64,000 nt of DNA from Naegleria gruberi (GCA_000004985.1 GG738856.1); one strand, 5' to 3'. Shown: positions 1 to 64,000, counted from the first letter of the stretch. Made by a program: numbers and translations. Notes: generated from the sequence alone by a model not told the origin.

Positions 1-698
1 TCAAAGCCTATCATTCAGCCGTGAAGAATGCTCACTTTGCCAAATTTATCACACAAGAAATTTATGAAACTTCTAAGAGTTTCTTCTTGGAAGAGATGAG
101 TAATATGGAAAAGGAAGAACAAGAGGAAATTAAGGTTGAGAATGAAAATAAGATTGCCATGGTAAATGATGACAAGACTCACTATCAAGAAAAGATGAAG
201 AGAGATATCAAGTCAAGCAAGAGAGAAACTTCCTGTGTTCAAATTATTCACATACTTTCTTATCTTATTCCTGCCACTTCTCAAGTTGAACAAAGAAGAA
301 AAGCAGTTGATTGGATTTTAGACGAATTATTGGCACCAAGACTTGTGCAATATCTCACACCAAATATTAACAATGCACTCTTGACAGCATTACTCCAATT
401 TGTAAAGTTGAGAATTGCCCTTAAGGCAGAAGATCCATCAGTTCTTGATTTGACAGAACAAAAGAGAGTCTTTGAATTGGCAATCTTCAACTTGGATCCA
501 AACAATAGACAAATTCATGTGAGACCAAATGCCTTCAATACTCTCAAGGATTTAATGACTCAGCTAGCAGATAATAATCTTTTATTAGATGAAACCAAAC
601 AATTCATTAGACAACAATTGAACGAAGATTTCTTGAAGAGAGTATTGGAACCACTTTTGCATGACCAAATTCAAAACTTTGCTAATACCAAACTTTAA
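1..698 (+). CDS. C-terminal fragment of an unidentified protein. The reading frame is open to the window edge and the 5' part lies outside the window.
   Basis: The ORF in the frame of 21..698 continues without a stop to position 1. It has no recognisable catalytic motifs. Ordinary codon usage supports it being coding. Confidence 0.4.
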   Translation, partial: KAYHSAVKNAHFAKFITQEIYETSKSFFLEEMSNMEKEEQEEIKVENENKIAMVNDDKTHYQEKMKRDIKSSKRETSCVQIIHILSYLIPATSQVEQRRKAVDWILDELLAPRLVQYLTPNINNALLTALLQFVKLRIALKAEDPSVLDLTEQKRVFELAIFNLDPNNRQIHVRPNAFNTLKDLMTQLADNNLLLDETKQFIRQQLNEDFLKRVLEPLLHDQIQNFANTKL

Positions 699-758
699 AC
701 CTTACATAAAGATGGAACTATTAAAACGTTCAAAATATAAGTAAAATAGTTAATAAAT

Positions 759-1990
759 TTATTTTTGTGGTTGTTCGAAGGATTTAACAACTCTCTTAAT
801 GATTCCAATACATTCTCTCAATTGTTCTTCAGTAATAACGAGAGGAGGAGCAAAACGAATGACATTGTCATGAGTTTGTTTGGCTAACAAACCATTTTCC
901 TTGAAAGCAGTACACAAATCATAAGAATTCTTTCCGTGCATCTTGGAGTGATTCATAACGAAGGCATTCAAGAGACCCTTTCCTCTAACTTGTTCAACAA
1001 TACCACCTTCATGAATGAGTTCACTACATTCTTGTCTGAAAATTTCACCAAGTCTAGCAGCATTTTCAATCATCTTTTCTTCTTGCAAAACTTCGAGAGC
1101 AGTCAAAGAAACAGCACAACCAAGTGGATTACCGCCATAAGTGGAACCGTGAGTACCTGGTTCAAAAACATCCATAACCTTACTATCAGCAAGAATACAA
1201 GAAACTGGGAAAACACCACCTGACAAGGCCTTACCTAAAATGACAATATCTGGCTTGTCACCATTCATTCTGTCAAATGCATAATCAGAACATAACATTT
1301 TACCAGTTCTTCCCAAACCAGTTTGAATTTCATCACAAATCAACAAGACATTGTGTTCCTTACACAATTGTTGAACTTGCTTAAGGTATCCTTCACCTGG
1401 AACACGAACACCAGCTTCACCTTGAATTGGTTCAATCAAGAATGCAGCAACATTCTTTCCAAACTTTTCCAATAATTCTCTCAAAGAATCAATATCATCA
1501 TACTTGGCAGTCAAAACACCTGGAATGAATGGACCGAAACCATCTCTAGTTTCATCAGAATCACTCAAACTGATAATACCAAGAGTTCTACCATGGAAAT
1601 TTCCAGAACAACCAATAATAATAGCTTCATTATCTGGAATACCCTTAACTTCATAACCCCACTTTCTGGCAGCCTTAAGAGCTGTTTCAACAGCTTCAGC
1701 TCCTGTATTCATTGGAAGAACCTTTTCATAACCAAATAATTTAGTGACATATTGAGCCCATTGACCGAAAACATTGTTATAGAATGCACGAGATGAGAGT
1801 GTGAGTTTTTGGGCTTGTGTAATGAGAGTTTGAATAATCTTTGGGTGACAGTGTCCTTGATTGACGGCACTGTAAGCTGAGAGGAAATCATAATATTTAC
1901 GACCTTCTGGATCTTGAACAACAACACCATCAGCCTTTTCAAAGACAACCTTCAATGGATGATAGCTGGATGTTGTGTAAGATTTTTGTT
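759..1990 (-). CDS. OAT: Ornithine aminotransferase, a class-III PLP aminotransferase. The extreme N-terminus is probably on a short upstream exon.
   Basis: The translation 'GRKYYDFLSAYSAVNQGHCHPKI...IPDNEAIIIGCSGNFHGRTLGIISLS...LICDEIQTGLGRTGKMLCSDY' matches OAT along its full length. The frame continues upstream of the track start as '...SSYHPLKVVFEK', which implies an acceptor near 1985-1990. Confidence 0.9.
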
Positions 1991-2722
1991 ATTCAATTAA
2001 TATTGCATTAATAAATATCATCATGATTCAATTCGGACATGAAACATTAAGTTAATCCAATCAATTTTAAATCCGAAAATCCGAAAATTATTGTTAATAA
2101 TTGATGAATGTAAATAATAATAATAACGAATGATGATGATGAATAACATGTTGCATAAATATAATTTAGATAAATATACTAAATTCCACCACTAATAGTA
2201 CATACTTGTGAGCAGAGAAATCGCTTTCCATCTTGATAACTTCTGCACTGTTCAACTTTTTAATATCATATTGGCATGAACGAAGGGTAGAAAATTCTCT
2301 TCTTATACTTCCGGTTGTTGTGCTCTTCAAAATTCTAAGTGCTTGTCTGTTCAACATATTTTGTGGTGGTGGAGAATTGTTTGATTTTTTTTAGAGTTTG
2401 CAGCAGTGGATTTTTTGGTCTTAATTGTGGCGTTTAATACTTGAGAGAACATAACAACAACTCAAATTCAATCTGTGTGAATGAAAAGTAAAATGTCAGA
2501 TAGAGTTGGAAAAAACACCTTGTTAGTAATGAATATTGGTTTATAACATTGTAACTGAGAGAATCATTTAGTAGAACCACGGATATTAAGTGACCTGACC
2601 AAATTGCAAAAGTTGACCTAACCATTGGAAATTAACGATCTGTTTTGAAAATGAGCGAATTATAATCTTATTGGTAATCATTTCTTTTTACATGCAATTT
2701 GGGTTTTATTGTAACTCAAAAT

Positions 2723-4816
2723 TTATTGATGTGTCGACTTGAAACTTTCCACAATCTTTTCAATTCGTTTCATCCACTCTTGTTTCTCACTTTCATTCTC
2801 AGCTCTTATAGCCCACTCTTTAATGTCATCTTCCTCAACTCTAATCTTATAAATTTTAAAACTATACTCCTTCTTTGGATAATCAACAAGTATTACATCC
2901 TTTCCAAAGTCAAATTGAGCTTCAAGCTTCTTTTTACAAATTTCATCATCCTCGAATAATAACAATTGGGTTGCAGTTAGAACAGCATACCTTCTTTTCC
3001 ATGATTTAACCTTTGTTCTTTTCGAAACAAATCCTTTCATTAATATTTGTGATTCATCGACGAGCCCATGTTGCTTGATCTTCTCTGGTTTCAGATCATT
3101 TCTCTCCTTTAACTTTTGGAAGAGAGGTTTCAACACCTCATCGTACTTTTCAATCATCAGGGCTATTATCCTTGTGCCCTTTGTTTGAAGAACAAGGTTG
3201 TTAGACAAGCTTGCTGAACCATCTTGGAATAGGTTTGGAGCAAAAATAATTGCAAGATTGTGTGCTGTCATTTGATTAACATCACTCTTTCTGTGAATAT
3301 TGTACAATAAGTGTAATAATCTATTAAGCAACAGGCAATTATAATATGGGATTATTGAAACATCAGAAAATAGTTTTGTCAGTTCTTTCATAATATCATC
3401 ATCCTTGTCCATTTGAAGCACTTTCTTGAAAACCTCAAATGATTCTGGTGTTAATAGCTTGGCTTGTCTGATATACTTTTTAGTCAGGCCAGTTATTACG
3501 TGAATGTTCAGAGTTCTTAAGTCTACAACCTTACCAGCATCCATCTTTTTAATTAATGCTTCCATTTCTTTCACATTACCTCCAATTCTGAACAATCCTT
3601 CTACGTTCATCTTTTCAGAGATTACAACCATCATTTCTTCAATGATAGCTGGAATTTCGTGTCCTAACTCACTCTTTCTCGACATTACTGTATTTAATTC
3701 CACACCAAATTCCTTACTATCTCCTCTTTTGAATAGTGTTGTGAAGAAATCCTTTGGAACTGTTCCATATCTTCCTCCTTTCATAAAATCATTTCTAATA
3801 CTTTTCTTTCGTTTAACCGAGACCCTTCTTGTGGAAGGTGATGTTGGCGATAATGTAGAATTGGAATCGAGATCACCACTGTTTTTTCTCGTATAGACAG
3901 GTGGTGAGCTGGTACTACTACTTGATTGAGTGACATTGCCTTCCTCATCGATGGTGCAAGTGATTCGTGAAGGTTCCAAAAACCTTCCCATGCTCAATCT
4001 GGCAGGTTGCTTGGTGGAATCATCTGTAGAGTTTGGAATATCTTCATACTCGGGTGTCTCCTCGTGATCACTTGCTGGAGTGGAATACTCTGGCTCACTG
4101 TCATACTCAGACATTGTACCAATAGATGATTTTGAAGGAGTTAGGATATCAAAGTTTTCATTGCCGAGATCATTGATATCTTTAGTATACTCTACTCCAC
4201 CATCTTCATCCTCTTGAAGTTCATCCATTTCTACTCCAGCTTGTTTAAGCAAATCTGAAAACTCCATCACTGAGTTACAACTCAAGTGCTTAGATCTCTT
4301 CTCAACTTTAGATAAGCTATTAGTCACCAGATCAGTGATATGGGCGTATGGTGTTTTGTGTACAAGTTGAGAAAATGGTGATAGTAATGGTGTTCCATCT
4401 TGGGGTGTTGTTTGATCTCCTTCTTGGTGTTGTTGTTCTTCTTCCACTGGCAAGGATGATTCAATATTTGGTTGAAAATCCTCTGTGCTTGTCTCTTCAT
4501 CAACAGAGGTGGTAAATTTCTCAATTTTGGCTGATTTTGGGCTTTGGATATTGGAAAAAGCTTCTTCTGAGTTGAATGATGGTACTGAAGGTGCTGATGA
4601 AGGTGTTTTTGTTGTTGTTTTTATATTGATTGAGCCATGTTTTTCTGAGAAGGAACCTCCTTGCTCATCTCGAATTAATTCATCAGGAGGTAGGGCTGTA
4701 AAGGGAGAATATCTTCTTGATCTTCTAGGCATTGAATTGAGGGCCTTCTCTTCTTCGGCATCCAGAATACTAGTATCATTATTTGTGGGAACTTCGGACA
4801 TGATGTGTTTGTACAA
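2723..4816 (-). CDS. RhoGAP-domain protein with a C-terminal PH domain and a long Ser/Thr/acidic low-complexity N-terminal region.
   Basis: RhoGAP signature 'GLFRIGGNVKEM...NQMTAHNLAIIFAPNLF'. PH-like segment 'LMKGFVSKRTKVKSWKRRYAVLTATQLLLFEDDE' at the C-terminus. Confidence 0.8.
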   Translation of the reverse strand: MYKHIMSEVPTNNDTSILDAEEEKALNSMPRRSRRYSPFTALPPDELIRDEQGGSFSEKHGSINIKTTTKTPSSAPSVPSFNSEEAFSNIQSPKSAKIEKFTTSVDEETSTEDFQPNIESSLPVEEEQQHQEGDQTTPQDGTPLLSPFSQLVHKTPYAHITDLVTNSLSKVEKRSKHLSCNSVMEFSDLLKQAGVEMDELQEDEDGGVEYTKDINDLGNENFDILTPSKSSIGTMSEYDSEPEYSTPASDHEETPEYEDIPNSTDDSTKQPARLSMGRFLEPSRITCTIDEEGNVTQSSSSTSSPPVYTRKNSGDLDSNSTLSPTSPSTRRVSVKRKKSIRNDFMKGGRYGTVPKDFFTTLFKRGDSKEFGVELNTVMSRKSELGHEIPAIIEEMMVVISEKMNVEGLFRIGGNVKEMEALIKKMDAGKVVDLRTLNIHVITGLTKKYIRQAKLLTPESFEVFKKVLQMDKDDDIMKELTKLFSDVSIIPYYNCLLLNRLLHLLYNIHRKSDVNQMTAHNLAIIFAPNLFQDGSASLSNNLVLQTKGTRIIALMIEKYDEVLKPLFQKLKERNDLKPEKIKQHGLVDESQILMKGFVSKRTKVKSWKRRYAVLTATQLLLFEDDEICKKKLEAQFDFGKDVILVDYPKKEYSFKIYKIRVEEDDIKEWAIRAENESEKQEWMKRIEKIVESFKSTHQ

Positions 4817-5160
4817 AATGATATACAGATAAGCTACAGTGCTAATGTTGATATTATCCTCAATATTTGTATTATATTAATGAATATATCCAATTATGTG
4901 AATTTTAATCTTTTTCTAATATTACAACAATGATGATTTTGTGGTGTGTTCGTTGATAAAAAACATGGACGAGTCAACAATAACGCTATTTTTTTACAGT
5001 TTGGATACCTTAATGATAAGAGTTAAGGATTGAGCAATGATGAATGCGCATTTTCATCCGAAAACGATTTTTGCCAACGTGATGTGAACAAAGCAACAAA
5101 CGGTTAGAAGTAATGTTGATTGCTATTAAAATAAAATAGAAATACAAAGGATGTGTGCAT

Positions 5161-7195
5161 TTATTCATCATCAATGAGGATGGCATCTTCATCAACGACA
5201 GCTTTGGAAACCTTAGTTGGATTAGTGTCTTCAGAGAGATTCTCTGAGACTTCTTCTCTCTTTCTCTTGAATTCGTTTCTTCTCTCTTCGAGCATTTTAC
5301 GTTGGATTTCTTGATCAGTTACACATACCAGAGCATTCTCGTCATCGTCTAAACTGATGGTTTCTGAGGATGATGTTGGGGCACTAGTAGAAGCAGCAGG
5401 AGTAGCAGCCTCTGTTGTTGATGTAGCATTATTTCCTCCATCCACACTGAAATCTTCCACTTCAATCTTTGTATTATTCTTTATAAAGACCTTCCATGTA
5501 ATGTCCTGTGAAAAATCTTCAACTAAGAGTTCAGTATTGTCAACAATACCCAACTCCTTAAGAGTCTTTTGTTGTCTCTTTTGAATACTTTCAATTTGGT
5601 TTTCCTCCAAGTCTTCACCACATTCATAAATGAGATCGTCATTGGCGAGGATAGATGGCTCAACTAGAGCAAGCTTAGATTTGAGAATATCTTCAACAAA
5701 TTTTTGTAATGACATCTTGTCACAATTTGCAACAACTGTCACCGAGTTGGATGAGCAAACATAGCAATTAGAATTTTTAGAGTCTTTTACAAGAGGGAAA
5801 ATGATGGTTTGTTTTCTGCTCTTTGTAATTGGTCTTTCCAAAATGTCAACCCACACACAATCCTTGATGTGGTTGACGTCTTCCTTTCCTTGATTTTCAA
5901 AAATACTCTTCATTGTTTTGAATGCTTCACATACCAAGAAACCTGAAACAATGGCATTGGTTGTTGCTATAGCAGGAACAATATTACCAGCCATTGACTT
6001 GATATCAAATTTGGAAGCAGGTGGGATGTGGAAATTGAAAGCTCTCAAATTAGATGCTGATGTGACCAAGACGAGTGCATCTTCATCGTCCTTATCGAAT
6101 GAAAGTGTTTGACCAGATTGATCACGTCTCTTTTTGAGAGCAATTACACTTTTCTTAAAGTTATCAACACATTCCCTGATGGTCCAAACTCTTTGTTCCT
6201 TAACACCAACCTTTTCAGTGGTGACAGTGCTTGCTGATTGTTCGAGCTTGGTAATGTATTCTTCAGTGAGTCCTTCTGGGACTTTTCCAGTACTCCACAC
6301 GTTCTTGTCCTTCATTTGTGACAATTCGATAATGTCAGAAACAAAGACCTTATTTAAAATCTTATTTTCAAAATCTTGGCTTTCCTTAAGAATTTCCTCA
6401 AATCCACTTGAAATATCATCACCTGGTGCAACAGCTCCGAACAAACGACTACAGAAATTATGAATTGAATTGTTGGAAATATCATCAGTAAGAGGATTAG
6501 AATAAATTAAATACACTTACTCGAATAACAATTTAGCCCAAACAACGCAGTGAATCATCTTTGAAGGATTGGATCTAATAGTACAAACAGCAAAAGTCTT
6601 TTCAGCATTTCTATTACCTCCACATTCATAGCATGCGGAATACCCCTTTTGATAGACCTTAGCTTGACCCAAATAACCAGCAGTACCACCATCAAAAAGT
6701 GGAACATTAGCTGCCAGACATAATCTATTGACATGTCTTCTGGCATCAATATTATCCAAAGCATTAATAACAATCTTGAATTGTTTAAAAAAGTCCAATC
6801 CATAATCTGAATGTTTGATATTTCCGTGATGGGCAATAATGTTACAGGCTGGATTAAATGTCAAGGCTGTTTCCTTGGCAATCTTTGATTTTGATTCTCC
6901 AACATGTTTTTGTCTAAAGAGGAATTGTCTGTTCAAATTACTAATATCAATAGTATCCAAATCAATCTATTTACATAGTAATAACACGAATTTTTTGGCA
7001 ATTAATTAATCAACACATCAAAATCCTTACAATTTCTATATTTTCAAATCCAGACAAGACAAGATTCTTCAATAATTCACATCCGATACCACCAGCACCA
7101 ACCACAAGAATTTTACTTGTTCTAATGAATTCAATCAAGCCTTCTCCGTAGATTAACTTGAGACCAGCATATCTATCACTAGTGTTTAGACTCAT
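5161..7195 (-). CDS. UBA2: SUMO-activating enzyme subunit 2 (UBA2/SAE2), three exons. Approximate structure: complement(join(5161..6448,6521..6966,7031..7195)), 633 aa.
   Basis: ThiF/E1 nucleotide-binding motif '[17 protein letters not shown]'. After splicing the sequence reads '[17 protein letters not shown]' and '[15 protein letters not shown]', which match human UBA2 exon for exon. Introns have GTAAGG/GTAAGT donors and 'aaatag'/'ctgtag' acceptors. The total is 1899 nt and in frame. Confidence 0.9.
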
Positions 7196-7534
7196 TTTTT
7201 GTGTAGCTGTTGTTCATCACGGAACAAGAATAATTGTATTAATAAAAAATTAAATAATTTGTGTGATGAAGAATTTTGTATGGTAGCTGGCAAGTAGAGA
7301 GTAATAAGGAGTTCATAAAGGAATACTAACAGGTATGGATAATTGGATAATGACTATTGGCTCACAATTTATCTTCTGTCCAATGAACAATAGAAATGGT
7401 TTGATTTTACGTTATTTAATTTCTTATTGAAGACACAAGAGAAAAAAATACAACCAAAAGAATTAGTGTGAGTGTTCTCATCATAATAACAATGGATTTA
7501 TTAATAGTAATATAATAATTTTAATAATAGTATC

Positions 7535-8421
7535 ATGTCCGCAACAAGCCCATTATCACCAGAACAACAACAATTGTTCCAACAATACATGAAGCAACAT
7601 AATTTGGATACCTTGTTCAATGACCTGACCAAGACTCTTGTCGAAAAACAACCTTTGGATCCTGTTCAATTCATGATTGAAGAATTGCAAAGAAAAGATC
7701 CAAAGAATCAATCTAGAAAGGTTGTCTTTGTTTTGGGTATGTGTTGGTGATTTTATTTCATTCCGAACTAACATCATTTACTCGCAAATTATTATTACCA
7801 TATTTTGTTATTCCATCATTATTTCATCTTCTTCATCATCACTGCAAAATTCAAAATAATAATAATAACAACAATAACAACAATATAGGAGGACCTGGTT
7901 CCGGTAAGGGTACTCAATGTGCCAGACTTGTTGAAAAGTATAAATTTGCTCACTTCAGTGCTGGTGATTTGTTGAGAGCTGAAACATCAAAGGATACCGA
8001 AGAAGGTAAAATGATTAGCAGTTACATCAAGGAAGGTAAAATTGTTCCTGGTGAAGTTACCATTGCTCTCTTGAAGAAGGCTATCATGAATCATGAAGAT
8101 CCAAACACTGTCTTCTTGATTGATGGTTTCCCTCGTGAAATGAAGCAAGCTGTCGATTTTGAAAGACAAATCTGCTTCTGTCAATTCGTTTTGTTCTTTG
8201 ATTGCCCAGAAGAAGTTTTGGAAAAACGTTTATTGGAAAGAGGAAAGACTAGTGGTCGTTCCGATGATAACCTCGAAAGTATCCAGAAGAGATTCCAAAC
8301 CTATATTAACCAAACTATGCCAGTTGTTACCTATTTCAGAGCATATAATAAGGTCAGAACTATTGACAGTTCCAAGTCTGTTGATTTGGTCTTTGAAGAT
8401 GTCTGCAAATTATTCGACTAG
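7535..8421 (+). CDS. UMP-CMP kinase (CMPK1-like) with an N-terminal Dpy-30/RIIa-like dimerisation-docking motif. Two exons, approximately join(7535..7736,7889..8421).
   Basis: The spliced product 'VVFVLGGPGSGKGTQC...FLIDGFPR...RGKTSGRSDDNLESIQKRFQTY' is near-identical to metazoan CMPK1. The N-terminal 60 aa ('LFNDLTKTLVEKQPLDPVQFMIEELQRKD') has the Dpy-30 motif pattern. The intron is 152 nt (GTATGT...ATATAG) and carries an (AAT/AAC)n run. Confidence 0.9.
7848..7886. repeat. (AAT/AAC)n trinucleotide microsatellite inside the UMP-CMP kinase intron.
   Basis: The sequence 'aataataataacaacaataacaacaat' lies immediately upstream of the 'atag' acceptor. Confidence 0.7.
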
Positions 8422-8474
8422 ATTTTGAGGAATATAAATTGTAATTTAAATTTTGTAATTTTAAGTACCTAGGT

Positions 8475-9834
8475 TTATTTTACAAGGAAGCTTTCTATTG
8501 GATAATCTTCTCCAGAGACAATATTGTAGTGTTTGCCTCTCGTTTGATTATGGTAAATGAATTCTAAACGTTTCACATTTTGTAAATTATTTTCATTTTG
8601 TAGAATGATATCTTTCTTTCCATGCATCTTTTCATTTAATTCAGTTCGTCCCTTTCTCTTCATTAGTGAATCATTGAAATTAGTCGAAATATTGATCGAA
8701 TCTTCAGCTGGCTTTAGTGTTACCCTCCCAAGATCTGAATTTGCCTTACTTTGGAGCACTTGACAAATAAATTATGTTATTCTATTCGAATATTTCTCCA
8801 ACAACTTACATTCTTTCCTTGTCACAGTATGCACCATAGCTCTATTTTGTTTGTCTTTCAATTGTTGACTACTTTTAGCAAATACACCATAATCATCCTC
8901 AGCATTCAATACTCCACTTCTGTATCCATTTTCAACCACTCTCATGAGCTTGAATTTTTGTCTTCGAACATCTCGACTCATCTTGAGGAATTCCTCTCTT
9001 TCTAGTTCTGCCTTATGGAGATTCTTCAATTGCCTTGGGCCAATTTGCTTGTTGAATCCTCCATCCTCATTGAAAATATTTTCTTCCTCTCCATGCAATT
9101 TGAGAGCTTTCCTCAATTCACTCTTTTCCAAATATTTCAATTCAGATTTCCTTGGCTTTCCATTCTTAAACTCTTCCCTAGAGAGGAGCATGACACTATT
9201 GTTTTTATCCCTTTCGTTCAAGGAAGAGAAAATCTTATCATCCTTACGATTCTTTTCTGAAACATCCTCTTCCTGTATTAAATAATCCTTAATGTATTGT
9301 TGGGCTGGTTTATCAAATTTCGACATTAATATTTCATTGAATGATCTTGTTATGGACGGCTTGTTCGATATCGACGACAGCATTCTCCCAGCTAATAGGA
9401 TCTCTCAGTGCCTTATTTTCCGATTTGAAATGTTTATAAAAGTCGACTCCTGATGTATCTGTTTCTAGAAGGGGTATTGGAAAATCAATATCATTCGGAG
9501 ATTGAGAAAATGGATAGGATCTTAATGGAGGAACCACCTTTGATTGATGGACTTGATGAAGAGGAGGTAGGGAATTATATACATGACCATTTTGAAAGAA
9601 CCTCATATCAGAGTTTTTTGATGCAGGCACTGCTCCAATATCATCTAAACCTGGAGAAGGAGTCTGCTGTTGTAGTTGATGTTGCAACAACGAGGGATGA
9701 TTTCCATATCGTTGAGCACTAATCACACTGTCCTTGTAATTCCTTATATTCGGAGAGATGGATCTCTTCACGAAGGCTTCAAATCCCTTTGGATTGGGTT
9801 TTGTCGTCGAGGTTTGATAGGAAGAGGGAGGCAT
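8475..9834 (-). CDS. Hypothetical Lys/Glu-rich protein, probably three exons (track ORFs 9334..9834, 8772..9383 and 8475..8759 on the same strand).
   Basis: Three consecutive same-strand ORFs with coding-like composition. The start at 9834 has an A-rich context. No recognisable domain. Exon junctions not resolved. Confidence 0.35.
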
Positions 9835-10102
9835 TCAATTTTTTTTCATATATTAAGAGATAACGTGAATAGATTTCAATAACTGCAACTGTAAATTTCC
9901 TGATTGGGACTGTTCTTGAGTGATGAGAATTGAAAAAAATTGAAATGTTAATTAAGGGATTTTCTATTCAATTGAATGAACTTAGCCTTGAAACAATTGA
10001 TTGTAATGAGTTCTTCTGTGAGTTGATGCTCATACGAATCTTTTATTAGAAGTTCTTTCACTGTGCTCTATTATTATCGATCTTCCTCAACAAGAAGAAA
10101 AA

Positions 10103-13100
10103 ATGGCCCAAGAACAAAAAGACAATCACGAAACCAATCATCATCAAGTAAATAGTGATGCAGCATCAGCAGCACAAGTATCGGGATCTTCTGAAAATAC
10201 AAGTGTGAGCAAGGCATCAGTGGCAACCACACAATTGTTCAATTCGGCTATTAATTCTTTTGTTTCTCAAATGGCAGGATCAAAGCCTTCTTCCGATCAA
10301 CAACCATCATCAAATAATAATAGTAATACTAATAGTAACATAACTGAACATTTTGTTGGTTTATCGAATCAAGGAGCGACATGTTATTTAAATTCATTGA
10401 TCCAATCATTGTACCATACACCAGAGTTTCGTCGAATGATTTTGGAGTGGAGATATAATCCTGATAAAGATCCAAGCAAGGAAAGATGTATTCCATATCA
10501 ATTACAAAGACTTTTTGCATATTTGGCTTTATCTAAACGTAAAGCAGTGCCAACTACACACTTGACTAAATCTTTTGGTACGTTATTTCAATCTAATCAG
10601 CTTGTTTTAATTATCATTTTCTTGATCAGGCTGGACACAATCGGATGCTTTCGTTCAACATGATGTACAAGAATTGAATAGAATTTTGTTCGATGCTATC
10701 GATGTATCATTAGCAACTGATAAATTATCTCAAGAAAACCCAATGGAAGGAAAACAAGAAATTGGCAAATTGGCTCACTTTGAAAATATTTTGATTAGTG
10801 AAATGTATAGTGGTATTATGATTGATTATATCGAGGCCAAGGATGAAAGAAGAGAAAATGGACAACCATACGGAAGAGTCAGAGAAGATCTCTATATGGA
10901 TTTGCAACTTGTTGTTCGTGGTATTTCATCAGTTGAAGAGGCTTTGGATTCTTATATTAAACCTGAAATTATGGATGGTGACAATCAGTGGATCTGTGAA
11001 GAATTACAAGACAAGAAAGTTGATGCAGTCAAGGGATTAAAGTTCAAGACTATTCCATACATTTTCACATTGCATCTCAAGAGATTTGACTATGACTACA
11101 CAACATGGAATAGAATCAAATTGGGTAACATGGTAACCTTCCCATTTGAACTCGATGTTTCTAAATATCTGGAGGATAACACTCAAAACGCAATATATGA
11201 ATTATTTGGAGTATTGGTGCACAGTGGTACTTCATCAGGAGGTCACTATTATGCCTACATCAAGAGTTTCTCCTCTGACAAGTGGTACAACTTTAATGAT
11301 AGTAATGTTTCTGAAATTGATAGAGAACAAGTGAAAGTAATGTTTGGTAACAATGACAGCTCTTCTACTGGTAGATTTGCCTCATCAACCAATGCCTACA
11401 TGCTTTTGTATCGTAAAAGGGATGAGAAATTGAATATTAATTCTGTTGACATGTCTATTATTCCAGAAGATTTGAAGGAAGAAGTTGAAAAAGATAATGA
11501 ACAAATTGAGGAGGAGGTCAGAAAGTCAGAGGAATTACGATCAAATATTACAATTAGAGTTAAATCAGAAAACCAACCAATCTTGAACTTGAGTGTAAAG
11601 AAGACAGATACAATGCAACAAGTTTTGGAAAAGGTGTATGAAGCCATGTCAAAAAGAGAGAATTTCTTTACTCGCTTCCATAATTGTAGATTAAGAAAGT
11701 ATGATATCATGAAACAAACCCCAACATCGTCATTCCAAAATCATGCAGATCAACCAATTTCAAGATTCTGTCATTTCAATGGAGCTTTAATTTATCTTGA
11801 GACTAAAGAATCTGACGAAGAATGGAAAGAAATTGCAGAAACCATTTCTGTTTATATCTGTCCTTTCAATCAAGATATTAATGAATTTGATCAACCAAGA
11901 TCCCTCAAAATAACAACAGTACAAACACTTGACGAAATCAAGATGAGAATAGAAGAAGAACTTCAAAGAGAAAAGTATCCTCATGAAAAAATTAATCTTG
12001 TAATTTCTAGAGGTGATGAAGTGATTATTTTCCACAATGAAGAGGAAAGATCCAAATCTATTGAATCTGGTTTGAATATTGCAAATACTGATCTTATTTA
12101 TGTGGAAGCATTGGAAGATCCACTCCAAAATGTTGAATCTAAAATCATTCAAAAATTGGAAGAAATGAAGTATTGTTTTGACATTTTGGTCAATACCATT
12201 GAAAGTCCAAACGATTATACAACCTCTGTAACTGTAGACAAGAGAACTACTGTTGGTGACTTGAAGAAGAAAATTGCAGATATGATGAAGGTAGGAGTAG
12301 ATGATTTCAGACTCTGTTCCAAGACTAGATTCCAACCAATTAAGGAGAATTTACTCATTTCTGAGTGTTCTGAAGTTTTTGAATATTGTCAGCTTCATGT
12401 TGAAAAGGGACAAGCTTTGAAGGATGGAGAATACATTATTCAACTCTATGTTCACTTACCTTGGCTTTCAGAACAACTTCCACAAGAATCTAGAACTGAA
12501 GTAGATATTAATCCTGACAAGATGGTAGCTGAGCCATCTCCAGATTGTCAAGTTATGACTTGCGAACCTCCACCATCATCAACTGCTCTTGTTTTGGCAG
12601 CAGAGAATGGACCAGTTTACAATCCATCTGTGAAGCTTTTGGATAGAATGAACAAGTTGAAGGAAGAAATGAGACTTGTCGATAAGGTTGTTATCAGTGC
12701 TCAAGAAACTTTGGGAAGTTTCAAACAAAGAATATTCGAAAAATACTTTTCCGATCCAGAATCTGACCAATTTGTCCCATTAGAGTTAATGAGATTGAGA
12801 ATGAAACTTGGAGTTTTCTTCCAAAAGATTTTGATCAATGACGAAAAGACATTGAAGGAAAATATTCCAGACCTTGCTAACAATAAGCAAATTGTTGTTC
12901 AATTTCTGGAAAAGCCAGAAAATTTGAAAGAAGGTGATTTGACTATCAAGGTTCAAAGGTGGCAACCATTATCTTGGAGTTTCTATGGAGGTTCAGATGC
13001 CAAATTTGAAGTAATTATTCCAAAGCAACAAGAACCACTCACACCTCAAGTATTCAGATCACTCATTTATAATGCCCTGAAGGATACTGTCTTGTCAGAT

Positions 13101-13574
13101 GTTCCTCCTGAAAGAGTTGACCAAATTGGTATTTCCCGTGCACCACACCAATTTGATTACTTTATCATTAAGGAATGCATTCAAGTTGCAATTTTGAATT
13201 ATGAGGAAATTGATACACTCAAGGATTTACACAAGCCACCTTTCATTTTGGCTCAAGACGATATTATGATCATTAGACTAAAGGATGAACTCGATAAGTA
13301 TGATATGACTGAACTAAAGACTAAGAGAGCATCAGCACCAAGTAGTACTGGCCGTGTTGAGAAGGCTCTCAAGATTAATGTTATTGATAAGGAAACTGAA
13401 CAAAAAGAAGAGGAAGAAAGAAAAAAGCAACAAGAGCAACAACAAGCTTCATCCACCAGTGCTAGTGGTGAACAAACTACTGTCAATGGTGGTGATAAGA
13501 TGGTTGACGATACAGCTCCAACCAGTACTGGAACTGAAGAAAATCCAAAGAAGAAAATGAAATCAGACGAATGA
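10103..13574 (+). CDS. Ubiquitin carboxyl-terminal hydrolase of the USP7/USP47 family. Two exons, approximately join(10103..10577,10630..13574), about 1139 aa.
   Basis: Cys box 'GLSNQGATCYLNSLIQSLYHTPEFR'. The spliced junction reads 'TKSFG|WTQSDAFVQHDVQELNRIL'. His box 'YELFGVLVHSGTSSGGHYYAYIK'. A long C-terminal region matches the tandem ubiquitin-like domains of USP7-type enzymes. There is no N-terminal MATH domain. The intron is GTACGT...TTGATCAG, 52 nt. Confidence 0.85.
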
Positions 13575-13634
13575 CAAACAAGCTCTACTCTTGAAGAAAA
13601 CCCAAAAAAGAAAATGAAATCAGAGTAAAATTAT

Positions 13635-14770
13635 TTAATCATCATTCAAGTATTTTCTCACATCATCGTTGGATTCGTAGGCCCAGCCTAAATTACTTGT
13701 AGCCGATTCAAGAATTGATGTGTTATCACCTTCACAAGCTCCAAACACATATCCACTTGCTCTGTCTACTGCTTTCAATACTCTCAGAACGCTCTCCTTA
13801 TCTTGAATATTCAGAGTGCAAAATGAAACGAGTGAATAATCCTCAATCACATCAGCCATTAGCTTGTTCAACCTCTTGAACCTATTTCTGTAATTTTTAA
13901 CTTTGTTTTGTGGAGTATCCTCATCATCTTGCATAATATCCTCTTCTTCCTCTTCTTCAGCGTTATTGACATTGCACTTTTCACCATGTTCATGATCTGC
14001 TTCACAAACAGGTTTCTTTCCCATATTTCTTACCAAATAGGATAAATCCTGAACCTGTGTATAAAAGTCAATATCAAAAGCCAGTTTTCCATATTGTTGA
14101 ATCAAGTCAACCTTGGACAAAACATTTACATGAGGAAGTTCCAATCTGATCATTATCGACAAGGAAACCATCAAAATTGAAATATATTTCGATGGATCTG
14201 TACAATGATGAGCATCCACTAAATTAACAGCACACAATCTGAAATGCCAGCCATTTGTTAACTTGTCACAAATATCCCTCACAACATTGTAATGTGTATA
14301 TAATTCAATTTGTCCAGGCATATCAAAAATTACATAATACGAATCATCTTCAATATATGGTTTTAACTCTGTTTTTAACCAATCATCCATATGTTCCTTT
14401 AAATATTCTATACAATAAACAAGTCCACCATTTGGTCCTAATTTTAATTCCTCCATCACAGGTTCTATCGAAACTAAATCTTGAATATCCACAGCACATT
14501 CATATTTATATCCTTCATTGGCAGGATCCAAATTTACTACAATTACTTTTCTTCCAATTCCTTTCAAAAATTGTTGCATTCCATCACAATATGTACTCTA
14601 TTAATATTAATAATTAAATCATCATTATTAATCATATGATGAGAATTACAAATATTAACGTCAATACAAAAATTATTATCATTTCATCATGGTCAATATA
14701 TTAGAATTAATCGGAATCTTCTTACCTTACCACTTCCAGGTGGTCCACAAACGATTTGACCAAAAGGCAT
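13635..14770 (-). CDS. GPN2: GPN-loop GTPase 2. Two exons, approximately complement(join(13635..14597,14726..14770)).
   Basis: Exon 1 'MPFGQIVCGPPGSGK' followed by a GTAAG donor. Exon 2 'STYCDGMQQFLKGIGRKVIVVNLDPANEGYKYECAVDIQDLV...LGPNGGLVYCIEYL' closely matches GPN2, including the GPN motif. Confidence 0.85.
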
Positions 14771-14892
14771 TTTTTTTCTATGAATGAAAAAGATGAAGTT
14801 TTGTTTTTTCGGAAGATGAGGATGAACAAATTATTTCATCATCCGAAAAATAATTTTAATTCGTGGCGTGATGACAATAGAAAGAAGAAAAA

Positions 14893-16104
14893 ATGGTTTC
14901 ATTCAATCACAAAGAGTTTCAAGAACCTGTAAAGATTATTTTGAGTGATTTCCTTGATGATTCAACAAGGAATCTTAATAGAATGCTCCGATCGAAATTA
15001 ATGATCAATTCGCAACAACGTTTGGTTGATTTTCTGTTTCGTCTCTTATCCACCGAATATCCACCGCCACCCTCTTCATCCACACCATTGTTGTTGAGTG
15101 ATAATGGTAATAGTGAATCGGAGAAGGCTTCCTTGCCATGTTGTAAATTGAGTGAGGAAGAAATTTTGCAAATTTGTTCGATGGTGAGTTGTTTTTGTAT
15201 TATGATGATCATTATATTAATTCAATATATTTAACAATATATTAATTAATTGATTATAATTAAATATATTTAATAGTCGAGTAGATATTATGAAAATGTT
15301 CCGAATGTTATTAGATTAAATTCACCTTTATCAATTTGTGGAACAATCAAGGGATCTTTTTCGAGTTTGGACAAGATTTTGGATGAATGTAAAATTGTGG
15401 ATCGAGAAAAACATACTGTAAATTATCAATGTAATGGATTATTGGTTTTGGGAGGATTTTCATTGACTCCATTCATATCAGGTCCTTACAAATTGCCAAG
15501 ATATGCCTACTTTACTGTTGAGGTCGTTTTGGTATTGTACTGTTTGAAATTGTTAATGCCTGAAAAGGTGCATCTATTGAGGGGAAGTGTGGAAAATAGG
15601 TGGGTTAACTTTGGAAATTTTCATGATGTTTGTTTGGAAAGATTTGGAAAAGAGTCTGGAAAGAGGGTTTACAATGCAATTTCAGATATATTCCTGGACT
15701 TACCATTGGTAGCAATTGTGGATAATCAAGTCATGTGTGTAAATTCTGGGCTACCTTTCGGAGGACTGAAAGAAATAGAGGATGAAGAGAGAAGAATTGG
15801 ATTGGAGAGTGCAGAATATACCAGTGCCGTGTCAGCATGTACAATGCATGAGGCTGAAGAGGTTCATGGATGGAAACTGAAACCACTGGCCAGTGAGTTA
15901 TTATTCGGCCCAGATATAACTAAAAAGTTTTTGGAGGAGGAAAATTTGAAATTGTTAATTTCTGGAAAATTGTTGTGTGATTCTACCTCTACAGCTCATG
16001 ATGGATTAGTGCTCATGGTGAGTAGCTTCCCAAGAGATGGACTACTGGGTGGTGTTATCCATCTAGAACGTAATTGCAAGTATAGAGTATTTTCATTCAA
16101 ATGA
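14893..16104 (+). CDS. PPP-family (PP1/PP2A-like) phosphatase-fold protein with all catalytic metal ligands substituted, so a predicted pseudophosphatase. Two exons, approximately join(14893..15183,15277..16104).
   Basis: The sequence aligns to the PPP core. 'ICGTIKGS' stands in place of the GDxHG motif. 'VLGGFSLTP' stands in place of GDxVDRG. 'LLRGSVEN' stands in place of LRGNHE. 'VMCVNSGLP' stands in place of the HGG motif. The flanking scaffold 'YNAISDIFLDLPLVAIVDNQ' is conserved. The intron runs GTGAGT...TTTAATAG. Confidence 0.6.
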
Positions 16105-16975
16105 AAGTTTACAATGACATGCATTTGATACAAACTAGCTGAAATTTAGATTATTTACATGAAAAGATTCGTAGATTGTAAATGAGCTTTACAATAACGA
16201 AAATTTGATACAAAACTGCAATTTTACAATCATTCATTATTGGTCACAGATCAATAGATATTTCAAGATTTCATCTTGAGTGAAAAATCTTTCCATTGCA
16301 TGATCAACAATACAACCAATATCTCCTTCTAAAAATGTAACTTATTGGATCATGAAAAACTGTACAGAAATCAACCAACCCAAATGCATGAAAGATTACA
16401 ATTTTCTAATGATAGGAGAATTAGGTCAATTTCAAATCTCCATAATTAACATTTTACATTGTAAACATTCGATTGTAAAGTCAATTTCAATTTTCGCACA
16501 GAGTATTATCTATTACCAGCTAAAGAGAAATTGAGAAGCTCGCATAGACCTTATCTTTGTACTGATCAATAATGAATCTACCCAATTTCCTTTCAATTCG
16601 TTCATCAACAAAAAAGCCAAGTCATAATTCGTGCTTTCCCAAAAAGCAAAATCATTTCTTTCTCTCGCTCAATTTTTTAAAAATAAATTACGCATAAAGC
16701 GAAAGTTACCTTGGTTTACTTTTCCCGCCAATTTTTTTACTTGTTCCTTGATCAACCAAAAACTCCCGAAAAGCAATAAATAGGGCTCGGTTTTGAGGTC
16801 ATCAGGAAAATAAAACTTTAAAAAAAAACAACGAAAACAAATCACTCGAGTTTCTCTCCAAGAAGCCTTTGTAAGATATCATACCTGTAACCAAGTTTGC
16901 TTTTTGTAATCATATTACCACCACACTCTGTGTAAATTATAACAATACCTGTATTTTAAAACAATCCTTAGAAAA

Positions 16976-17461
16976 ATGTACAAGAATTTGATCAATATTA
17001 CTTCATTTGCTATTAGAAAGTCATCGACAACAAGTGGTTGTCATAAGGCTGGAAGCTTTGTCATGCCAACAGTTCATAGCTATCATCACAGTTTTAGAAA
17101 TAGAGATTTGGAAAGAGTTGCCTCCTGTGTTGGCCATTCTCAAGATGTTACCGTCGATCAAAGCAACCTTTCGTATAGTATTCAACAATTAATTGACAAG
17201 TTGGAAAAGCTTGCCAAACTGGATCCACAATTGAAGAAGATTTTGCAAGATTATTCATCTGATGTTTCTATGACAAGAACTGCTAGAATGAACAAGTTGA
17301 CTGCCCAACGTTTATTCGAATGCAACTTAAAGGTTCAACATTACCTCAGTGCACACGTTGGCACTCAAGAATTGAGATTCTTGTCAATGGTAAACTCTGA
17401 TCTCGCTGATGAATGCTCTGTTATCAACAAGCGTTTGCAAAAACACATCTTTTCCACATAA
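16976..17461 (+). CDS. Hypothetical protein of 161 aa, possibly mitochondrial.
   Basis: A-rich start context 'gaaaaatgtac'. The N-terminus is basic/hydroxylated and presequence-like. No recognisable domain. Confidence 0.35.
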   Translation: MYKNLINITSFAIRKSSTTSGCHKAGSFVMPTVHSYHHSFRNRDLERVASCVGHSQDVTVDQSNLSYSIQQLIDKLEKLAKLDPQLKKILQDYSSDVSMTRTARMNKLTAQRLFECNLKVQHYLSAHVGTQELRFLSMVNSDLADECSVINKRLQKHIFST

Positions 17462-18197
17462 TCATTGTACTTTTACTCCAAACACCAACTTGTAAATAAT
17501 ATTACTGAATGTTTGAACATCAAGAAAACAATACAACCCTCTCTAGAGAATTAGTAGTTCGTTAAAGAATGGGAAAATAGCACAATAAAATCGCTTAAAA
17601 TGTTTGACAGTTCACTTTACATTTGACATTTTTCTAAATCCAATCCCTGACACAATCAGTCTTTTATGTTATCTTTTTCAATTATGGAATTTTATGCTTT
17701 TGAAATATTGTAATCATGTAACCATCATTTGTAGACTCGACAAGGTACATCATTTTACTGTAGAAACATTATTGTAATCTCTTCTTTGTTTGAGGTTGTT
17801 GAAAATCATAATGACATATGTTTTTGATTTCTTGTGACAGATCCACTTATCAAAACCTCAACATCTGCTAGGGGGATCTAGAGATTGTTATCGTATTATC
17901 TTGGCATGTACTTATTCGAAGACTTCTCACCCTTAGTAGAAATCTAAAAATACAATCTTTACCTTCAAAAATTACAACTGTTGAGGTTGTATGATATCCA
18001 AGAACTTGGCAGAAAAAACTACTCGAAAAAATGACTAAAGTTCAACCTGTTCATGATGACAATAAGAAGGTAAGTTTCAAAACAACTTTACTAACATTCA
18101 AATCAAGCAAAATAAAAATGAAGATTTGCTTCTCTTAGATGGTGAAAAGGAAAAGCTTTGCGAAAGAAAGAAAATCATTCTCAAATCTTGCATTTCC

Positions 18198-20537
18198 ATG
18201 AGATTAATCATTACCTTATTAATCATTCTCCTCTTGACGGCATGCTCCATCCTTACCTGGTTAGCTTCCTTCATTGGATCTATAACTGCCTTAGAAGAAT
18301 TATCCCAGAATCTTGTTTCTAGAGTTGGAGAGAAGGCCATTACTTACATTGATAGTCAACTGGATCCTGTTGTGAAACTTTCATCAAGTTTTGCAGCTGA
18401 CATTACCAACGGATCAATTTCTCTTCAACCCTCCATTAGCAACTTGTATCAAAAAGCAACAATCTACAAAGCATCAAGTGTTGGTGTTTTCTATTCACAA
18501 AGTTTGTACTCTGTTGTTTGGGCAGGTGTTTATCCGAATGAAGTATTGACCTATTCAGAGGCAATTCCTGGTCTAGTTTATTGGAAATTGGATGCTAGCA
18601 ATGGAAATGTGGTCTCAGTGTTCAAAAATACGTCTACTATTCCTTTTTCAATCACTTCTCAAGCGTTCTGGGCTGGAAGTTTTGCATTATTCAACTCAAC
18701 TGGTGCTGAAACGATTCTTGGAGCTCCGTATGTGGTAATCAATTCAGGAGTAGTGATTTATTGTTCTACAAAGATTTACGATCCAGTATTGATGGTTCAA
18801 GGAACAAAAAAAGTTATTGGAATTGCAAAAGTCAACTTGACCTTAAAGACCGTTCAGGATTTTTTACAGAAATTGTCCGTGATTGGAAATGGATACATAA
18901 TATTATCAGAAACGAATAACAATGTGATCGGAGCTTCTATTAACTCAACTGCAACTGATGGAGTGTCTAGAATTTCCTTATTTGACCTTACTGATAAAAA
19001 CGCTGGTCAACTGATGACAGATCTCAAAAATCAATATGGAGATATGAGCAAAGTTCCATCCTATAGCCAAATAACTAGTAAGGGAGTAGAATATTTCGTT
19101 TCCAAAATGGACTACCAATATCTCAATGTTCGTTGGAATCTGTATATGGTAATTTACAAATCTGATATCCAAAGAGTTACCAATATTAATACTGGTATCT
19201 CAGTTGCTGTTGCAGTTGTAGTTATTGGAGTGGGTATCATTTGTGGTGTCTTTATTGGACATATTGTAACGAAACCTCTCAGATTCCTTGAAGATCAATT
19301 TTCAAAAATCAAAACTTTTGATTTGAATTCTTGTAATTTCATTTCAAGCCAATTCAAAGAAGTTGATAGAATTTATGAGCATTTGTATGATATGGTCACT
19401 TGGCTTAATGAATTCAAGTCCTTCCTCCCAGAGAGTGTCTTTAATCAACTCAAACATATGGAACTAGTTGAAGATTCGAAACAGCACTCAGCAACTATTC
19501 GACAAAGCGTCCATGATTCACAAGCCATGATGTCCAGTGCTCAACTATCTTCCAAGCATTCTGGAAAATCAAGTAATCTCCAATCTGGCTTGGGAGGAAT
19601 TACTTCTGGAGGTTTATTTAAGGTTGGATTATCCACGAATAAGGTAACAATAGTCTGTGTTAAACTATTTGGGTTTTCTAATGAGAATTCCATGCATGAT
19701 TTATCGTTGCTATTCTCAAAGATTGCTTCCTGCCTTTCAAACTTGTCCAAAACTATGCAAGTCACTGATATGAAGATTAATTCTGTCGATGAATTTCAAT
19801 TATGTTTTACAAATGACAAGAAGAAGAAATCAGAATTTTTGGCCTTAGATGCAAGTTTGAAAATTGCAAAGGCATTGAATAATATTACTGGAAAGTCGGG
19901 TCAGAAAATTGATTATTCAATTGGTGTTTGTTCTGATTTGGCAAATATTGGAAATTTGGGAACTAGTTCACTAAGATATTTTTCAATTGTTGGTTCTGTG
20001 GTTGACAATGCCAAGATAATTGCATTATTGGGACATTCTAGTGCTAGCAGAGTTCTTGTGGATGGAAATACTCTGACTAATGTCAAGGAACAATTCGTAT
20101 ACAAACCTGTGGATCGATTGGAAATGGAACTACACTCTAAAAAGACAATTTGTTCGATTTTTGAAGTGATTAGAGAGAATGTTGTTAATCAAGATGAATG
20201 GCTATACGAATTGGATCAATCGAATAGTAATAATAAGTATTTAGAGTTACAATCTATTTTCCATCAACTATTCGAAAGTTCATCATCCATTTCATTCGAA
20301 ACTTTGAATGATTTCCGATCTAAACTTTCCCAATTCATGAATGAACATCCACAAGAAAGTTCAAACATGACCAAGACTTTAGAATTCTTAGAAATGGTTT
20401 TACAATGCTCTTCAGAATCTCAATCCCATGAAATGCTAAATAATTACAAAACTGTTTTGGAGAAACATTTGACCACTCTTTCTAAATACACCTATTCTGA
20501 TTCCGATGTTATTGTAACCAAAATTAAAATTGATTAA
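18198..20537 (+). CDS. Two-TM receptor: an extracellular sensor domain of about 330 aa (Cache-like), a HAMP-like linker, and a class-III nucleotidyl-cyclase homology domain with a divergent active site.
   Basis: TM1 'MRLIITLLIILLLTACSILTWLASFIG' and TM2 'ISVAVAVVVIGVGIICGVFIGHIV'. The cyclase-like blocks are 'VTIVCVKLFGFSN' (aligning with the F-x-D-I-x-G-F-T metal site, but K replaces the Asp) and 'IGVCSDLANIGNLGTSSLRYFSIVGSVVDNAKIIALLG' (aligning with IGxHxGxVxxGxxGxxRxxYxxxGDxVNxAxRxE). The first ATG in frame is at 18198. The ATG at 18030 belongs to a short uORF that ends in TAA. Confidence 0.55.
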   Translation: MRLIITLLIILLLTACSILTWLASFIGSITALEELSQNLVSRVGEKAITYIDSQLDPVVKLSSSFAADITNGSISLQPSISNLYQKATIYKASSVGVFYSQSLYSVVWAGVYPNEVLTYSEAIPGLVYWKLDASNGNVVSVFKNTSTIPFSITSQAFWAGSFALFNSTGAETILGAPYVVINSGVVIYCSTKIYDPVLMVQGTKKVIGIAKVNLTLKTVQDFLQKLSVIGNGYIILSETNNNVIGASINSTATDGVSRISLFDLTDKNAGQLMTDLKNQYGDMSKVPSYSQITSKGVEYFVSKMDYQYLNVRWNLYMVIYKSDIQRVTNINTGISVAVAVVVIGVGIICGVFIGHIVTKPLRFLEDQFSKIKTFDLNSCNFISSQFKEVDRIYEHLYDMVTWLNEFKSFLPESVFNQLKHMELVEDSKQHSATIRQSVHDSQAMMSSAQLSSKHSGKSSNLQSGLGGITSGGLFKVGLSTNKVTIVCVKLFGFSNENSMHDLSLLFSKIASCLSNLSKTMQVTDMKINSVDEFQLCFTNDKKKKSEFLALDASLKIAKALNNITGKSGQKIDYSIGVCSDLANIGNLGTSSLRYFSIVGSVVDNAKIIALLGHSSASRVLVDGNTLTNVKEQFVYKPVDRLEMELHSKKTICSIFEVIRENVVNQDEWLYELDQSNSNNKYLELQSIFHQLFESSSSISFETLNDFRSKLSQFMNEHPQESSNMTKTLEFLEMVLQCSSESQSHEMLNNYKTVLEKHLTTLSKYTYSDSDVIVTKIKID

Positions 20538-20597
20538 AGTAACTTTGAATATCAATATGTTAGAATTCAGTTCAGTTTTTTCTCAAATTCCAATAAT

Positions 20598-23500
20598 TTA
20601 ATTGTCCACAATCCTTTCATTCCATTCCTCAATCTTTTGTAAAATTTCATTAATGTTTGGTCTTTCCTTTGGGTCATGACTCCATGATTGTCTAATGAGT
20701 AAAGTCATTTCAAAAATGATATCCGAGTGGTAGTTCAACACTTCGTTCCTAGGTAGGAATGTTTCACACCAAGTTTGACATTCCTCTGCAGTAGAAAATG
20801 GAATGACAGGTCTCAATCCTTCTTCACAAACACTCTTATGGAATTGATATGAGCTATTAAATACATTTGGTTTGGATAATTTCAATTTTTGAAGAGCTCT
20901 TGCGTCCATACTTTGATATGGTTCTGTTATTTCGAATATTAATTGCCACATTACAATAGCCAAACTGTAAATATCAATTGATCGAGCATCATTTCTACCA
21001 ATATCTCCCGAAAAGAGTTCAGGACTGTTTCACCACCATATTATTGATATTGCACAATTATAAATCCATTCAGAAAAAAACTAACCTCATATAATTACTC
21101 GTTCCAATATGATTGGTGAGGGCTGAAATGCTGTGAGAAGACAAGACTCTTCCCAATCCAAAATCACACAACTTGGCAGTTCCATTCTTGTCTAAAAGAA
21201 TATTTGCTGGTTTCAAATCTCTGAATAATTGTGGACTAATTAAAAAATACTGAGATAGATCAAACATACCTGTGGACAATAAAGTTCGGCTCCAAACAAT
21301 GTAGATAATTGATTCCACTGGCTACATTGAGTAGAATGGACAGTTTCAGTTGAAGTGAACACTTCAATTGGTGTAATTCCAAGCTTCTAATCAAGGATTC
21401 CAAACTCTTATCCATATATTCCATTGCAATAAACCTCTTTGTGGGTGTTGATGAAATACCATAAAAATTGATAATGTTGGGATGTCTCAATTTGGACAAT
21501 AGAATGGCTTCAAATTTGAAATCATCTTCTGAAATATTAATATTATTCAAGTCAAATACTTTGACAGCAATAATAATTCCATTATATTTGGTTGAAAAGA
21601 CACTTCCCATTCCTCCTTCTCCAAGTCTCTGAGTTAAAAATGGTAAATTAGAACTAAGAATATGAATAACGTACCTTAATTGGTTTGTCCATGTGTAACA
21701 GCTCAACAGGAATAATAAAATTCTGCTCCTCCTCACTGGTTGGCTTGGATCCAGAGCCATTACTTGTATATTCCATTTCAGATTGAGATAAGAGTCTTTG
21801 ATCTAAAGTGAGGTCAGTATCATTTATCCTCTTTTGCTTTCTGTACTTCCTTGTGATGAAAATCAAGACAACTGAAATGATTGCAATGACCAATGCAAAA
21901 AATCCTATCAGTCCAAGAACAATTCCCAACATTAAATTGCTGTATTCACATCTCTCTCCACCAAAGCCTTCCTTACATTCGCACATATCATGCTTTACAC
22001 AATTTCCATTACGATTGCAAGCTTCAGATCCAGATATTCCAAAACAAATTGCAATTTGACATGAAACACCTGTATATCCAATACTACAATTACAATTATT
22101 TGGAGAAATACAAGTTCCATTAGAAGAACAAACAGACTGGCTTTCACTGGAAATCCCATTACAAATAGGATATTGACATTGAGAGCCAGAAAATCCAGCA
22201 TGGCACACACACTTGTTATATTCAACACACGTTCCATTTCCGCCATTGCACGAAGTGCTTTCATTTGAAGCAATGCCAAAGCATGTGGCTATACATTCTG
22301 TCATTGTCATACTAAGGACATACCCATCTTTGCAGTAGGGTTTCATCTTGTATATGACATTATATTTGGAATCTGAAATGTAGATTTCACCTTTTCCATC
22401 ATTGGAAAATGTAATACCTTCAGGAATTCCCAATGGAGCACTCACTGCTGACAATTCCATATTAGAATAGTATAGACCTCCATAGGATGTGTCTGTTCCA
22501 TTTCCAGCAATTGTTGTAATTATTCCATCTTTGATTCTTCTAATTCTACCATTGTTAGAATCTGAGAAAATGATATCCTCGTATGGAGGAATGAGCTTTA
22601 AAAATGTTGGACTGTTAAGTTGGGCGTTTTTAGCAGGTAGTCCATCTCCACTAAATCCCTTAATACCTGTTCCAGCCAATGTTGAAATTGTTCCATTTTT
22701 GTAAACTATTCTAATTCGGTGATTGTTTCGGTCAGAAAATATGATGTCCCCTGTGATTTTTGAATAAGCAATACCAGATGGGTAGGCCAAAGATGTTTGT
22801 AATGAATTAATATCATCTGCATAGAATCCATATCCACCATTTCCAGCGATTGTGTGCACAATTCCATTTCTAATCATCCTAATCATGTTATTCGTTACAT
22901 CAGTGAAATAAATGTCATTATTTGGTGCGATGGTCAATCCAAGACAATTTCCAATAGCATTTTCAGAAGGACCTAAATCTCCAACTCCTCCAGCAAGTAT
23001 TTCTATTGTCTTTTTCATAGTATAGACTCGAATTTTATCATTTCTAGTATCGGCCACTAGTACCATCTTCTCCTCTAAGGAATTTGCTACTGCATGAACA
23101 GACATAGGCCCATTAATTTTGGCAGTAAGTGCTGAATCGCCATCTCCCTCAAATCCAGGAAATCCTGTCTGGCTAACAACTGTTCTAATGTTGAAATCAG
23201 TTGTTGAAATGGCCCTAATCTTATTGTTAAATGTATCAGCTTCAAGAAATGTTAATTATTGAATGGATAGAAAAACAGAACTTACCAACATAAATGTCTG
23301 AATACCCATAACTGACACTGTGAGGATAAAAGAGCTGACTTCTGATAGCTGGACCTTCATCACCACTACTTCCATCAATTCCTGTTCCTGCAAGTGTTTT
23401 TACTGTTACATCTGTAATCACTCTAATTCTATGATTATTTGTATCCTTTTAGTAACTTGTTAATGTTTCCAATATGTGATAAAACTTACAGCAACAATTA

Positions 23501-25451
23501 AACCCATTTGTGCTGAAATGACACCCATTGGGTTATTGAATTGAGTTTCGAGTGGTAATTTACCATCTCCATTGTAACCTGGTTCTCCAGATCCAGCAAC
23601 TGTTGAAACTATTCCAGTAGATAACGTAATTTTACGAATAACATGATTATTAGAGTCTGCAACATAAATAGCACTATATTCAGCATGTATTCCTGAAGGG
23701 TGGTTGAAAGTGCTGTTCAATGCTATTCCATCTATATGTCCTTTAATACCTGGTTGACCAGCAATAAGTGAAACAGTTTTTGATAGCAAGTGAATACGCC
23801 ACACACAGTGATTACTATCCGAGAAGAATATATATGTTTCTCCTTCACGTCTAAGTGTAGTAATGCCAGATGGTCCACTAATTCCATGATCCTTCTTATT
23901 TGCAATTGTTGAAATAGTTCCATTTGTTGAGCTGATCATTAACACACGATCATTACTCGTATCTGACACAAAAATCAAAATATCATTTGAAGAGGCAAAA
24001 GAGGAGACTCCTGATGGTCTGTTCAGTACTGAGGATTTGACATTGGTTGGTGCATCTCTTGAAGTGGAAAATTTGTTTCCAAATAAAATGGAATGGCTAG
24101 CAGTATTTGATTTGTTGAGTTTGACAAGAAAGTTTACAGTCCAATAACTAATATCATTTGAAATTAGTAAATTTGAATTCAAGTCCAATGCTATTGAGTA
24201 TGGGTTAGAAATTATTGGTGTTGCTCGATACGGTTCATCTTGTGAGAGTGGAACTAATGTATTTTCAACTATTCCAATATTTCCATCTGAGAGTGTGTAA
24301 TTGAGTATTGATGCGGATCCAGATTCCAGAATTAATAACGATGGAGAGCCGCTACTATCTGAATAGATCAAATCTTTGGGTGACCTTAGTAAAAATGGTG
24401 CTTTCATATCTTTTGCATTCATATTAAAAACTCTCATTCCATTCTTTGAAAATAGAGATGAAATAATGCCAGTTTTCAAATCAATTTGTCTTATATGGTT
24501 AATTCCTATCAACCACAATTTACTTCCAATAACAGAAAGTGAATTCAAAAAATTAATGGAAGCGTCAGTGGCTAAACCTCCATCCCCTGAATCTCCTGAT
24601 GTTATAAAAGCACCACCTATTGATGTAGTATTCATTCCAATGATGGAAGATCCCGAGTACTTGACAGTGGTTTTAAATATTTGAAAGTCTGGAAACTTAA
24701 AATAGTAAAAAGACTCGACACTGTCAATAATTTCATTATTGTCAAGCTCAAATGTCAAAAAGTTGCTGCTGCCACTAAGTGAGATGATTGTCGTTATGTT
24801 TCCACTTGTATGATGTAATTTCCTTATAGTGTACAAAGCAGCAATGTACAAATCATTGTTTGAATTGACATGAATAGAATTAATATGTAACAAGTCGTCA
24901 AATCCTGGAATCTTTTTCACAGAGGACTGTCTCTCATCGATTTCATAAATTCTCGTATAATCTGAATAGTAAATAAGAATCAGGTCATTCTTTTTGTGAA
25001 CAGAAAGTAAACCCAACAAGCAAAATGTCATTTCACTCAATTGTGTAGTTGTTTGCGAATCACAATCACAGGATCGACCACCAGCTATAATCACAGAACT
25101 CCCACTAGTAGCATTATATTTAACTAGATTACAAACACCAGCTTCTTCCTTCATACAGTAAAATATATCATTTCCATTCTCATTGATTGGTTTAGCCAAA
25201 TATCCAACAGTTTCCAAAATTGTTTCCACACCCCCATCTGTTAAATTTAATCTCATCAATGACCACACCGATGTAGAAACATATCCACCGAGGTAGACTA
25301 TTTGTTCGGGATGTTGAAATGATTCATAAACCATCTTGACTTCATACTTGAGCCATGGTTTTGTCTTGTTGCTGGTGGCCAAGTAATGGCTTGATGGTAT
25401 ATTGGACACCAACACTAGAACCATCAGTGGGAGAGGTGTATCCACTCGCAA
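20598..25451 (-). CDS. Receptor-type Ser/Thr protein kinase: signal peptide, two blocks of NHL repeats (beta-propeller), tenascin-type EGF-like Cys repeats, a TM helix, and an intracellular kinase. At least six exons.
   Basis: The NHL repeats read 'NNHVIRKITLSTGIVSTVAG' and 'DTNNHRIRVITDVTVKTLAGTGIDG...'. These were reconstructed across GTAAGT introns at about 23.3-23.5 kb. The EGF-like runs read 'CNGGNGTCVEYNKCVCHAGFSGSQCQYPIC...'. The TM helix is 'MLGIVLGLIGFFALVIAIISVVLIF'. Kinase exons give 'GEGGMGSVF...IAVKV', 'DLKPANILLD...CDFGLGR' and 'SIDIYSLAIVMWQLI...DPKERP' at about 20.6-21.8 kb. Confidence 0.75.
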
Positions 25452-25982
25452 CCATCACCAGCATCCAAGTTATGGCAATGAGAAAATAAAGATTGTAATG
25501 GATTTGCTGTCGTCTCATTTTTTTGTGAACATTCAATCCCATTTTGATATTCGGATCAAATTCCTTGTAAAAGTTTAAATCCACATCATCATCATATGAG
25601 ACATAGATAATATTATCTAATTTCAGACAGAAAAATATTATTAATATTTTGCAAGAGTGGACCAATGATAGTACGAAAAGGTGGCATGAATTAATTGCTG
25701 GAAAACAACCAATTTATAATCCATCATGAAAATTTCTTCTACTATTTAATTCTGATTTAGCAGGGTGATGAAATCATGATGAGTAATTACCCATTGTTTT
25801 TTTTTTGTTGAATATTTAACGGTCGGAACAAACAACTTTCAGCGGTTTTGGTTGGCGCGAAATTACCCTTCCTTTATGAGTGAATGTTAGTGAACCAAGA
25901 GAATGTTGAGTCATAAGTGGATGTAGAGCAATAAATATTCAGAAATAGTATCAAAACTGATTGAATGTTAGGAAGTTTCCAT

Positions 25983-26816
25983 TTATTTGTTAAACAATGT
26001 TTTTAGAGAATAGAGAACCAAGCCAGTCAACCCAATTTTCACAATTGTTTTCAATACTTTCCAAATAATAAACAAAGTTGGAGAAAGAGTTTCCTTCAAC
26101 ATTTCATCAATATCCAACTTGGTTGGGATTTCTCTTTTAGAATTGAGATTAAAACTTCTATTTCCTTGAAGTTTTTCATCGAATAGAGATCGCAATAGGA
26201 AAGAGGCAACATCCTGACGAGTAACTTTGGATGTGCCTTTCGGATAATTATTATCCTCTCCAAATTCGAAATCTAGAGTTATTGGTGAGTCCACCAATTG
26301 AGGAGGTCTTACAATGGCATAAGTAATTTTGGAATCTTTGGTCAATTGGCACAAAGCTCTTTCAGAATTTGCCAAATCTTGATAAACATTGTGGATAATA
26401 TACTTTTTAAGGATATTATCAAAAAACCATGATTGTTTCACATCGAGAATGCCAGCCGACGTAATAATTGCAATTCTCATTGGCTTATCCTGTTTTAACA
26501 TTGCTTTAACTGTATTTGAAACTCCAGTTTCTACTAACGTTGTCTTTCCAATAGTTTTTGATCCGAGTGAACTAATCACATGAGTAACTGATGAACTAAT
26601 CAACTCTTCCACATCTTCCAAACGAGTAGCATCTCCCTTCACAATTGTCATCAATTCTCCAAAATCCTTCTTCAAATACGAAAGCATACTAGGATTCCTG
26701 GCCAACACTCTCACTTTCATTCTATTCGAAAGGAGTAGTAAGAGACATTGCTTGCCAACTCCTTGAGTAGCTCCAAGAAGTGCAATTTCACCAACAGTTG
26801 AATTAAATTGAGACAT
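25983..26816 (-). CDS. NAD(P)-binding Rossmann-fold protein, NmrA/BLVRB-like atypical SDR.
   Basis: N-terminal 'IALLGATQGVGKQCL' is a GxxGxxG-type dinucleotide-binding motif. The overall length and pattern fit the NmrA-like family. Confidence 0.6.
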   Translation of the reverse strand: MSQFNSTVGEIALLGATQGVGKQCLLLLLSNRMKVRVLARNPSMLSYLKKDFGELMTIVKGDATRLEDVEELISSSVTHVISSLGSKTIGKTTLVETGVSNTVKAMLKQDKPMRIAIITSAGILDVKQSWFFDNILKKYIIHNVYQDLANSERALCQLTKDSKITYAIVRPPQLVDSPITLDFEFGEDNNYPKGTSKVTRQDVASFLLRSLFDEKLQGNRSFNLNSKREIPTKLDIDEMLKETLSPTLFIIWKVLKTIVKIGLTGLVLYSLKTLFNK

Positions 26817-27541
26817 TTTTTAATGTTTAAGTTGGGCTGAGTTGAATAAGATTGATTTTGAATGGAATTGAAATGTGCGATCAGCGGATGTATTAGTAAA
26901 ATATCCATCTCTCAACAAGAAACATTTATTCCGCCACGCCTCTTGAATATGGTTCATCTGGTTGGTTGGACATTTTGATTCTTACGTTTACTTCCAATTA
27001 GAAAAATCTTGTTTAATTTTGAGTTGATGAAGATAGCTTAACAATTTCACTCGGAGTTTGATAAGAGTTTGAAGATTGCTCACAAATAACAACACTTTGT
27101 GTTTCTGTTTCAGTAGTTGATGACATTTCTCAAATTATTAAAAAGCTATCACTGTATTTCAAGTAATCTTAATTTTTTTTGGATAGAAATTGATAATTTC
27201 ATGCTCCTGTATATAAAGCTGTAAATTACAAAAGAAGCGCTGAATTGTGAACTCTCGGAAGTTGGCTACCTTAAAATCTTAATTCCAATTCGGATCAAGT
27301 TCAAAGATCAGAGTCATCACATTGTTGAATACACTCTTCAACTTCAATTTGAATGAATCAAAGTCCTTTGAATTTCCTTCCGTTCTGTCCACCTTATTTT
27401 ACCTTAATGATTTCTCTCTCTGAGTAAAATCCTCCAATTCTGCTGTGTTGTGGTGTTACATAGATCACAACCCAGCAGAATATTAAAACGCTAAGAATTC
27501 ATCAAATTGCCCGAACAGAGAGAATTTCAATAACAAACAAA

Positions 27542-28042
27542 ATGTTGTCATCAACATGCAAATCGTCAAGCACCTTAATCATGTTCGAAATTCTTCTCCT
27601 CATTGTTTTATTACTCAACAGAGAAAGAGTAAATGCACAGACGTGTAAAGTTGGCACCTTCCTTAATCCAACTCCTTGTACCAATTGTTCTGTTTGCTCT
27701 GGAGCTGCATCTTCTTCATGTTGCACACTTGATAATGATGCAGTGGTCAGAGGAGTATTACAATTGATTGATCCTACCAATGAGAGTTGTCTGAATAAGA
27801 TGAAGGAATATCTGTGTGCAATGTGTGATCCGAAGAATCAGAAATTTGTTGTGAATGGAAAATTAAACATGTGCCGTTCGAGATGTTTGGAGAGTAATGA
27901 TTTGTGTGGGGTTTCGGCAACCATGACTTGTTCTTCCAATTCGGATAACAATTGTTGGAGTGCAGCTGTATCGTTGAATGTTGTCAGCTATCGAATGCTA
28001 CTACCCATCTCTTTATTAATCTTCTTAATGTTTGTTCATTAA
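27542..28042 (+). CDS. Small secreted Cys-rich protein (more than 14 Cys) with a C-terminal hydrophobic tail. Candidate GPI-anchored.
   Basis: Signal peptide 'MLSSTCKSSSTLIMFEILLLIVLLLNRERVNA'. Dense Cys spacing. The sequence ends in 'SAAVSLNVVSYRMLLPISLLIFLMFVH', which is omega-site like. Confidence 0.5.
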   Translation: MLSSTCKSSSTLIMFEILLLIVLLLNRERVNAQTCKVGTFLNPTPCTNCSVCSGAASSSCCTLDNDAVVRGVLQLIDPTNESCLNKMKEYLCAMCDPKNQKFVVNGKLNMCRSRCLESNDLCGVSATMTCSSNSDNNCWSAAVSLNVVSYRMLLPISLLIFLMFVH

Positions 28043-28411
28043 AGATTTAATAAATATTACCAAATAACGAGGAAATTCCATAGACCAACGCACTCACCAA
28101 ACAGAAACAACAACAATCGTTATATTATATAGATTATTGATTTATTGGTGATGATTTCATCTCCGTGCTTGACATCATTATGGAATCAAAACGATGGGGC
28201 AGAAAAATATTGCAATTGAACAAACATCATGCCGGCTGATTCACCAAAAGATTGTCAAGTTTGAGCTAGGACTTTGAATTTAATACAATTTGATTTTATT
28301 CGAAAGTTCACTTTAGTAAATATTGTAAAGTGTTGATTAGTTTGACATGACACCGTAACTGCGCAAGATAATTACTTCTTTACTAACATGTTCAGCATCA
28401 TAATCAAAAAA

Positions 28412-29299
28412 ATGGCATCAAACAACCGAAACTTTTTCGTCTTGTTTGCTTGTGTGATGAGTTTAGTCTTCCTACAACTCGTTTCGGCCAAGTTAACCAT
28501 CCAACCAGAAAGCAATTCTTGGTGGATTCAACTTCACTCTACCGAACCAGCCAAATACATTAAAGTTTCGTATAAAACTTCTTCAGGCCAAAGAGTTTCG
28601 GTTACTGCAAAACGTCCAAGTTGGGATTCAGCACATAACTATTTCACATGCAGCGCACCAGCAGAAATTCCAAACAATGCACTCACCACCTTTACTCTTA
28701 TCAAAATGAATGGAAAGCGTCAAACCATGTCCATGAAATTCTATAATCGAAACTCTGTTTCTTCTTCTGGAGCTAGCTCTCACTCTGGTGGACACAGCCA
28801 TGGATCCAACCCTTCTAGCAGCGGCAGTGGTCATAAAATTGCCTATGCCACATGGTATGACCAAACAGCTGCTGGAACTCCAGTTTGTGGATTCAAAACT
28901 AAATATTGTGGAGCTCCCTCAGATCAATTCGAAGGTCTTGGCGAAAGAGTTGGACCATGTTCTGGTGGATCTGCCAGTTCCACATGTCAAAATTGTCAAC
29001 GTGGCTACTGTTATGGTCCTAAATGTGTAGCTCCACATTGTAAACATGGTGGTTGTAATAAGAAACTCAAAATTTGGTGTGTGGACACAGCTCAAGGAGC
29101 TTGCAAAACCACCAAACCAATCATCATGACCATTAATAATATTTGTCCGAAAAGACATCCTTGCAATACATGTAAGGGAGGTGAAAATCCGTGTGCCAGA
29201 AAGGATCACTTGGATTTGTGTGAGAGTACCTTCTTTGCCATTGCAAATCATCAACCAAGAGCTAAGGGATTGAAAATTGCCTTTGAATTGGTTCATTAA
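28412..29299 (+). CDS. Secreted protein with an N-terminal beta-sandwich-like domain, a Ser/Gly linker, and a C-terminal Cys-rich double-psi beta-barrel (RlpA/expansin/barwin-like) domain.
   Basis: Signal peptide 'MASNNRNFFVLFACVMSLVFLQLVSA'. DPBB hallmarks 'IAYATWYDQTAAGTPVCGF...' and terminal 'HLDLCESTFFAIANHQPRAKGLKIAFELV'. Confidence 0.55.
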   Translation: MASNNRNFFVLFACVMSLVFLQLVSAKLTIQPESNSWWIQLHSTEPAKYIKVSYKTSSGQRVSVTAKRPSWDSAHNYFTCSAPAEIPNNALTTFTLIKMNGKRQTMSMKFYNRNSVSSSGASSHSGGHSHGSNPSSSGSGHKIAYATWYDQTAAGTPVCGFKTKYCGAPSDQFEGLGERVGPCSGGSASSTCQNCQRGYCYGPKCVAPHCKHGGCNKKLKIWCVDTAQGACKTTKPIIMTINNICPKRHPCNTCKGGENPCARKDHLDLCESTFFAIANHQPRAKGLKIAFELVH

Positions 29300-29605
29300 A
29301 TATTTTTAATATTTATTAAAACGATGATTTTTTATACTATTGTAAGTCAATACATGTAAAATTTGATAAAAAATATAATTGCAAAAAAGAAAGGAAACTG
29401 GAATTGATTGAAAATGGAATTCGGTTGATTGTAAGATCTTTGGGATTACAATTGACAAGCTGTGTGGGTAGGAAAACTGAAGATGTGAGTGATTGACATT
29501 TAGAGAGATATAACATTTTGTTAAAGAGATAACACCTTTACAATAATAATATGGATAATAAAATTGGAAAGATTATATTAGAATCATAAATAAAATATCA
29601 AAAAA

Positions 29606-30043
29606 ATGACAACACTAACAATCAATACCAATTTCATTTTAGAGGGTTTTAAAAGCTTCCGTAAATCCCTTACTACATCACCTCTCTTTACAAAATCACC
29701 TCCCGCTAAAACTATTCGAAACCTCAATACATCCAATCATTCGAATAATGATAGAGACCACGACGATTACTTCTTTCACGAAGAAGAATTACAAAAGAGA
29801 AGAGAATTACAAGTAAAGAAAATACCGGAAAGAAAAAAGGAAGAATTCGAAAGAAGAGTAAAGAGACGAAAGGTTTCGATTGGTTCCGCCAAGTATAAAC
29901 CAGTTGTAATTGTGGAGGTAAAGAGATCAAACTTGCAAATTATTAGTTCCTTAAACTTGGAAACTCGACAAGATTTTGATGAGAAACCAAAAATGGTGAT
30001 GAGAGAAAGAAGTAGAACTGCCGCACCTTTACTTCACCTTTAG
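29606..30043 (+). CDS. Hypothetical basic protein of 145 aa.
   Basis: A-rich start context. The central segment is Lys/Arg/Glu-rich. No identifiable domain. Confidence 0.3.
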   Translation: MTTLTINTNFILEGFKSFRKSLTTSPLFTKSPPAKTIRNLNTSNHSNNDRDHDDYFFHEEELQKRRELQVKKIPERKKEEFERRVKRRKVSIGSAKYKPVVIVEVKRSNLQIISSLNLETRQDFDEKPKMVMRERSRTAAPLLHL

Positions 30044-30188
30044 ACGAAACTTGCAGAAGAAAGGTTTTGGAGCTTATTAAAATGGTTGGCCCATTTACAG
30101 AAAAACAGAATCTTTCTCTAATAAATAGAATAACTTGCGAGAATTAAAATTATTTTTGTAATTTTTGTAATTTAATAAAAAAATTTAA

Positions 30189-33100
30189 TTAAAGATCTGC
30201 ATCTTCAATCAGAGAATTTTCAATAAGAATAAACAATGCCTCCAAATCATCTTGTTTTTGTAAGAGTTCAATACTTGCAGTGTCTAATCTGAAAGATTTA
30301 TCTCTCAATCGAATAAATCTGATGGCCTTAACAAGAATGTCAAAGATGATGTGTTTGTGGGCCTTGTATGTCTTATTCCTCAATCGATCAATCATTGAAT
30401 TAATATCACAGAATAGTGAGAGAATAAAGACTGCATGCATGATGAATTTTCTCGTATCAACGTCATCGTTGGAAGAAATTGTGAGAATATAATCGAAAAG
30501 AGTGGAAACTACATTGTCGTTCACTCGTTCAGATTTGAGCATACCAATGGCCTTAATGGCATGTAAACGAAGAATGACCATTGATCTTCCTTCCTCGATG
30601 ATTCTCAATAAGAGAGATTGAACTACCTTTTCATCGTTATAATTTGCAACGTATCCTAAAGATTCGGCACAGAGAGCTCTGATTACTTCTGGAACTTCAC
30701 GATTTTCCAAACGTTCCATCAAGTGTTGGACAATGTTTTGTGCACCCCTTTCTGATTTTCTACCCAACAAACGAACTGAAACTTCCACCACACCAATGTC
30801 AGTATGTTTCAATAATTGAATAAAAGTATCAATGACTGCTTGATTGTTTGTATGACTAATCTTTTCCAAAGTTGTTGTACATGAGGTAATAACTTCCTCT
30901 GATTCTGAGAGAAGTCGCTTACAAAGAATTTCAATGATTTTCTGATCACCTTTCTTTGCAATTTGAGCAAGAGCAATGGCACTCTGTTCTCTGTTTACAT
31001 CCTTGGATGATCTGTTTGAAAATTGTTCCAAGAGTGCACAAATGACAACTTCATCCTCCTTTGGAGCTGAATATCCAAGTGCACAAATAATTCTGTCAGG
31101 TTGAGATGAGGTCTTTAACATTTGAAGGAGTTTGCTAACAAGGGCAGGATCCTTTCTTTGACTGATAGATCCCAAGGCCATTGCAACTCGGTATGCAATT
31201 GACTTTCTTTCATTTTCCAACATGTTCAATAATCTGTACTGAATAACAGGCAACAAATCAGGAATAACAACTGCAGAGAATGCTTCACTGACAATCATGT
31301 CATCAAAACTGCTTTCTTTCAAACAATCAATGAGTGTATCAATAATTTCCATGTCACCCTTTTCGGCTAATTTACCCAAGCAAATACAAGCTTCATAACA
31401 CTTGTTCGAAACCTTGGTCAATTCAGAAATAACAAGCGGATCACCATATTTTGCAACAGATCCCAATCCAATACAAGCAACCTTTCTAAAGTTGTAATCG
31501 TTCAACATTGGAATCAACATGTTAATAATTGTCGAATCTTCTTTCTCTGCAACCTTTGTAATTGCTTCAATGGCTGCTTCAATAAGAGGAACGTTGGCTT
31601 TGTTGCTTGTACCCTTTGGAGTATTGTTAATAATATTAGTTAGGGCTGAAATAACCGCCTTGTCACCTCTATCAGCCAATTTACCAATACAAATGCAAAG
31701 TCTCTTTCTAATATTGATATCCTTGGTTTCTTCCAATTTCTTAATGAGAATCGAGACGAATTTTTGTTCTCCCTTTGGCATAATAATTGAAAGTGCATGA
31801 ATAGCATATTCGTTGGTTTCTACGTGTTGTAAAAGCCCATCACCAATCTTTTCGAATAATTGATTGTACATGAACGATCTAGTAATTGCCTTATTTCTCA
31901 AATCTTCTGATTTGTGAATGAGTCCTTGCACAATCATTGAGACATTCTCATCAGTCTTTAATTGCTTCATAATCTTGGAGTATTCTTGATGCTCAGATTT
32001 TGGTCTCTCCATAATCATATTGTAAATAACACTGTCAACTGAAGTCAAATCCTTCTTGAATAATTTCATGATGAGTTTGATGAAATCATCAAAATCGTTT
32101 TTGGCCATTTCAGATGCACAGAACAAGAATGTTTCACTAATGAATTATAAGATGAAAACTATTCGAAATAACTTACGTATAGAATGGATCAACAATAAAT
32201 TGTTGAATTCTTTCCTTGAAAAATTCAAGCTTGTTCTTGGAAAATGGACCAGTTGCTCTCACTCTAAAATCACTGACAACAGATGTGTTAGCCCAGTGAC
32301 TTGCTACAAGATATTGTTGGAAAGAAGTGTGACTGAAACGATATTTACCATCTCCACATGCCATAATTAATGGGAATTTACCCGAGTCAATTCTAGGTTG
32401 AAGAACTTTCCATTGGTTTTGGAATTCTCCATTCGAAACTGCATGGAAAATCCAATCGTCACCCTTGGAAACTAAATCATTTTCTGCAGTGCTGGTAAAC
32501 AAGCCACCATCACTGGTATTATTGAGAGATAATTTTCGAGCAACTTCAATAGAATTAGTAAAATCTTGAGAACTGAACGTATGTCTTCTCAATTTGTGTA
32601 AAAAGATGGACACTTTTCTCAAGAATTCAATGAGGGTAATTTGCATTCTATTGACTTTCTGCTGATCTGACACCAACTTGGTATAGTGAAGTCTGGTAAT
32701 TGTTTGGAGAGCATTTTGATAAATCTTGGATCTGATTTCTGGAAGGGAGCCATTTGTCTTGTACTCTTGAATGATGAGTGAAAGTAAAAGTGGATTCTTT
32801 GCCAATTCTCTGTACTTTCCCTTGATTGCTGAAAAGAATAAACTATCCACAATGTTACGTTTCAGAGCAATCTTCTTTTGAATATCAAATGTTAAATTTT
32901 CCAAAGTGGCAGCAATAAAGGAGGAGAAGAATTTTCTTGTTTTAGAATCAGCTTCAATACCACCCAATCTAGTTGTAACCATAAGTCCATTAGAGTTAGA
33001 AACTTCATCTGGAGGTGGGAATTGTTCAACCAGAGATAGCAAGAGTCTCTTCTTTTGTTGAGGAGAAGCAATTTCATCAATACCATCGAAAATGAAGAGA

Positions 33101-35712
33101 ACTCGTTGTTCCTTCATGGCTGTCATCAAGTAGTGTTCCAAAAGATTGACATACCTCACACTGTTACCATTGGCACTATTTTGCATACTGGCACCAGCAC
33201 TAGCTCTAATACATTTCAAACGGAAATCAGCATCGGCATTTCTCAAACTAGCAAAAATACCAGCAGGAATGAAGAGTGGAATGAGAATTCTGTCACCAGT
33301 GACTTGAGAGGATTTACGTTGCTCAATCTTCTTCTTGATGAATCTTGTGACCACCATCTTGAGCATTGAGGTCTTTCCTGATGAAGCATTTGAAGTAAGC
33401 AAGAATCGAAGATTATTAGAAGGAAGTGAAGAAATGAATTCTGCTCCATCTTCATGGAAAATATTCTTGTACTCTTCATATTCAACTTTTTCGTCTGTTT
33501 TACCATTCGAAAGTTCTTCAGAAAAATCTTCAATAATGTGAACTCTTCTTTCATTGTCGAATTCCTTGTCATCACTGGCTTGTGTAGTGGTGGTAGTAGA
33601 TGCACTGTTTGTTGAAGAGCCAGTTCCAATCAATTCATCAACCCAGTTCTTTCCATGTTGAATCAAATGAAGAGGAACACAATGCTCATCCACATATAAA
33701 GTTTCCTGACTGATTGGCTCGACAAACAGTCTTTCATTTTGTAAAATCATGTCCAAATATTGGCTTTCTGCTGTTTCATAAGCTTGTTCAGAGAGAGGTT
33801 TCAAATATTCTTCAATATCCCAATTCGATTCTCCAATAACAAGACAATTTTGAATCAGATTGAGTACGTCCAAGTTGAAAGGAAAACCTGCCTTTCTAAC
33901 TAGATTGTTATAACTGAGAACGGTAACAATACCTGTCCTTTCATCGTCCACAATGTCTACATCAAATCCTTGATTGGCTGTAATCATCTTCTTGAAACCT
34001 CTTTCAGCATTCTTTGGAATTTTGTCAAAATCCAAGTATTCTTGGTAAGCTTGTCTAAAGTTTGCCCAGGTTACTTCTTTCATTTCTGACCAACCACTTT
34101 GTTTCCAAAATTCTCTGGCCTTGTCCAATTCAATAGATTTGAGTGGGTCTCTAATTTTCATTAATCTAGCTCTTTCCAATTGTCCTAAAAGACTTGCCAA
34201 TTCTTTAACATCATTATCTATGAATTCATCACTTTTGGATGGTGTAGAAGGTGTATTTTGATCTATTTTTGGTATCAGTTCAGAAATTTCCTTATCCAAA
34301 TCACTAATAATTTCCTTAGCTTCTGGTCTATCGACTGGGTCAATCTTTAAACATCTGTCAATAATTCTAACTAAAACTTCATCATTATTCTTCAATCTTT
34401 GCATGATATATTCTGGATTATTTCTAATTTCATTGATTAAATCAGGAATTTCACTTTGGGAATACAAACAAAGCAATTGGAATAATAAAATACCCAAAGA
34501 CCAAATATCCACTGCCTCATCATAACGCTTACTTTCAAGCATTTCTGGGGCAATATATTTCATTGTACCCATGACAGTGTTCATGAGTTTTTCATCTTTC
34601 CTAGTGAAACCAAAGTCACAAACTTTGATCATTTGCTTATTCTTTGTAAGTAAAATGTTATCTGGTTTGATATCTCTGTGTGCAATTTTCTGACTGTGCA
34701 TATATTCCATACATTTACAAATTTGTTTAGTCCAACTCTTGATTATATCAGTTTCGAATGGACGTTGTTCACGTTGTCTTCTGGAAATTTCTAATTCCAA
34801 ACTTCCATCAATACAATATTCCATAACAATATAGAAACGAGTTTGTTCAACAATTGATCCCTTCTTTTTCTCTTCAAAAATGTAGTGATGTTTCACAATA
34901 TTTTCCTGTTGCAAGGTCAATAAAAATTGTAAATCTCTTCTTGCAGTTTCTATTAAAGAATTAATTTCAAATCAATTGATTGAGGAGAAAAACTTACCAA
35001 TTTCTTCTGGATCTTCACAAACAACCAACTTGATGGCCACGTTTGCATCTTCTCCCTCGAGTGGATTTTTGAGCTCTGCAGAAAAAACTGCTCCTTCATT
35101 ACCTCCACCAATCTTTTTAACAATTTTGAAATCTTTTAATGTTCTTTGAGTACTATTCTCGATTGTTGTACTATTCACAGTGGCAATGTCTTTCTTTTCT
35201 GTTGTTGTTGTTGTACTGTCACTTTCTTCACTACTATTGGAAGGTTTAGTTTCAGATGAAACCTCTGTTTCTTCTGGTTTCTTCTCGGTTGTATTAACTG
35301 TATTATTGTTAGATATGGTATTAGATGACTCGGATGATGATTTTTCAGTTTGAATTTCCTCTTTCGTCTCGTTATTTTCAGTAGACGAAACCTTTTCCAT
35401 CCCATTATTATTGATATCGCCATTATTATTATTGATAGCAGCAAGACTTCCATTCACACTACCACCCACCAATGAAGATGATGACGATCCGGCCGAATTA
35501 TTCATAGTCGGACTGACAGCTGTCGATCGAGGTGTTGTTCCTCCAGCACTATCAGCACCACCTCCACCTCCAACACTTCCATCATTACTTCTTGGTGAAT
35601 ACAATAGACTATTACTATTCCCTCCTCGTGGTGTTGTTGGTGAGGCCTCCACTTGCACCTTGTTGGAAAAACTCTCGTGCCTCTTGAGCGCGTTAAAAAT
35701 GCTATCAGACAT
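30189..35712 (-). CDS. STAND/NLR-like signalling ATPase: a low-complexity N-terminus, a Ser/Thr protein kinase, a NACHT NTPase and C-terminal HEAT (PBS-lyase type) repeats. Three exons, approximately complement(join(30189..32136,32177..34949,34998..35712)), about 1812 aa.
   Basis: Kinase: 'IGGGNEGAVFSAEL...VAIK' then '...HRDIKPDNILL...KVCDFGF...GTMKYIAPE'. NACHT: Walker A 'NASSGKTSML', Walker B 'VLFIFDGIDE', 'MVTTRLG', 'NPLLLSLII' and 'FSHTSFQQYLVASH'. C-terminal repeats include 'ALGSISQRKDPALVSKLLQMLK' and 'AIALAQIAKKGDQKIIEILCKRL'. Introns of 40 and 48 nt (GTAAGT...TTAG/ATAG) join the three track ORFs in frame. I take the start at the second Met (35712, context aaaaaaaaaaATG). The alternative start is 35784. 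Confidence 0.8.
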
Positions 35713-35920
35713 TTTTTTTTTTTGGATGATGAAAATTGCTGTTGTTGATGGGAGGATGAGAATGAACGAATGAGGAAGGGACAAGAGACGAGATTTCAGT
35801 GATGTTTGTCTGAGGAAGTTCCCTGCAAAGAGTTTGAGAGAAGATTTTTTATGGTGGATTCGTGTGAGTTTTTTTTCGATTTGTATACAATGGTTGATTG
35901 TAATAAATTAAAGGATTTTA

Positions 35921-36949
35921 TTAAGGGGAAGCAAAATTAAATTGAAGGGAAGCATTTGGAATGGTAGGAGGGAGAGGTGGAGCCATTCCAATTGGATGTG
36001 CTGATATTCCAGATAAACTTCCAAGGGTTAACCATCTGAGCAAAAGAATGAGACCAATCATGGCCAAATAAATATAAAAGAATTTCAATGCCAAAAGTGC
36101 AATATTCAAAATAGCTTTGAAAGCAGACTCTAAAAATGTATCTTGTTGACTTGGTGTCATTGTAACAGTTCCAACTTTGAGTTGATTTTGTAATTGCATT
36201 TCAATCCAAGTTGATTTGATTAGTGAAATGTAGAGTTGTTGATTTTTGATAATTCTTGATGGAGAGGTGTTTTGTACATTGTTATTTACAGAATTTTCTC
36301 TTAGTGAGGTTGAAATTTGGTTAGTTTGATTCGAATGAGTTTCTAATAAATTATTTGAGGTATTGTTTTGAGAAATGGATGGAGGAGTGGAAATGGTAGA
36401 ATTCTCTGATAATGTTTGATTGAGGGTCACAATCGTAAACTGTTTCTTATTTGATTTGATGAGCAAAATGACTTGTTCATCAGTTTTATGGGAAAGAACG
36501 AAGAATGCAAAAACAAACAATCCAATCGTTGTAATTATCAATCCAATTCTTCTCTCATGAATCAAAACCATACTATAGTTGACAATTTTTTGGATAAAGG
36601 TGTTGCTTGATTGAGTAGTTGTTATCGTTTGATTATCATTGTCCATTTCCCTATTAGGAATTGATTTCAAAAAGGATTTTATCTTGTCCAGAACGGAAAC
36701 AAGACATAAACACAATACTAAACATAAGAGTATTGTCAGGTGATTAGGACCTGTCGCCGATGATGTTGTTTCTAAACCTGTTTCATCCACACTATTTGAC
36801 TTTCTATTACAAAAACTAAAGAATTGAAAGTTATGCGAAATTAACCAATCATACACCATTGAATGTATGGAAAATGGTGGTATGGCAGTCATTGAACAAA
36901 ACCACGACGATTCATCCATTACAATTTGATTATTACTGTTCATTTTCAA
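35921..36949 (-). CDS. Hypothetical multi-pass membrane protein with an Asn/Ser/Thr-rich loop.
   Basis: Three or four hydrophobic helices ('LTILLCLVLCLCLVSVL', 'IGLIITTIGLFVFAFFVL', 'ILNIALLALKFFYIYLAMIGLILLL'). No recognisable domain. Confidence 0.4.
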   Translation of the reverse strand: MKMNSNNQIVMDESSWFCSMTAIPPFSIHSMVYDWLISHNFQFFSFCNRKSNSVDETGLETTSSATGPNHLTILLCLVLCLCLVSVLDKIKSFLKSIPNREMDNDNQTITTTQSSNTFIQKIVNYSMVLIHERRIGLIITTIGLFVFAFFVLSHKTDEQVILLIKSNKKQFTIVTLNQTLSENSTISTPPSISQNNTSNNLLETHSNQTNQISTSLRENSVNNNVQNTSPSRIIKNQQLYISLIKSTWIEMQLQNQLKVGTVTMTPSQQDTFLESAFKAILNIALLALKFFYIYLAMIGLILLLRWLTLGSLSGISAHPIGMAPPLPPTIPNASLQFNFASP

Positions 36950-38213
36950 ATCTCAATGCTCGGAATCTATTTTTCAGTCAACTGCTAATTTGTCCTTTCG
37001 TTTTTATCAATTATTATTAATAATAAATAACCCTGAGAGAGCTCTTCAGAAGGAATGCTGTTGTTTTTTTTAAATATATCATCATGCTGGTTGTTGGCTT
37101 GGATTGATTCTTACCAAACTTCCAACATGCCTCAAAATGGCACTCCAACCAAGAATTGAAAAATTGGCGCGATAAATGGAAGATCCAAAAAGACCTCACT
37201 TGCCGAGCGCTGAAGGAGGAGAGAAATTGCTTCCGCTCTTAAGGAAAATCCACGCTTTATCTGCATCAGCAAGATGATGTTGTTTTTGAGCTTGTGTTGA
37301 GAAGGTTATGAATTGGCAGTTGACAGATATTGGAAAAAGTCCGTCTTATTGAAATATAAATTTCGCTCGTGGAAAATGAGGGTGTAATAATGTGAGAGTG
37401 TAAATTACCGATTAGTTCTGTTATCGATTCTCAATTTCATCACCCTGAATGCATCACTAGAAAATGATTGTCATTTGAGTTGATTAGTTTCGGAATTGAT
37501 TTCAAATTTTTCGAAAGGACATTAGAGAATCACCTCATGCTCACTAATCTCTCTCAGCAAATGTAACCTCATAATTAATCTGGGGATGACGCTTATTACT
37601 CAAAGTGCGATGATCAGCGCACTAAAATCGTGGCTTTTGGATTTTGATTGTTTTTTAATATATCCTTAAAGGAATGAGAAGTTTTCTTTGATAATCTCCT
37701 GTAGAATCTGTGATTTACAGTAAATTGAGAATGACAAAGCTTTTTCTGGGATTCAAACAAGGTCGATTTATAAATATTTAAAACAATTAAATCGGAACAA
37801 TTAAATAAGAGATAATATTTGTAAAATTATTTAGCAGCCAGAATGGAAGAGTCCCCTAATTATCTTTTTAATTTCCGAAATCTGTGGTTGTCGATCATAT
37901 TAATTTTTAACACGTTTATTCATCAGAAATACTGGCGTTCTCTCTATCATTTCTATAGAATTCGGGTAGCTCTTCTACGGGAATGAATGTAAGGGTATGG
38001 ATCTTCAATTCTATTGGAATAGAATTCATGAATTGAGTCAAAGTAGGTAGTGATCCCTTCTTTCCCGATGAGACTACTGTTTTAAAATCATCGATGCGAA
38101 TTTCCCATTTTTCAAAGTACTATTAATGCATAGTGATTATGTCAAAGTTCAGTGACTAGAAATTTAAGAGAAAAAGCCCAGGAAAAGATGCCAAATTACC
38201 TTAGAGTGTGAAT

Positions 38214-38984
38214 TTATTGTAACCAAGATTGACAAGTAGAAACAGCGTTAGGAGATGTAGTTCCAACTGGTGGGAATCTCAACCATTCTCTCATGGAAAC
38301 TTGTGAAACACCCAAAGTTGGATCGTGCATTGGCATGGTAGCAACACCTTGAGCCATACCAACTCCCCATTGTGGATGTTGCAAATCAAAGATAATAGTT
38401 CTGGCATAATCTAAATTTTGTTGAGCATCTCTCCAACCATCAATGAAAGTTTGTGAGCTAACTCTAATTGGAGCAGTGAATTGAGTATTATTGGATTTGT
38501 AAAAGAATGAATAATATCCGAATTGAGCAATAGCATCCTTAGGAATTGGATAATTAGTGAATGGATCAGTCTTGGATGAATCCAAAGCAACAACTGTCAA
38601 CATGTCAACATAAACCTTAACAAGTGGACTTCCAAAGAATCTACGGTTTGATGTAACAGCACCAACAACTGAATATCCTTCAAAACTACCCTTTTCTAAT
38701 CTGAAACTTGTTGGTAAATTGGAAGAATTGGTAAAATCAATGCCGAATCTTGTCTTGAAAAATTGCAAACCTTCATTCAAACGTTGAGCTGTGAATCGTT
38801 GAGTATTTAATGGATATTCTAAACGTTTAGGGATTAATTCAAAGGAAACAGCATCATCATATAAAAGTGTCAATTCAGCAATAAAATTCTTGCTTGGATC
38901 ACAAGTCACTTGTCCATATGTGAAATTTGCAAGAATTAATAATATTAATACATTAACAAGAAGAATAAACTTCATATTGTACAA
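38214..38984 (-). CDS. Secreted protein of 256 aa. It is a paralogue of the N-terminal domain of the adjacent haloperoxidase-like gene.
   Basis: Signal peptide 'MKFILLVNVLILLILANFTYG'. It aligns with residues 60-290 or so of the 39653..41593 product ('FFKTRFGIDFTNSSNLP' against 'FFRNQYGLDISADGSRLP', and 'QFGYYSFFYKSNNT' against 'LIFGFYTFFWKVNGT'). Confidence 0.5.
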   Translation of the reverse strand: MYNMKFILLVNVLILLILANFTYGQVTCDPSKNFIAELTLLYDDAVSFELIPKRLEYPLNTQRFTAQRLNEGLQFFKTRFGIDFTNSSNLPTSFRLEKGSFEGYSVVGAVTSNRRFFGSPLVKVYVDMLTVVALDSSKTDPFTNYPIPKDAIAQFGYYSFFYKSNNTQFTAPIRVSSQTFIDGWRDAQQNLDYARTIIFDLQHPQWGVGMAQGVATMPMHDPTLGVSQVSMREWLRFPPVGTTSPNAVSTCQSWLQ

Positions 38985-39652
38985 GAGGAGGAAGGAGAGG
39001 TGGTTAATAATTTACAAGAGGAAAGAAAGACCTTTCGTTTAGAATCGTTTTTTTTGTTCTGAGATTAGTTGTGTGGTGAACACTTCATTGTGACCGACAC
39101 GTTTGACAATTAAAAAGATATTTAACAACAGAATTGAGAAGTAGACTGCCTTTATTTATTTTGAAACCAATAAGAATCTTCTAATGACCAAAAGCCCTTC
39201 ATAAGATATTGTAAAGGTTACATGTTAATTATTGTAATGTCACCAATTATGAAGAAGGTACTCTTAATACATTACTTGATTGAGTTAATTGGGTAAGCAT
39301 CTCTTTTGAGGAAGGTAATATCTTGGGAAAATGTTTTACAAAAGTGCCAACTTGCCGGCTGTCATTTTTTTGAAATGGCAGTTGACAACCATTAAGAAGG
39401 TATTTAATGACCCGCTAATCTCATAGATCCTTTTTCTTTGCGCATGTTCCAACGTATTTCACAATCGAACCTTCAAAACCAGAGTCATTTCCAATAACAA
39501 AAAAAATCAAAACTAATCTCAATAACCTTTAGTTCACACTTTCTCTCTGTATCATTATTATTATCCACAAAGTGTTCAATTTACTCTAATTGATTCACTG
39601 CCCTGTACACTTCCACCTTGTAAAATATATTTCCTTGTAACAATATTAAATA

Positions 39653-41593
39653 ATGACCTCCAACAATTATTGTAAATTAACCATCATGATGTTTTTCATG
39701 ATGATATTATTCATGGCCTCTCTTTCCCATGCCTACTCTCCAACCACCGAAACTGATCCAGATGAATACGATACTCAATTCTCCCTCTCTCTAGTTTCGA
39801 ATACTTTAGGTTCTATTGAACCAGGTCCAGTAACCAGATATCCAGATGCCTACGAAAAGGCCACAAGTTTCTTCAGAAATCAATATGGTTTAGATATTTC
39901 TGCTGATGGATCTCGTCTCCCAGTTGGTGCTCAACTCGTTACTGGTTCTGCCTCAGCTTACGTTATGAATTATGCCAAAGTTCGTGGTTATCCAATTTTG
40001 GCAGGTTCACAAGATGTTGGAGTTCATGATGATACTATTAGTATTGTCCTTTCTCAACCAGCTGTTGTTCATGGAGCTTATGGTGGTAAGAATGGAACTT
40101 TTGTCGATGGAAATTCTGTTTTAATTTTTGGTTTTTATACTTTCTTTTGGAAAGTTAATGGAACTTCAGTTTTTCCAAGATCTACCTTTGCAGGAATGAT
40201 GCCAATGAAGATTGGTCCAGATGGTTCAATGGTTGTTGATTGTGAATTGACTTCTAATATATTTGGAAAGGGTATGGCTAGAGGAATTATGCTCATTAGA
40301 ATTAATCCTCTAACTGGTCAACCTTACACAACCATTGTTAGTTCACATACTTACCAAATGTCAAAGACTGATACATCTCCAAAATGTGCTGTATTGACAA
40401 CTGAAAAGGACATTCACAATGATGACTTTGTTGTCAAGTGGAATAATGTCTTGTTGAGCGTCATTCGTGATTTGAAAGTTGCTCCACCAATTGCCTCAAG
40501 ACAAATGGCCATTCTTCACACTGCCATTGATGATGCCCTTGGTAATTGCAGAAGATTGAGATATACTTCTAGAAAGTGTACTCGTGCTACTTTGGTTTCT
40601 GTTATTTCATATGCTGCTCATCGTGTCTTGTCCAATTTGTATCCAGCTCAAATTGATTGTTTCAATGGAGCTTTGAAGAGAGCTTTGGAATGTAATGAAT
40701 GTAAGACTGTTCCTAGAACTGAATTGGTTGCCATCGGTAAATCAGGTTCTTTGGCAGCTGACAGAGTTTTGAGATGTAGAGATAATGATGGTAGTACTGA
40801 TTTTGTTGATTATAATTTCTCTAATGGACCAATGTCTTATCAATCCCATGCTCCAAACTATGTCAGAGTTCCATTGTTACCTCAATGGCCAAATGTTGAA
40901 CCATTTGGTGTTCAAGATGTTGATTCTTTCGATCAAGGTCCTCCACCACAAATTGGAACTCCTGCATTCGAAAGTTCATACGATGAAGTTTTCACATATG
41001 GTAAGAATGATTCTAGTGTGAGAACATTTGAACAACGTAGAATTGCCTTGTTCTGGGCTGATAATGCTGGTACAAGTACTCCACCAGGTCACTGGAATAT
41101 CATTTTACAATCCATCATTAGAAAGATGAATATTGTTGATACTTTCAAGATTTCTGGCATGTTTAAGGTTTTGACTAGTTCATTGGCTGATGCTGCTATC
41201 GTCTGTTGGTATCATAAATACAAGTATGATGCCTTCCGTCCAGTTACTGCCATTGCCAACAGAAATAGAAATACTAATTGGTTCCCATTTTTGGCAACTC
41301 CTCCATTCCCAGAATATTCTTCAGGACACTCAACATTTTCTGCTGCAGGTGCCAGAGCTTTAAGTTTATTATTGGGAACTGATGATATTTCCTTTGAAAC
41401 CATTTCTGAAGGTTATGTTCATCATGTGAGACAGTTCAGTAAATTGTCAGATGCTGCAAAAGAAGCTGGTAAATCAAGAATCTATGGTGGTATTCACTTT
41501 GAATATGCCAACCAAGCTGGTTATACTTCAGGTGTTGCTGTTGCCAATGCTGTTTACAATCAGTTGTGTAGAAATGGTTCATGTCTCGTATAA
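39653..41593 (+). CDS. Secreted vanadium-dependent haloperoxidase / PAP2 acid-phosphatase superfamily enzyme with an N-terminal accessory domain.
   Basis: Signal peptide 'MMFFMMILFMASLSHA'. Complete PAP2/V-HPO tripartite motif: 'KYKYDAFRP' (KX6RP), 'YSSGHS' (PSGH) and 'SRIYGGIHFEYANQAG' (SRX5H..., which resembles the 'RIFLGVHWRFD' of fungal V-chloroperoxidase). The spacing between motifs is canonical. Confidence 0.75.
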   Translation: MTSNNYCKLTIMMFFMMILFMASLSHAYSPTTETDPDEYDTQFSLSLVSNTLGSIEPGPVTRYPDAYEKATSFFRNQYGLDISADGSRLPVGAQLVTGSASAYVMNYAKVRGYPILAGSQDVGVHDDTISIVLSQPAVVHGAYGGKNGTFVDGNSVLIFGFYTFFWKVNGTSVFPRSTFAGMMPMKIGPDGSMVVDCELTSNIFGKGMARGIMLIRINPLTGQPYTTIVSSHTYQMSKTDTSPKCAVLTTEKDIHNDDFVVKWNNVLLSVIRDLKVAPPIASRQMAILHTAIDDALGNCRRLRYTSRKCTRATLVSVISYAAHRVLSNLYPAQIDCFNGALKRALECNECKTVPRTELVAIGKSGSLAADRVLRCRDNDGSTDFVDYNFSNGPMSYQSHAPNYVRVPLLPQWPNVEPFGVQDVDSFDQGPPPQIGTPAFESSYDEVFTYGKNDSSVRTFEQRRIALFWADNAGTSTPPGHWNIILQSIIRKMNIVDTFKISGMFKVLTSSLADAAIVCWYHKYKYDAFRPVTAIANRNRNTNWFPFLATPPFPEYSSGHSTFSAAGARALSLLLGTDDISFETISEGYVHHVRQFSKLSDAAKEAGKSRIYGGIHFEYANQAGYTSGVAVANAVYNQLCRNGSCLV

Positions 41594-41825
41594 ATAAAAC
41601 TAATCCAATAAGAATTTTCAATAATTCTGAACAAATTATTATTCCCTATACTCAAATCAATTGAACTATGTAAATAAAATTAATAATTTCACTTCAATTC
41701 ATTGAGAATTGACTTACTTAATATTTTTCAAATATTTTTGATGGAGAATCTTACAAAGGCGGGAAAATGGAATGTAGTGCGTACGCAGAAAATAAAAATA
41801 GATTCAAAAAAAAATACCTCGAAAA

Positions 41826-42563
41826 ATGATGCAACAACTCTTGACCATTTTGAATTTGTCTGCTGAGGATGCCGAAAACACTCTTCAAACAATTAAAACT
41901 GTGATGGATAAGCAATTGGGACAATTTTATAATTCTACAAAATGTGATTTTACTAAAACCATTCCATACGGTGATCTTTCTTATGATTTTGTGATTTGTT
42001 TGGAAAAGAAAATTAGTGATGAATTTATTTTGGAATGTTTCCGAGTTTTGAAGAATGGCGGATCTATTTTCCTTGCTAATAATAATGACAATTCTGATGC
42101 ATTGATGATGAACGGATTTTTAAGTATTACACAACAAGAAAGCGTTGTCAAAGCTACTAAACCTTCTTTGAATTTGGGATCCAGTTTCTCCCTCTCAACT
42201 AAACAAGCACAAACTGCTCCAATCAACACAACTACACAACAAACCAATGTCAAGAAGTGGACTTTGACAAATCTCGATGACGATGATGTTATTGGTGATG
42301 ATGACTTGTTGGAAGATGATGATTTGAATAATGCTAGCACTAGTGATGATTGTGGAACTGGTATTGGAGGAGAAAAGAAGGCCTGTAAGAATTGTACTTG
42401 TGGTAGAAAGGAAGGTGAAATTCCAGAGCCAACCGAATATGTTAGTTCTTGTGGTAACTGTTTTAAGGGAGATGCTTTCAGATGTGGAACTTGTCCATAT
42501 CTTGGTATGCCAGCATTTGAACCTGGTGAAAAACTTCAACTTAAGAACACTATGGATATTTAA
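41826..42563 (+). CDS. CIAPIN1: Anamorsin (CIAPIN1/Dre2), an Fe-S cluster assembly protein.
   Basis: C-terminal twin Cys motifs 'CKNCTCG' and '[23 protein letters not shown]' are diagnostic. The N-terminus is methyltransferase-like. Confidence 0.85.
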
Positions 42564-42587
42564 AGCTATTTTAATTTACATATAAAC

Positions 42588-43598
42588 CTAGTTTGATTTG
42601 AGAAGCTTTCTAATACTCATCTTGATAATATCATCAACTTCCACTCTTGCTTGTCTCTTCTTATCCAATTCTTGAGTTGTGAGTTGAGCAAGGAATGGCA
42701 TAAAGTCTTGTTCAACTTGTCTATGTACAATATCGTAGAAGAAACCCTCTTCTTGCAGAGTTGTAAAAACATTGAGATCCAAATTTTCAAGATATTGATT
42801 TGCAAATTGTCTACTAGCCAATTTTCGTCTACATTCTTGTTCTCTTTGTAATCTTTGTCTTTCTTGTTCCTTACGACGCTCCTTCTCTTCAAATCTTCTC
42901 TTTTCAGCTGCTTCAAGTCTTTGAGTTTCTGCCAATTCAGCATTACGCTTTTGAGCAAATTCTTTCTTTTGTTGCTTGAGAGCTTCCATTTCTTCCTCTT
43001 CCAAAACTTCAAGCATTGATTGTTCTAATGTTTTTCCGATAATTACTTCCAATATTGGTGCAACCTCAAAGTCAAAATCAAACAAATCCTCTTCCACTTG
43101 AACACCTGTATCAACACCTGTTTTTGAGGGTATGAAAACTGGAGATTCAGGTCTGTCTTGAAAAGGATCTGTTTGCGTCCACACATCTGTTTCTTCAATT
43201 TCCTCCATATATGTTTCTGTTTGGATTTCAATATGTTTCCTACCATCAACCGGATCTAAATTTCTCTCAGCTAGTAATTGTTCTTGTAAATCTCTTTCTT
43301 GTCTTTGTTTTACTTCCAACAATTTTCTTTTTTGTAGTTGTTTTTCCCTCTTTTCTTCGAGCTCCATTTCAAGTTGTTGGTTTTGTGGTATTATTTGTTG
43401 AGCATAGGTATTACCTCTGTAAACTCTTCTATCATACATAATATTTCCAGTGTTATTCAGAGAGTTCCCTCGGCTAGATACTTCCGCAAAGGGATCTCTA
43501 TACTTGTTCTTCTTTGAGGAGTTGTTGACAGGCTTTGGCTCCTGCTGAAATGAATGAAATGCTGCTTGCATTTTTTTTACTTGTTTTAAAACTGACAA
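42588..43598 (-). CDS. Radial spoke protein 3 (RSP3/RSPH3)-like axonemal AKAP.
   Basis: Blocks 'NIMYDRRVYRGNTYA', 'DGRKHIEIQTETYMEEI', 'LFDFDFEVAPILEVIIGKTLEQSMLEVLEEEEMEA' and a charged coiled coil 'AELAETQRLEAAEKRRFEEKERR' match what I recall of the RSP3 family core. I cannot confirm this from memory. Confidence 0.5.
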   Translation of the reverse strand: MSVLKQVKKMQAAFHSFQQEPKPVNNSSKKNKYRDPFAEVSSRGNSLNNTGNIMYDRRVYRGNTYAQQIIPQNQQLEMELEEKREKQLQKRKLLEVKQRQERDLQEQLLAERNLDPVDGRKHIEIQTETYMEEIEETDVWTQTDPFQDRPESPVFIPSKTGVDTGVQVEEDLFDFDFEVAPILEVIIGKTLEQSMLEVLEEEEMEALKQQKKEFAQKRNAELAETQRLEAAEKRRFEEKERRKEQERQRLQREQECRRKLASRQFANQYLENLDLNVFTTLQEEGFFYDIVHRQVEQDFMPFLAQLTTQELDKKRQARVEVDDIIKMSIRKLLKSN

Positions 43599-43773
43599 AC
43601 TGTAAGTTTTTAGTTCAAAAATGGCGCCATTTTATTTGTTGAGAGATGATGAAAAAGGGAAACTTAATACCTATGGCAAGATGATGAAATAAGGATTACG
43701 CAAAGATTATTAAAACATAATAGAAAAATATCATGATCAAATTATAGAATTTTTGGAATTATTTTTAATGTGT

Positions 43774-44370
43774 TTAATATTCATATTCAACTTCTTCATT
43801 TATGAAGCCTCTTTCACTGACGTAAATACCGTCCAAGAACTTACGAATATCCTTGTTCTTAACGAGGGTAGCAAGATGGATAGCGGCAGCAGAGTTGGAG
43901 ACAAGTTCCAAATCATTACCAGTAATTTGAATTTCGTCCTTTTGACCAGTAACTTCAACAACACAACCTTCTCTCATGTCGACCTTTCTGACTCTCTTTT
44001 CACCCAAGAAGTTTCTGATTTCAATGTTCTTCTTGTCGTCAGAAATCTTACAGTTGACAGGGAAATGCGCATAGACGAATCTCATCTTGTACTTGTATCC
44101 CTTGGTAACACCAACAATCATGTTTTGAATGTGGGTAGCAACAGTTCTAACGAGAGATGATTCTCTTCTGTTACCGTGGAACTTTTGAACGACAACTCTA
44201 GTGAAGTTATTTTCTTCAGTTGGTTGTTCAACGAAGACGTCGAGTTGAACGTGTTGGAAGTTTCTATGCAAAGTACCTCTTGGACCAGTAACGGCGACAC
44301 GTCTAGCCTTGACAGTGATGGTAACACCCTTTGGGACCTTAACAGTTTCGACAGTGTTCAAGCTCTTCAT
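43774..44370 (-). CDS. RPL9: 60S ribosomal protein L9 (uL6).
   Basis: 'MKSLNTVETVKVPKGVTITVKARRVAVTGPRGTL...YAHFPVN...IRNFLGEK...KDIRKFLDGIYVSE' is collinear with eukaryotic RPL9. A GTAAGT motif in the leader suggests a 5'UTR intron. Confidence 0.9.
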   Translation of the reverse strand: MKSLNTVETVKVPKGVTITVKARRVAVTGPRGTLHRNFQHVQLDVFVEQPTEENNFTRVVVQKFHGNRRESSLVRTVATHIQNMIVGVTKGYKYKMRFVYAHFPVNCKISDDKKNIEIRNFLGEKRVRKVDMREGCVVEVTGQKDEIQITGNDLELVSNSAAAIHLATLVKNKDIRKFLDGIYVSERGFINEEVEYEY

Positions 44371-44757
44371 TCTTTGTGTAAGCAGGTGGTAAGTAAAAAA
44401 CCGAGAGGATGACAACTTACTTGTTTTGACGATTTTTTTTTCAACAAACTTTGTTTAATTTTTGGGTGACTAAATCTTTACAATGAAAAAGTTTGCTTGG
44501 ATTTTTGAATGGATTTTTCATTATGAAAATAAAATTGCACTTTGAAGCAGGAATGACTTCATAAATTTTCATTGTTCGTTCATCACTCTCCACCTTTTTG
44601 TGTTTGATAATTCATGATAATTTCCCAACAACAATAACTTCTCCGCATCATCAATATCTACAACAACAATATGAACATGTATTACTAACGGAATGGAGGA
44701 ACAAATAACCGACATTTGGTGTTAAATCAACTAATAACATTAAAATACAATAATAAT

Positions 44758-45828
44758 TTATTCTTCTTCACCATCATCAACAACATTACTACTACTAGCT
44801 CCGTTGTTATTATTACTATTACTATAGGCTTGTGTTTTTTGTACGAGTTGGTAAAACATGTTCAAATTGAGAGCCATGATGGATTGATTTCTCTTCGATT
44901 CATCTTCTCCTTCATCAGTAATAATCCTTGACTTTAGCTGGCCATCCTTCTTATCTAATTCCAAACTCACTTTTCCTTCCTTCACTAGAAAAGAAAAGTA
45001 GAAAATGTTTTCAATAGTGTGACAGAATGATGTTGGATCAACTACAATATCGGGCAGTGAAAGCTGTTGTTCATTTCCCTTTCGTTTCTTTAAATTACTT
45101 TTCATTGTCTTGAAAAGTTTTCCTACAGCCCTAGTGGTAGCATCCTCTTTAGATTGCTCATTAAATTCCTCTGCTTGTTTTTCTTCTGTTACTTCATCTC
45201 TTGTTCTCTTTGTACGTTCCTTCTTCTTTCTTTCCTTTCTTTCAGTTGACAAAGGTCCATGCATAAATGTCACTGTTGGTGTTCGTTTAAAGATGTGTGT
45301 AACACTACTTCCAACACTATTCCAATCGATATCATAGGTAGCATCCTCCGAATCATCACGACTTGATCTTGTTCCTCCTCGTTGTTTTCCAAACTTTTCA
45401 TCCAATTTGATCAAGAAATCTGTTGGATCCCATTCTTTTCCTAGTGTAATTGCTTTCAATTGTTGAATACTATGTTTAGATAATTGTTCAAAAAGTGCTG
45501 ATTCCAAGGCTCCTTCTCTAGCGTGTACAATGTTCTTTTCCATTGCTTTCATTTTGCCAAACATGTGAATGATTTCCTTATCACCAGGCTTTGTCAGTTT
45601 TTCAATATTCTTGTCAGCCTCGTTGACAGAGGCTATGATTTTGGCTCTCAACTCTCGTCTAAAAGCATCTGTTTTTTTAGTATCATCATCAACTTCTTCC
45701 CCTTCCACCTCCGAAGAATGATCATCTTGTTGTGATTCCTCCTCTTCTTGTTGCTCTTCTTCCTCTTCACTTTCTTCCTCCTCCGAAGAATGTTCTTCAA
45801 CAACTTGTTTCCTCTTACTTTTTTGCAT
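44758..45828 (-). CDS. Non-SMC element 4 (Nse4/NSMCE4) of the SMC5/6 complex, with an acidic N-terminal tail.
   Basis: C-terminal Nse4 block 'SFCHTIENIFYFSFLVKEGKVSL' (compare human '[23 protein letters not shown]'). The N-terminal kleisin-like helices are present. Confidence 0.7.
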   Translation of the reverse strand: MQKSKRKQVVEEHSSEEEESEEEEEQQEEEESQQDDHSSEVEGEEVDDDTKKTDAFRRELRAKIIASVNEADKNIEKLTKPGDKEIIHMFGKMKAMEKNIVHAREGALESALFEQLSKHSIQQLKAITLGKEWDPTDFLIKLDEKFGKQRGGTRSSRDDSEDATYDIDWNSVGSSVTHIFKRTPTVTFMHGPLSTERKERKKKERTKRTRDEVTEEKQAEEFNEQSKEDATTRAVGKLFKTMKSNLKKRKGNEQQLSLPDIVVDPTSFCHTIENIFYFSFLVKEGKVSLELDKKDGQLKSRIITDEGEDESKRNQSIMALNLNMFYQLVQKTQAYSNSNNNNGASSSNVVDDGEEE

Positions 45829-45952
45829 TTTTTTCTTCTAGTTTTTATTGGATTGAGAAACGGTTCCCGCCAAAAGCAAAAATTTTATGGATAAAGACAA
45901 CAAAAATTGTTGGAATTCATTCTTGCACAAGAAGAAAAATAAATTAATTATT

Positions 45953-47459
45953 TTATTTGGACCAAAGAGAAATGTTTGGGAAGGCTACACAAATTTTAGT
46001 ATTGAACTCTTCTTCTTCGTACGGAAGAGGATTTTCGTCAAGATTGACTATTGTGGCACTATTAGAAATGACTCCACTTGGTATTCTCTTGATTTGATTA
46101 TTCTTCATGGATAACAGGTTGAGTTTAGTCAATTCGCTCAAACCTTCCAAAAATCTAATCTTGTTATTATCAAGAATTAATGTTTCCAAATTCTTCAATT
46201 TTAATTGAGGAATAAAAAGAATATCATTGTTAGAAAGATCAATAACTTTCAAATTGTCACACAAATTTGGAATAGCATTGAGGATATTAATTCGAGAAAT
46301 ATTCATGGAAGGAATGGCCAATTTTTCAACATCATCCTTATTGGTATGTTTGAGTAAAAAGTCACTTCCTAATAAAAAGATTAATCACAATTTCTTTCAA
46401 TAATACATACTAATGTCATTATAGTAACCCTTGTGGGTAGGATCGATTTGAATTAATTTCTCAAGATGAGTCAAAACAGTAGTCTTTTCCGATTCTTCAA
46501 GCTTGTGTTCATCCAACATGTTCAATACAATAGTAACAAGACACCCTAAATAATAATTAGTAAATTCAACTAATTGTGAAAAACTCACATTTTTCATCTA
46601 ATGGATTCTTCAAATCAGTCATCATTTCCAATAAATCATTACAAGTTTCCAAATCCTTTGATTTAAGTTGTTTTCCTTCGGCTATTTACAATATTAAAAA
46701 ATCAAATTCAACTCGTTTCAAACTTACATGTTGACAATAACCAACGGTGATAAATCCAAGCACTCTGATTGGATGGTTCTGTATAGAATGCATTTGTACA
46801 AAGATCATATTCTTGATTGATGACTTCACTGAGGGGAATGCCTTCCTGTTCAGAATATTCCACAAGGAGAGAGGATCTATTATGCCAAGCAGAGTAATTT
46901 TGTACATCATCCAACATGCCATATAAATATTCCAATTCTGATGATGGCTTTCTTTCAAGTAAATGTAAAATAAATCTTCTATAATTCCAACAGTGGACTA
47001 AATTGATCAATCAACAATTCCGAAATAAATTATTCACTTACAATTTCTATTATCATATTTCAGTAATTGTGATGTCAAATCCAAATCAGTTTCCCAATAA
47101 GTCTTGTCAAGCTTTTTCATAACCCATGAACGATGATGCCAAGTACCATATGACTTCATGTGATGCTTACTAAGAATTGTAGCAGTTAATTTTAATTCAT
47201 TTTCATAAACTTCCTTGATTTTTTCTGGGGCAGTTTCAATCAAATGTGTAATAATTTCCTTTCTATAATTCCACAAACTATAAAATTCCGGGGAAATACA
47301 AAGAGCAGTTTCAATATTTGCCAACAATTCCTGAGCATAATTTGCTTCCTTCTTATTCTGCAAAATATTCTTTCTGAGTGATGAAAAGACTTGAATTTTC
47401 TCCTTCAGAATGAGTGCCTTCTTCTCATCAAGGGTTTGATTTCTTGGTCTTCCGTGCAT
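45953..47459 (-). CDS. RABGGTA: Rab geranylgeranyltransferase alpha subunit (PPTA repeats plus a C-terminal LRR domain), at least four exons.
   Basis: N-terminus 'MHGRPRNQTLDEKKA...' parallels RABGGTA 'MHGRLKV...'. PPTA repeats 'EFYSLWNYRKEI', 'HCWNYRRFILHLL' and 'YSAWHNRSSLL'. LRRs 'LDLSNNDILFIPQLKLKNLETLILDNNKIRFLEGL'. Exons are joined by GTAAGT introns near 47040 and in the 46.3-46.7 kb region. Confidence 0.8.
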
Positions 47460-48913
47460 TTTGGGGTTGTTGATTGTCAAAGATGAAGAGAAAAAAATCC
47501 AAAAGATGTGATGCTCCTATTTTTTTGATGATTTTTGTAAACGTTGGTGATGACGATTTTCATAAGGTTTACATACGTGTTGATTGCAAAGTTATTATTG
47601 TTATATGAAGTGATCAATAATATTATCAAACATAAGCGTATTGGTTGTCAATTTTTTCAAAATTAGATCTCATTCTGAAGTTGCCATGAAAATGGCGTTC
47701 GATCACGAGGGAAATTTGAATCAGAAGGAAATCCATTCCAATACTCTCTGGATTTTGGTTGACTTTGAAGGAATCAATTTCTCCAGATTCAAAACAGTAC
47801 TGTTAAATAAGAATCCAATCATTCTCTATTTGAAAGATTGAGTGAAAAAACCGTAAACTGTTATCCAGATGTTCGTTTGGTAAAATTCACCTCTTTTGTT
47901 AATAGATCTAATTTAAACAAGTTAGTTTACATTGATGAAGATTGACCATTTTAATACCATGCAACATTTATACAATCATTGAAGTTAATGAGCAGTGTTA
48001 ATTTAATTTTCTCTTTCCAAAAACATGGAAATGAATCAAAACTACAAAAAAGGTAAAAAGTTAAAAATATACGCGAAAAAGTACTTATTTGAAATTGTCC
48101 CCACCATCTTACAAAACGGTTACAATTTAATCAATGATTGAGACAGAACAATATTCAATAGTATTTATTTGATATTTTGTGAGGGGTTTATACAATTGCA
48201 TACAATAACTTCCATCATTATCAATTCAGATCTACATTCGGTTGTATTTCCATCAGTCAATATTAGAGAGTTAACAACACTCACACTATTCGAAATGCTT
48301 TCAATGATTGAGAGAACATTGGTCAATGAATAATTGTAAGAGTGTGTAGATGCATTTCATTGTGAATCATTCGATTTCACAACACATCAGTTTTAGGCAT
48401 TCCATCATACTTGCAAAAGAAAACTACCAAACTGATCAAACAATATTCTTCACAGATGATAACTCGATATAAATAGGATTGTATTTCTCTTTAATCTTTT
48501 AAAAAACCATTCTCAATCTATCAACAATCTTGCCCAAACATCAACGCATTGTAGTTTGAAAAAGGCGCCATCACATCACAAAAACGATTCACTGGTTGAC
48601 GTTGTAGGAAGCAAAACAAGCCTTACATCAAAAGCGCGATCCAAGCAGCTTCTTTTGTAGTCACATCTTCAACACTGGCACGATTGTGTCTTTTTATATA
48701 AATACACTGAGGTTTGTAGCAGCGATACAAACATCAAGATACATTAAAAAAAAGACAGAACAAGATTGTCTCTCAACAAGAAGAATAACATCAGACTGCA
48801 ACAATACTAAACAACAAATATTTTGAGACAAGACAATTTGATAACATCCGATCAAACTCAATTACAACAACAACAATACAACAACAAGAAGAAACTCAAC
48901 AAGAAACTCAAAG

Positions 48914-50268
48914 ATGGTGCACAAAACAGTGATAACCGAACAAAGTAAGTATCCAAATACACTACTGATATCAACAAGCCTTTTTCAGAATGGTTCAAAG
49001 ATTCGCCAACAGGTGGCCCTTGTGGAAGATATGGTCACAGATGTGTAGTATATGAAGATACAATGTATTTGAATGGAGGATATAATGGAAAGGAAAGAAT
49101 GAAAGATACATTTGCATATAATTTAGGTAAGTGAATCAAGCCTTCAAATTCTAATTGACTTGTAACAGAAAAGAAAGTATGGAGAGAAATTGAAAATAAG
49201 GGAGAAGTGCCTTCCGAAAGAGATTGTCATTCAGCAGTACTTTACAAACACTATATGGTTATATTTGGTGGAGGTGATGGTTTCAATTGGTTAAATGATA
49301 TGTACATGTTCGATATTAAGAACGAAGCATGGAAGAAGATTGAACCAAAAGGACAAGTACCAAGTGGAAGAGCTGGTCACTCTGCTAATGTTTACAAAGA
49401 TAAGATGTACGTATTTGGAGGATGGAATGGTAGAAGAACTTTGAATTGTCTCTATTGTTTCGATTTCCTCTCAGGATATTGGAGCAGAGTTGAAACAAGT
49501 GGTGTTCCTCCTCAAAGCAGAGACTCTCATACTTGTAATCTGGTTGGTGATAAGCTCATTGTTATTGGTGGTGGTGATGGTAAACAAAGACTCAATGATT
49601 TACACGAACATGATATCATTTCTGGTAAATGGAGAAGACTTTCATACATTGGTGAGGTGAATGCTGGTAGAGCTGGTCATGTGAGTGTAGTATTTGATGG
49701 TAAAATCTACATCTTTGCAGGTGGTGATGGTTCTAATTGGCTCACAGATGTCTATGAATGTGATACAACTTGTATGAAGTGGACTCTGATAGAAACAGCT
49801 GGTACTAATAATGAATCGAATATTGCCCCAGGTTGCTATGGTTTGTCTGCAGTTCTCTACAAGACAAGTATGGTAATCTTTGGCGGTGGTGATGGTAAAT
49901 CGTGGCACAATAAGATTTACGAATTCAAATTGGGTGATGATAAGAGAAAGAGAGAAACTAAGTCAAAGCTCTTCAATGAGGCTAGATATAACAAGCTGAC
50001 AGATATTTGCATTGTTTGTGGTGATGAAGTTTCATCCACAATAACAACTAGCTCAATGATGTCTGCCAAAGTTGATGACGCCTCATACTTCAAGCCAAAG
50101 AGAGCTCTCAAAGAACCATCTGTCTCCTCACTCCTTAGTACAAGTACAGTGACGAGGAGCTCGTTAGATATTGCTTCGATTATTAGAGAAAGCGATATTG
50201 GTTTTAGAGAATTCTTAGAATTTGAGAATGCTCTTATTCAAAACTCTAGAATGGAAGATGACAACTAA
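48914..50268 (+). CDS. Kelch-repeat (six-blade beta-propeller) protein with a C-terminal Ser/Thr-rich tail. Three exons, approximately join(48914..48944,48989..49126,49169..50268).
   Basis: Spliced N-terminus 'MVHKTVITEQKWFKDSPTGGPCGRYGHRCVVYEDTMYLNGGYNGKERMKDTFAYNL|E...'. Repeated 'G..P..R..HSA....DKMYVFGG' kelch units. Introns run GTAAGT...TTTTTCAG and GTAAGT...TGTAACAG. Confidence 0.7.
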
Positions 50269-51014
50269 TGTAAATAACAAACAACAATAACAACTGTATA
50301 ACCTTAATCGCCAAATACTAAGATCATTTGGTGATTATTTCGAGAGCTTTAAAATTTTCCCTTCAATAATAAAAGTGAAAATGTACATAATTTACGAGTT
50401 GTTTACTTGTATGGAATTTAATCAATTTGGAAGCAACTTGTGTTGATTGATAAATAACAAGTGTGCTCGTTTATCATGCATTGCCATATGCCAGTAGTAT
50501 TAGAAACAAATGAGAATAATAAATTTAATTAGGAACTCCACTTCATCCAAAATTACAATAACAATTCCATTATTCATAATAATCCCAAACCGCTTCTATG
50601 TGAAGGAAAGATGACAATTTTAATGGACTTCCACCAATTTCATTTTGTTAATGGCATTTCTGCTGATGAATAATGTCAAAATTGGAAGGATCATTAACTG
50701 TTAATGGGATTGTGAGCAGATATGTTTTTGATCTATTGAATATTCCATACTGTGCACTACTGTTACTTGATGATTCAAGCTCATGATGACTAGAGACTCA
50801 CTAATAAATTAATGGAAGAGTTTCCATACTGATTTCAAATCTCCAATAATTTAGAGATCATAATTCGGAAGATGATTACTCTTCCAAATAACCTTTGGTC
50901 TTTTGGTTAGTCTTGTGCATTTTCTTAAATAATCATCATATTAAATATTATAATTAAATATATTATTAATAAATTATTATACCAAATATCAACAAATAGC
51001 AACAAAATATTAGA

Positions 51015-51224
51015 TCAAGATTTGCCGATAATAATACTCACATCGATGAAACTCTCCAAATCAGCCAAATACAAATCCATAAATTTGACTTGTCTTTCCA
51101 AGTCTTTCGCAATTTCTGTGGCTAGTCTGGTAGGAATATCAACCAACAGTTCGCATCTCTTCTTCAGGTATTCAATTTCCGAAGAGGATGGATTTGTAGG
51201 ATTTAATGATGGATTTTCGCTCAT
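51015..51224 (-). CDS. Small hypothetical protein of 69 aa.
   Basis: Strong A-rich start context (aaaaaaaATG). Helical, charged sequence. No assignment possible. Confidence 0.3.
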   Translation of the reverse strand: MSENPSLNPTNPSSSEIEYLKKRCELLVDIPTRLATEIAKDLERQVKFMDLYLADLESFIDVSIIIGKS

Positions 51225-51285
51225 TTTTTTTAAATATTTTTATTATAATATTTTTTAAATATTTTAAATAGTTTACAAAGTAGTA

Positions 51286-52934
51286 TTATACACCAATGTA
51301 TTTCGCAATACTTTTTGGATTGGCTCCCATTTTCAATAGGTCATCCACAACTTGTTCGAGATTCCAAGGATTTTTCCTTTTAAAAGATTCTCTCTTAACA
51401 TGCTCTAAAGCATTTCTCTCCAAATGCAGAATCCAAGATTCACTGTCACAATTCAATGCATATTTGTACAATTCAAATATTTCCTCTCCATTAAATCGAC
51501 TTTTAAATAAAAAATCATCACATTGCTTTACAAGAGATGGCATTCCAAATAATTCACCCAAAGTGAGGAATTCTACAAAGTTTCCCTTATTCAACTCAAT
51601 TTTTTCACAATAGATAAAGTTTAGAATGAGAATGAGAGTTTCCTTTGGTAGAGATTGATATAATTCAATGATGGGAAGCTCTTTTCTTGCTTCTTGTTCT
51701 CTGAATTTGTTTCCCTCCTCAAATTGACAATTGATAATGACCTTGAAGAATTCACTTCTATCCATGATGAAATTCTTGTGGCAAGGAATGAATATTTCCT
51801 GCGGATTTTCAATTAAAGTAATGCCCATGTTACAGGTCACTCTAAAATTCAAGTTGAGTTGTGAAAATTGTAATGAAATACTAACCTTCTTATCTTGGTA
51901 AAAATGTCCATCTTTTCAAAAGGTTCAATTAATGGTAATATTGATAAATCGCTTGGTGATTGATTATTTACAAGAATGGGTTCTTTTTTCAAATAACCAA
52001 AAATAGTATTAAACAACTTTTCAATTTTGAATCTTAATGCCACACTAGCAAGGATTGACTGTTCTTCTAATTGTTGAGGAACATGTCCTGTATAGATCCA
52101 CGTCAAAATACTTTCAAATAGAGACTTTCCTAAGGGAACCTGTCCGAAATCAATGAATGTTAGATTAGTTTGAATGTATTCCTTTAAACCTTCCATATCT
52201 GTAGGAATACCTTCAATGTACTCATCAATTGGAGTGTTCATATTAAAAAGAGAGTAACTTTCTTTCAATTTCTGAACTTTCTGCTTTTCCTTCTTTACAA
52301 TACTGTACAATTGCTTTGGTGTTTCTTTTGGATATTTTTGTTTCATTTCATCTTCAATTTTCTTATTACTTTTCAAAGTAAGAAGATAATCTTCACATGA
52401 AAATATAGGAAAAACTCGTGTATCAATCTTATTCTTCACAAAATATACAATTTCAGGCCATTTTGCCAAAATAATCCACAAATGACACTTGTACTCAATT
52501 GGTGCTTGTTGATCTGCAAATTTCAATTTGAGAATCAAATCATAATCTTCATTATTTTGCGATTGATAAATAATTCTCTTCAAATATCGATCCAACAGTC
52601 CATTCAATGAATAATCATCCTTCTTTTTTGGTTTCGTATTTGCTTCCTCATTCGTCTTGTATGAATTATACAATTTGAGAGCATTTCTAACTTCCAATGA
52701 GAGACTATTCCACCAACATCGATGATATTTACAATCCCTAAGTCCCAAAGCACTTAAATAATGAACAATATCCAATGATCCACAAACACATGCATAATAC
52801 AAGAGTGAATTTCCATGAAAATCAATTACGTTTTGCTTGACTCGTCCAGAAAGAATTAAATTTCGAAGTTCTCCCAATTTACCAGTTTTACAGAGAGAAA
52901 TGGCAGTGTCCAGGTCTGGATCTTTGTTTTCCAT
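51286..52934 (-). CDS. Ankyrin-repeat plus BTB/POZ domain protein. Two exons, approximately complement(join(51286..51841,51886..52934)), about 535 aa.
   Basis: Ankyrin repeats 'GKLGELRNLILSGRVKQNVIDFHGNSLLYYACVCGSLDIVHYLSALG'. BTB-like exon 2 'VTCNMGITLIENPQEIFIPCHKNFIMDRSEFFKVIINCQFEEG...'. The intron is 44 nt, GTTAGT...TTTTAG. Confidence 0.65.
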
Positions 52935-53457
52935 TTTTTTTCTAATTTTTTAAAAATTTAAAATTTCTCTCTCTAGCTCAAATCAAATTCTAGATTGAAA
53001 ATCAATTTCAAATTGTTCATATGAATTGGATAAATCCTCCCTCTGTGTTGTAAAGTTAATTTTTGGAAATATTTCATCTAGAGTATTTAAATTATTGTTA
53101 TTGGAATTCTTACAAGCAAAATTGTTGAATGAGAGAGAAACTTTACAAAACATAGGGAGGACCACAATTCATTCGCGCGTTCCATTTCGAGCAATAAATA
53201 TAAAATAATAAGCAACAGATATCAAACTTACTATCCGGAACAGCAAATTTCATTCCACACATTTCTAATATTTTCCTTTTGAGGAACACTTCTAGGACGG
53301 ATGATAGACTAATACGAAAGAAAAATAATATCCAACAACAAGCAGAAAAACTTGAAGCGAGCTTTCAATTACCCGTAGAGCAACTTTCTCGAATATTGTT
53401 GGCGTTTTCGAATAGCAAACAATTCGACAAGGCGAAACAAAGAGCAGTTCTAAAAAA

Positions 53458-56400
53458 ATGCAGACATTACCTAATACCCAATACAAAACATGTCAGAGAG
53501 CATGTTTAGTCATGTTTATAATGCTATTCATATTATCTGCATGTATTGTCGAATGCTTTCTAACAGTAAACATTACTTATTCGATTTCCACACTTGTTGG
53601 AAATGATGATAATAGCAAAACAATGGACGGATTGCCAGGTGTTGGCACTTTTGTAGATGGACCTACTGGATTATTCTGGCAAAATGGAATCTTGTTCTAT
53701 GCAGGTAAGTTTCTTGTTGCATGTTGTGTGAAAAATTAAATTGAAATCGAATAGAAAGAAAACACATTAGAAAGTTGGAGAATGGAACAGTAACTACACT
53801 GGCAAGTGGTTTGTCTACACCAAATGGATTATTTGCTCTTAATAACACTATTTACTTTGCCGAAACTTCAGCTAATAGAATTAAGAGAATCAACAGTGAT
53901 TTGACAATTGACATTGTGAGTGCAAACAATACTTCAGGAGGATATAATGGTGATGGCATGCTTTTTAACGCAACATTCTTTGATCAACCAGTCAGTTTAT
54001 GTATTGGTAGTGAAAATATAATTTACATTACTGATTCGAATAATTACAGAATTAGAAAGGTAGATACAGATGGAAAGGTTAAAACAATTGTTGGTGCAGG
54101 ACTGAATGGTTTTAATGGTGATGGTCTCGGTGTTGCCACATACATAACGTAAGTTTTCACATGCACTTTTCATTGTTAACTTTCGAATAGTTGGGCAACT
54201 TCTATTAAATACTGGACGAATGGCTTGAAATCACTATTATACTTTGTACAGTTGAATGAAGGAACCATCAGAACACTAGATCTGAGCACTAACTTGATTA
54301 CAACCATTGCTGGAATTAGGGCAGCTGGAACTTTTGATGGAGATGGAAAATCAGCTTTACAAACTTCATTCTTTCGAATGACTGATGTTACAATATCAAA
54401 AAAGAATGGAAATATTTATGTTACTGATAAGAGCAATCAAAGGATTCGTAAAATTAGCAGTTCTACCAATTTGGTTTCGACAATTGCAGGAAATGGATCC
54501 ATTGGATTTGTTGACTCAATGTCAAATGCCATCAATGCTTCATTGTTTAATCCAATGTATTTAGTTTTGACTGATAATGATGAAATAATCTTCTCAGAGT
54601 TTGGAAATAATAGAATTAGAAAATTAACTCCAACCTGTCCAGAAGGTTACATGTTAGATCTTTACAATGACACTTGTAAAATGTCTTGTTATGGAAAGGC
54701 GTATAATGATCCCAATGTTTGTAGTTCAAGAGGCATTTGTGGTTCTCCTGATAATTGTATTTGCTCTGGTGATTATTTTGGACTGGAATGTGGATCTCAA
54801 TGTGATGCTTTTTCACTGCCAACTGTCAGGTCTGGATCTAAATGTTTGCCATTTTGTTACTCATTGATGGGAAAGGTAGATTTGATATTATCAAGAGCTA
54901 AAGCTATGGTCAATTCAAATGTTACTCTACATGCGAGTATCAATGATAATTGCCTTTCAGAAGTCAAGCAATTTTTGAATATTTCTTACATGATTACAAA
55001 ACCAGATAATAGTACAGACACAATTAGTACCAACGATATGATGATCATCTTGAGTATGAATCAAATAGGCGTCTATACTGCTTCGGTTAAAATCGAATTG
55101 AATTCAACCATCATTTTCATTTCGAATAACTCAATTTCAGTAACTTGTAAAACAAAGGAAGATTATCTTTCAGGTGACTTGACCAAGATTCCAGTTGATG
55201 AACTAATTGATTTAGCTAACTCCCCAGATACTTATCAACAAATTGGAAACTTGACTGTTCAGTCAATTATGAAATCACTTGCTTCATCACTTTCTACTCA
55301 AATTAACCAGCAATTAGATTTACCTTCTCTTGCCAAGTTGACCAATGCGTTAGTTACTGTTTCTACAAAAAAAACATATATTTCAGAGGATGTTATTGTT
55401 GACTTGAATAATGCAATGTATAATGTTTCATTCTCAGTTGACAAGTTTAGTTCTAATTCGTCTAATTTCCAAGTTTTAGAGAGAATTGTGACCTCAATAG
55501 TTGAAGGTTTCACCAATTGTTATTCAACATCAAACCAAACATCACCTTCAACTGTCAACAATTTGCTCAATCGAGTTGTTTCTATGGTTTCCAAAACATC
55601 CAACAAGTCAGACGATGAATTTACAACAAAATCATCAGAATTTACAATTAATGTGAAAAGAAACATTTTAACTCAATTTTTCAATTCCACACACGTCAAC
55701 TTGTACTCACCAAAGAATCTAAGAGATTCCACTATTTCAGTTGCAACCATTTCATTCACAAATCCTCTCAAAATGGTCAACTCATCAAAGGATGCAGAAA
55801 ATATTTTAACATCAATTCCAATTACAGAGCAACTCTTCAATCAGTCGAATGTAAATATTAGTTTCAGTATTTCACCAATTGTTGAAATTCACTATCTCAA
55901 AAATGGTCAAGTAATCAAGCTGGTCAACCTTGCCGATCCAATTATCTTCCAATTTATCACTCAAAATATTTCAACACTTAACATGACTAACTACAAGGTG
56001 AAATGTATGTATCTACATGAGGAAACAAACAAATGGTTGTCAGATGGCTGTCAATCTTCATTTGATTCAATGTCATCAGTTGTGACCTGCTCTTGCAATC
56101 ACACGACTAAATTTTCAAGTTTCGTAATGAGAGAAACTAATCTCACCTTATACTCTGAACATCAATTAGAAACTGATATTTCCTTAGCAGTTTCTGGAAT
56201 AACAGTCTCGTCAATATTCATCTTATGGATTATATTGATTATTATTGGCTTAATCTTTACAAGAAATACGAATCCAAGAAAGTCAAGATGGATTATTCCT
56301 TATCTTTGCCTTACTTCACTCTTAATTGACCTCAGTTTCTCAGATATTGTTTCGAATGCCCTCTTCCTCTCCAAGGAAATCAAATCTTCCGATATTATCA

Positions 56401-57533
56401 GATCAGTTTCTGTTATAGTGACATCAGTTTTCTACATTCTGGCCATTTTCAATTATCTCATTCTCCATTTGAGATATATCCTATTCAGATACACATACGA
56501 AATTATGTTTTCTATTGCAGTCAAGAATGAACAGCAAAAGATTGGTAAATGGATCAAAATTGTAAATAGCAAAGTGGCAGTTTTTGTGGTCAACTTGATT
56601 GGAGCTGTTGTCATTGTGATTTACTTTGTAATTTTCACTGCTTTGGTTAATACTGGATATATTCAAAAAGAATACTCAAAGATAATGTCAGCATCTTTCT
56701 TTGTGGTGGTTTCTTTAATTTATTTAATACTTTTAATGCTTGCCATATTTGATTTCTATATGGAAAATAGACATGTCAGTAAGGAGGAGAAATCGACAAG
56801 TGACAAGAAGAAGATTAGCTTATTTTTGGATATCTACAAGTTTATATTTGTGAATGATGTGTTGGTATTCAGAAAGGAGTTGATTTTTTCATTCATTTCG
56901 TATTTATTCTTTGTTTTGAACTTTGCTTTGGGTTTCTCCTCATTGGATAATCCGACTGTGACTTCATTTGCTGAGGCATCCTATGCATTTGGTGTTGTAT
57001 ACGAGTTCTTTAACATTCTGGCGTTTGGAGGTTTCGTATTCCTTGTGAATTTTTGCTCAATTAATTGGAAACGTAGAAACTATTCTAATCAAGATGATGA
57101 GAATGAAAATAGAGAACTAGATATTGTACTTTCCAATCCACAACTTTTGAAAATATTTGAAGAATATTGCATGAGAGAATTTTCTTTGGAAAATATTTTG
57201 ATTTTCAAGAAACTTGAATCTTTACAAAAAAGTGAACTTTCACCAATTGACAACGAGTCACTTTTTGAAGAAATGAAAAAGGATTACTTTATTAATGGAG
57301 CAGAATTTGAAGTCAACCTTTCCTCCTCCATGAAAAAGCAATTTATTCAACTTTGTTCCGATCTGAAACATGTAGAAAGGACTCAAGTGGATGAAATATT
57401 GGAACGTTTGAGGGATGACATTTATATGAACTTGAGTGATACATTTTCTAGATTTATTTTCACCAACGAATATGCATCTATTAATGAGTGTATAGAATTG
57501 AAAGAAAAAACAGGCCAGTCCTTTACAAAATAA
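53458..57533 (+). CDS. Adhesion-GPCR-like receptor fused to an RGS domain: signal peptide, NHL repeats, EGF-like Cys module, Ser/Asn-rich stalk, GPS-like motif, 7TM and a C-terminal RGS domain. Three exons, approximately join(53458..53704,53755..54148,54191..57533).
   Basis: NHL repeats 'NNYRIRKVDTDGKVKTIVGAGLNGFNGDG' and 'SNQRIRKISSSTNLVSTIAGNGS'. EGF-like 'CPEGYMLDLYNDTCKMSCYGKAYNDPNVCSSRGICGSPDNCICSGDYFGLEC'. GPS-like 'CMYLHEETNKWLSDGCQSSFDSMSSVVTCSCNHTTKFSSFVM'. Seven hydrophobic helices between about 56.18 and 57.05 kb. RGS 'LLKIFEEYCMREFSLENILIFKKLESLQ...EVNL...'. The exons were joined across GTAAGT introns with 'cgaatag' acceptors, with frames checked. Confidence 0.75.
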
Positions 57534-57648
57534 ATCAATTTACAAATTATCACGTGAATTAAGTGCTGTCTGTGTCTTTGTAATTTTATGATAAAAATTC
57601 CAGATATCCAAACTCCAAATCATCAGTACTAAAGTACAATCTGCAATT

Positions 57649-57975
57649 TTACTTTCTTGACTTGGAAGAAAATTCATCATAAATTACATCAAGTTCAATT
57701 TCAGAAGAATCCTTAAAAACAATCTTTTGAACTCGACCTTGATGAATGAGCTTTTCAATGGGTTTCTCAATAATTTGTATTCCATTTTTAACATGCACTA
57801 AATGTTGTTGCTCTGGAGTGAGAGTACAAGGGCCATCAGTCAGCAATATTAAAGCCTTTGCCCAATTACTGATCATTACACATAAATCAAAGGTCTTTTC
57901 ACTATTCGAAATGGGGGCTGTTTTTTTTTCAACCCATTGAAATGCAAACCTTGAAATCCATTGAAATCCATTCAT
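57649..57975 (-). CDS. Hypothetical small protein of 108 aa.
   Basis: ORF with ordinary codon usage. No domain recognised. It may have an upstream exon. Confidence 0.3.
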   Translation of the reverse strand: MNGFQWISRFAFQWVEKKTAPISNSEKTFDLCVMISNWAKALILLTDGPCTLTPEQQHLVHVKNGIQIIEKPIEKLIHQGRVQKIVFKDSSEIELDVIYDEFSSKSRK

Positions 57976-58013
57976 ATTCTTAGAATTACTCGTTATCTCT
58001 CCTCATCATCTCT

Positions 58014-58783
58014 ATGTTTTTTACATTTATTTTATTTTTAAAAAAAATGTCTCTATTCCTTAATGAAAAACCATCAAAGAAGACTTTCCTCAATCCCGAG
58101 GTGTTTGAAGTGTTGGTACATTATTCGGAGAGTTGTGATGAGATTATTGGGATGTTTGAAGAGATTTTGAATGATTTGGATCCGAATTGCTTTATGAGAA
58201 AATTGAATTGGTATAAGAGTGTGGTGGAGAAGGAGACCATGTTGAATGGAGTAATTGATTATAGGATGGGATTTGACTGTTGCTATGGAAATGTTTGTGT
58301 TTTTCATTATAAGAGAAGAGAAAGATATTGTAGAGTATTTGAGGAACCATTTGGGAGGGAAGAAATTATGGAATGGTTCAAGTCGATTGAGGAAGGATCA
58401 GCTCAAAAACTTGAGATTAGTGAGGAACCATATGTAAATAATGAGCAAATGATTGTATACAAGAATTTTAAAGAAAAGATTTCTATTCCTGATAAGGATG
58501 TTTTTGTCATTCTTACTCAAGGTTAGTACAAAATATTAATACTAATTATATCATCGAATTTAGAACATAGTTTTTCGAAAAAGAAAGTCACCAAGCTCTT
58601 AGAAATGCTTAAAGATGACAATAATTTGATATGCTATCAAATGTGGAGACTTATTNGAAAAGAGTGTTGGTGCTAACCCAGAAAAGTTGAAAGGTTTGGT
58701 TTTTTCTCTGAGAGAATACAAATTGGACTGATTTCTCCTCTTTACTCTACCACAGGATTTCATATTCTAACAAACGATGAATA
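58014..58783 (+). CDS. Hypothetical protein, two exons. Exon 1 is 58014..about 58523 and the terminal exon ends '...FSERIQIGLISPLYSTTGFHILTNDE*' at 58783.
   Basis: A GTTAGT donor follows 'VILTQG'. The terminal-exon frame is confirmed by the duplicated copy, which the track reports as 63138..63386. A single 'n' lies at 58657. Confidence 0.4.
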
Positions 58784-59363
58784 AACAACTGATTTTTAAG
58801 CTTTTTGATGGGCATTTTACAATTAATCTTATAGGCAAATCATAAAATCACAGCATTTATCTCACTTTATTAAGCAAAAATTCCAAAATTTCAAAATTGT
58901 GAATTTTCTTCTAGTTGTAAAAAATTGAGTCGTCTTTGCTTATTTACGCTTGTAAACATCAACTCTCTTATTGTGTTTTCTATTCTTTCTATTCTTTCTG
59001 TGTTTTCTACCATGTTTTCTATTCTTTCTATGCTTCTTTCCATAAGTGTCGATTCTTCTCTTCTTATTGAATCTTCTCTTCTTTCCATAGACGTCAATCT
59101 TCTTTCTGATAATTCTCTTCTTACCATGTCTCTTCAAACCTCTTCTCTTTCTTCCGTAGGTATCCAAATATTTGTGAACTTTCTTATTGTTTCTTCTCTT
59201 CTTGTGGGAAACCTTCTTGAGTCTTCTTTGTTTGTTGTTCTTCTTGGCAATGTACAAGGACATGGTTTGTTCCTCTGCATTAACGTCAGAAGTCATGGAA
59301 AGAGCAAGAACTGCCAAAGTTAAGGCAATCAATAGAATTGAAATGAATCTTTTCATTTTGTTT
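58702..59363. repeat. Copy A of a duplicated block of at least 662 bp (about 99.8% identical to 63304..63965, offset 4602 bp).
   Basis: Direct comparison of the two stretches. The only difference I saw is a synonymous A/G at about 58772 against 63374 ('ctaacaaacg' against 'ctaacgaacg'). Both copies abut N positions. Confidence 0.8.
58940..59356 (-). CDS. Secreted, extremely basic Lys/Arg-rich repeat protein of 138 aa, copy 1.
   Basis: Signal peptide 'MKRFISILLIALTLAVLALSMTSDVNA'. The mature part is about 45% K+R with four repeats of 'D[TV]YG(K/R)KRR...'. This is an ATG-initiated subset of track ORF 58940..59389. Confidence 0.55.
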   Translation of the reverse strand: MKRFISILLIALTLAVLALSMTSDVNAEEQTMSLYIAKKNNKQRRLKKVSHKKRRNNKKVHKYLDTYGRKRRGLKRHGKKRIIRKKIDVYGKKRRFNKKRRIDTYGKKHRKNRKHGRKHRKNRKNRKHNKRVDVYKRK

Positions 59364-59781
59364 TTTTTTGTTGAGTGAGTTTGAAACAATGTTTAGTTTG
59401 AATTTATTGGTTTCGAATAGTGAATAGTAATTTAGTTCTTGTATTTATAAGGAGAGAAATCAGACGAGTTTGTTTACTTGTTTGGATTCTGTTGGATATT
59501 TAGATAGGTATTTATATGGATTTTGTTCAGAGTTTCGAATAAAAACAGAACATTCGCATAGAACTTCTCAACTCTGGACAATCCACCTTGTAATTTTCAA
59601 GATTGTTTCCAATGACCATTAAGAAGAATCCTCTTAATAACAATTTAAGAAAATAATAAGGCTGTTACCCACAAGTATTCTTTTTGTGGTTTTACAAAAG
59701 TTGTAAAGTTCAAGTTCCAGATTGAGGCTAAAAATATTCCAAAAAAAAAAAGTTCCAACTGCCAAACCGCACATAACAATC

Positions 59782-60726
59782 ATGTCCTCATCATCACTTA
59801 GATTACACTGCTTTAGAAACGGAGACTGGGAAAGAAGAGATGGTTTCATTCTCCTCATTGAAAAATCATTAAATAATTCATTGATGGAAAATTTGAAGAA
59901 TAGAGCAAGTAGGATATTGTTTCCCTTCTTGTTTGAGAATGTAAATAACGAGTCTGAATGTTTATCTGTTGAATACTTGCCGAAAATTAGAATATTTTCA
60001 AAATATGGATCCGAAATTAAGAAAGAGGAAGAATTGAGAGATGATGATGTCTTGTTCCTTTCATGTTTTAATGAGGATTTTATAAATTCTATTGCCAAGA
60101 TGAATTATCAAATCAAACAGCTAAGTGGATTGGAAAGCAATTTGAAGAGACAAACTACTCCTTGTTGTGGGGAAACTCAAACTGGAATGATTACTTCTTG
60201 TTTGGGATTCTCTGTTACAATTAATAGTTTATCAACAAAGAAGGAAGTTACATTGGATAATTTGAATGGTAGTTTGACCATTGATGAGATTAAGAGGATG
60301 TTATTAAATAGTGGCACCAACAAGGAACGATTATTGGGAAAGAGTGATTATCCACTCAAATTCACTGAAGATTTCATTCTAGTTCACAAAGGGAAGGAAC
60401 TTAAAGATAATGATGAAGTTGAGAAGCTCTTCTCTCAAAATCCTAATCCAACCAAACTAACTGTGTTCATGGTGTTGAAGAAACCTGTGTATTATGTAAA
60501 GATTGTCATGGAAGGAGGAAGAATGGTAATTATTGACAATGATTCCATTAATTTCACATCTCATGTTTCTGATTTAAAATATTATATGGAAAAACGTTTG
60601 AGAATGAATCTCAATGCCAGCAATAAGGAATTGATATTAATGTGGAATCAAGAAAAGATGATGGGCTCTGAATGTTTAGGAAATGCCTTCCCTTCAAAGT
60701 CAACTCTAAGCTTGACATTTATTTAA
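59782..60726 (+). CDS. Hypothetical protein of about 314 aa.
   Basis: Start 'MSSSSLRLHCF' with poly-A context. No recognisable domain. The C-terminal segments are beta-grasp-like ('KLTVFMVLKKP'). Confidence 0.4.
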   Translation: MSSSSLRLHCFRNGDWERRDGFILLIEKSLNNSLMENLKNRASRILFPFLFENVNNESECLSVEYLPKIRIFSKYGSEIKKEEELRDDDVLFLSCFNEDFINSIAKMNYQIKQLSGLESNLKRQTTPCCGETQTGMITSCLGFSVTINSLSTKKEVTLDNLNGSLTIDEIKRMLLNSGTNKERLLGKSDYPLKFTEDFILVHKGKELKDNDEVEKLFSQNPNPTKLTVFMVLKKPVYYVKIVMEGGRMVIIDNDSINFTSHVSDLKYYMEKRLRMNLNASNKELILMWNQEKMMGSECLGNAFPSKSTLSLTFI

Positions 60727-61632
60727 ACAACATTCTCATATTTACTTTCTAATAATGTGTATCGTACACTCCCTACAAATGCTGTATCAGAAAATCTTCT
60801 ACCTTCCTGTAACTCCTTTCCAGCAAAAATAAATCGAAATTTATCCCATGATTCTCCCAATTTACTTTCCAATAATTGTTTCATTTCCTTAATAAAATAA
60901 TAATAGCCATATTGATATGTGTAAACAGCTGTAGAGTTATCGTGGTTCCAAACTTGTGTGAAAGGAGATGCTTAAAAATAAGTCAAGTCCATCAACAAGA
61001 TCAATTTTGAAATTTCCTTCTCCAGTTCTCTTTTCAATATTCTGGGCTTGATTTGATTAATGTGTATTCTTATAGAATTCAACTTGGTAATTTTACTCAA
61101 ATCTAAATCCTTAATTCTCTTGCACTTTACAACTGAAATACTCTCCAAACATTTCAAATTTTCACAAATTTTCTATTCACTCTGTTTCAAAAAGTACCAT
61201 CCATCGAGATTTAACTTTCTCACATTAGAAAATCAACTTGACAAATCGACCTGATAATTACCAAAGTACAAGCATAATTTAGAGAGAATGATCGTTCTCT
61301 GATTTGATGTGTGACACCAACCTTCTAATAATATTTTTTAAAATAATTGGTTGGATTCAACATCTTGCATTGTAATTTCTTCTGATTTCAATTTTCCACA
61401 TTTTCTGACCCATTCATTTACCTTTTCAATATTCAAAAATCCATAAATAATGGAACAGCAGGTATGAAAGTTCCCCAGTCTAAATGATGGTTAATGATTC
61501 AGCCTATTCAGGTGACATTCCGTTTCCGCAAGCATCCACACATGGGACCAGAAAAACAAGTAATCAAATTATCTCCAAGATAACAAAGTAAAAATTTACG
61601 ATAATTTTCACTCTTGTTGATTCGGCCTTGGT

Positions 61633-62151
61633 TTAATTGTCATTTCTCAATTCATTTGATGCGTATTCCAGTGCCTCACCCTCTTGTTTGACAGCTTCCA
61701 GAACAATTTCATGATCATTTCTCAATTCATTCGATGCATATTGAAGTGTTGAACCATCTTGTTTGACAGCTTCCAAAACAACTTCCCTATCATTCTTCAA
61801 TTCATCAGATGCAAAGGTAAGCAAACAGCCGAGATTTCTAACTACTTCCTTGATGACTTGTTTGTCATTCTTGAATTCATCGGCTACACTCTCGAAATTG
61901 TGAGGGAATTTTTTGAAGTAATCCACTACGAAGGATCTATCGTGCATGAATTCGATTGGAAGAAATCTATCGTCCACTCTATCACGATTATTCATCCATT
62001 TGATCAAATCTTTTTGATAATTGTGGAACTTGTTTTGTAGATTTGAATAACATGTTCCAATTCCGAAATCTATTAACTCAATTATGACAGAACAAGTTTT
62101 GCAGTCATCATTGTGTTGTTGTTGGGACATTTTTTCGGATCTTAATTCCAA
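61633..62151 (-). CDS. DUF4116-repeat protein.
   Basis: Four tandem repeats of about 30 aa: 'ADEFKNDKQVIKEVVRNLGCLLTFASDELKNDREVVLEAVKQDGSTLQYASNELRNDHEIVLEAVKQEGEALEYASNELRNDN'. This is the DUF4116 consensus pattern 'vvlaAvkqnG.aLqyAs.elrnD'. Confidence 0.55.
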   Translation of the reverse strand: MELRSEKMSQQQHNDDCKTCSVIIELIDFGIGTCYSNLQNKFHNYQKDLIKWMNNRDRVDDRFLPIEFMHDRSFVVDYFKKFPHNFESVADEFKNDKQVIKEVVRNLGCLLTFASDELKNDREVVLEAVKQDGSTLQYASNELRNDHEIVLEAVKQEGEALEYASNELRNDN

Positions 62152-62455
62152 GTTTCGGCAGGATTACAAAACGAATGAGACCAATGGCCCAGTTCAATAA
62201 CAGGTTTGACAATTACATCCACCTTTTCTTGAATCCACCAGACAAGGGAATAATAAGTTAAATATTTAAAGTTGGTGCAATTCGAGATGCATTTCTCTAC
62301 ATCAAAAAATCCAACAGATCTGAAACACTACTCTCCAGCAACCATTTGATAATTCTCCAATCACTCAGGACTCATCTAAAGGAAGTTAATACCGATCAGG
62401 TTCCTTTAAATTTTCAAAGTTCAAACTAAACAATTCGAAACTTCACATAAAAAAA

Positions 62456-63007
62456 ATGCCTCATCACAATCCAAATAAATACATTAAATTCAACTCTCTA
62501 GCAGCCTGCATTCAGGACGACTATTATCCCATTGACGAAAGGGATGCCTATGAAGGATATGAGGACATTGATAGATTTCAGGTTTTTAAAAGAATAATTC
62601 CTTTCGCCTTGATTCTCTATTCAGAGGAGGAAAAGAAATTTATATTCCAGACAAATTTGAAAGATGTGTGTCCACAGAATACATCTCCAAAGTATTTACT
62701 TGTTCAACTTCAAGATTATTGCGATTTTAAACTTGCATTGATCAAGTTAGGTCAATTGGGGTTTTTTATGGATCGATCAAAGTTTATTATTTTGAAATAT
62801 GTTTCTGAGAGAAGTGAAATACGTAAGAAATTTTATTCTTACCGCTCTTCTTTGCTATCTATTCAGGAATATTCCAATTCTGGCATTGAGTTATATATTT
62901 CTGATTGTGAGAAAATTTCAAAAGTGAAAATTGACTTGTGTCAAGAAGATATTCTGAAAACAGAGATCAAATATAGCTATTGGAAAGGATCATCCTTAAT
63001 TCCTTAG
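62456..63007 (+). CDS. Hypothetical protein of 183 aa.
   Basis: A-rich start context (aaaaaaaATG). No recognisable domain. Confidence 0.35.
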   Translation: MPHHNPNKYIKFNSLAACIQDDYYPIDERDAYEGYEDIDRFQVFKRIIPFALILYSEEEKKFIFQTNLKDVCPQNTSPKYLLVQLQDYCDFKLALIKLGQLGFFMDRSKFIILKYVSERSEIRKKFYSYRSSLLSIQEYSNSGIELYISDCEKISKVKIDLCQEDILKTEIKYSYWKGSSLIP

Positions 63008-63254
63008 CCATTTCTCATTTGACCACTCTGTTTCATTTTCATCTCAAATTATTAGAAATGGCCAAAGAGAGAATATTTATTTAGATTTTGATATCTCTCT
63101 GTTTCATTACGAAAATGCTACTCAACATATTGAATTTATGTGTGAACACCATTTTGAAACCAAATATAGTTTACTAGTCAATCAGGAAAACAATGAAATA
63201 TTTATAATGAGCTTTCTTCATAATTTAGAATTTCACAAAATGGAATTTCACCAN

Positions 63255-63303
63255 NNNNNNNNNNNNNNNNNNNNNNNNNNNNNNNNNNNNNNNNNNNNNN
63301 NNN
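63255..63303. other. Assembly gap (N run). A second gap spans 63966-64000 and an isolated N sits at 58657.
   Basis: Literal n characters in the sequence. Confidence 0.99.
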
Positions 63304-63965
63304 TTTTCTCTGAGAGAATACAAATTGGACTGATTTCTCCTCTTTACTCTACCACAGGATTTCATATTCTAACGAACGATGAATAAACAACTGATTTTTA
63401 AGCTTTTTGATGGGCATTTTACAATTAATCTTATAGGCAAATCATAAAATCACAGCATTTATCTCACTTTATTAAGCAAAAATTCCAAAATTTCAAAATT
63501 GTGAATTTTCTTCTAGTTGTAAAAAATTGAGTCGTCTTTGCTTATTTACGCTTGTAAACATCAACTCTCTTATTGTGTTTTCTATTCTTTCTATTCTTTC
63601 TGTGTTTTCTACCATGTTTTCTATTCTTTCTATGCTTCTTTCCATAAGTGTCGATTCTTCTCTTCTTATTGAATCTTCTCTTCTTTCCATAGACGTCAAT
63701 CTTCTTTCTGATAATTCTCTTCTTACCATGTCTCTTCAAACCTCTTCTCTTTCTTCCGTAGGTATCCAAATATTTGTGAACTTTCTTATTGTTTCTTCTC
63801 TTCTTGTGGGAAACCTTCTTGAGTCTTCTTTGTTTGTTGTTCTTCTTGGCAATGTACAAGGACATGGTTTGTTCCTCTGCATTAACGTCAGAAGTCATGG
63901 AAAGAGCAAGAACTGCCAAAGTTAAGGCAATCAATAGAATTGAAATGAATCTTTTCATTTTGTTT
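63304..63965. repeat. Copy B of the duplicated block. It is bounded by N runs at 63255-63303 and 63966-64000.
   Basis: Same as copy A. Confidence 0.8.
63542..63958 (-). CDS. Secreted Lys/Arg-rich repeat protein, copy 2. The protein is identical to copy 1.
   Basis: The 138 aa product is identical to that of 58940..59356. It lies inside the duplicated block and is flanked by N runs. Confidence 0.5.
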   Translation of the reverse strand: MKRFISILLIALTLAVLALSMTSDVNAEEQTMSLYIAKKNNKQRRLKKVSHKKRRNNKKVHKYLDTYGRKRRGLKRHGKKRIIRKKIDVYGKKRRFNKKRRIDTYGKKHRKNRKHGRKHRKNRKNRKHNKRVDVYKRK

Positions 63966-64000
63966 NNNNNNNNNNNNNNNNNNNNNNNNNNNNNNNNNNN

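What the first reader, a model, noticed from the sequence alone, without database searches (positions are those of the whole stretch)
58702..63965. Near-identical 0.66 kb duplication carrying a secreted ultra-basic K/R-repeat protein, both copies flanked by assembly gaps
A block containing the 3' exon of gene 58014..58783 plus the whole 138 aa signal-peptide plus Lys/Arg-repeat gene is repeated 4602 bp downstream. I saw only a single synonymous A/G difference. Both copies terminate at N runs. This is either a very recent tandem duplication, uncollapsed haplotypes, or an assembly artefact. The encoded protein itself is odd. It has a cleavable signal peptide followed by about 110 residues that are roughly 45% Lys/Arg, arranged as four 'D[TV]YGKKRR...' repeats. 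Possibilities are a secreted polycationic (antimicrobial or nucleic-acid-condensing) protein, or a precursor of several cationic peptides.
Basis: seen in the sequence. Interest (0 to 1): 0.5.

Follow-up and report, generated by a model that had tools for sequence, protein, structure and literature searches.

The report
Orphan contig repeat; secreted polycationic gene
The 0.66 kb "duplication" in this Naegleria gruberi scaffold is most likely a redundant read-sized contig dropped between two assembly gaps, but the gene it carries is a real, unannotated member of a small Naegleria-only family of secreted, extremely basic repeat proteins of unknown function.

Summary
The repeat is real in the sequence: 58702-59363 and 63304-63965, 662 nt, one mismatch (58772 A / 63374 G). 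Only copy B is bounded by gaps, on both sides, with no unique flank. Copy A lies in continuous sequence, and an independent contig from a 99%-identical strain confirms its context across both block edges. Copy B is most likely a redundant orphan contig (misplaced read or uncollapsed allele), about 0.65. A real, partly assembled duplication is not excluded, about 0.3.

The upstream gene is a thioredoxin-domain gene with 703 nt missing from this assembly at 58643|58644. It stops at 58729-58731, so the A/G difference is non-coding.

The 138-aa gene (58940-59356, minus strand) is real:
- dN/dS is 0.23 against a paralogue.
- It has no differences from the related strain, while the flanks differ.

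It has a conserved cleavable signal peptide. The mature part is 111 aa, pI 11.9, net charge about +47, with four [ILV]D[TV]Y motifs between multibasic runs.

It belongs to a family of at least six loci seen only in Naegleria, with no Pfam, PDB or viral relatives. The window locus has no reference gene model. Function is untested. Polyanion binding is the best guess; a peptide-precursor role is a speculative alternative.

The parts
58702..59363 (.). Copy A of the 662-nt block, embedded in continuous sequence
   Evidence: Its context on both sides is reproduced colinearly at 99.2% identity by the independent contig L001 from a related strain.
63304..63965 (.). Copy B: a 662-nt island with an N run on both sides and no unique flanking sequence. 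Probably a redundant orphan contig.
   Evidence: It starts at the first base after the 50-N gap and ends at the base before the terminal N run. It stops 7 nt upstream of the ATG, inside a T run.
58772..58772 (.). The only difference between the copies (A here, G at 63374). Non-coding.
   Evidence: The related strain L001 has A, like copy A. The site lies 41 nt downstream of the true stop of the thioredoxin-domain gene.
58940..59356 (-). CDS of the 138-aa secreted polycationic repeat protein (copy A), stop codon included
   Evidence: dN/dS is 0.23 against the paralogue on L002. There are 0 differences from L001 over 417 nt. No gene model exists in the reference proteome.
59276..59356 (-). Predicted signal peptide, residues 1-27: MKRFISILLIALTLAVLALSMTSDVNA, with cleavage before EE
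   Evidence: The n/h/c regions and the small residue at -1 and Val at -3 are kept in all paralogues (VSA|, VNC|, VNG|, VRG|). It is a confident helix in AF2. SignalP was not available.
58943..59275 (-). Mature part: 111 aa, pI 11.9, net charge about +47, 53 K/R. A helix is predicted for about residues 30-62; the repeat region is low-confidence or disordered.
59156..59167 (-). Motif 1, LDTY (followed by G-RKRR)
59087..59098 (-). Motif 2, IDVY (followed by G-KKRR)
59042..59053 (-). Motif 3, IDTY (followed by G-KKHRK)
58952..58963 (-). Motif 4, VDVY (followed by KRK and the C-terminus)
   Evidence: The C-terminal VDxYK[RK]K end is kept in every family member.
63542..63958 (-). Identical CDS in copy B. 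Only 7 nt of leader are visible and no promoter.
58702..58731 (+). Last 9 codons plus the TGA of the convergent thioredoxin-domain gene (FSLREYKLD*). This is the only part of that gene inside the block.
58643..58644 (.). Junction where 703 nt present in the related strain are absent from this assembly. The missing piece encodes the WCGPC thioredoxin core. This is an unmarked gap, a misjoin, or a strain-specific deletion. A lone N follows at 58656.
   Evidence: No annotated N. gruberi protein matches the missing segment.
63254..63303 (.). 50-N gap to the left of copy B. Its size is nominal.
   Evidence: The related-strain contig L005 continues past the equivalent of 63241 for 611 nt of sequence that is neither copy B nor anywhere in the window.
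63966..64000 (.). N run to the right of copy B, running to the window end (true length unknown)

Best explanation
The window is Naegleria gruberi NEG-M, from the draft shotgun assembly. Its genome most likely has one copy of the block, copy A.

Copy B is most likely a redundant orphan contig about one Sanger read long. It would be either a misplaced read or an uncollapsed allele. The scaffolder dropped it between two gaps in a poorly assembled stretch. This step is inferred.

The gene in the block is real (shown). It is an unannotated paralogue of a Naegleria-restricted family of at least six loci. The family encodes small secreted proteins with three parts: a conserved cleavable signal peptide, a short Lys-rich helix, and a disordered polycationic tail. 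In the tail, four [ILVF]-D-x-Y motifs are separated by multibasic runs.

The most likely mode of action is inferred, not shown. The protein enters the secretory or endolysosomal route and acts as a polycation. It would bind polyanionic targets by charge: bacterial prey envelopes, nucleic acids, polyphosphate, or cyst-wall or matrix polysaccharide. In this it resembles histatin- or protamine-like cationic proteins.
For: Organism: the neighbouring ORF 59782-60726 is identical to XP_002679681.1 (NAEGRDRAFT_64939) on a 602,266-nt scaffold.

Copy B as an artefact:
- It is exactly gap to gap, 662 nt, with no unique base on either side, and it ends inside a T run.
- Copy A's context is reproduced through both block edges by a single de Bruijn contig from a 99.2%-identical strain. 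That is the only contig in that assembly carrying this protein.
- The region is demonstrably mis-assembled. 703 nt are missing at 58643|58644, and at least 611 nt are hidden in a '50-N' gap.
- The flank left of copy B's gap has no similarity to the flank left of copy A.

The gene is real:
- dN/dS is 0.23 at dS 0.62 against the L002 paralogue.
- There are 0 of 417 nt differences from the related strain, against about 8 events in about 865 nt of intergenic flank.
- Between paralogues, similarity is confined to the CDS.
- Codon bias is AAG:AAA 24:8, against 394:380 in the window's long ORFs.

The family:
- Members are NAEGRDRAFT_71365, 71069, 68008, 68479 and 50395, plus metagenome variants.
- The signal peptide, the -3/-1 cleavage residues and the motifs are conserved.

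Physical character: pI 11.9 and charge about +47. AF2 gives a confident signal helix, a moderate helix for residues 30-62, and pLDDT below 50 over the repeats.
Against: - No reads, depth or long-read assembly could be consulted, so the copy number in NEG-M is not measured.
- A read differing from copy A at 1 base in 662 would normally be merged with it. That it was kept apart suggests a mate-pair conflict, and a real second copy would also produce one.
- A real duplication longer than a read would also collapse and leave a gap-bounded remnant.
- The related strain being single-copy does not exclude a duplication that arose later in NEG-M. The copies differ by 0.15% and the strains by about 0.8%.
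- For function there is no transcript, proteomic or activity evidence. The many KR/RR/KK sites might mean the protein never survives intact in the secretory pathway.
Confidence: 0.6

Rival explanations
1. A real, very recent duplication in NEG-M, either a tandem unit of about 4.6 kb or a larger segmental copy. Most reads of the second copy would have collapsed onto copy A, leaving only a read-sized remnant between gaps.
For: - The gene belongs to a family that has duplicated repeatedly.
- 99.85% identity in the same orientation, 4.6 kb apart, is what a young tandem duplicate looks like.
- The assembler kept the copy B read(s) apart from copy A despite near-identity, which hints at a mate-pair constraint (inference).
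- The gaps on both sides could hide the junctions.
Against: - Not one base of unique flank is attached to copy B.
- The sequence before the left gap is an unrelated gene running into the gap. In the related strain it continues for at least 611 nt of unrelated sequence.
- The related strain assembles the block as single-copy through both edges.
- Visible copy B has no promoter and only 7 nt of leader.
Confidence: 0.3
2. The protein is a pro-protein rather than the working molecule. Kexin- or furin-like cleavage at the multibasic runs, with carboxypeptidase trimming, would release four short [ILV]D[TV]Y peptides. Three are followed by Gly plus basic residues, the classical amidation signal. This would resemble fungal Kex2-processed repeat proteins or animal neuropeptide precursors.
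For: - The protein has a signal peptide plus at least 4 copies of a short conserved core, each flanked by KR/RR/KK runs.
- YG[KR][KR] occurs 3 times; 1 of 100,000 shuffles reached that count.
- The Asp and Tyr of the cores are the most conserved non-basic residues across paralogues.
- The architecture meets the three screening criteria used for fungal KEPs: a signal peptide, at least 3 internal repeats, and KEX2 sites between them (PMC6339444).
Against: - The spacers are almost wholly basic and are themselves conserved (e.g. GKKRIIRKK), unlike the two-residue sites of KEPs.
- Gly after Tyr is lost at motif 3 in three paralogues (IDTYRKK) and is never present at the C-terminal motif.
- The most divergent members keep only two cores.
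- No modifying-enzyme gene is conserved next to family members.
- The presence of a kexin-type convertase or of PAM in N. gruberi was not established here (searches were uninformative).
Confidence: 0.15
3. The two blocks are long terminal repeats or another mobile-element structure bracketing a 3.9-kb insert.
For: Two near-identical direct repeats in the same orientation, a few kb apart.
Against: - The interval holds ordinary cellular ORFs (ubiquitin-like domain, DUF4116) and no gag, RT or integrase.
- The block consists of a conserved host gene plus the 3' end of another gene.
- The related strain shows copy A continuous with the same neighbours.
- There are no relatives in viral contigs.
Confidence: 0.02
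4. The K/R ORF is not a gene but a chance ORF in purine-rich, low-complexity DNA, or the shadow of the Ser/Leu-rich ORF on the opposite strand (58925-59323).
For: - The DNA is low-complexity (AAG/AGA-rich), and an ORF of 132 aa is open on the other strand.
- There is no Pfam hit and no annotated model at this locus.
Against: - dN/dS is 0.23 in the K/R frame with saturating synonymous change.
- The ATG, signal peptide, motifs and exact C-terminus are conserved in at least 8 sequences.
- Four paralogues are annotated genes.
Confidence: 0.03

Closest known systems
Redundant small contigs placed in scaffold gaps of Sanger-era whole-genome shotgun assemblies (misplaced reads or uncollapsed alleles)
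   Same: It is read-sized (662 nt) and near-identical to a nearby interior sequence. It is bounded by N runs on both sides. It sits in a stretch with other assembly defects.
   Different: This could not be verified with reads. That the N. gruberi reference was assembled from Sanger shotgun reads rests on my own recollection of the genome paper (Fritz-Laylin et al. 2010), which could not be opened.
N. gruberi 'predicted proteins' NAEGRDRAFT_71365, 71069, 68008, 68479 and 50395 (uncharacterised paralogues)
   Same: They are 59-67% identical over the full length. They share the signal peptide, the KY[IL]DTYG...IDVYGKKRR...IDTY...VDxYKRK layout and the C-terminus.
   Different: The window locus has no gene model. 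It has a longer His-containing RK(N/H) stretch before the last motif. 68479 and 50395 are evidently mis-modelled, with a wrong N-terminus and a fusion to a NOT2/3/5-like protein respectively.
Fungal Kex2-processed repeat proteins (KEPs: alpha-factor, Rep1, ustiloxin-type precursors; PMC6339444, PMC7329392)
   Same: A signal peptide, followed by at least 3 copies of a short core separated by KR/RR/KK sites.
   Different: This is a heterolobosean, not a fungus. There is no sequence homology. The spacers are long, conserved and almost entirely basic rather than being minimal dibasic sites. Processing is untested.
Animal or cnidarian multi-copy amidated neuropeptide precursors
   Same: Core-Gly-basic-basic sites are repeated within one secreted precursor.
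   Different: The Gly is not conserved across paralogues. There are no acidic spacers. PAM and convertases were not shown for Naegleria here.
Histatins, protamine-like proteins and other polycationic secreted antimicrobial or condensing proteins (from general knowledge)
   Same: It is small and secreted, K/R/H/Y/G-rich, disordered and very high in pI.
   Different: The resemblance is in composition only. There is no homology and no activity data.
Naegleriapores (saposin-like pore-formers released from multipeptide precursors in Naegleria; from general knowledge)
   Same: They are products of the Naegleria secretory or lysosomal pathway, made from multi-unit precursors and aimed at prey.
   Different: Naegleriapores are Cys-rich saposin folds. 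This protein has no Cys in its mature part, no fold and no Pfam match.

Membership tests
Genuine segmental or tandem duplication | Both copies are joined to distinct, sequenced flanks (junctions visible) | tested here: not met
   Copy B has N runs immediately on both sides and no unique base.
Genuine segmental or tandem duplication | Doubled read depth, or reads spanning both copies | not testable with these tools
   No reads or alternative NEG-M assembly were available. N. gruberi proteins are not in the positional index.
Genuine segmental or tandem duplication | Present in close relatives, or the assembly graph breaks at the block edges | tested here: not met
   The related-strain contig L001 crosses both edges unbroken and is the only contig carrying the protein. 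This does not exclude an event that arose only in NEG-M.
Naegleria K/R-repeat secreted protein family (NAEGRDRAFT_71365-like) | Full-length homology with a conserved signal peptide, [ILVF]DxY motifs and a VDxYK[RK]K C-terminus | tested here: met
   E values of 7e-41 to 1e-18 to four paralogues. Supported by the alignment, the profile search and the motif table.
Naegleria K/R-repeat secreted protein family (NAEGRDRAFT_71365-like) | Evolves as a protein-coding gene | tested here: met
   dN/dS is 0.23-0.45 between paralogues.
Kex2-processed repeat proteins (KEPs) | N-terminal signal peptide | tested here: met
   This was judged by inspection and conservation of the n/h/c regions and the -3/-1 residues. 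No SignalP run was possible.
Kex2-processed repeat proteins (KEPs) | At least 3 internal repeats with KR/RR/KK between them | tested here: met
   There are four cores and 20 runs of 2 or more K/R. Criteria are from PMC6339444.
Kex2-processed repeat proteins (KEPs) | Repeats occupy at least 15% of the protein | tested here: inconclusive
   The four bare cores add up to 16-19 of 138 residues (about 12-14%), depending on whether the following Gly is counted. The figure passes 15% only if flanking basic residues are counted.
Kex2-processed repeat proteins (KEPs) | Actual processing by a kexin-type protease and release of the peptides | not testable with these tools
   The literature look-ups were uninformative for Naegleria.
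Amidated peptide precursors | Core followed by Gly plus a di- or multibasic site, conserved among homologues | tested here: inconclusive
   The pattern is present at 3 of 4 cores here. Gly is replaced by Arg at motif 3 in three paralogues and is absent at the last motif in all of them.
Amidated peptide precursors | Peptidylglycine alpha-amidating monooxygenase in the organism | not tested
   Searches found no statement for Naegleria. The genome was not searchable here.
LTR retrotransposon | Internal gag/pol (RT, integrase) between the direct repeats | tested here: not met
   Pfam on the internal ORFs gives a ubiquitin-like domain, DUF4116 or nothing.
Known cationic antimicrobial peptide families (histatin, defensin, saposin-like, etc.) | Sequence or profile membership | tested here: not met
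   There was no Pfam hit at E<=0.01, no PDB relative at E<=1, and the repeat region has no confident fold.

The most novel reading that the evidence does not exclude
The family could be a heterolobosean counterpart of the multi-copy peptide precursor. Convertase cleavage at the multibasic runs would release several [ILV]D[TV]Y tetra- or pentapeptides, some C-terminally amidated through the Gly-basic signal. These would act as secreted signals or toxins. That would place neuropeptide-style or KEP-style peptide production in a deeply branching free-living amoeboflagellate. A less radical version: the intact +47 polycation is a new type of prey-killing or matrix-binding effector unique to the N. 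gruberi lineage.
Probability: 0.12. Interest if true: 0.7.

Novelty: new member of a known kind. Interest (0 to 1): 0.3.

Why it matters
For the assembly, anyone counting gene copies or calling recent duplications in the N. gruberi reference should not trust this 58.6-64 kb stretch. It holds a probable redundant contig, an unmarked 703-nt loss that destroys a thioredoxin-domain gene model, and a '50-N' gap that hides at least 0.6 kb.

For biology, the locus adds an unannotated member to a small secreted family confined to Naegleria and carrying extreme positive charge. Such proteins are candidates for how a bacterivorous amoeba handles prey, surfaces or its cyst wall. Their core-plus-multibasic layout makes a peptide-precursor role cheaply testable by peptidomics. 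None of this is established, and the family is already present in databases as 'predicted protein'.

Tried and rejected
Context beyond the window:
- I tried to fetch NEG-M sequence past the window end and around the paralogues. The N. gruberi proteins are not in the positional index, and the exact 183-aa ORF was not found.
- I worked around this through a 95%-identical metagenome protein. It gave L005, which crosses the left gap but does not reach any copy B.

Wider homologue searches:
- An exhaustive profile search of 1.84 billion representatives found only family members already known, plus NAEGRDRAFT_50395.
- JGI metagenomes gave none, IMG/VR none, PDB none and Pfam none.
- Nothing turned up from N. 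fowleri, N. lovaniensis or other heteroloboseans. Short unannotated ORFs there would have been missed.

Expression and literature:
- No paper mentions the locus tags or UniProt ids.
- The supplements of a copper-proteomics paper have no hit.
- A differentiation RNA-seq preprint has no supplements held.
- The genome paper is not held, and the metagenome project id appears in no paper.

Other leads dropped:
- I first read the about 620-nt contigs L003 and L004 as assembled transcripts, because one starts with an adapter tail and both share a 3' end. I withdrew this: both include a TATAAAT box about 50 nt upstream of the ATG, so they may be genomic.
- The AF2 model was too poor over the repeats to justify a fold search.
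- The LTR and non-coding readings were rejected (see rivals).
- Rfam and tandem-repeat scans of 56-64 kb found nothing relevant.
- A search for an annotated NEG-M protein covering the missing thioredoxin segment found none.

Full report
**What is in the sequence**

The window is AT-rich (34% GC) eukaryotic DNA. The ORF at 59782-60726 is identical to Naegleria gruberi XP_002679681.1 (NAEGRDRAFT_64939), which lies on a 602,266-nt scaffold. The window is therefore part of the NEG-M reference assembly.

The repeat exists. Positions 58702-59363 and 63304-63965 are 662 nt each, in the same orientation and 4602 nt apart. They have one mismatch, 58772 A against 63374 G. The window has three N features: a single N at 58656, 50 N at 63254-63303, and N from 63966 to the window end.

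Copy B begins at the first base after one gap and ends at the last base before the next. It stops inside a T run 7 nt upstream of the ATG of the gene it carries. Copy A is embedded in ordinary sequence on both sides. So 'both copies flanked by gaps' holds for copy B only.

**Independent view of the locus**

The exact 138-aa protein is encoded on one contig of an ENA metagenome assembly (L001, 3680 nt). L001 is colinear with window 60956..58644 at 99.2% identity and with 58644..57969 at 96.6%. It therefore crosses both edges of copy A without a break.

Between those two alignments L001 carries 703 nt that the window lacks, at 58643|58644, 12 nt left of the lone N. They are in frame and encode the WCGPC core of a thioredoxin domain (Pfam PF00085).

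The upstream gene is thus a two-exon thioredoxin-domain gene. In its true frame it ends ...FSLREYKLD* at TGA 58729-58731. The A/G difference at 58772 lies in the 208-nt spacer between two convergent genes, so it is not a synonymous site. L001 has A there, like copy A. No annotated N. gruberi protein matches the missing segment. The 703 nt are either an unmarked assembly loss or a strain-specific frameshifting deletion.

A second contig from the same metagenome (L005) was reached through a 95%-identical protein. It is colinear with 61637-63241 and then continues for 611 nt. That sequence is neither copy B nor anywhere in the window. The '50-N' gap is therefore nominal, and the ORF that runs into it (63138-63253) has its continuation hidden there.

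**Is the duplication real?**

Several observations favour a redundant orphan contig:
- Copy B has no unique base on either side.
- It is the length of one good Sanger read.
- The stretch has at least two other assembly defects.
- The sequence left of its gap is unrelated to the sequence left of copy A.
- A 99%-identical strain assembles the block as single-copy through both edges.

Other points argue the opposite way:
- A read differing at 1 base in 662 would normally be merged with copy A. That it was kept apart hints at a mate-pair conflict, which a true second copy would also cause.
- A duplication longer than a read would itself collapse and leave a gap-bounded remnant.
- The copies differ by 0.15% and the strains by about 0.8%. 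A duplication arising only in NEG-M would not show in the relative.

I put the artefact or uncollapsed-allele reading at about 0.65 and a real recent duplication at about 0.3. Reads are needed to settle it.

An LTR-type reading is rejected. The 3.9-kb interval holds a ubiquitin-like-domain ORF, a DUF4116 repeat ORF and an unassigned ORF, with no gag or pol. The 'repeat' itself is a conserved host gene.

**The gene**

The CDS is 58940-59356 on the minus strand (138 aa) and is identical in copy B at 63542-63958. Several results show it is a real protein-coding gene:
- Against the paralogue on L002, dN/dS is 0.23 at dS 0.62. Against more distant members it is 0.41-0.45.
- There is no difference from the related strain over 417 nt, while the intergenic flanks carry about 8 events in about 865 nt.
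- Similarity between paralogous loci stops at the CDS ends, apart from an A-rich leader.
- Lys codons are AAG:AAA 24:8, against 394:380 in the window's long ORFs. GC3 is 0.42 against 0.29.

The Ser/Leu-rich ORF on the other strand is a shadow.

**The family**

A word-indexed search found four N. gruberi 'predicted proteins', NAEGRDRAFT_71365, 71069, 68008 and 68479, on four other scaffolds at 59-69% identity. It also found metagenome variants.

An exhaustive profile search of 1.84 billion cluster representatives added only NAEGRDRAFT_50395. In that model a family member is fused to a NOT2/3/5-like C-terminal protein, most likely a merged gene model. NAEGRDRAFT_68479 has an evidently wrong N-terminus. 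The two metagenome variants were called through a TAG stop; their true C-termini are ...VD[FL]YKKK.

No relatives were found in Pfam, PDB, JGI metagenome contigs or IMG/VR. The window locus itself has no gene model in the reference proteome, and there is no third copy in the window.

**Anatomy of the protein**

Residues 1-27 are MKR + FISILLIALTLAVLAL + SMTSDVNA. These form a positive n-region, a hydrophobic core and a c-region with Val at -3 and Ala at -1, followed by EE. All paralogues keep Val at -3 and a small residue at -1 (VSA, VNC, VNG, VRG). I take this as a cleaved signal peptide. SignalP was not available.

The mature part is 111 aa, 14.1 kDa, pI 11.9 and net charge about +47, with 53 K/R, 7 H and 6 D/E. 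All four Asp residues of the mature part sit in [ILV]D[TV]Y motifs (LDTY, IDVY, IDTY, VDVY). None of 100,000 composition-preserving shuffles gave three or more. YG[KR][KR] occurs three times, and 1 of 100,000 shuffles reached that count.

AF2 on the six-sequence alignment gives a confident signal helix and a moderately confident helix for about residues 30-62. pLDDT is below 50 over the repeats (mean 60.5, pTM 0.23). The basic tail is probably disordered.

**How it most likely works**

Shown: the gene is conserved, it is under purifying selection, and it has a secretory-type N-terminus and an extreme polycationic, motif-punctuated tail.

Inferred: the protein enters the ER and is delivered outside the cell or to the endolysosomal or phagosomal system. 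There it binds polyanions by charge: bacterial envelopes, nucleic acids, polyphosphate, or wall or matrix polysaccharide. Its composition resembles histatin- or protamine-like proteins, and this fits a bacterivorous amoeba. I give this about 0.4 as the function.

The main rival (about 0.15) is that the protein is a precursor. It has 20 runs of two or more K/R, one perfect R-x-K/R-R site, and cores followed by Gly plus basic residues. This formally meets the three criteria used to screen fungal Kex2-processed repeat proteins (PMC6339444), and it resembles amidated-peptide precursors. Several points count against it:
- The conserved, almost entirely basic spacers.
- Loss of the Gly at motif 3 in three paralogues.
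- Only two cores in the most divergent members.
- No conserved neighbouring enzyme genes.
- No evidence obtained here that Naegleria has the needed convertase or amidating enzyme.

**Verdict**

The duplication is probably not biological. The encoded protein is a genuine but functionally unknown member of a Naegleria-restricted family that already sits in databases as 'predicted protein'. Interest is modest: useful as an assembly and annotation correction, and as a cheap lead for peptidomics or secretome work.

Noticed in passing
window 58643-58656: 703 nt present in a 99%-identical strain (L001 2312-3014) are absent here, 12 nt left of a lone N. They encode the WCGPC thioredoxin core of the gene starting near 58014. 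This is an unmarked assembly loss or misjoin, or a strain-specific frameshifting deletion. No annotated N. gruberi protein covers the missing part.
   Followed up: partly
window 63138-63303; L005 1900-2511: An ORF runs into the 50-N gap. In the related strain the sequence continues for at least 611 nt that are not in the window, so the stated gap size is nominal.
   Followed up: partly
window 58940-59356 (-): The K/R-repeat gene has no gene model in the N. gruberi reference proteome, although five paralogues are annotated.
   Followed up: yes
P0010 (NAEGRDRAFT_50395) and P0006 (NAEGRDRAFT_68479): Two paralogue gene models look wrong. 50395 fuses a family member (residues about 1-135, with five or six cores) to a Q/N-rich, NOT2/3/5-like C-terminal protein. 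68479 replaces the signal peptide with an unrelated N-terminus.
   Followed up: no
L003 110-529 and L004 127-549: Two metagenome variants of a divergent family member differ by about 14 non-synonymous and 1 synonymous change (dN/dS about 3.3 on small numbers). The changes cluster in one basic segment, which could reflect rapid diversification, gene conversion or an indel pair. Their gene calls read through a TAG stop. L004 starts with an Illumina adapter tail.
   Followed up: partly
window 54225-57533 (+), possibly continuing from 53775: A 1102-aa ORF combines NHL repeats, a GPS (GPCR proteolysis site) motif, a multi-pass hydrophobic region and a C-terminal RGS domain. This is a receptor-RGS fusion with an adhesion-GPCR-like GPS motif in a heterolobosean.
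   Followed up: no
window 61633-62151 (-): An ORF with three DUF4116 repeats (Pfam E=2e-56) is encoded by a 75-nt-period tandem array at 61640-61813. The related strain has extra repeat copies here (L005 self-similar hits).
   Followed up: no
window 59357-59480; L003 and L004 upstream regions: Family members share an A-rich leader (..AACAAAA(A)ATG) and a TATAAAT box 50-85 nt upstream of the ATG. Otherwise the flanks are unrelated between paralogues.
   Followed up: no
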